Shown here: one piece after another, positions 1 through 45,984 of the stretch
Layout of the letters: each line of letters begins with the position of its first letter
Numbering within the stretch: position 1 is the first letter of the stretch
NCBI GenBank assembly: GCA_002426575.1
Contig: DIRE01000063.1
Span: forward strand, 32,401-78,384
Reading direction: 5' to 3'
DNA length: 45,984 nucleotides
Source of the DNA: Clostridiaceae bacterium UBA5444
GTDB lineage: Bacteria; Bacillota; Clostridia; Clostridiales; Oxobacteraceae
Translations under genes and position numbers: made by a program
The notes under the pieces: generated by a model
Seen by the model: the letters and a program-made list of their open reading frames with translations, nothing else
Told to the model about the DNA's origin: nothing
The model's database searches: none

Positions 1-72
1 TATACTCATATAGGAATAGGAATTAGACAAGGCGGCCCTTATGGAAACATGTTTTCCCAAATGTTTGTTAGC

Positions 73-96
73 AAGCCTAAATAGGCTTATGTTTTC
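73..96 (+). terminator. Weak stem-loop (aagcctaaataggctt) followed by a short T-tract; possible first of two tandem plus-strand terminators for a gene upstream of the window
   Basis: Inverted repeat aagcct/aggctt seen in sequence followed by atgttttc. Confidence 0.35.
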
Positions 97-102
97 AAAA
101 AT

Positions 103-135
103 AGGAAGCTATGTAGGCTTCCTATTTTGTTATTT
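103..135 (+). terminator. Rho-independent terminator (aggaagctatgtaggcttcct + ttttgttatttt) for an off-window plus-strand gene
   Basis: 8-bp perfect stem with a 5-nt loop, followed by a T-rich run. Confidence 0.6.
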
Positions 136-183
136 TAAACTTTTGGCTCTATTTAAGAATACTGTTGATTTTATAACATTTTT

Positions 184-211
184 GATGGAACCTTGGTAAT
201 AAGGTTCCATC
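184..211. other. 11-bp perfect stem-loop (gatggaacctt/aaggttccatc) just downstream of the minus-strand methyltransferase gene; the U-tract geometry is not canonical for either strand
   Basis: Inverted repeat seen directly; the T-run lies 5' on the plus strand, not 3'. Confidence 0.3.
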
Positions 212-251
212 AATTCATACCTTAGGGATATTGTGTACTAACATCTAATGT

Positions 252-1259
252 TTATAATAATACTGATGCTTTTACTATACAATGTTCGAAGATACCATCA
301 GCAACAGGAAATCCGTCTACACCAACATTTGGTAAAATCTTACTCATTGGTGTAGGGCTTGATTTTGCAAGTATGGGATTTAGCAATTCTACCTTCCAAC
401 CATTGTTAACAAACTCATCTACATGCTTTTTCTTCAAATACATAGATTCAATTCCAGACTTTCGCAGGTCTGCCCTATTGATATCATCATCTTCAGAGCA
501 GAAACTACATACTGAATAAAATTCACCAGATGATATTCTTTTAAGCTCTGATATAATATTATCAGGATTATCGATATTTTGAAGTCCTACAAAGGATGTT
601 ATAATAGGGACCGAATTGTTCCTGAAAGGTGTTGTTCGGGCATCAAATGCAATGAAAGTTATTCGTTCCCCATATCCTTCTTTAATCAAACTGTTATATG
701 TTCTTTTTATTATACTCATACTTAAATCTGTAATGACAACCTTTAGGTCTGTATTTTGTAGTATCTGTTTCACCAACACACCTGGTCCAGAAGCAATGTC
801 TACTACAAACTGGCTTTGCTTTCTTAATAAGTTAATTAAATACTTAAACTCCTTATCAGTAGCATCCAGCATTTCTTTTGTATATGCATTTATTGTAGCA
901 ATATTCATCAATTTCTCGGCTTCCTTTTCATTGCCTTCCTTTTCAAGTAACATTGCCTTTACATACATATCTGCAGCACTCATCTCTTCAAACGGTGCTA
1001 CCATAAGCCTTGCCCTTATTTCTGGGTTTAATTTGAAAAATCTTTCAAGATTGTCTTCTCCTGTCTGCCAAAGATCAGGTTCTGCTTTACTATTAATAAG
1101 AAAATTGACTACCTGATCTCTAACAGAGTATTCTTCACCACAAGAAATACAAGAGATATCTGCTTTAATTATTCTTGTAGGACTTTCCTCTAATACAGCC
1201 CATTTTAATTCACCATGGCATAGGGGACAAACTAACTTGTCCTGTAGAAATTTAAACAT
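252..1259 (-). CDS. Class I SAM-dependent methyltransferase with an N-terminal Trm112-like zinc-ribbon domain
   Basis: N-terminus CPLCHGEL...CISCGEEYSVRDQVVNF matches the Trm112p-like zinc ribbon. Motif VVDIASGPGVL matches the glycine-rich SAM-binding motif I. 335-aa ORF. Confidence 0.7.
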   Translation of the reverse strand: MFKFLQDKLVCPLCHGELKWAVLEESPTRIIKADISCISCGEEYSVRDQVVNFLINSKAEPDLWQTGEDNLERFFKLNPEIRARLMVAPFEEMSAADMYVKAMLLEKEGNEKEAEKLMNIATINAYTKEMLDATDKEFKYLINLLRKQSQFVVDIASGPGVLVKQILQNTDLKVVITDLSMSIIKRTYNSLIKEGYGERITFIAFDARTTPFRNNSVPIITSFVGLQNIDNPDNIISELKRISSGEFYSVCSFCSEDDDINRADLRKSGIESMYLKKKHVDEFVNNGWKVELLNPILAKSSPTPMSKILPNVGVDGFPVADGIFEHCIVKASVLL

Positions 1260-1399
1260 TTTAATACCACCTTTGTTGGATGTTAAGTTTGTTATATTTT
1301 ACAGCAACGCTCTATTCCCCATTATATTACATTAATGCCTTTTGGCAAACATATAATGAAGTATCATCCACATAAATGTCTTCTGCCTCATTTTGCTAT

Positions 1400-1906
1400 T
1401 TATTTTGTCAAATTTTCAAGCTTGCCTTTCACAACCTTTACCAAATCCATGGCAGATATTTCTATCTGGGTTCCAATCTTTCCACCACTTACCATTATAG
1501 TGTTTAATTTCTCTGCAGTTTTATCTATATATGTACTGTATTTCTTTTTCATTCCTACAGGAGAGCAGCCGCCTCTTATATATCCTGTATATTTGTTTAT
1601 ATCTTTTACATGTATCATTTCTACTTTTTTCTCGCCTATAATCTTTGCTGCCTTCTTTAAGTCAAGCTCTTCAGATACTGGAATTACAAAAACGAAAATC
1701 TCTTTACTATCTCCTTGGGCTACTAATGTTTTATATACCTGCTTAACATCCCTTCCCACCTTTTCTGCCACTGATATACCATCAATTTTTCCATCCTTAT
1801 TATCATAGGTTAAAATATTATAATTTATATTTTCTGAATCCAAAATTCTCATTGCATTTGTCTTATGCTGTGCCAAAATAATCACCTTCCTATGTCTATG
1901 CTGCAC
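1400..1906 (-). CDS. ybaK: Cys-tRNA(Pro)/Cys-tRNA(Cys) deacylase YbaK (YbaK/ProX trans-editing family)
   Basis: Strong similarity to the YbaK core (DVKQVYKTLV, LDLKKAAKIIGEKKVEM, YIRGGCSPVG, MVSGGKIG). The start may be at the internal Met (about 1852) rather than 1906. Confidence 0.8.
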   Translation of the reverse strand: MQHRHRKVIILAQHKTNAMRILDSENINYNILTYDNKDGKIDGISVAEKVGRDVKQVYKTLVAQGDSKEIFVFVIPVSEELDLKKAAKIIGEKKVEMIHVKDINKYTGYIRGGCSPVGMKKKYSTYIDKTAEKLNTIMVSGGKIGTQIEISAMDLVKVVKGKLENLTK

Positions 1907-2113
1907 ACCTTTTTATATTATATAACAGAATATTGATTCTACCTATATTCTACATCTTTTTCTTTAAGTATCGCAATTTTATCAATGCCCTATTTGAAAT
2001 AGTAAACATTTCTTGGATATCCATCTAAATAAAAAATACAGAATCTAAAGTCTTTGTTTTATTTGACTCTAAACTCTGTATTCTCAAGTAAATTTGAACT
2101 GTTTTATATTAGA

Positions 2114-3034
2114 TTACTTGCCTAATATTCCTTTGCAAATATCCCCTGTCAGGTTACTAGCGCTTTTACCCTTCCACATGGCTTTAAAAGATTCAAAGTT
2201 CAAATCTTCAAGGCTGTCTGAGTAACATTGAATATCTTCAATCACACCGTCTTTAACCTTTAATAATACCTGCACGTTCCCAATTGGTAGTTTTTCTTCT
2301 AACTTTACATCAAAGTTTGGGCTTTCACCGTAGATCCATTCAGTACTACTATACTTATAGTACTCTTTTGGTATATACTTTTCTTTTTTAAAGTCCACCT
2401 TTTCATCAATATCACCATAAAGATTAGTAAAGCTTTTTATTAAGGCAGTCTTTAGGTCATCCATATCTATATCGTTTAAACATTCTTTAATATTTATAAC
2501 CCTGCTTTTTACAGAAGTTATACCTTTTGATTCTAGTTTTATCTTAGATGGCTTTAATATTTTCCCTAAAAACTCTAAATCCACATCTACCATTAGTGTT
2601 CCATGATGAAAATATCTGTCGCCTGTTTCATAAAAGGCATGACCCGAAAACTTCCTTCTATTTATAGTTAGATCGTTTCTGCCAGAAGTCTCACATTCTA
2701 TGCCTAGGCTTTTTAATGCATCTTTTATTACTTTTAGTTGCTTTTCAAGATCTTTTTGTCTCCTTCTGGTTATAAACGTAAAATTAAGGTTACCTAAATC
2801 ATGAAATACTGCTCCCCCGCCAGATAATCTTCTAGCAAGTGTGCCCCCCTCTTTTTTCAAGGTATCTATATCACATTCAAGCCATGGATTTTGATTTCTG
2901 CCTATAACTACTGTTTTCTCATTCTGCCAGAGATAAAATATCACTTCATCTTCCCTAACATTATTAAACAGCTCTTCTTCTAAGGCTAAATTATAATATG
3001 GATCATGTTCTAAAGACGTAACTATTTTATTCAT
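2114..3034 (-). CDS. lplA: Lipoate-protein ligase A
   Basis: Conserved LplA motif RRLSGGGAVFHD with an LplA-like N-terminal catalytic fold and a C-terminal domain. 306 aa. Overlaps the upstream lpd gene by 8 nt. Confidence 0.85.
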   Translation of the reverse strand: MNKIVTSLEHDPYYNLALEEELFNNVREDEVIFYLWQNEKTVVIGRNQNPWLECDIDTLKKEGGTLARRLSGGGAVFHDLGNLNFTFITRRRQKDLEKQLKVIKDALKSLGIECETSGRNDLTINRRKFSGHAFYETGDRYFHHGTLMVDVDLEFLGKILKPSKIKLESKGITSVKSRVINIKECLNDIDMDDLKTALIKSFTNLYGDIDEKVDFKKEKYIPKEYYKYSSTEWIYGESPNFDVKLEEKLPIGNVQVLLKVKDGVIEDIQCYSDSLEDLNFESFKAMWKGKSASNLTGDICKGILGK

Positions 3035-4742
3035 AAAAGTGCAGTGCCCCTATACCTAATCCTAATGCAGCCTCATGTATTATCTCACCTGTTGTTGGAT
3101 GTGGGAAAATTGTATCCACTATCTGCTCTTCTGTAATATTATTTTGAACAATTAAGGTCAATGCACTAATAAGTGTAGATGCGTCAGCACCTATTATTGA
3201 TGCTCCAATTATTTTATCTGCATCTATATCTTTAATTATCTCTATAAAGCCTTCCTCTTCTCCCATGGTTTTAGCTTTTCCATTTGCAGATAAGGGGAAT
3301 CTACTTACCTTTATATTTAAGCCTGCATCTTTAGCTTGCTTTTCATCCATTCCTACTGTAGCTATCTCTGGAGATGTGAATATAACGTTTGGCACTGCAG
3401 AATAGTCCATATGTTTTTCTTTTCCTAATATATTATCAACTGCTACGATTCCCTGATGGGATGCTACATGAGCCAATTGTATTTTGTTATTTACATCGCC
3501 GATTGCATAAATGTTTTCTATATTGGACCTTAGTCTATCATCTACTTTAATTCCTCTTCCTTTTTCATTTAATTCTATACCTATATTATCTAAATTTAAT
3601 CCATTTATATTAGGCTCTCTTCCTATTGCTACAAGTATGTTTTCTGAAGTTAAATACTTCTCCTTATTGCCGTTTTCAAATATTACCAATGCTTTTTTGT
3701 CTTCTGTTTCCTCTATCTTAGTAACCTTTGAGTTAGTATATATATTTATACCTTTTTGCCTTGCTATACTAGTTGTTTTTGTTGAAATTCTTTTACTTAC
3801 CATGGTTAAAACCCTTGGCATATATTCCACAACATTTACATTAACTCCAAAGTTTGAATACATAAAAGCAAACTCCATACCTATAACTCCACCACCTATT
3901 ATAGTTATGGACTCTGGTAAGTTTTTATTTTCAAGAGCTGTAGTAGAGTTTAAAACAAAAGGAGAATCTATACCAGGTATATTAATTTTAGATATTTTAG
4001 ATCCTGTTGCAATGATTATATTTTTGCTGTGAATAGTATATTCATCTTTTCCTGATTTAGCAAAAACCGTGTTTTTGTCTTTAAAACTTCCTTCACCTTT
4101 TATAACCTTTACATTGTTTTTATCTAGTAAGTATTCTATACCCGAAACTAAATCATCCTTTATTTTATCTTTCCTATCTATTACATTTGTCATATTAACC
4201 TTTGGGTTTTCGCAGCTTAGCCCAAACTCCTCGCAATTAACCATATGGCTAAATACCTCTGAGGATTTTACCAATGCCTTTGTTGGAATACATCCTACGT
4301 TTAAGCATGTTCCACCAAAGTATTCTTTTTCCACTATTACAGTCTTTAAACCTTGCTTAGCAGCATAAATAGCTGCTACATATCCCCCGGGGCCTGCTCC
4401 TATAATTGTTAAATCACTATCTATTTCTTCCTTTTTTCCGCTAATCATGGTACCAAAGTAGTCAAAGTTAATCCCCTGTGAATTGCTTTCCTTACTTTCA
4501 TCTTTAGAATCTATAACAACTAATGTATCTCCTAATTGTACTTCATCGCCTTCAGAAACTTTTATTTCCTTAACTTCTCCTGTATGCCCTGACTTAACTG
4601 GTGAATTTCCCTTATTGGTTTCAAGCTGCATTAATACTGTGTTTATTTCTATTTTATCTCCAACTTTTATATTAATCTTACCCACTTTTGCACTTTTATT
4701 ATTTCCACTTATATTTTCTAATTTTATCTCCATATATATCAC
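3027..4742 (-). CDS. lpd: Dihydrolipoyl dehydrogenase (E3) with an N-terminal lipoyl/biotin-attachment domain
   Basis: N-terminal lipoyl-domain lysine context (LETNKG). FAD-binding GAGPGGYVAAIYAA and redox-active disulfide GGTCLNVGCIPTK. C-terminal dimerisation region HPTTGE. 571 aa. Confidence 0.9.
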   Translation of the reverse strand: MIYMEIKLENISGNNKSAKVGKINIKVGDKIEINTVLMQLETNKGNSPVKSGHTGEVKEIKVSEGDEVQLGDTLVVIDSKDESKESNSQGINFDYFGTMISGKKEEIDSDLTIIGAGPGGYVAAIYAAKQGLKTVIVEKEYFGGTCLNVGCIPTKALVKSSEVFSHMVNCEEFGLSCENPKVNMTNVIDRKDKIKDDLVSGIEYLLDKNNVKVIKGEGSFKDKNTVFAKSGKDEYTIHSKNIIIATGSKISKINIPGIDSPFVLNSTTALENKNLPESITIIGGGVIGMEFAFMYSNFGVNVNVVEYMPRVLTMVSKRISTKTTSIARQKGINIYTNSKVTKIEETEDKKALVIFENGNKEKYLTSENILVAIGREPNINGLNLDNIGIELNEKGRGIKVDDRLRSNIENIYAIGDVNNKIQLAHVASHQGIVAVDNILGKEKHMDYSAVPNVIFTSPEIATVGMDEKQAKDAGLNIKVSRFPLSANGKAKTMGEEEGFIEIIKDIDADKIIGASIIGADASTLISALTLIVQNNITEEQIVDTIFPHPTTGEIIHEAALGLGIGALHFYE

Positions 4743-4787
4743 CCGCCAATTTATATTATATAAATTTAAAGCTGTCTTATAAGCTTA

Positions 4788-4859
4788 TACTTTCAATATT
4801 AGCTTAAGCATATATATATACTTTATTCAAAATATATACCTAGGCTAATATTGAAAGTA
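4788..4859. repeat. 16-bp perfect inverted repeat (tactttcaatattagc ... gctaatattgaaagta) separated by a 40-bp AT-rich spacer, lying in the lpd promoter / CMD-gene terminator region
   Basis: Arms at 4788-4803 and 4844-4859 read directly from the sequence. Confidence 0.6.
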
Positions 4860-4895
4860 TGGTACTCATTAGACAGCTTCATTTATTATTTCATA

Positions 4896-5249
4896 TTATT
4901 TGAAATCCTTTTCGAATTCATCAACTGAATCTTTAAGTAATGTTACTGTATAAGCCATGCTTGGACCTCCGCCAAAAGCAACTGCAACCATTGCAGCTTC
5001 CATTACTTCGTCCCTTTTAGCTCCAGCTTCTAAAGCTTTATATACATGGAATACTATGCAATATTCACAGCGACAATAAGCTGCTATTGCAACGCTTATT
5101 AATTCCTTTGTTTTAGTATCTAAACTTCCATTTTTATAGGTTGTCCCTAATAAATTCATAAATGCTTGAACGTGTTCACCATTATCTTTACCTACTTCTT
5201 GTAATCCACCTGTAAAATCATTTAACATTTGTCTTGGATCTTTTTTCAT
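4896..5249 (-). CDS. Carboxymuconolactone decarboxylase (CMD) / AhpD-like family protein
   Basis: 117 aa with the AhpD/CMD core motif ...AAYCRCEYCIVFH (CxxC...H). Confidence 0.7.
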   Translation of the reverse strand: MKKDPRQMLNDFTGGLQEVGKDNGEHVQAFMNLLGTTYKNGSLDTKTKELISVAIAAYCRCEYCIVFHVYKALEAGAKRDEVMEAAMVAVAFGGGPSMAYTVTLLKDSVDEFEKDFK

Positions 5250-5334
5250 AACTCTGCCTCCTCGTATTGTTGTAATGAGAATTGTTAGTATATTGACACC
5301 AACTATCTGCTAAGACAATATTATCACTATTTAA

Positions 5335-5382
5335 CAGCATTATCAATCAAGCAAAATTACATTTGATTGATTGATAATGCTG
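5335..5382 (-). terminator. 15-bp stem-loop (cagcattatcaatca / tgattgataatgctg) downstream of sugar ABC operon 1; probable terminator
   Basis: Inverted repeat seen directly. AT-rich flank, weak U-tract. Confidence 0.4.
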
Positions 5383-5395
5383 CTAAATTTTTAAA

Positions 5396-6247
5396 TCATT
5401 CCTTTATAGCACCTTGAGTTAATCCCCCGGTTATATATTTTTGTATAAATGCGAACAATATAATCGTTGGAAGTATTGATATAACTGTTCCCGCCGATAA
5501 TGCCCCCCAGTCAATATCATATTTCATAATAAATGAGTTTAACGCTACAGGAATTGTTTTTTTATATTCTACATCTATAAACATAACAGCCTGAAAAAGT
5601 TCATTCCAACACTGAACAAAAGCAAATATATATGTAGCTGCAATACCTGGCAGCATAACAGGTATTACTATATAAAATAATGCATGAAATCTGCTGCAGC
5701 CATCAACCATGGCAGCTTCTTCTAACGACCCTGGTATCCTTTGAAAGAAACCTCTTAGAGAAACCGTACAATAAGGAATTAGTGATGCTGTATATAAAAT
5801 CATAAGCGCACTTAAGCGATTAATTAAGCCAAGTTTTGAAAGCAAAATATATAGGGGTGCAAGTATAATAAATCCTGGTATCATCTGGGTAAATAAATAT
5901 GCCAGTAATATTTTGTTTTTTCCTTTAAACTTAAATCTTGCAAGGACATATCCCCCTAAAATACCTATAAATAAGGCAGCACCTGCGCCAACTATTGATA
6001 CAATTAAGCTGTTTAAAAGATATTTATCAAACTTTGATATTTTAAATATTTGAATGTAATTGTCAAGTGTTGCTTTACTAGGCCAGTACATTACTGGAAA
6101 CGTAAATATCTCTTTCCTAGGTTTAATAGAAGTTATGAATATCCATAAAAACGGAAATATTGTAAATACCAAATATATACCTAAGGCAGCTATTTTAAAT
6201 ATGAGCCCTATAATTTTACCTTTACTTTTTTTCCTCTTACTCATCAA
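5396..6247 (-). CDS. Carbohydrate ABC transporter permease (MalG/UgpE-like)
   Basis: 283 aa, 6 predicted TM segments, EAA-like loop (EAAMVDGCSRFHALFYIVIPV). 4-nt overlap with the upstream permease. Confidence 0.85.
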   Translation of the reverse strand: MMSKRKKSKGKIIGLIFKIAALGIYLVFTIFPFLWIFITSIKPRKEIFTFPVMYWPSKATLDNYIQIFKISKFDKYLLNSLIVSIVGAGAALFIGILGGYVLARFKFKGKNKILLAYLFTQMIPGFIILAPLYILLSKLGLINRLSALMILYTASLIPYCTVSLRGFFQRIPGSLEEAAMVDGCSRFHALFYIVIPVMLPGIAATYIFAFVQCWNELFQAVMFIDVEYKKTIPVALNSFIMKYDIDWGALSAGTVISILPTIILFAFIQKYITGGLTQGAIKE

Positions 6248-7185
6248 AAATCACCCGATTCTTCAAACTTTGTTATATACATATAAAAAATGGTAAAAGA
6301 AATTAGTACAGCCATTATAATGACTCCCACTGCTGAAGCTTTTCCATAATCCTGATCAAACATAAGTAAGCTAAGCATGTATGTCGTAAGAATATGGGAT
6401 GATCCTGCAGGTCCGCCATTTGTAAGAGAATAGATTAGATCAGGAAAGTTTAGTATCCATATTGCCCTAAGCAAAGTTGTTAATATGAGAACAGGTTTTA
6501 TATAAGGTATCGTAACCTTAAAAAACTTGTAAAATGACGAGGCTCCATCAATATCAGCCGCCTCATATAAATCAAGTGGTACAGACTCAAGTGCCGCAGT
6601 AATCATAATTGCAAAGAAAGGTATGCCATACCATATGTTAGCGACTATGGCTGATGCTAGGGAAAGACCTGGTGTAGATAAAAAACCTATAGGAGTAGTT
6701 ATAATACCAATTCTCATAAGTATATCGTTTACTACACCTATCTGTCCGTTAAACAGCCATCTCCATATTAATCCAATCATAAAGCCTGATATTGCCCAAG
6801 GGAAGAATATGAGGCCTTGGTAAATTCCACTTCCTTTAAACTTCTTCTTTAGCAAAAGTGCTAATGCAAATCCTAGATTAAATTGAAAAAATAATGATAC
6901 AACTATCCAAATTATAGTATTTAAAATAGTATCTTTAAAATAAGGATCTTTAAATACTGTTTTGAAGTTTTCAAAGCCTATAAATTCTATCTTACTTATA
7001 TCCCAAAGTTGATAGCTCTGAAATGCCATAACTGTACCCTTAATCATAGGGTAGTATGTAAAAATAGCTATAAATAATATACCCGGGATAAGCATGCATA
7101 TAATAAACCTTTTAGTACTTATTCTCACTCTTTTATTTGTTTTTTCCAAGCTCGCTCCCACCTTTTGAATTTGCTCACTAATCAC
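6244..7185 (-). CDS. Carbohydrate ABC transporter permease (MalF/UgpA-like)
   Basis: 313 aa polytopic membrane protein with EAA loop (YEAADIDGASSFYKFFKVTIP). Confidence 0.85.
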   Translation of the reverse strand: MISEQIQKVGASLEKTNKRVRISTKRFIICMLIPGILFIAIFTYYPMIKGTVMAFQSYQLWDISKIEFIGFENFKTVFKDPYFKDTILNTIIWIVVSLFFQFNLGFALALLLKKKFKGSGIYQGLIFFPWAISGFMIGLIWRWLFNGQIGVVNDILMRIGIITTPIGFLSTPGLSLASAIVANIWYGIPFFAIMITAALESVPLDLYEAADIDGASSFYKFFKVTIPYIKPVLILTTLLRAIWILNFPDLIYSLTNGGPAGSSHILTTYMLSLLMFDQDYGKASAVGVIIMAVLISFTIFYMYITKFEESGDF

Positions 7186-7271
7186 AATTCATCGCTCACC
7201 ATTTTATACAACTAACCCCAAATATCACAGCATTAACCTGACTTTTATATCAAGTTAATGCTGTACAAGGC

Positions 7272-8579
7272 TTATTTATTTTCCTTTTCCTTATGCCAAT
7301 ACTCTGACCATGACTTTGCAGCATCTTGAGTTGTCATCTGGTTTAGTAACATTTTCTGCAGATCTTGATCGCATTTCTTGATGAAAGGCCCCCACCCTTT
7401 ACTATCAAAAGGCATTGTTACTCCCACATATTTGTCTGGCTCTGCAGACATAGCCATATAAGCCTTATAAGGCTCTGTTTTAAAGAAATCATCTTCAGAT
7501 GCTGTTTTATAAATAGGAATCATTGAATTCTTTTTGCAGAAGTAAGTACTATTTTCCTCATTTAATAAGAAAGATAGGAATCTCCACGTTTCTTCTTTAT
7601 GTTCTGAATATGATGTCATACCCCATCCTGCATATCCTGCAGGTGAATAAGATTTGCCAGATGGCCCTATAGGGAGCGGCGCCGTAGCCCATGTTCCATG
7701 TTCCATCTTTTCTTGACAGGTGGCTATAACTTCAGGATCTTGTATAAGCATTGCCGTAACTCCTGAATAGAAGTTTTCAACCATCTCTGCAAATCCCCAG
7801 CTTATAGAATCTTTTGGAGATATGTCATTGTACATCTTTTTATAAAATTCTAATGCATCAATTGCTTCTTTTCTATCAAATATAGTATCCCCATCCTTTG
7901 TATATATAGCACTACTGATATCAATGTCATCGCCTATGGTATCATGTATTACCATGGTTGCATAACTCTGGCCATTAGGGCCACCTCTAAAAGAATAGCC
8001 ATATCTATTTTTAGGCGGATCTGTAAGTTGCTTCCCTATGTCATATAATTCTTGCCAAGTCTTTGGTGGCTCTAACCCTTTTTCTTTAAACCAATCAGCC
8101 CTATAATATAGGCATCTAATATAAAAGCCATAGGGTATTAAATAAGAATTCCCTCCAACTTCTTTAGCTTTAACCTTTGCCATGTCTACAAGTTTATCCA
8201 TGCCATCCCAATTCTCCATATAAGTATCAAGGTTTTCAAGATAGTTATTGTTTAAAAATTGCTTTACAGTGTGGTCTCTTACCTCAACTATATCTAGAGG
8301 TTGTTTTGCCATTAGCATTTGGTTTATCTTATCATCTGCATTTTCTAGAGGAGGAGATATTAGCTCAACTTTTATATCTTTATTTTTATCCTCAAATTTT
8401 CCTATTATTTCATTAAGTATAGCTGTCCTTGCAGGGCTTGTAAGGCTCTCTACCATCCTTATAGTCACAACTTTGTCCACCTTTTCTAAATTATCTGCAG
8501 CTTTATCCCCGCATCCCACCATTGTAATTAAAAGCATTAATACTAAAATAAACGAAAGAACTTTCTTGCTAGACCTCAT
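7272..8579 (-). CDS. Extracellular solute-binding lipoprotein of a carbohydrate ABC transporter (family 1 SBP)
   Basis: Signal peptide plus lipobox (LLITMVGCGDK). 435 aa with SBP_bac_1-like composition. First gene of an SBP-permease-permease operon. Confidence 0.8.
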   Translation of the reverse strand: MRSSKKVLSFILVLMLLITMVGCGDKAADNLEKVDKVVTIRMVESLTSPARTAILNEIIGKFEDKNKDIKVELISPPLENADDKINQMLMAKQPLDIVEVRDHTVKQFLNNNYLENLDTYMENWDGMDKLVDMAKVKAKEVGGNSYLIPYGFYIRCLYYRADWFKEKGLEPPKTWQELYDIGKQLTDPPKNRYGYSFRGGPNGQSYATMVIHDTIGDDIDISSAIYTKDGDTIFDRKEAIDALEFYKKMYNDISPKDSISWGFAEMVENFYSGVTAMLIQDPEVIATCQEKMEHGTWATAPLPIGPSGKSYSPAGYAGWGMTSYSEHKEETWRFLSFLLNEENSTYFCKKNSMIPIYKTASEDDFFKTEPYKAYMAMSAEPDKYVGVTMPFDSKGWGPFIKKCDQDLQKMLLNQMTTQDAAKSWSEYWHKEKENK

Positions 8580-8587
8580 AAATATCC

Positions 8588-8775
8588 CTCTTTTAATTAA
8601 TGTTAAAATACTAGTTTTACATGCAATTATTATTTAGCAAATAAAGTCAGTACTGCATCCATTCCCCACCATATTTATATGTTGACTATGTTATAAATAT
8701 TCAGGCACTTGTATGGATTTATCTACCATGGATATGGTGTAATTTAACATATGGGAATATTTTTGAGCATATAAA
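8588..8775. promoter_or_regulatory. Leader/promoter module copy 1, about 80% identical to 25383-25563. Contains the 5' UTR of the SBP gene and a degenerate AraC promoter plus the first ~9 codons of araC
   Basis: Direct alignment of the two intergenic regions by eye (ttaattaat...aagtcagt...tataaatatt...gagcatataa). Confidence 0.7.
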
Positions 8776-8807
8776 ATGCCATTCCCTAGCAAAGGGGATG
8801 GCATTTT
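8773..8807. other. 14-bp stem-loop (aaaatgccattccc tagcaaa ggggatggcatttt) located exactly where the homology to the araC leader breaks; possible terminator or insertion-boundary structure
   Basis: Inverted repeat seen directly; followed on the plus strand by aagttactttttctc. Confidence 0.5.
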
Positions 8808-8917
8808 AAGTTACTTTTTCTCTACAGAAATCCAAATCTTTATATATCGTTTTTCAACGTCGGGGATACTATGCTTCTTGACTTTGGCTGCTCACATTTG
8901 TTGGGAGCATTTTTATT

Positions 8918-18233: not shown

Positions 18234-18340
18234 TGGGTAGTAGTATTGAGCATATAATAAACGAAATGGGCAATATTGATTTGAACGTTTATTGGTAGAA
18301 GTGGAAAAGCGTACTCTAGGCCATCATTATAGCCTAGCAA
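18234..18340 (+). pseudogene. Decayed 5' fragment of an AraC-family regulator gene (first ~35 codons, interrupted by a stop) homologous to the start of 25564..26418
   Basis: atgggtagtagtattgagcatataataaacgaa...ggccatcattatagcctagc aligns with atggacaatattgttgaacatataataaacgaa...ggtcatcattatggcccagc. The translation MGSSIEHIINEMGNIDLNVYW* is truncated. Confidence 0.65.
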
Positions 18341-18348
18341 TAAAAAAA

Positions 18349-18396
18349 AATCTTAAATCGCTGCCCCCCTAGCTAAGGGAACGGCGATTTAAGATT
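18349..18396 (-). terminator. Rho-independent terminator (about 15-bp stem aatcttaaatcgctg/cggcgatttaagatt followed by a 9-U tract on the minus strand) for the glycosidase operon
   Basis: Inverted repeat seen directly. The A9 run on the plus strand upstream is the U-tract on the minus strand. Confidence 0.7.
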
Positions 18397-18426
18397 CTTT
18401 GCATAACGAAAAATAATTTACGTATT

Positions 18427-18450
18427 AGGGAGATGCTTTCACATCTCCCT
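18427..18450 (-). terminator. Second stem-loop (agggagatg ctttca catctccct) downstream of the glycosidase gene; tandem terminator
   Basis: 9-bp perfect stem seen directly. Confidence 0.45.
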
Positions 18451-18480
18451 TAATATTTTTCATAGCCATTGTATTATAAT

Positions 18481-20244
18481 TTAATTATCTTCCAATTCTA
18501 TTATTATAACACCTGACTTTTTTATATTTAATTTAATTAGTCCAGTTTTATAATCCACCTGCTCACATAGTATTAAGTTACCACGGCAATCATACTGTGA
18601 CATTTTACCTCTTATATCCTCTTCTATAACAAGATATATTTCCTCTGTCATTGCACCATTTACTATTATTAGTTTTTTAGGTATGTTAACCCCTGTTTTT
18701 ATATACATATCATCATACAAAGCAATGATACGTTTATCGTCATTCTCGGCCACAACAACAGGATACATTGCCTCAGGTGATGCTGGCATTAATTTTCCTT
18801 GTAATAGTACATCCCTATTATCTATCCAGAAGGAAGTCCAGAATTTAGTCACTTCCATATGCTCTTTTGACAACTTATCAAGTCTCATTGAAAACTGCGG
18901 GACTGAAAAAAGTATATTTATAAACTGCGATGCTACGCTCTCTGCAGTATCATTATTCGACCACATAAGCATATCAGAGTGCACGGCAGTATCTCCCGAA
19001 AGAAGCCTTAAGTCTATTGTCTCAATCCTGTTTGTAACTGGATCATTTGGACAATCTGAAGCCCTAAACATATTTCCATACTTTCTCATACACGGTCCTA
19101 TATACCTTTGCCTAAATTCAATCATTATATCGGGTTTCAGCTTTTTAAGTCTTTCCATTACACTGCTAAGGAGTAAATCCACTGCCTCCTGAACTGATTC
19201 CGTATCCCTTCTATTGTCTATCTCAAGAGCCTTTGTACATGCTCCCCTTAAATCGAACTGGTCTACAAAATCCAGTTTTAGTCCATCAATATTCCAGTTT
19301 AAAACTGCTGATTCATATATGTTTATCAGATATTCTCTAACCTCAGGGTACCTTGGATCTAGTACCCCTGCTCCCAAATAATCAATATTATATAAAACCT
19401 TATCACTAAACCTTTCCCATGCTTTTGATTTAAACCCAACAAACGGTACGCTGTACCAGATCATATATTTCATGCCAATTTCATGAACCTTTTTTACATG
19501 CCCCTGCATATCTTTAAATTTATTGCTGCAAATCTCCCAATCGCCACAAAATGCATATCCCCTGTTATTATCATCCGTCTGCCAGCCATCATCAACTATA
19601 ATCGTTTTATAGCCAAGCTCTTTTGCAGCTTTGCACTGCTCTTCTATTTCATAATCCTTAAGGTTTTGGTGAAAGCTATACCATGTCGAGTACATAGGCA
19701 TTTCAGCATATTCAGGTACATGAGATGGTTTATAGCTGCCCAAGGTTTCATACCACTTTGATGCATCGTTTATTGCCTCGTAATATGGTACATTTCTGCA
19801 GTCTATCCTTATGGTTCCCTCATAATGCTTCTGTTTTTTAGAAGGCTCAGTGAAGAGCGTAATCTTACATCTAATTTCCCCCGTTTCTTCCTTTACACCC
19901 ATATTAAATAGAACGCTATTTAAAGCATCAGAATAAGAAACTGAAAGTCTGTTTCTTTTATCTCCACTGTAAAATACTACAACAGGAGCATTTACAGTGC
20001 CTTTAAAAGATATATTCCCCATCCAATCCACTGGAAGGCTCATATTCCTCCCAGAGCCTGGATGCCAGAATGATTGTATATCGATTATGTCATGATACCA
20101 TATAATATCAACCGGAGAAAAAGCAATTTCATCATCACAATTGATATCCAGCTTAACATATAGTATCCCGTCTATTTCATTGGTGCTTATATCAACTTTT
20201 AAACTATCATCTTTTATGACTTCAAAATCACAAGGCTGTTTCAT
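18481..20244 (-). CDS. Putative alpha-galactosidase / melibiase-like glycoside hydrolase (clan GH-D TIM barrel, GH36/GH27-like)
   Basis: Motif TIIVDDGWQ (DDGW signature of alpha-galactosidases). 587 aa. Sits in a sugar ABC uptake operon. Confidence 0.5.
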   Translation of the reverse strand: MKQPCDFEVIKDDSLKVDISTNEIDGILYVKLDINCDDEIAFSPVDIIWYHDIIDIQSFWHPGSGRNMSLPVDWMGNISFKGTVNAPVVVFYSGDKRNRLSVSYSDALNSVLFNMGVKEETGEIRCKITLFTEPSKKQKHYEGTIRIDCRNVPYYEAINDASKWYETLGSYKPSHVPEYAEMPMYSTWYSFHQNLKDYEIEEQCKAAKELGYKTIIVDDGWQTDDNNRGYAFCGDWEICSNKFKDMQGHVKKVHEIGMKYMIWYSVPFVGFKSKAWERFSDKVLYNIDYLGAGVLDPRYPEVREYLINIYESAVLNWNIDGLKLDFVDQFDLRGACTKALEIDNRRDTESVQEAVDLLLSSVMERLKKLKPDIMIEFRQRYIGPCMRKYGNMFRASDCPNDPVTNRIETIDLRLLSGDTAVHSDMLMWSNNDTAESVASQFINILFSVPQFSMRLDKLSKEHMEVTKFWTSFWIDNRDVLLQGKLMPASPEAMYPVVVAENDDKRIIALYDDMYIKTGVNIPKKLIIVNGAMTEEIYLVIEEDIRGKMSQYDCRGNLILCEQVDYKTGLIKLNIKKSGVIIIELEDN

Positions 20245-20330
20245 ATTGACCTCCGCTCCGCTGCTACTTATGCAGCATAAATTATGTTAAATACAAATAT
20301 AGTAAAAGCAAGGCTAATAAGCTTATTTCA

Positions 20331-21731
20331 CTATATATTTATTTTTGCAGTATACCTTTCATTAGTATCAACTTCGACCCCTGAATATGAATAGGTTTGG
20401 CCGTCTTGTTTAGTTTCCCACTTAGCCTTAACCTCTGTATCATTTACTAGAATAGTATCTACTTTTCCCTTAAACATTGCCCTCCACGTAATAGGGGTAC
20501 CCGTTATATTTATAAATGAAGTTTCATAGACTCCCTTATGCTTTACAGTTATTTCATTACCTAGTACAGGCAAGTTTTTTATCTCTGTCCAATCCACATC
20601 GCAAGTCAACCTTCCTGTTGTTTCGACAAGCCTATTTTTAGCATCTGGTTTAATACCCATCATGCCTGTTGCTATACTTCCAATTACAGCATAGGACACC
20701 TCAGGATATTCCCTTCTTTTAAGTGCTGGATCTATAAGTTTCATGAGATACTTATAGGCTTCGTCGGAGCATCCATACCTATATAAAATCTCGGGAAAAT
20801 ATGACATTGACTCAACATTTGTACCTTTGCAGCTTATAACAGATTTCAAAGCTTTTTTAATCTTATGGCTGCCTTCTGCTATCCCAAAATATAAAGGCAT
20901 GGAAGATGCAGTGTTAAAATCATCATCGCACCCTTTAGGGATATAAAATTCTCCATCTAAGCAGGTAAAGCCATAGTAACTTTGTCTATCATCACTCCAC
21001 CACTTTGAATTGAACATATCTTTAAGATTTTCTGCCTTTTCTTCATATATCTTAGATTTTTGAACATCCCCATTAAGCTTCAATATTGTTGCATAAGCCA
21101 TAAAGCCTGCATATTGGGCACAGATCATATCATGACCTACAAAATTATCTATTGTTCCTACACAGTCCTCCATGTAAGAAGCAATCCCTCTGTAATTTAC
21201 TGGACCTTTATGCTCCATAATGCCATCATTGTTTATATCCCATGCTTTAATATAGTCTTCTACTGTACGTTCATAAAAGTTTAAAAACACGTCACTATTA
21301 ATATAGTCCCTATCCCCGGTCCATTGGTACTGCCTATAGCAGCAATCAAGAATGTCAAAATTTGCAGGTAGGTTATACCAAAAGTCTTCATCGCTTTTAT
21401 AGTCAACAGGTGCTGGAGAATCAAACTTATTTATTTCCCAATAACTACACCAATCTCTTTTTTCACTTATATTTTGTGCAAACTTTTCTAACATGTTTTT
21501 GTTGAATTTATAAAGTCCAAGCACTTGGGCTCCTGTACTCTGGTGGGCTACATCACGCATGCAAAATGCATAACGACTTGGAAGTGATGCCTCATACCAA
21601 TCACCAACAGTATCTCCCGTGAAAACATATTTTAGAGCTTGACTCTTTGCCCAGTAAAAACCTTCATTGAGTTTTATATTAGAAGAATCAAATTCAACTT
21701 TACTGTTTATTGTCTCACTGCTTTCAAGCAT
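20331..21731 (-). CDS. Hypothetical protein, probable glycoside hydrolase-like enzyme (family undetermined)
   Basis: 466-aa ORF with good coding character, co-operonic with a glycosidase and sugar ABC transporter. No motif I can assign confidently. Confidence 0.35.
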   Translation of the reverse strand: MLESSETINSKVEFDSSNIKLNEGFYWAKSQALKYVFTGDTVGDWYEASLPSRYAFCMRDVAHQSTGAQVLGLYKFNKNMLEKFAQNISEKRDWCSYWEINKFDSPAPVDYKSDEDFWYNLPANFDILDCCYRQYQWTGDRDYINSDVFLNFYERTVEDYIKAWDINNDGIMEHKGPVNYRGIASYMEDCVGTIDNFVGHDMICAQYAGFMAYATILKLNGDVQKSKIYEEKAENLKDMFNSKWWSDDRQSYYGFTCLDGEFYIPKGCDDDFNTASSMPLYFGIAEGSHKIKKALKSVISCKGTNVESMSYFPEILYRYGCSDEAYKYLMKLIDPALKRREYPEVSYAVIGSIATGMMGIKPDAKNRLVETTGRLTCDVDWTEIKNLPVLGNEITVKHKGVYETSFINITGTPITWRAMFKGKVDTILVNDTEVKAKWETKQDGQTYSYSGVEVDTNERYTAKINI

Positions 21732-21758
21732 ATACCTTTCCCTCCATACTGAAAATGA

Positions 21759-22655
21759 CTACTCCTTCACGGCTCCTACTCTCATTCCATGTATAAAGAA
21801 ATTCTGGAAAAATGGGTATATTATAATTATTGGAGCTGTTACTACTACCGTGGCAGCAGCACGCACTGTTACTGGGGAAAGCTCGCTGTATTTTGAATGC
21901 AGCAGCTGCTGATCCCTTATTCCTGTTATTGCTTCCACTTCAAGTAATAGTCGTTTTAAATATACCTGGAGGGTGTCAAACTGACCTGATGGGTTATATA
22001 TCATACAATCAAACCATGAATTCCAATGGCCAACAGCAACAAATATACATACTGCAGCAATAACAGGGGTGGCCATGGGCATTGCAATTTTAAAGAATAC
22101 TGTTAGTTCTGAGGCACCATCTATTCTTGCTGATTCAAATATGGCTTCCGGTATATCCTGCATATAGGCCCCAATAAGAAGCATGTAGTATGGGGCTAGA
22201 AGGCCTGGTATCCAATATACATTAAATGAGTTTGTCATGTGCAGCCTTACCATTAATAAGTAAAATGGTATCAGCCCTCCTCCAAAGTACATTGTAAAAA
22301 CAAATAGCTTCCTCATGAACCTTCTTCCTGAAAACCACTTTATAGTAATTACATAAGCTAATAAAGATGTACAAAATACACATGTAATTGTACCAACAAT
22401 AACCCTTAATACTGACATAATAGTAACCTTCAATAGTTTTACATCTTCAAAAATATATTTATAGGCAGACGTTGAAAACTTTCTTGGGAAGAAGTATATT
22501 CCGCCTTTTACTGCATCCGTGCTATCGTTAAACGATACTGCAAGTTGGTTAATAAATGGGTAAACCATTATAAATATAACCATCAACATCAAAATAATAT
22601 TAATAAAATCAAATATTCTACTACCTATACTTTTCCTATAATAATCTTGATCCAT
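21759..22655 (-). CDS. Carbohydrate ABC transporter permease (MalG/LplC-like)
   Basis: 298 aa, polytopic, with EAA loop (ESARIDGASELTVFFKIAMP). Confidence 0.85.
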   Translation of the reverse strand: MDQDYYRKSIGSRIFDFINIILMLMVIFIMVYPFINQLAVSFNDSTDAVKGGIYFFPRKFSTSAYKYIFEDVKLLKVTIMSVLRVIVGTITCVFCTSLLAYVITIKWFSGRRFMRKLFVFTMYFGGGLIPFYLLMVRLHMTNSFNVYWIPGLLAPYYMLLIGAYMQDIPEAIFESARIDGASELTVFFKIAMPMATPVIAAVCIFVAVGHWNSWFDCMIYNPSGQFDTLQVYLKRLLLEVEAITGIRDQQLLHSKYSELSPVTVRAAATVVVTAPIIIIYPFFQNFFIHGMRVGAVKE

Positions 22656-22697
22656 AAAATCACCTCATCAATTTATATAAAGAGATAACTTTCTTTT

Positions 22698-23648
22698 TTA
22701 TATAACAGTAACATCAAAGAATTTCTTAACTGCTTTATTTACCAAAAGTACTAGTGCAAAACTTATTACAGATTTAAAAATGCCAACAGCTGCAGCATAA
22801 GAATAGTTACCCATCTGTATGCCATAACGGTATGAATAAGTATCAATAACATCCCAATACTCTCTAGTCTGTGGTGCGCCTAGCAATAGCTGCTGCTCAA
22901 AGCCTGCATTCAATATTCCTCCAAGGCCTAAAACAAACAAAAGTCCAATGGTATTTCTAATACCTGGTAAGGTAATATGCCATACCATTCCAAATCGTCC
23001 TAAACCGTCTACTGCCCCGGCATCGTATAATTCGCTATCAATACCAGCTATAGCAGACAAATATATAATTGATGACCATCCAACTTCCTTCCATATATTA
23101 GCAGAGGTTAGAATTGTCCAGAAATACTTTCCTTCTCCTAAAAACGAAATAGGGTTGTCTATCTTTCCCATCTTTAAGAGTATCTCATTTAATAACCCAT
23201 CTGTACTTAGAAATGAGAAAAGTAAGCTTGCAGTAACAACCCATGAAACAAAGTGAGGCAAATAAGATATTGTCTGTACTGTTTTTTTGAAATGCTTATT
23301 TTTAATTTCATTTATTAACAAGGCAAGTATAATTGGTGCAGGAAAGCCAAATAATATTCCAAGACCACTTATTGATAAAGTGTTTCTTAATACCATTTTA
23401 AAGTCAGGGCTTTCAAAAAACTGTCTGAAATACTTCAAGCCCACGAACTTGCACTCAAATATGCTTTTGCCTGGTATGTAGCGCACAAATGCCATTAAGT
23501 TACCATACATAGGATAATAGCAGAATATTAACACCCATATTATCATGGGTATACATATAAGCCATACTTCTTTTTCTTTTATAAAGGTTCTCTTAGCCTT
23601 TTGAAATTTGGTTTCAGTTTTTTTAGTCTGAGTAGTTAATTCAGCCAT
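22698..23648 (-). CDS. Carbohydrate ABC transporter permease (LplB/MalF-like)
   Basis: 316 aa, polytopic, with EAA loop (YDAGAVDGLGRFGMVWHITLP). Confidence 0.85.
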   Translation of the reverse strand: MAELTTQTKKTETKFQKAKRTFIKEKEVWLICIPMIIWVLIFCYYPMYGNLMAFVRYIPGKSIFECKFVGLKYFRQFFESPDFKMVLRNTLSISGLGILFGFPAPIILALLINEIKNKHFKKTVQTISYLPHFVSWVVTASLLFSFLSTDGLLNEILLKMGKIDNPISFLGEGKYFWTILTSANIWKEVGWSSIIYLSAIAGIDSELYDAGAVDGLGRFGMVWHITLPGIRNTIGLLFVLGLGGILNAGFEQQLLLGAPQTREYWDVIDTYSYRYGIQMGNYSYAAAVGIFKSVISFALVLLVNKAVKKFFDVTVI

Positions 23649-23724
23649 TATATTCCTCCATTCTCAACAATGTATATACTTTATTAATAGAGAAGGCAAA
23701 TTCTTGCCTTCTCTATTAATATTT

Positions 23725-25377
23725 TTACTTTGATAACTTTTCAAGGTTCTTTTTATATTCTTTGCTGATATACTCTTGAACTTCATTTACTCCTGCTTTG
23801 TCAAGCATACTCTTTAGCTGCTCATAGTTCTTGTCAAATTCCCCTTCAGTCTTACTTAACACTGCTTTTGCCCAATATGTTTGAGCTGTATCATAAACCT
23901 GCTGCATCTTAACCTTTATAGGATCATCAAATTCAGGGAAGATCTGGTCAAGTGCTGAACTATCATAAATAGTATCCTTTAAATTATCATTCATTAGTTT
24001 TTTCCATTTTGCATCATTGTTAAAGCACTGGTCAATCCATGCATTTGCACTTTCATCATCACTCATAACACCCTGTGGGTGACAGAACCAAAATTGATTC
24101 GGTCCTAGTAGATAATGTGCATCATAGTCATATGTTCCATTAATTATTCCATCCTTTGCCTTTTCACTATAGCTCCACTTTCCATCTTGGAAGTTCCAAT
24201 TGGAATTTTCCTCGTTTGGTATTCCCCATGCCATAAGCCTTGTACCAGTTGGAGTTATATTAAAGTTAAAGAATCTCATTAAGTCTTCTGGGTTTTTGCA
24301 CTTATCTGTTATAACCGTATAGCCCCATCCTGTTGTATCCTTTGGTGAAAGATATGCTGCAGGGGCATTAGCTGCCTTTATCTTAACCTGTACGTATCTT
24401 TGCTCTTCTTTCCAGTCTTTATTTTCTTTCTGCCAGATTTCGTGGCCAGCATTCCAGCTTTCCCACCATCCTCCTATATGTCCTGCTATCCTCTCTCCTG
24501 CAAACTTTGCCTTCCACTCATCATACTTATTTGAGAATGCGTCAGGATCGAGCATCCCATCTCTATAAACCTGATTGTAAAACTTAGTAAACTCTAACCC
24601 CTCTGGTGTATTAATCCAGTGCGTAAGGTTATGATCTGCATCTTCCTTGTACCCTTCTTTTAATCCCCATATACCTGCTACAGTATCTATTGAACAGTTT
24701 TCATTCCATGAAAGAGCATATACCTTTTCACCTTTTGCATTCTTTGGATGAGCTGCTACCATCTGCTTTAATATTTCATAATATTCTTCTGGTGTTTCAA
24801 ACTTTGGAGATCCCATCTGCTGATACCAGTCCCAACGTATATGAGCACTAGTATCTGGTATTGGGAGCATTCCCCATCCATAAGGAAGTCCATAAATTTT
24901 TTTGTCATCATCTAAATATCTTCCATAATCTTTGCCAAGTTCCTTTTTTATATCTTTGCCAACTTTATCAACATAAGGAGTTAAATCTATTATCTTACCC
25001 TGCTCTTTCCACTTGTCCACATCTGTTTTGGACATATTAGTAATAACTTCTGGATACTCACCTGATGACAGCATCAAGTTTAGTCTTTCGTCTCCGTCTG
25101 TATCATACACTATTTTGTCAATCTTTACGTTAAAATTATCCAGCATATACTTCTGCATCTGTGCGCTGTTCTTTTTTGCCTTATCAGGATTGCCTTTTCC
25201 CTTTACGTAGTAAGAAAACTCAGTTGTGTTAACTGGTATATCCCACCCATATTCATTTTTACCTTTACTCTCTGGCGGAGTATCATCAACTTGCACAACC
25301 TCTTCTTTACCGCATCCCGTAAATAAACCTGCAATAATACATGCCACCGTTAAAACACACAATAACCTCTTTTTCAT
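23725..25377 (-). CDS. Extracellular solute-binding lipoprotein (LplA/LipO-type large SBP) of carbohydrate ABC transporter 2
   Basis: Signal peptide plus lipobox (IIAGLFTGCGKEE). 550 aa. First gene of the operon. Confidence 0.8.
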   Translation of the reverse strand: MKKRLLCVLTVACIIAGLFTGCGKEEVVQVDDTPPESKGKNEYGWDIPVNTTEFSYYVKGKGNPDKAKKNSAQMQKYMLDNFNVKIDKIVYDTDGDERLNLMLSSGEYPEVITNMSKTDVDKWKEQGKIIDLTPYVDKVGKDIKKELGKDYGRYLDDDKKIYGLPYGWGMLPIPDTSAHIRWDWYQQMGSPKFETPEEYYEILKQMVAAHPKNAKGEKVYALSWNENCSIDTVAGIWGLKEGYKEDADHNLTHWINTPEGLEFTKFYNQVYRDGMLDPDAFSNKYDEWKAKFAGERIAGHIGGWWESWNAGHEIWQKENKDWKEEQRYVQVKIKAANAPAAYLSPKDTTGWGYTVITDKCKNPEDLMRFFNFNITPTGTRLMAWGIPNEENSNWNFQDGKWSYSEKAKDGIINGTYDYDAHYLLGPNQFWFCHPQGVMSDDESANAWIDQCFNNDAKWKKLMNDNLKDTIYDSSALDQIFPEFDDPIKVKMQQVYDTAQTYWAKAVLSKTEGEFDKNYEQLKSMLDKAGVNEVQEYISKEYKKNLEKLSK

Positions 25378-25382
25378 TGCAT

Positions 25383-25563
25383 TTCCCCCTTTTAATTAAT
25401 ATTAAAATACTAATTTCATATGCAATTACTTGTTGCTAAATGAAGTCAGTGCTACCTTTATTACCCATGCTGTCTATATATTGATTATATTATAAATATT
25501 CTGGTATTTGAATGGAGTTATTTATTACAAACATGGTATAATGTAATATAAGGGGAGAATATT
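25383..25563. promoter_or_regulatory. Leader/promoter module copy 3 (intact). It holds divergent promoters for the SBP gene on the minus strand and araC on the plus strand: extended -10-like catggtataatg at ~25532-25543 and RBS aaggggag
   Basis: Sequence features read directly, plus about 80% identity to 8588-8775. Confidence 0.6.
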
Positions 25564-26418
25564 ATGGACAATATTGTTGAACATATAATAAACGAAAGAA
25601 ACGGTCTTGATTTAAATGTTTATCATGTTGGAATGGAAAAATGTACTCCAGGTCATCATTATGGCCCAGCCGTGAGAAATCATTATCTGATTCATTATGT
25701 ACAAAAAGGCCAAGGTACTTTTTATGTTGGAAATAAGTCGTACAGTCTTTCAAAAGATCAGGGTTTTCTTATCTGCCCTGATACTATAACATATTATGAA
25801 GCCAGTAGTTCTAATCCTTGGGAGTATATGTGGGTAGGTTTTAATGGCTTCAAGGCAGAGTCATATTTAAAATATGCAAACATAACCCAAGAAAACCCAA
25901 CCTTTGTATATGATAAGGACAGAGCCCTAGAAGAATGCATGAGCAACATGATTGCTGCATGCAAATACAAAAAGTCAAACGAGATAAGGCTTAAAGGTCT
26001 AATCCATATCTTCCTATCTGAACTTATAGATAATTCTAATATTAATGGTGTTGAACAAAAGTATCCTAAGGATATTTATATAAGGAAAGCAGTTGAATAT
26101 ATTACTAATAATTATGCTAGGAATATAACTGTAAGAGACATTGCAGATTATCTGTGTATTAGCAGAAATTACTTTTGCAGTATTTTTAAAAAAGCCATTG
26201 GAAAGCCTTCTCAGGAATATCTAATACAATATAGAATGGATAAAGCATGCGAATATATGTACAATAACGATTTGTCCATTAGCGATATTTCCCACTCAGT
26301 GGGGTACGAGGATCCTTTCACATTTTCTAAGGTATTTAAAAAAACAAAAGGGTTAAGTCCTAAACAATATAGGCAATGTCAGCAAAAGTCCATAGAGCCT
26401 AAAGAGGCACAAAAGTGA
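25564..26418 (+). CDS. AraC/XylS-family transcriptional regulator (N-terminal cupin sugar-binding domain + C-terminal dual HTH)
   Basis: 284 aa. The C-terminus (ITVRDIADYLCISRNYFCSIFKK...YLIQYRMDKACEYM...SISDISHSVGYEDPFTFSKVFKK) is typical of AraC HTH_18. Divergent from the sugar operon. Confidence 0.85.
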   Translation: MDNIVEHIINERNGLDLNVYHVGMEKCTPGHHYGPAVRNHYLIHYVQKGQGTFYVGNKSYSLSKDQGFLICPDTITYYEASSSNPWEYMWVGFNGFKAESYLKYANITQENPTFVYDKDRALEECMSNMIAACKYKKSNEIRLKGLIHIFLSELIDNSNINGVEQKYPKDIYIRKAVEYITNNYARNITVRDIADYLCISRNYFCSIFKKAIGKPSQEYLIQYRMDKACEYMYNNDLSISDISHSVGYEDPFTFSKVFKKTKGLSPKQYRQCQQKSIEPKEAQK

Positions 26419-26445
26419 TACATCAAATACTAAATAGCATATTTT

Positions 26446-26493
26446 GCTATGGCACTATTTTTGTAAATAGTGCCATAGCTTTTATTTATTTTG
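26446..26493. terminator. Bidirectional terminator between convergent araC and gcvPB (12-bp stem gctatggcacta/tagtgccatagc + T-tract)
   Basis: Inverted repeat and ttttatttatttt seen directly. The gcvPB stop codon lies in the T-tract. Confidence 0.65.
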
Positions 26494-27952
26494 TCCATCT
26501 AAGAATTGGGTTTCTTGCAGCTTTTACATCATCTAATCTCCTTACGGGACTATTATAAGGAGCATTCTTTAACTTTTCAGGATCTTCTTTGGCTTCCTTA
26601 GCAATATTTATTAAAGCATCAATATATGCATCTAAAGTCTCTAGGCTCTCACTTTCTGTTGGTTCTATCATAAGTGCATTATGAACTATAAGAGGAAAAT
26701 AAACTGTTGGTGGATGGAAACCATAATCTATTATTCTCTTTGCAACATCTAGTGTGGACACATCATTTTCGTTGTCTTTAAGCCCTGCAAACACAACCTC
26801 ATGCATACAAAAGTGATCTATTGCAACATTATAATAATCTTTTAATCTAACCTTTATATAGTTAGCATTTAATACAGCATTTTGTGAGGCTTCTTTTAGT
26901 CCATCTCTTCCCATTGTTAATATATAACTATAGGCTCTAACTAAAACCCCAAAATTGCCATAAAAGTTCTTCACCTTTCCAATTGATGATGGTCTATCAT
27001 AATCTAAATAATACTCTCCATCTTCCATTTTAATTAATGGGGATGGTAAAAATTTCACTAAATCATCACGAGCCCCAATAGGTCCTGCTCCAGGGCCTCC
27101 GCCGCCATGGGGAGTTGAAAACGTTTTGTGAAGATTTAGGTGGCACACATCAAACCCAATATCTCTAGGTCTTGATATACCCATTATGGCATTCATATTA
27201 GCTCCATCATAATATAAAAGTCCTCCAGCTTCATGAACAAGGTCTGCAATCACTTTTATATTTTCTTCAAATAGTCCTAATGTATTTGGGTTTGTAAGCA
27301 TAAGTCCTGCTATTTCATCAGCTTCATCATTTAATATGGATTTTAATTCCCCAATATCGATTAAACCTTTCTCGTTCGATTTAACCTCTACAATTTCATA
27401 TCCTATTACAGAGGCACTTGCAGGATTAGTTCCATGAGCTGAATCCGGAACTATTATCTTATTTCTTTTAAAATCCCCTCTGCTTTCATGATATGCCTTA
27501 ATAACCATAAGCCCTGTAAGCTCTCCATGAGCACCAGCAGCAGGCTGAAGGCTGACTCCATCAAAACCAGTTATCTCACATAATGCATTAGATAGATTAT
27601 ACATAAGCTCTAATGCTCCTTGGACAGTTTCCTCAGGCTGGAGAGGATGAATCCTTGTAAACCCAGGAAGGGATGCCATATCCTCATTTATTTTGGGATT
27701 ATACTTCATTGTACATGAACCTAAAGGATAGAATCCTTTATCCACACTATAGTTTTTATTAGAAAGATTAGTGTAATGCCTTATTACATCAACTTCACTT
27801 ACCTCTGGTAGGTCAGAGTCGTCTTTTCTAAGCATATTATCTGGAATTAAATCCTTAATATCTACATCAGGTACATCAAGTTCTGGAAGCTTATAGCCAC
27901 GTCTGCCTTCCTTAGAAATCTCAAATATAAGTTTGTCGTAGCCCATTCTCAA
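26486..27952 (-). CDS. gcvPB: Glycine dehydrogenase (decarboxylating) subunit 2 (P-protein, C-terminal subunit)
   Basis: 488 aa. PLP lysine context ([18 protein letters not shown]). Operon position after gcvPA with a 4-nt overlap. Confidence 0.9.
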
Positions 27953-29289
27953 ATCACCTCCATTATGTGTACTAATCTATCTATTTCTTCTTTAGTTCTT
28001 TTTTCAGTAACGCATAAAAGCATAGAGTTTTTATACTTAGTATATTCCTTTTCTAATAAATATCCTCCTAAAATTTCATTGCATAATAGTTCTTCATTTA
28101 TTTGCTCAGCATTTAAATTTGAAGTTATTGCAAACTCCTTAAGGAAAGGTTTATTAAATAAGGGTTTAAACTTGCCTGATTTAGTAAGTTGATTAAATGC
28201 ATAGTGGGCCTTCTTTGTGGAATTTAATGCAACCTCTTTTATACCCTCTTTTCCAAGAGTTGAAAGGTATACTGCCGCCCCTATTGTATTTAATGTTTGG
28301 TCTGAACAAATATTAGAAGTTGCTTTCTCTCTTCTTATATGCTGCTCACGAGCCTGAAGAGTTAATACAAACCCCCTTTTGCCATCAACATCACAGGTTT
28401 CACCAACTATTCTTCCAGGCATCTTCCTCATAAGCTTTGAGGTTGTTGTCAAAAAACCAATATTAGGTCCTCCAAAGTTTAAGTTTGCTCCTAATGCTTG
28501 TCCTTCACCAACAACAATGTCCGCCCCCATCTCCCCAGGACTTTTTAATATACCAAGGGATATGGGATCTACGCTCATTATAAACAAAGCCTTATTATCA
28601 TGAGCAATCTTCCCAACTTCTTCCCCGTCTTCAATTATTCCGAAAAAGTTAGGACTTTGTATTAAAACTGCTGCAGTATCTTTGTCAACTAATTTTTTGA
28701 GCTTTTCAATATCTAATACCCCATCATCTGATTCTGCTTCTATAATATTAAGCCCTCTAAACCTGCCATAGGTTTTCAAAACCTTTCTAGTCTCAGGATT
28801 TACTGTGGAAGATATAATAATGTTTTTTCTTCTTGTAGATGTGGATGCCATTATGCAGCTTTCAGCTGCTGCAGTAGGACCATCGTACATAGACGAATTT
28901 GAAACCTCCATGCCTGTTAGACTGCATATCATTGTTTGAAACTCAAATATTGACTGCAATGTTCCTTGGCTTATTTCAGCCTGATAAGGTGTATATGCAG
29001 TATAGAATTCAGGCCTTGATGTTATGTGCTTAACAACTGAAGGGATATAATGGTCATAGGATCCTGCTCCTAAAAATGAAACTACCTCGTCCATGTTTAT
29101 ATTTTTATCTGCTACGGCTTTAATTTTCCCTGAAAGTTCTAACTCTGATATTCCTTTATCTAAGTCTAATTCCCTTTTTAGCCTTAATTCCTTTGGTATA
29201 TAGCTAAAAAGATCCTCCATTGATTTTATTCCTATTAAATCCATCATCTCTTTCCTTTCAATATCTGTGTTTGGGATATAGGGAAACAT
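27949..29289 (-). CDS. gcvPA: Glycine dehydrogenase (decarboxylating) subunit 1 (P-protein, N-terminal subunit)
   Basis: 446 aa, typical GcvPA sequence ([15 protein letters not shown]...[14 protein letters not shown]). Confidence 0.9.
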
Positions 29290-29300
29290 GAAACTCCTCC

Positions 29301-29675
29301 TTATTTAGCTATTTTTTCATAATCTTCTGGGCTTAATAGCCCATCAATTTCAGATGCATCTGTTAATTCAACACAAATCATCCAACTTTCATATGGTGCT
29401 TTATTTACTGATGCAGGGTTATCTACTATATCTTCATTAATCTCTATTACTTTACCACTAACAGGCATATAGCAGTCTGAAGCAGCCTTTACAGACTCTA
29501 ATACTCCAAAGTTATCTCCCTTTGAAAACTCATCATCCACATCTGGAAGCTCAACATAAACTATAGACCCAAGGGAATCCTGAGCATGATCAGTTACTCC
29601 TATATAAGCCTTATCTCCTTCTACCTTTACCCACTCATGATCCTCTGAATATAACAAGCCTTTTTCTACTACCAT
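29301..29675 (-). CDS. gcvH: Glycine cleavage system H protein (lipoyl carrier)
   Basis: 124 aa, lipoyl-lysine motif ESVKAASD, start HEWVKVEG. Confidence 0.9.
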
Positions 29676-29694
29676 TTCATTTCCTCCTCATATA

Positions 29695-30801
29695 TTATTT
29701 TTGCGTTTTCTTAGTATAGAATTGTCTTTTAATTATTTCAGCTTTTAACCTTTTCTTTCTTATAGCAATTATTATTTCATTTCCTATTTTAGCATGGTCT
29801 GCATCTATAATGGCTAAGCCAATGTTTTTCTTTAGAGTCGGTGAAAAGTACCCTGTAGTTATTGTGCCAATCTTTTGATCATCTGAGTAAACTTCATAGC
29901 CATGCCTTGGAATTCCTCTATCCTTCATTTCAAAGGCAACAATCTTTCTATTTAATCCATTCTCTTTTTGGTTTTTAAGTGCCTCGCGGCCTATAAAATC
30001 CACTTTATCTAATTTTACAAAGAAACCAAAGCCAGCTTCTAAAGGTGTTATATCTTCTGAAAGCTCATTTCCATACAAAGGAAGGTTTGCTTCAAATCTC
30101 AATGTATCTCTAGCGCCAAGTCCTACAGGAACTATTTCCTCATCATGGCCAACCTCAAGTATTCTATCCCATAGGGAGACTACATCCTTGGGTGACACAT
30201 ATATCTCGAATCCATCTTCCCCCGTGTACCCTGTCCTAGATACAATAGCTTTTTTACCGTCTATATTTACATCTCTTAAGAAGTGAAAAAATTTTATTTG
30301 TGATAGGTCAACATCTACTAACTTTTGAAGAATACACTGTGCTTTAGGCCCTTGAATTGCAAGTTGTGCCGTGTCATCTGAAATATTGCATATATCGGCA
30401 TCAAAATCTCCAACATTATCTACTATCCATTTATAATCTTTATCTAAGTTACTTGCATTTACAACCAAAAAATATTCATCTTTAGAAAATCTATATACTA
30501 ATAGATCATCTACAACTCCACCGTTTCTATTGCACATGAATGTATACAAAACTTGATTGTCTTCTAATGATGCTATACTGTTAGTAATTAAATATTCTAC
30601 AAAGCCATATGCATCCTTCCCTTTTATTATGATCTCACCCATATGGGATACGTCAAAGAGCCCTGCTTTATTCCTAACTGCTTCATGCTCTTTTATAATT
30701 CCTTCAAACTCAACTGGCAAAGCCCATCCTGCAAAATCGACTATTTTACCGCCATATTTTTCATATGTATTTATAAGCGGCGTCTTTTTTAAGTTTTCCA
30801 C
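29695..30801 (-). CDS. gcvT: Aminomethyltransferase (glycine cleavage system T protein)
   Basis: 368 aa. GcvT family (TPL...GGKIVDFAGWALPVEF; GLFDVSHMGE; RTGYTGEDGFEI). RBS gggaggg upstream. Confidence 0.9.
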   Translation of the reverse strand: MENLKKTPLINTYEKYGGKIVDFAGWALPVEFEGIIKEHEAVRNKAGLFDVSHMGEIIIKGKDAYGFVEYLITNSIASLEDNQVLYTFMCNRNGGVVDDLLVYRFSKDEYFLVVNASNLDKDYKWIVDNVGDFDADICNISDDTAQLAIQGPKAQCILQKLVDVDLSQIKFFHFLRDVNIDGKKAIVSRTGYTGEDGFEIYVSPKDVVSLWDRILEVGHDEEIVPVGLGARDTLRFEANLPLYGNELSEDITPLEAGFGFFVKLDKVDFIGREALKNQKENGLNRKIVAFEMKDRGIPRHGYEVYSDDQKIGTITTGYFSPTLKKNIGLAIIDADHAKIGNEIIIAIRKKRLKAEIIKRQFYTKKTQK

Positions 30802-31072
30802 AAAAATCCCTCCCTTATATTATTGTACTAATTATTTAATTCTTTTTAAAGGCATAATTATACTATTATAGTCAAGATTACATCCTCATTCACCTATTTT
30901 AATGTTAGGTTTATTTTCCCCATAGCTTTCCTCCATTCTATATGATGATACATTATATAATTTCTAATATAACTTTATTATACCTGTTTTACCTCAAATT
31001 ATGGGTATAATACTGTATTTTGTCGGGGATTACCACGATTGTATAAAATATATACAATTACAAAAAACAAAT

Positions 31073-31085
31073 AGGGCTCAACCCT
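31073..31085 (-). terminator. Rho-independent terminator for the coiled-coil gene (agggttgagccct + atttgttttttg on the minus strand)
   Basis: Hairpin and U-tract read on the minus strand. Confidence 0.55.
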
Positions 31086-31117
31086 AAGGATTGAACCCTG
31101 TTCTATATTATAAATAT

Positions 31118-31558
31118 TTATCTTGCAGACTTAATCTCAACTATATCACTCCAGTTTCTTGAAGTGAGCTCTACTATAGTTGGCAGCTCCTTTTGTATGC
31201 TTTTTACTCTTGAGGAGGTGTCAGTAACGGCAAGCTCTATAACCTCTAACCTATTATCTAAAGAATCCATGCTATCATCTTTTTCCCTGCCTAATTGATC
31301 AGAAAAAGATGACTGTACTTCTGCTACAATCTCTACCTTTTTATTTAAATCCTCAAGGAGTATTGTATTCCTATCAGTCTTATTCTCAACCCTATCAAGA
31401 TGCTGGTTTATATCCTTTATTTCACCTTGCATAGACTTTATGTCGCTTTGCATTGTTTTCATACTGCCTTGTATTGTTCCAATATCGCCTTGCATTGTTT
31501 TCATATCGCTTTGTATTGATTTTAATATTTCTAAAATTTCTTTATCCATATGTATCAC
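31118..31558 (-). CDS. Small coiled-coil protein of unknown function with N-terminal degenerate 8-residue tandem repeats (MKTMQGDI / GTIQGSMK / TMQSDIKS / MQGEIKDI)
   Basis: 146-aa ORF. About 24-nt nucleotide repeats visible (gcattgttttcata...). Heptad-like charged residues downstream. No TM segment. Confidence 0.6.
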   Translation of the reverse strand: MIHMDKEILEILKSIQSDMKTMQGDIGTIQGSMKTMQSDIKSMQGEIKDINQHLDRVENKTDRNTILLEDLNKKVEIVAEVQSSFSDQLGREKDDSMDSLDNRLEVIELAVTDTSSRVKSIQKELPTIVELTSRNWSDIVEIKSAR

Positions 31559-31771
31559 CGCCTCTAGTATATTATACTGGAATATTCTTATACTATCTAC
31601 AGTTAAATAGTGCTAATTATTCTTAGAAAGCAGCTTACCTGGTCAAAATTATAATAGCGCATTCCTAAGCTAAATACGATGATTTTCTTTTACCCTAAAA
31701 CAATTTGTTTGCTATAATGATATGGGTGTGTTTTGTATTTCTAATTAACATTTTCAAAGGAGGGAGCACTT

Positions 31772-33562
31772 TTGCTAAAGCTTACACGCTTCTTAAAGCC
31801 ATATAAAGGCTATGTTTTTGGGGGACAGTTTTTTAAGCTTTTAGAAGCAATTCTTGAACTTATAATACCAACACTTATGGCTTTTATTATAGATAAAGGT
31901 GTAAAAAATAATGATACTTCTTATATACTAAAAATAGGCAAAGTTATGCTTATAGCAGCGGTTCTAGGTATGATCTTTGCATTTATATGCCAATACTTTG
32001 CATCAATAGCCTCTCAAGGTTTTGGAACTTTAGTAAGAGATGCACTTTTTGAACATATTGAGGCTTTTTCTCATACTGAGATAGATAAATTTGGCACTCC
32101 TTCACTTATAAATAGAATAACAAATGATGTAAACCAGCTTCAATTTGCAGTTGCAATGTGGATACGCTTGGTGGTTAGGGCTCCATTTTTGTTTTTTGGA
32201 GGGCTTGTTATGGCAATGATACTTGATATGAAGCTTTCATTGGTTATATTAAGTATACTGCCTTTGTTTCTGATTGTATTAATATCAGTTATGAATAAAT
32301 CAATTCCTCTATATAAAACAATACAAAAAAAGTTAGATAAATTGTCTATAGTTATTAGAGAAAATCTATCAGGGGTTAGAGTTATTAGGGCATTTGCTAG
32401 TGTGGACTATGAAAAGAAACGCTTTGATGAGTCAAATAATGATTTGTCTGATACTGCAATTAAGGTTGGCAAAATTGCGTCCCTTCTAAACCCTGCCACA
32501 TCAATTATAATGAACTTTGCAATACTTGCAATTATTTGGTTTGGTGGGATTCGTGTAAATATAGGAGAGATGACTCAAGGACAAATTATTGCCTACATAA
32601 ATTATGTAATTCAAATACTATCTTCCTTAATTATTGTTGCAAACCTTGTTGTTACATTTACAAAAGCAGCTGCATCAGCGGCTCGTGTAAATGAAATATT
32701 CGAAACCAAAAGTACTATTGGCAGTCGAGATAATTTAATAAATAAGCAGCCGAATCAGCCAGATACTAAAACCTTAGATACTCCAATAGTTGAGTTTAAA
32801 GATGTTTCATTTATGTATAATGATTCAAATGAATATGCAATAAAAAACATATCATTTAATCTAAAGAAAGGGCAGACAATAGGAATAATCGGTGCTACTG
32901 GTTCTGGAAAAACCACTATTGTAAACCTTATACCACGCTTTTATGATGTTACATGTGGTACCGTACTAGTTCATGGAATAGATGTAAAAGACTATGGACA
33001 AGATGGACTTAGAGCAAAAATAGGTATGGTCCCCCAAAAGGCTATACTTTTCTCTGGAACTATTGCAGAAAATATACGTTGGGGACTTGAATCTGCAGAT
33101 GATGAACAAATACGTAGTTCTGCAAGAATTGCTCAAGCTGAAAAGTTCATAGATAATCTGCCAGATGGTTTTGACTTTAAAGTATCTCAAGGGGGTGCAA
33201 ACCTCTCGGGAGGGCAAAAGCAAAGAATTACCATTGCAAGAGCATTGGTTAAAAGACCTGAGATACTTATTTTAGACGATAGCTCAAGCGCACTAGACTA
33301 TACCACTGAGGCAGCTCTTAGGAAGGCATTGCGCACTAACACTAATCAATATGATATGTCCACAATAGTTGTATCCCAAAGGGTTAATTCTGTTAAAAAT
33401 GCAGACTTTATAATTGTTTTAGATAATGGGTGTATGGTTGGTATTGGAACCCATAAAGATCTTATAAATACATGCCCAATATACCATGAAATTTGTATAT
33501 CCCAGCTTGAGAAAGAGGAGGTTGAAAATATTGAAAAATGCTACTCTGCTTCGCATGTTTAA
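31772..33562 (+). CDS. ABC transporter ATP-binding/permease protein, heterodimeric multidrug-exporter type (subunit 1)
   Basis: TTG start with RBS aaaggaggga. N-terminal 6-TM domain. NBD with Walker A GATGSGKTT, signature LSGGQKQR, Walker B ILILDD. 596 aa. Confidence 0.85.
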   Translation: MLKLTRFLKPYKGYVFGGQFFKLLEAILELIIPTLMAFIIDKGVKNNDTSYILKIGKVMLIAAVLGMIFAFICQYFASIASQGFGTLVRDALFEHIEAFSHTEIDKFGTPSLINRITNDVNQLQFAVAMWIRLVVRAPFLFFGGLVMAMILDMKLSLVILSILPLFLIVLISVMNKSIPLYKTIQKKLDKLSIVIRENLSGVRVIRAFASVDYEKKRFDESNNDLSDTAIKVGKIASLLNPATSIIMNFAILAIIWFGGIRVNIGEMTQGQIIAYINYVIQILSSLIIVANLVVTFTKAAASAARVNEIFETKSTIGSRDNLINKQPNQPDTKTLDTPIVEFKDVSFMYNDSNEYAIKNISFNLKKGQTIGIIGATGSGKTTIVNLIPRFYDVTCGTVLVHGIDVKDYGQDGLRAKIGMVPQKAILFSGTIAENIRWGLESADDEQIRSSARIAQAEKFIDNLPDGFDFKVSQGGANLSGGQKQRITIARALVKRPEILILDDSSSALDYTTEAALRKALRTNTNQYDMSTIVVSQRVNSVKNADFIIVLDNGCMVGIGTHKDLINTCPIYHEICISQLEKEEVENIEKCYSASHV

Positions 33563-35270
33563 ATATATAAAGCCATATAGAAAATATTTATTTGCAATAA
33601 TTATATGTGCTATTATTAGCAATGTTTTAATTATTATCAGTCCTCTTTATACAGGCAAGGCAATAGATTTCATAATTGCAGAAGGAAAAGTTGATTTCCC
33701 ATCCATTCTAAATATTATTATTATTTTATCGGTAATATACTTTTTAAGTGCATTATTTCAATGGATGCTATCTATTTTTACAAATAAGCTTTCAAACTAT
33801 GCTGTTAGAGATATAAGGCATGATGCTTTTTATAAAGTAACCGCTCTTCCTTTAAAATACTATGACGATAGCAATAATACTCATGGAGATATAATAAATA
33901 GGTTAACAAATGATATAGACTTTATATCTGAAGGATTAATACAAGGGCTTACTCAACTTTTTTCCGGTGTTATAACAATTATAGGAGCACTCATTTTCAT
34001 GTTTAAACTAAGTACTTCTATTACTATAGTGGTACTCCTTATAACTCCTCTTTGTTTTTTTATTTCTTCATTTATTGCGCGTAATTCAAATAAGATGTTC
34101 AAAGAACAATCCAAAACATTAGGTGAATTAAATGGCTATATCGAAGAGATAATCGGGGGGCACAGTGTTGTGAAAGCTTTCAGCTACGAAAAACGTTCAC
34201 AATATAGATTTAAAGAAATAAACCAAAGGTTATATAAATGTGGACAAAAGTCACAATTTTATTCATCCCTTACAAATCCATCTACAAGGTTTGTAAATAA
34301 TATTACCTATATATTAGTAGGTATAATAGGTGGCATGGCCGCAATTGGGGGTAAACTTTCTATAGGAAATATATCTAGTTTTCTTATGTATTCCACACAT
34401 TTCTCAAAGCCAATAAATGAAATAACTAGTATGGCAACCCAGCTTCAGTCAGCCATTGCCTCTGCTGAAAGGGTGTTTGATATACTAGATGAAACTTCTG
34501 AAGAAGAAGATATACACAAACCGAATCTTAATATAACAGAAGGAAATGTAGTCTTTGATAGAGTTTATTTTTCATATAATAAAGATAAACCCTTAATAGA
34601 AAACTTTAAACTAGATGCAAAGTCTGGAGATACAATAGCAATTGTTGGACCAACAGGGGCAGGCAAAACCACCTTAGTAAACCTCCTTATGAGGTTTTAT
34701 GATGTAGACAGTGGAAGTATTTTAATTGATGGAACAGATATTCAATCTGTAAATAAGGAAAGCCTCCGCCATCTATTTGGCATGGTTCTTCAAGAAAGCT
34801 GGCTTTTTTCAGGTACAATTAGAGATAATATAGCCTATGGGAAGGTTAATGCAACTGATAGTGAGATCATAAAAGCTGCAAAATCCGCCCATGCCCATAG
34901 TTTTATAAAAAGACTTCCTAATGGATACGATACATTTATAACCGAAGATGGAGGAAATCTATCCCAAGGTCAAAAACAGCTTTTAACCATTGCTAGAGTA
35001 ATGCTTATAAATCCGCCAATGCTTATATTAGATGAAGCAACTAGCAGTATTGATACATTAACCGAGGCAAGAATACAAAAGGCATTTTCCTCTCTTATGA
35101 AAGGCAAAACAAGCTTTATTATTGCTCACAGATTATCTACAATTCGTGAAGCAGATTTAATATTGGTTATGAATAATGGACATATAATTGAAAAAGGTAC
35201 CCATACAGAACTTATCGATAAAAATGGCTTTTATGCTAATCTGCTTAAGTCCCAGACTTTTGGAGAATAA
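33531..35270 (+). CDS. ABC transporter ATP-binding/permease protein (subunit 2 of the heterodimeric exporter). The start is uncertain: the ORF opens at 33486; the likely start is TTG 33531 after RBS gaggagg, or ATG 33555
   Basis: TMD + NBD with Walker A GPTGAGKTT, signature LSQGQKQL, Walker B LILDEATS. Overlaps the 3' end of the upstream gene. Confidence 0.8.
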   Translation: MKNATLLRMFKYIKPYRKYLFAIIICAIISNVLIIISPLYTGKAIDFIIAEGKVDFPSILNIIIILSVIYFLSALFQWMLSIFTNKLSNYAVRDIRHDAFYKVTALPLKYYDDSNNTHGDIINRLTNDIDFISEGLIQGLTQLFSGVITIIGALIFMFKLSTSITIVVLLITPLCFFISSFIARNSNKMFKEQSKTLGELNGYIEEIIGGHSVVKAFSYEKRSQYRFKEINQRLYKCGQKSQFYSSLTNPSTRFVNNITYILVGIIGGMAAIGGKLSIGNISSFLMYSTHFSKPINEITSMATQLQSAIASAERVFDILDETSEEEDIHKPNLNITEGNVVFDRVYFSYNKDKPLIENFKLDAKSGDTIAIVGPTGAGKTTLVNLLMRFYDVDSGSILIDGTDIQSVNKESLRHLFGMVLQESWLFSGTIRDNIAYGKVNATDSEIIKAAKSAHAHSFIKRLPNGYDTFITEDGGNLSQGQKQLLTIARVMLINPPMLILDEATSSIDTLTEARIQKAFSSLMKGKTSFIIAHRLSTIREADLILVMNNGHIIEKGTHTELIDKNGFYANLLKSQTFGE

Positions 35271-35277
35271 TAAGACT

Positions 35278-35324
35278 AAGGATGGGAAAGGTGTATCTTA
35301 ATTATCCACACCTTTCCCATCCTT
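35278..35324. terminator. Bidirectional terminator between convergent operons (17-bp stem aaggatgggaaaggtgt / acacctttcccatcctt)
   Basis: Perfect inverted repeat seen directly. Confidence 0.6.
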
Positions 35325-35328
35325 TAAG

Positions 35329-35919
35329 TTACTTAAAATCCTTATAAGAATCAAGAAACTTTTGTCCTAATATCAAGGATATTATTCCGATTAATAATAA
35401 TACAAATATAGATTTAAAAGATAAAATACCCTGCAGGCACCATATTCCAATAACTATTGCAATCGTAGCTGCTGAGCTTGAAGTTATTGTCATAAATGCA
35501 AATGCCATTGAAGATACGCAAAAAGACCAAGTACATAGCCACATTGCTAATGTATTTAAATTAATGTCTCCAATCTCTACATAAAAATTAAATGAATAAA
35601 CTAATAGTAAAACCAGCACTAAATAAAGTATTATAAACTTTATAACTCTTACTATGCCTAATTTATATCTTTTTACAGGATAGCTAAAGATAGTTTCGCT
35701 TCCTTCTTCCTCTAAATCATTTATAAATATAAAAACTATCCACCATAGTCCCTGTAATGGAACTATTAGCTCTATCATTGGTAATACATTATACATAAAA
35801 TTTAATAATGATCTATTAAAATAAGTATATCCGCTTATTAAAAGCAGTATAATTATAGGAATATAAGCACCGGCCCCCATAGACTTCCACTGAAAAAACA
35901 TATCCATCTTTTTCTTCAT
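35329..35919 (-). CDS. Small polytopic membrane protein (probable second permease component of the ABC-2 system)
   Basis: 196 aa, about 5-6 hydrophobic segments. Lies 4 nt downstream of the ATPase gene. Confidence 0.55.
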   Translation of the reverse strand: MKKKMDMFFQWKSMGAGAYIPIIILLLISGYTYFNRSLLNFMYNVLPMIELIVPLQGLWWIVFIFINDLEEEGSETIFSYPVKRYKLGIVRVIKFIILYLVLVLLLVYSFNFYVEIGDINLNTLAMWLCTWSFCVSSMAFAFMTITSSSAATIAIVIGIWCLQGILSFKSIFVLLLIGIISLILGQKFLDSYKDFK

Positions 35920-35923
35920 AGCC

Positions 35924-36799
35924 CTATCCCACCTTATGGCCTTTGGTTTTTATTGTATATAAATAACAATCCTCAAGAGTTGGTTCGTCTTTTACTCCTC
36001 TTTTTATTGTATTTTCAGATAAAAGCCTTATTTCATATCCATCATCTGTATAAGTAGATCTTATTGTCTCTAAAGATGATGGCATATTCCTATATTCATC
36101 TTCTGAAAGTTTAACCTTCCAAACTTTATTTTCAGCAGTCCTTTTAAGTTCTGGTATGGTTCCAGTTATAAGTACTTGTCCTTTATCTAAAATAGCTACC
36201 TCCTGGCAGATTGCCTCAATATCCTCTACAATGTGTGTTGATATTATTATTGTAGCATCCCTGCTTAAATCCTTTAAAAGGTTTCTAAACTTAATTCTCT
36301 CCTCTGGATCAAGGCCTGTAGTTGGTTCGTCAACAATTATAAGCTTTGGATTTCCTATTATTGCTTGAGCTATTCCAAATCTTCTAAGCATCCCACCAGA
36401 TAAAGCCTTTATTTTCTTTTTTCTCTCCCCTGCAAGGTTTACTCTATACAGACATCTATTAACTTCCTCATCTACATTAGAAGTCCCTTTTAAAACTGCT
36501 ATATGTTCTAATGCATCTTCCACAGATAGATTTTTGTACATAGAAAATTTTTGTGGCAGATACCCTAGTATCTCTCTTATACTTTCACCATCCCTCCAGT
36601 TAAGCTCTCCAAATCTCATTTCTTCATATTCGCAAGGTAGTAATGTAGCTAAAATCCTTATAAGAGTTGTTTTCCCTGCACCATTTGGACCTAATAGTCC
36701 AAATATTCCTGGTTTTATCTCTAATGATATGTTGCTTAATGCCTTAAAATCTCCATAATATTTATTTAAATTTTTAATAACTATGTTATTCATACTCAT
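35924..36799 (-). CDS. ABC transporter ATP-binding protein (ABC-2 / BcrA-like subfamily)
   Basis: Walker A GPNGAGKTT, signature LSGGMLRR, Walker B IIVDEPTTGLD. 291 aa. 4-nt overlap with the upstream gene. Confidence 0.85.
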   Translation of the reverse strand: MSMNNIVIKNLNKYYGDFKALSNISLEIKPGIFGLLGPNGAGKTTLIRILATLLPCEYEEMRFGELNWRDGESIREILGYLPQKFSMYKNLSVEDALEHIAVLKGTSNVDEEVNRCLYRVNLAGERKKKIKALSGGMLRRFGIAQAIIGNPKLIIVDEPTTGLDPEERIKFRNLLKDLSRDATIIISTHIVEDIEAICQEVAILDKGQVLITGTIPELKRTAENKVWKVKLSEDEYRNMPSSLETIRSTYTDDGYEIRLLSENTIKRGVKDEPTLEDCYLYTIKTKGHKVG

Positions 36800-38922
36800 C
36801 TACTCTCCTCTTCATTTAAAAGTACTTCTAAATTATCTGAAGTGAAATTGGAGTTATCTTTCATCTCTCTAAACCACTTTTTTAAAAAATTATTTACCTT
36901 TTTCTCATCATCTTTGTTTTTATCAATATAATCCTTAACAGACTCTCTTATGCGGATTTCTTTCTCTATTTGTTTACACTTATTTAAATCTTCTTTATCC
37001 CATTCCATTAACTGTTTTAAATTCTCTATATTATCTTCTAAAATATTATATATCTCTATATTGGTAAATCTAAGGTTGTACCAATACTCATAAGCATATC
37101 CTAAAAGGTAGGTTATATCTTTAGAATAGTTTTCTATATTTATTACGTCACTATTTATTATTTGTCTAGGTAGATATTCTTTTGATATTTTATTGTGAAC
37201 ATTATTTAAATAACTTTCATCTATTATAATATGGTCCTTAAAATTCAATAGATTGACTGATAAAAAGTAATCTTTAGGAATATCAACAAAAAAATGCTTA
37301 TTCCCATTATCTACTTTATATTCTAAATCCTTCTCTATTTGTTTTCTTATATTTTGCCCTTCCTCTATATATTCGTTTAATGCTTTATCAATGTTATTAA
37401 TAGAAACAGGATAATATATTGTATCCTCCCCTATTTTTTTCTCCTTCATCATTCCGCCAACTAATGTTACTCCATTATTTGCTGTACCTTCCCATGTATC
37501 TTTGTTAACCTTATTAAGGTTTGTGCAAAGCGTTTTAGGTCCTTTATATTGAAGTTTATATTTTGTTTCCTTATTTCTATTTAAAGGAGTTGTCAATATA
37601 GTTGTAGAAAATGTATCAACAAATGTGAATGCATTATAACTTCCTTCTATGGGGAGCCAAGGAAAGTCTGCTGGCAAAAATACGCTTTGTTCATTAGCAA
37701 AATAGTATGCCGAACTATTTCCCTCATATTTTACTATTATATAATCTTCTTGGTCTTTACTTAATTTACTATTAAATTTAATTTTAAATTGATCGCCTTT
37801 TTGCTCAAAATCAAGGTATTCATTTCTGCTATTTTTAATTTCTTTTACTCTAAATCCATGAAATAACGTAAAAACCAAATTATCTGTTTCCTCTGTAATA
37901 ATATAGTCAATCTTTGTTTCTGATTTAATCTGGTGAATCGTGGATAATTTAATATCGTAGGCTTTAATATTAAAATTATGTTCATTAGCATAATTTGCTT
38001 CTCTATTTTGTATATAATAATCCCTCTCATCCCACCCAGGATTTTCAGAAACATCATTTGTTTTTAGTACCTGAGTAGGAAGCATAAATCCATAAACATT
38101 AAAGCCAATTATAAATGAAAATATTATTGTAATTAAAATTTTAGGCTTTTTTGTTTTATTATAGTTTTTAGAAACAACTAAAAATAAAATTACAAACAAC
38201 AATAAAGATAGCATAAAGAATTTTATATACCATCTTTGCATCTCTAAAGGGAATCCATAGGTATTTTGATAAGATAAACTTATATCTGTTTGTCCTATAT
38301 TAAAAAAGAATGCCATTTTTTCTAAAAGTTTTGTACCTCTTCCACGAGTAATTCCCCCAAGAACATCAAATATTAGTTCATTTGATGAGGTCAATAAAAT
38401 CCATAGTATAATCATAAGTGAATAGGAAGCCCTTGATTTTATGGTTAATGCTAATAACATACCAATAAATCCACATATAATAAATGGAATAGTAAGATAA
38501 AGTATTATATATAAAAAGGATTTCCAATATATAATCGGTTCAACTTTTGCAATGGCATAGGATATGTATATTTCTATAGTAAAAAGTAGCGTAAATACAA
38601 TAACACCAGTTATTAAAGCCAAAATCTTAGAGATTATCTTAGAGCTAAACCCCTTAGGAAGGGAATAAAAAATTTCATCACAATAATTAGCCTTCTCAAT
38701 CCTTACCATATAAAAGCCTAAAACCATAAATGCAAATATTCCTGCAAATACTAAATATGCAGATGATGTTAATGTTTGGCATGGCTCATAAAGTACTGAG
38801 TTTTTATTAACAGCCATACTAACTATCATATATGCAATACCAATTAAATTTGCTGCCCAATAGATTAAATTTGTCATCAATAACCTAACCTCTAGGCAAT
38901 AGCAGTTCCATATTCTTCTCAT
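36796..38922 (-). CDS. Large ABC-2-type membrane protein: N-terminal ~270-aa multi-TM permease-like region followed by a ~440-aa extracytoplasmic domain of unknown function
   Basis: 708-aa ORF. Hydrophobic segments in the first 270 residues, then a hydrophilic Lys/Asn/Glu-rich domain without a recognisable catalytic motif. Translationally coupled to the ATPase. Confidence 0.55.
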   Translation of the reverse strand: MRRIWNCYCLEVRLLMTNLIYWAANLIGIAYMIVSMAVNKNSVLYEPCQTLTSSAYLVFAGIFAFMVLGFYMVRIEKANYCDEIFYSLPKGFSSKIISKILALITGVIVFTLLFTIEIYISYAIAKVEPIIYWKSFLYIILYLTIPFIICGFIGMLLALTIKSRASYSLMIILWILLTSSNELIFDVLGGITRGRGTKLLEKMAFFFNIGQTDISLSYQNTYGFPLEMQRWYIKFFMLSLLLFVILFLVVSKNYNKTKKPKILITIIFSFIIGFNVYGFMLPTQVLKTNDVSENPGWDERDYYIQNREANYANEHNFNIKAYDIKLSTIHQIKSETKIDYIITEETDNLVFTLFHGFRVKEIKNSRNEYLDFEQKGDQFKIKFNSKLSKDQEDYIIVKYEGNSSAYYFANEQSVFLPADFPWLPIEGSYNAFTFVDTFSTTILTTPLNRNKETKYKLQYKGPKTLCTNLNKVNKDTWEGTANNGVTLVGGMMKEKKIGEDTIYYPVSINNIDKALNEYIEEGQNIRKQIEKDLEYKVDNGNKHFFVDIPKDYFLSVNLLNFKDHIIIDESYLNNVHNKISKEYLPRQIINSDVINIENYSKDITYLLGYAYEYWYNLRFTNIEIYNILEDNIENLKQLMEWDKEDLNKCKQIEKEIRIRESVKDYIDKNKDDEKKVNNFLKKWFREMKDNSNFTSDNLEVLLNEEESR

Positions 38923-39176
38923 TTGTAAGTCCCCCTGTCATCATTTGAAAGCTTTCTATATATATAACGATATGAATATGAAAAAGGATTCAATTTGTTA
39001 TCTTTTTTGCTTTTACTTCTAGTTTTGGCAACATACACTGATTGCTTATAAAACTGTGTATAATATAATTAATATATAAATTTGTACAAGCATGACAGGG
39101 GGAATAAACTTGCGAAGCAGATACCCTGCATCCTAACTCTGCTGGCTATGAAGTAGTATCAAAAAAAATAGCTCAA

Positions 39177-39222
39177 CTAATAAATCCTTAAGGGGTTAAT
39201 ACCTTCTTAAGGATTTATTAGT
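39177..39222. other. Strong 16-bp stem-loop (ctaataaatccttaag ... cttaaggatttattag) within the long 5' leader of the small multidrug export gene
   Basis: Perfect inverted repeat seen directly. Lies about 160 nt upstream of the start codon. Confidence 0.5.
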
Positions 39223-39383
39223 TGTATTTAGCAGCAAATGGCCATAAGTAACAAAAGTCTTTATTTTTTTCCATATAAGTGCTATGATAAAGAGCATATT
39301 ATATGCGTTTATAGGTAAAAATTATATGTGGATAACCCAATAGCATAGCACTTATTTTAATAATATATGGAGCTGAAAGCAAA

Positions 39384-45984: not shown

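Follow-up and report, generated by a model that had tools for sequence, protein, structure and literature searches.

Three related copies of one control region lie within the 45,984 nucleotides of the Clostridiaceae bacterium UBA5444 genome that we analyzed (the window). Copy B (25381-25563) is the intact ~186-bp control region between a divergent araC gene and an operon that begins with the gene for a solute-binding protein (SBP-B); we delimited it from open reading frames, Pfam matches, and alignments. Copy A (8582-8775) is a complete copy of this divergent control region, as seen from its alignment to B, and it lies directly upstream of a different operon, which encodes an ABC transporter and begins with SBP-A. 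Copy C (18142-18352) is partial and lies upstream of the gene for an InhA-like M6 peptidase (14287-18012, minus strand). It went unmentioned in the initial annotation, and we identified it with a repeat finder (families D4 and D8). Among the three copies, only copy B has a complete regulator gene.

Our preferred explanation, which we consider probable, is that A and C are partial paralogous copies of the divergent control region of an AraC-type sugar regulon, with a regulator similar to BgaR, and that the surviving AraC protein controls these orphan copies in trans. We regard several features as established: the homology of the copies and its boundaries, the stumps of araC at A and C, the hairpin that these two copies have in common, the non-homology of the transporter genes, and the conservation of just the core in orthologous loci. 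The case is a clean and datable example of how bacterial transcription is rewired: a cassette with promoter, candidate operator, 5' UTR, and Shine-Dalgarno (SD) sequence was placed precisely at the beginning of a foreign operon, and the regulator stumps reveal the donor. No general principle is changed by this: the reuse of a promoter is ordinary, although this fresh instance of a known phenomenon is a clear one.

Homology of the control regions

We compared copies A and B by several methods. A local alignment of the surrounding DNA (8400-9000 against 25200-25800) matched 8582-8772 to 25381-25574, with 147/189 positions identical (77.8%). Without gaps, the identity is 74% over 183 nt (repeat finder, family D3), and the mean column identity in a MAFFT alignment of A and B is 79%. 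The initial annotation had put the identity of the two leaders at about 80%, and it proposed that a value below about 60% would speak against a shared module. The first figure was slightly generous but essentially right, and the measured 74-79% is above the second. The local alignment of A and B scored 140, while alignments of shuffled sequences had a mean score of 20.4 (standard deviation 3.0) and a maximum of 36. Copy C aligns to B with 81.6% identity over 190 nt and to A with 78.6% identity over 98 nt. Sub-patterns of the control region had 3 and 2 matches in the window (vs. 0.01 and 0.00 expected). Chance is excluded as the source of the similarity of A, B, and C.

The homology between A and B begins with the SD sequence, which is 5-6 nt away from the start codon of either SBP gene, and continues into the first 8 codons of araC. 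Within copy A, the SD sequence is GAGGGA (8585-8590, minus strand), the equivalent of the 5' UTR is 8585-8684 (~100 nt), and the promoter/operator core is 8685-8748. On the upstream side, the annotated neighbor of A is a collagenase-like gene, and that of B is araC. However, stumps of araC are found in A (24 nt) and in C (~110 nt), so part of the upstream gene was duplicated along with the control region.

In contrast to the control regions, the transporter genes have little in common. SBP-A (7272-8579, minus strand; 435 aa) matches SBP_bac_1 from Pfam, while SBP-B (23725-25377, minus strand; 550 aa) has no Pfam match. The two proteins have a 55-aa patch in common and nothing more (E = 0.002), and the first 300 nt of their genes could not be aligned, although both are still solute-binding proteins in the broad sense. 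The permease pairs of the two loci are 29% and 26% identical (amino acids). So the contrast between leaders and coding genes that had been noticed is correct. If the coding regions had been as similar as the leaders, a simple duplication of the whole locus would have been the obvious reading; they are far less similar. Duplication of the whole locus (a segmental duplication) is ruled out by the unrelated SBPs, by permeases with just 26-29% identity, and by nucleotide homology that ends at the SD sequence.

Although the contrast is real, to describe it as noncoding DNA that is better conserved than coding DNA is misleading, because the transporter genes were never in the duplicated unit. The divergence of the SBPs and the permeases is thus a comparison of unlike with unlike. 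The relic of araC in copy C is 76% identical to B, which is about as diverged as the noncoding parts: if we divide the control region into part 1 (the SBP-proximal ~93 nt) and part 2, then A and B are 74% identical in part 1 and 76% identical in part 2, and B and C are 70% identical in part 2. As far as these identities tell, nothing demonstrates extra constraint on the noncoding DNA, or selection on A or C, since the duplication. Genome scans should be read with this in mind: where noncoding DNA seems better conserved than coding DNA, the reason can simply be that the intergenic region was the unit of duplication.

The stumps identify the donor. Copy A lies between the start of SBP-A and a terminator hairpin, and there is no araC gene at A, only a 24-nt stump (8751-8774, plus strand; ATGGGAATATTTTTGAGCATATAA). 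This stump comprises codons 1-8, from which 1 nt has been deleted, and the hairpin follows it without a gap. Within it, AATATTTTTGAGCATATAA matches codons 3-8 of araC from B at 16/19 positions, and TTGAGCATATAA is common to the stumps of A and C. Other than this stump, no regulator gene adjoins operon A in the window.

Copy C contains the araC-proximal half of the intergenic region (its core, 18142-18232) and the first ~37 codons of araC, as a pseudogene stump that begins with the ATG at 18233. The stump reads MGSSIEHIINEMGNIDLNVYW, then a stop codon, and then, after a frameshift, VEVEKRTLGHHYSLAIKK; its counterpart in B is MDNIVEHIINERNGLDLNVYHVGMEKCTPGHHYGPAVRN. The 5'-UTR half is absent from copy C, as nothing in 18013-18141 resembles part 1 of either A or B. 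Such stumps (8 and ~37 codons), which contain a frameshift and a stop and still adjoin their promoter, are like the truncated pseudogenes that arise from partial duplication. Unlike ordinary relics of genes, these have a retained promoter/operator that faces outward, towards functional genes.

Both stumps are followed by related hairpins. The hairpin that abuts the stump of A (8772-8808) was identified by a terminator scan as a bidirectional terminator and has an inverted repeat of 16 nt (94% complementary). The hairpin after the stump of C (18345-18400) has an inverted repeat of 28 nt (82% complementary) and is homologous to the hairpin of A. The alignment of the two (8784-8810 and 18367-18393) scored 33, while shuffled sequences had a mean score of 16.6 (standard deviation 2.5), and 0/500 shuffles reached 33. 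Within the window, these are the only two copies of the hairpin. The sequence that follows the intact araC gene is unrelated to the hairpins, and we found no homology between it and the DNA downstream of A and C. The relics of araC and the homologous hairpin show that A and C descend from a truncated B-type module that had been joined to a terminator.

The ancestral unit is locus B, with araC back to back with an operon that comprises SBP-B, permeases, and a glycosidase. The duplicated segment extended from the SD sequence of the transporter operon to the 5' end of araC. It thus comprised the 5' UTR and the bidirectional promoter core but no transporter genes. One descendant is now exactly before the non-homologous SBP-A operon, and another is upstream of the InhA-like metalloprotease gene. 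In both, araC has decayed to a stump that is fused to the common terminator hairpin, and copy A lost most of its stump later.

Age and origin of the copies

To place the copies in time, we considered the relatives of this locus. All contigs that encode the exact AraC or SBP-A proteins are from one species (at least 99% identical) and have the same arrangement. No copy was polymorphic across 17 contigs, but all of these are at least 99% identical, so this is uninformative about constraint.

The closest homologues of SBP-A (62-64% identical) have no AraC neighbor and no similar upstream DNA. Upstream of one of these is a co-directional GntR/FCD regulator, and upstream of the other is an aminotransferase gene. 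As their surroundings lack both the regulator and the cassette, the AraC-type cassette is not native to the SBP-A operon. The upstream regions of more distant homologues of SBP-B had no similarity to the cassette either.

The closest homologue of SBP-B (P0242, 80%) is in a contig that we call L109, and its gene is divergent from a fragment of an AraC protein that is 80% identical to the AraC of locus B. L109 is thus the ortholog of locus B in a sister species. The only DNA of B with a significant alignment to L109 is a core of ~45 nt (score 49, vs. a maximum of 35 for shuffles), and about 64 nt of B align to L024, whose AraC is 75% identical. The conserved core, TATATTAYAAAT ... ATGG-N17-ATGGTAWAATGTAATAT, includes the -10 boxes of both promoters and the DNA between them. 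In contrast, part 1 of B is just 39% identical to L109, which is the level expected by chance (the mean for shuffles was 37.7% and the maximum was 42.8%). Between A and B, part 1 is 73-74% identical, vs. a maximum of 63% for shuffles. Because the 5'-UTR half is at the chance level in L109, the copying between A and B is younger than the split from the L109 species. The similarity of the 5'-UTR halves of A and B thus reflects an intragenomic copy and not long-term constraint.

It had been suggested that the leaders are a recently copied regulatory cassette. "Copied" is borne out by the relics of araC and by the common hairpin, but "recently" is not: the longest exact match between A and B is 12 nt, and their divergence is 22-26%, so the copying was not recent.

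Gene conversion had also been raised, and older copies A and B might have been kept alike by occasional conversion. Homogenization would give the pattern that we described above, with part 1 alike in A and B yet unalignable with L109. We found no positive evidence for it. With 12 nt as the longest exact match and a fairly even identity along the element (60-90% per 20 nt), there are no long tracts of identity as conversion would leave, and the overall divergence of 22-26% argues against recent exchange. We consider concerted evolution to be very unlikely.

A third suggestion was a functionally constrained operator or 5'-UTR element. For the promoter/operator core (~45-64 nt), which is conserved in the orthologous loci, this is supported. 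It is not supported for the 5'-UTR half, which is at the chance level in L109, shows no folding signal, and matches no Rfam family. A cis-acting RNA in both 5' UTRs (a riboswitch, an attenuator, or the target of a small RNA) would explain why the ~100 nt by the start codon are similar, and the most similar 50 nt of A and B (43/50, or 86%) are in fact at -53..-4 from the ATG of the SBP. However, with ~4 independent windows, this is not significantly above the average of 76%. Each of the two UTRs can fold into an imperfect hairpin of similar form, ACUGACUUYAU...AURNAAAYUAGU, and into an AU hairpin that precedes the SD sequence. Their fold energies on the sense strand equal those of shuffles, though (z = 0.09 and 0.36), and the minimum free energy folds of both strands had z-scores from 0.09 to -1.68 (0.36 for the other sense UTR). 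The consensus fold of the two sequences has just -3.15 kcal/mol and one compensatory pair. So the folding and covariance analyses that were proposed for the minus-strand UTRs gave no sign of a conserved structure. At gathering thresholds, Rfam had no match in the whole window. At E <= 1, the two regions yielded only a chance match to NrrF of 16 bits, whose gathering score is 60. Given also that the UTR half is unconserved in the orthologous L109, we consider a cis-acting RNA to be highly improbable.

Both UTRs also contain a small open reading frame in the same frame, which could be taken as another hint of function in the leader. It encodes MVGNGCSTDFIC in A (8672-8634, minus strand) and MGNKGSTDFI in B (25468-25436, minus strand), and three of the codon differences between the two are synonymous. 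These reading frames have no SD sequence and start ~8 nt from the inferred start of transcription, and they are probably due to chance.

Could the copies be a small non-autonomous mobile element, similar to a MITE or REP element, that carries a promoter? Within 17 kb, three copies precede genes that are unrelated to each other, and the contigs with the closest AraC homologue end or become dissimilar immediately upstream of the core promoter. But the copies have no terminal inverted repeats or target duplications in common, their extents differ, and their content is recognizable as the 5' end of araC and its promoter. BLAST found no similarity to records for plasmids or phages. Also, when we used A, B, and C to derive a pattern and scanned 185,579 species genomes for it, there were only two matches, both directly upstream of homologous araC genes. 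(The species studied here is evidently outside of this collection.) A pattern from part 1 had no match in a metagenome collection that does not include the samples with this organism. We give almost no credence to a mobile element.

The copies do resemble propagated promoters, or "putative mobile promoters," which were defined as having at least 50 nt with at least 80% identity upstream of non-homologous genes (Matus-Garcia, Nijveen & van Passel 2012, PMC3488235). The best 50-nt window of A and B has this length and identity, and the downstream coding sequences of A and B are non-homologous by this definition. In an example from Treponema in the same study, conservation extends from ~5 nt off the start codon to beyond -120 (PMC3488235), and the conservation between A and B has the same extent. 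Outside of the best window, the overall identity of A and B (74-78%) is below the threshold for those families, and just 2-3 copies are known here. Unlike the promoters of PMC3488235, the donor can be identified (the divergent intergenic region of araC and the transporter), and the copies carry coding stumps of araC and a terminator.

A candidate operator and its regulator

The araC gene next to copy B (25564-26418, plus strand) encodes 284 aa, with matches to AraC_binding (2.3e-26) and HTH_18 (3e-20) from Pfam. It scores 108 bits against the equivalog model for AraC, which has a cutoff of 208, and it is a generic AraC-family protein. The nearest solved structure is the sensor domain of BgaR from Clostridium perfringens (6nwh; E = 1.3e-17, residues 13-135). 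BgaR is a lactose-responsive regulator of the AraC family and is divergent from bgaL. Like BgaR, the regulator of locus B is a clostridial AraC-type protein that is divergent from its target gene, with a response to sugar that is predicted. The similarity is remote and involves the N-terminal domain only, and the target genes differ. We presume that this regulator is the trans-acting factor for all three copies.

Copy B has a predicted promoter of the sigma-70 type for the SBP-B operon (25484-25512, minus strand), with -35 TTCAAA at 25512-25507, a 17-nt spacer, and -10 TATAAT at 25489-25484 (10/12 matches in a promoter scan). Transcription would start near 25477, which implies a 5' UTR of ~100 nt. 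At the homologous position in copy A (8685-8713, minus strand), the sugar-operon promoter would have -35 TACAAG at 8713-8708 and -10 CATAGT at 8690-8685. These outward-facing boxes are weaker than those of B, and the promoter scan did not call them. The promoter of copy A may be weak, or SBP-A may be driven otherwise. In copy C, the corresponding boxes are TGTAAA (-35, 18183-18178) and TATAGT (-10, 18160-18155), also on the minus strand.

Each copy also contains a pair of direct repeats, which we call s1 and s2. In copy A, these begin with ATGG and are 21 bp apart (8713-8748, plus strand; s1 is ATGGATTTATCTACC at 8713-8727 and s2 is ATGGTGTAATTTAAC at 8734-8748). The pair in copy B is the candidate AraC operator (25512-25547, plus strand; s1 is ATGGAGTTATTTATT at 25512-25526 and s2 is ATGGTATAATGTAAT at 25533-25547), and the pair in copy C is at 18183-18197 (s1) and 18204-18218 (s2). 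Relative to transcription of SBP-B, s1 (~-35..-49) abuts or overlaps the -35 box, and s2 (~-56..-70) overlaps the extended -10 of the araC promoter, TGGTATAAT. In copy A, s2 likewise overlaps the relic of the araC -10, which is TGTAAT (8738-8743). A search of the window for the s1/s2 pattern gave exactly 3 matches (A, B, and C), vs. 0.01 expected. In a loose search of the window for further half-sites, there was no enrichment (21 matches vs. 14.5 expected).

The same arrangement is found at related loci. The ATGG before the araC -10 is preceded by another ATGG, exactly 21 nt away, in A, B, C, L018, L024, and L109, and the last three of these have ATGG-N17-ATGG at a fixed position before the start of araC. 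L018, L024, and L109 were found by protein homology and not by the pattern; two others, L008 and L009, came from the search with the pattern and are hence biased instances. As a sequence pattern, tandem half-sites ~21 bp apart are present at all eight of these loci. The identity of s1 and s2 to each other ranges from 10/15 in B and 11/15 in L109 to 12/15 in L009 and 14/15 in L008. Among lags of 8-35, a lag of 21 was the best, with a mean self-match of 10.6 (vs. 7.2-9.5). We also examined 80 more distant AraC loci (34-53% identical), and just 6/80 have ATGG-N17-ATGG, as compared to a background of 0.015 per 210 nt. The motif is restricted to this lineage.

We assigned the candidate operator by conservation and geometry. 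Because s2 coincides with the extended -10 of araC, which is a Gram-positive TRTGnTATAAT motif, its conservation is partly explained by the function of the promoter alone. An operator role for the promoter core is plausible.

The architecture of locus B has a textbook counterpart. In E. coli, araC-araBAD (with araI1-I2 and araO1) is the standard example of an operon and a divergent regulator of the AraC/XylS family. As in E. coli, the regulator gene of locus B is divergent from the sugar operon, and the two direct-repeat half-sites are 21 bp apart, with the proximal one at -35 (~-35..-70), as in araI1-I2. The candidate site also lies over the regulator's own promoter, which allows for autoregulation, as for E. 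coli araC. The sequences of the sites are dissimilar to those of E. coli, and the operator of locus B is a candidate from its sequence pattern. We did not identify a distal site like O2. Another difference is that the same candidate operator is present at additional loci without a regulator gene: a divergent AraC/XylS regulator adjoins copy B, while A and C have only the stumps.

If the preferred explanation is correct, then the single remaining AraC would bind s1 and s2, activate the transporter promoter when the sugar is present, and repress its own promoter. Autorepression would be possible because the distal repeat lies over the extended -10 of araC. Since s1, s2, and the outward-facing promoter have been kept, copy A, and possibly copy C, might be orphan operators under trans control. 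SBP-A, and perhaps the protease, would then have joined the same regulon.

Alternatively, A and C might be purely historical relics: decaying leftovers with no present role in regulation, with SBP-A constitutive, driven otherwise, or silent. As discussed above, the conservation of the noncoding segments (70-76%) does not exceed that of the dead stump of araC. The outward-facing boxes of copy A are degraded and were not called as a promoter, and the relic -10 of araC in copy A has become TGTAAT. All of this would be expected for a relic. But a relic would not explain why the boundary of the copy is exactly at the SD sequence of an intact, non-homologous operon, or why A, B, and C have all kept the s1/s2 repeat with its spacing. 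Because the upstream terminator hairpin blocks read-through, copy A is the only promoter region that is available to SBP-A. Also, the arrangement is fixed in every recovered contig of the species, from several independent samples. Overall, we think it is unlikely that the copies are just relics.

If the orphans do still bind the regulator, then two distinct importers of sugar, and perhaps also a secreted protease, would be coordinated by one AraC. We tentatively suggest that the regulon expanded by orphan operators in this way, so that the SBP-A operon and the gene for the secreted InhA-like metalloprotease are wired to the surviving AraC. The relic araC promoters at A and C, which both lead into a hairpin, might add short non-coding transcripts of ~60 and 150-230 nt that derive from the pseudogene stumps. 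We view this broader scenario as possible but rather doubtful.

Possible rearrangements around the copies

With their hairpins, copies A and C (8677-8810 and 18147-18393) form direct repeats that are ~78% identical. These bracket exactly two genes, both for large proteases with CW_binding_2 domains: the M9 collagenase-like gene (8918-14071) and the InhA-like M6 gene. The arrangement suggests that the proteases may have arrived, or moved, by recombination at the relic. The collagenase-like gene also has three tandem repeats of ~630 nt (10159-11893; 71-89% identical), which correspond to repeated PKD-type domains. In L002, which is from MAG GCA_036826775.1, a 13-nt deletion at the equivalent of ~17634 splits the InhA-like peptidase gene into pieces of 666, 340, and 142 aa. 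This could be either a strain-level pseudogene or an assembly error.

The genes around araC differ between related organisms. In L024 (3740-6527), araC is divergent from a melibiase-like gene whose sequence is 77% identical (nucleotides) to 18481-20244 of the window. Within the window (18481-26418), a cassette of SBP-B, permease, and a 466-aa glycosidase lies between araC and the melibiase-like gene. The set of genes under the divergent araC promoter has been reshuffled more than once.

Two other contigs, L018 and L019, encode the same protein, P0001, which is the closest homologue of the window's AraC (74% identical). Starting ~70 nt upstream of the araC ATG, the two contigs have the same sequence, but further upstream (~1-140) they are entirely different. 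In three other assemblies, the break is 127 nt upstream. In that organism too, a rearrangement or a repeat seems to have its boundary at the edge of the core promoter.

On a larger scale, the block of genes for sugar transport, proteases, and AraC (~21 kb) is flanked, according to Pfam labels, by gcvT-H-PA-PB on one side (30801 to 26486, minus strand) and by genes for lipoamide dehydrogenase and lipoate-protein ligase on the other (4742 to 2114, minus strand). It looks as if the block was inserted into a gcv-lpd-lplA cluster. Outside of the block, an open reading frame of 146 aa (31118-31558, minus strand) contains at least four tandem units of 21 nt (31425-31529), so its product would have a periodic repeat of 7 residues.
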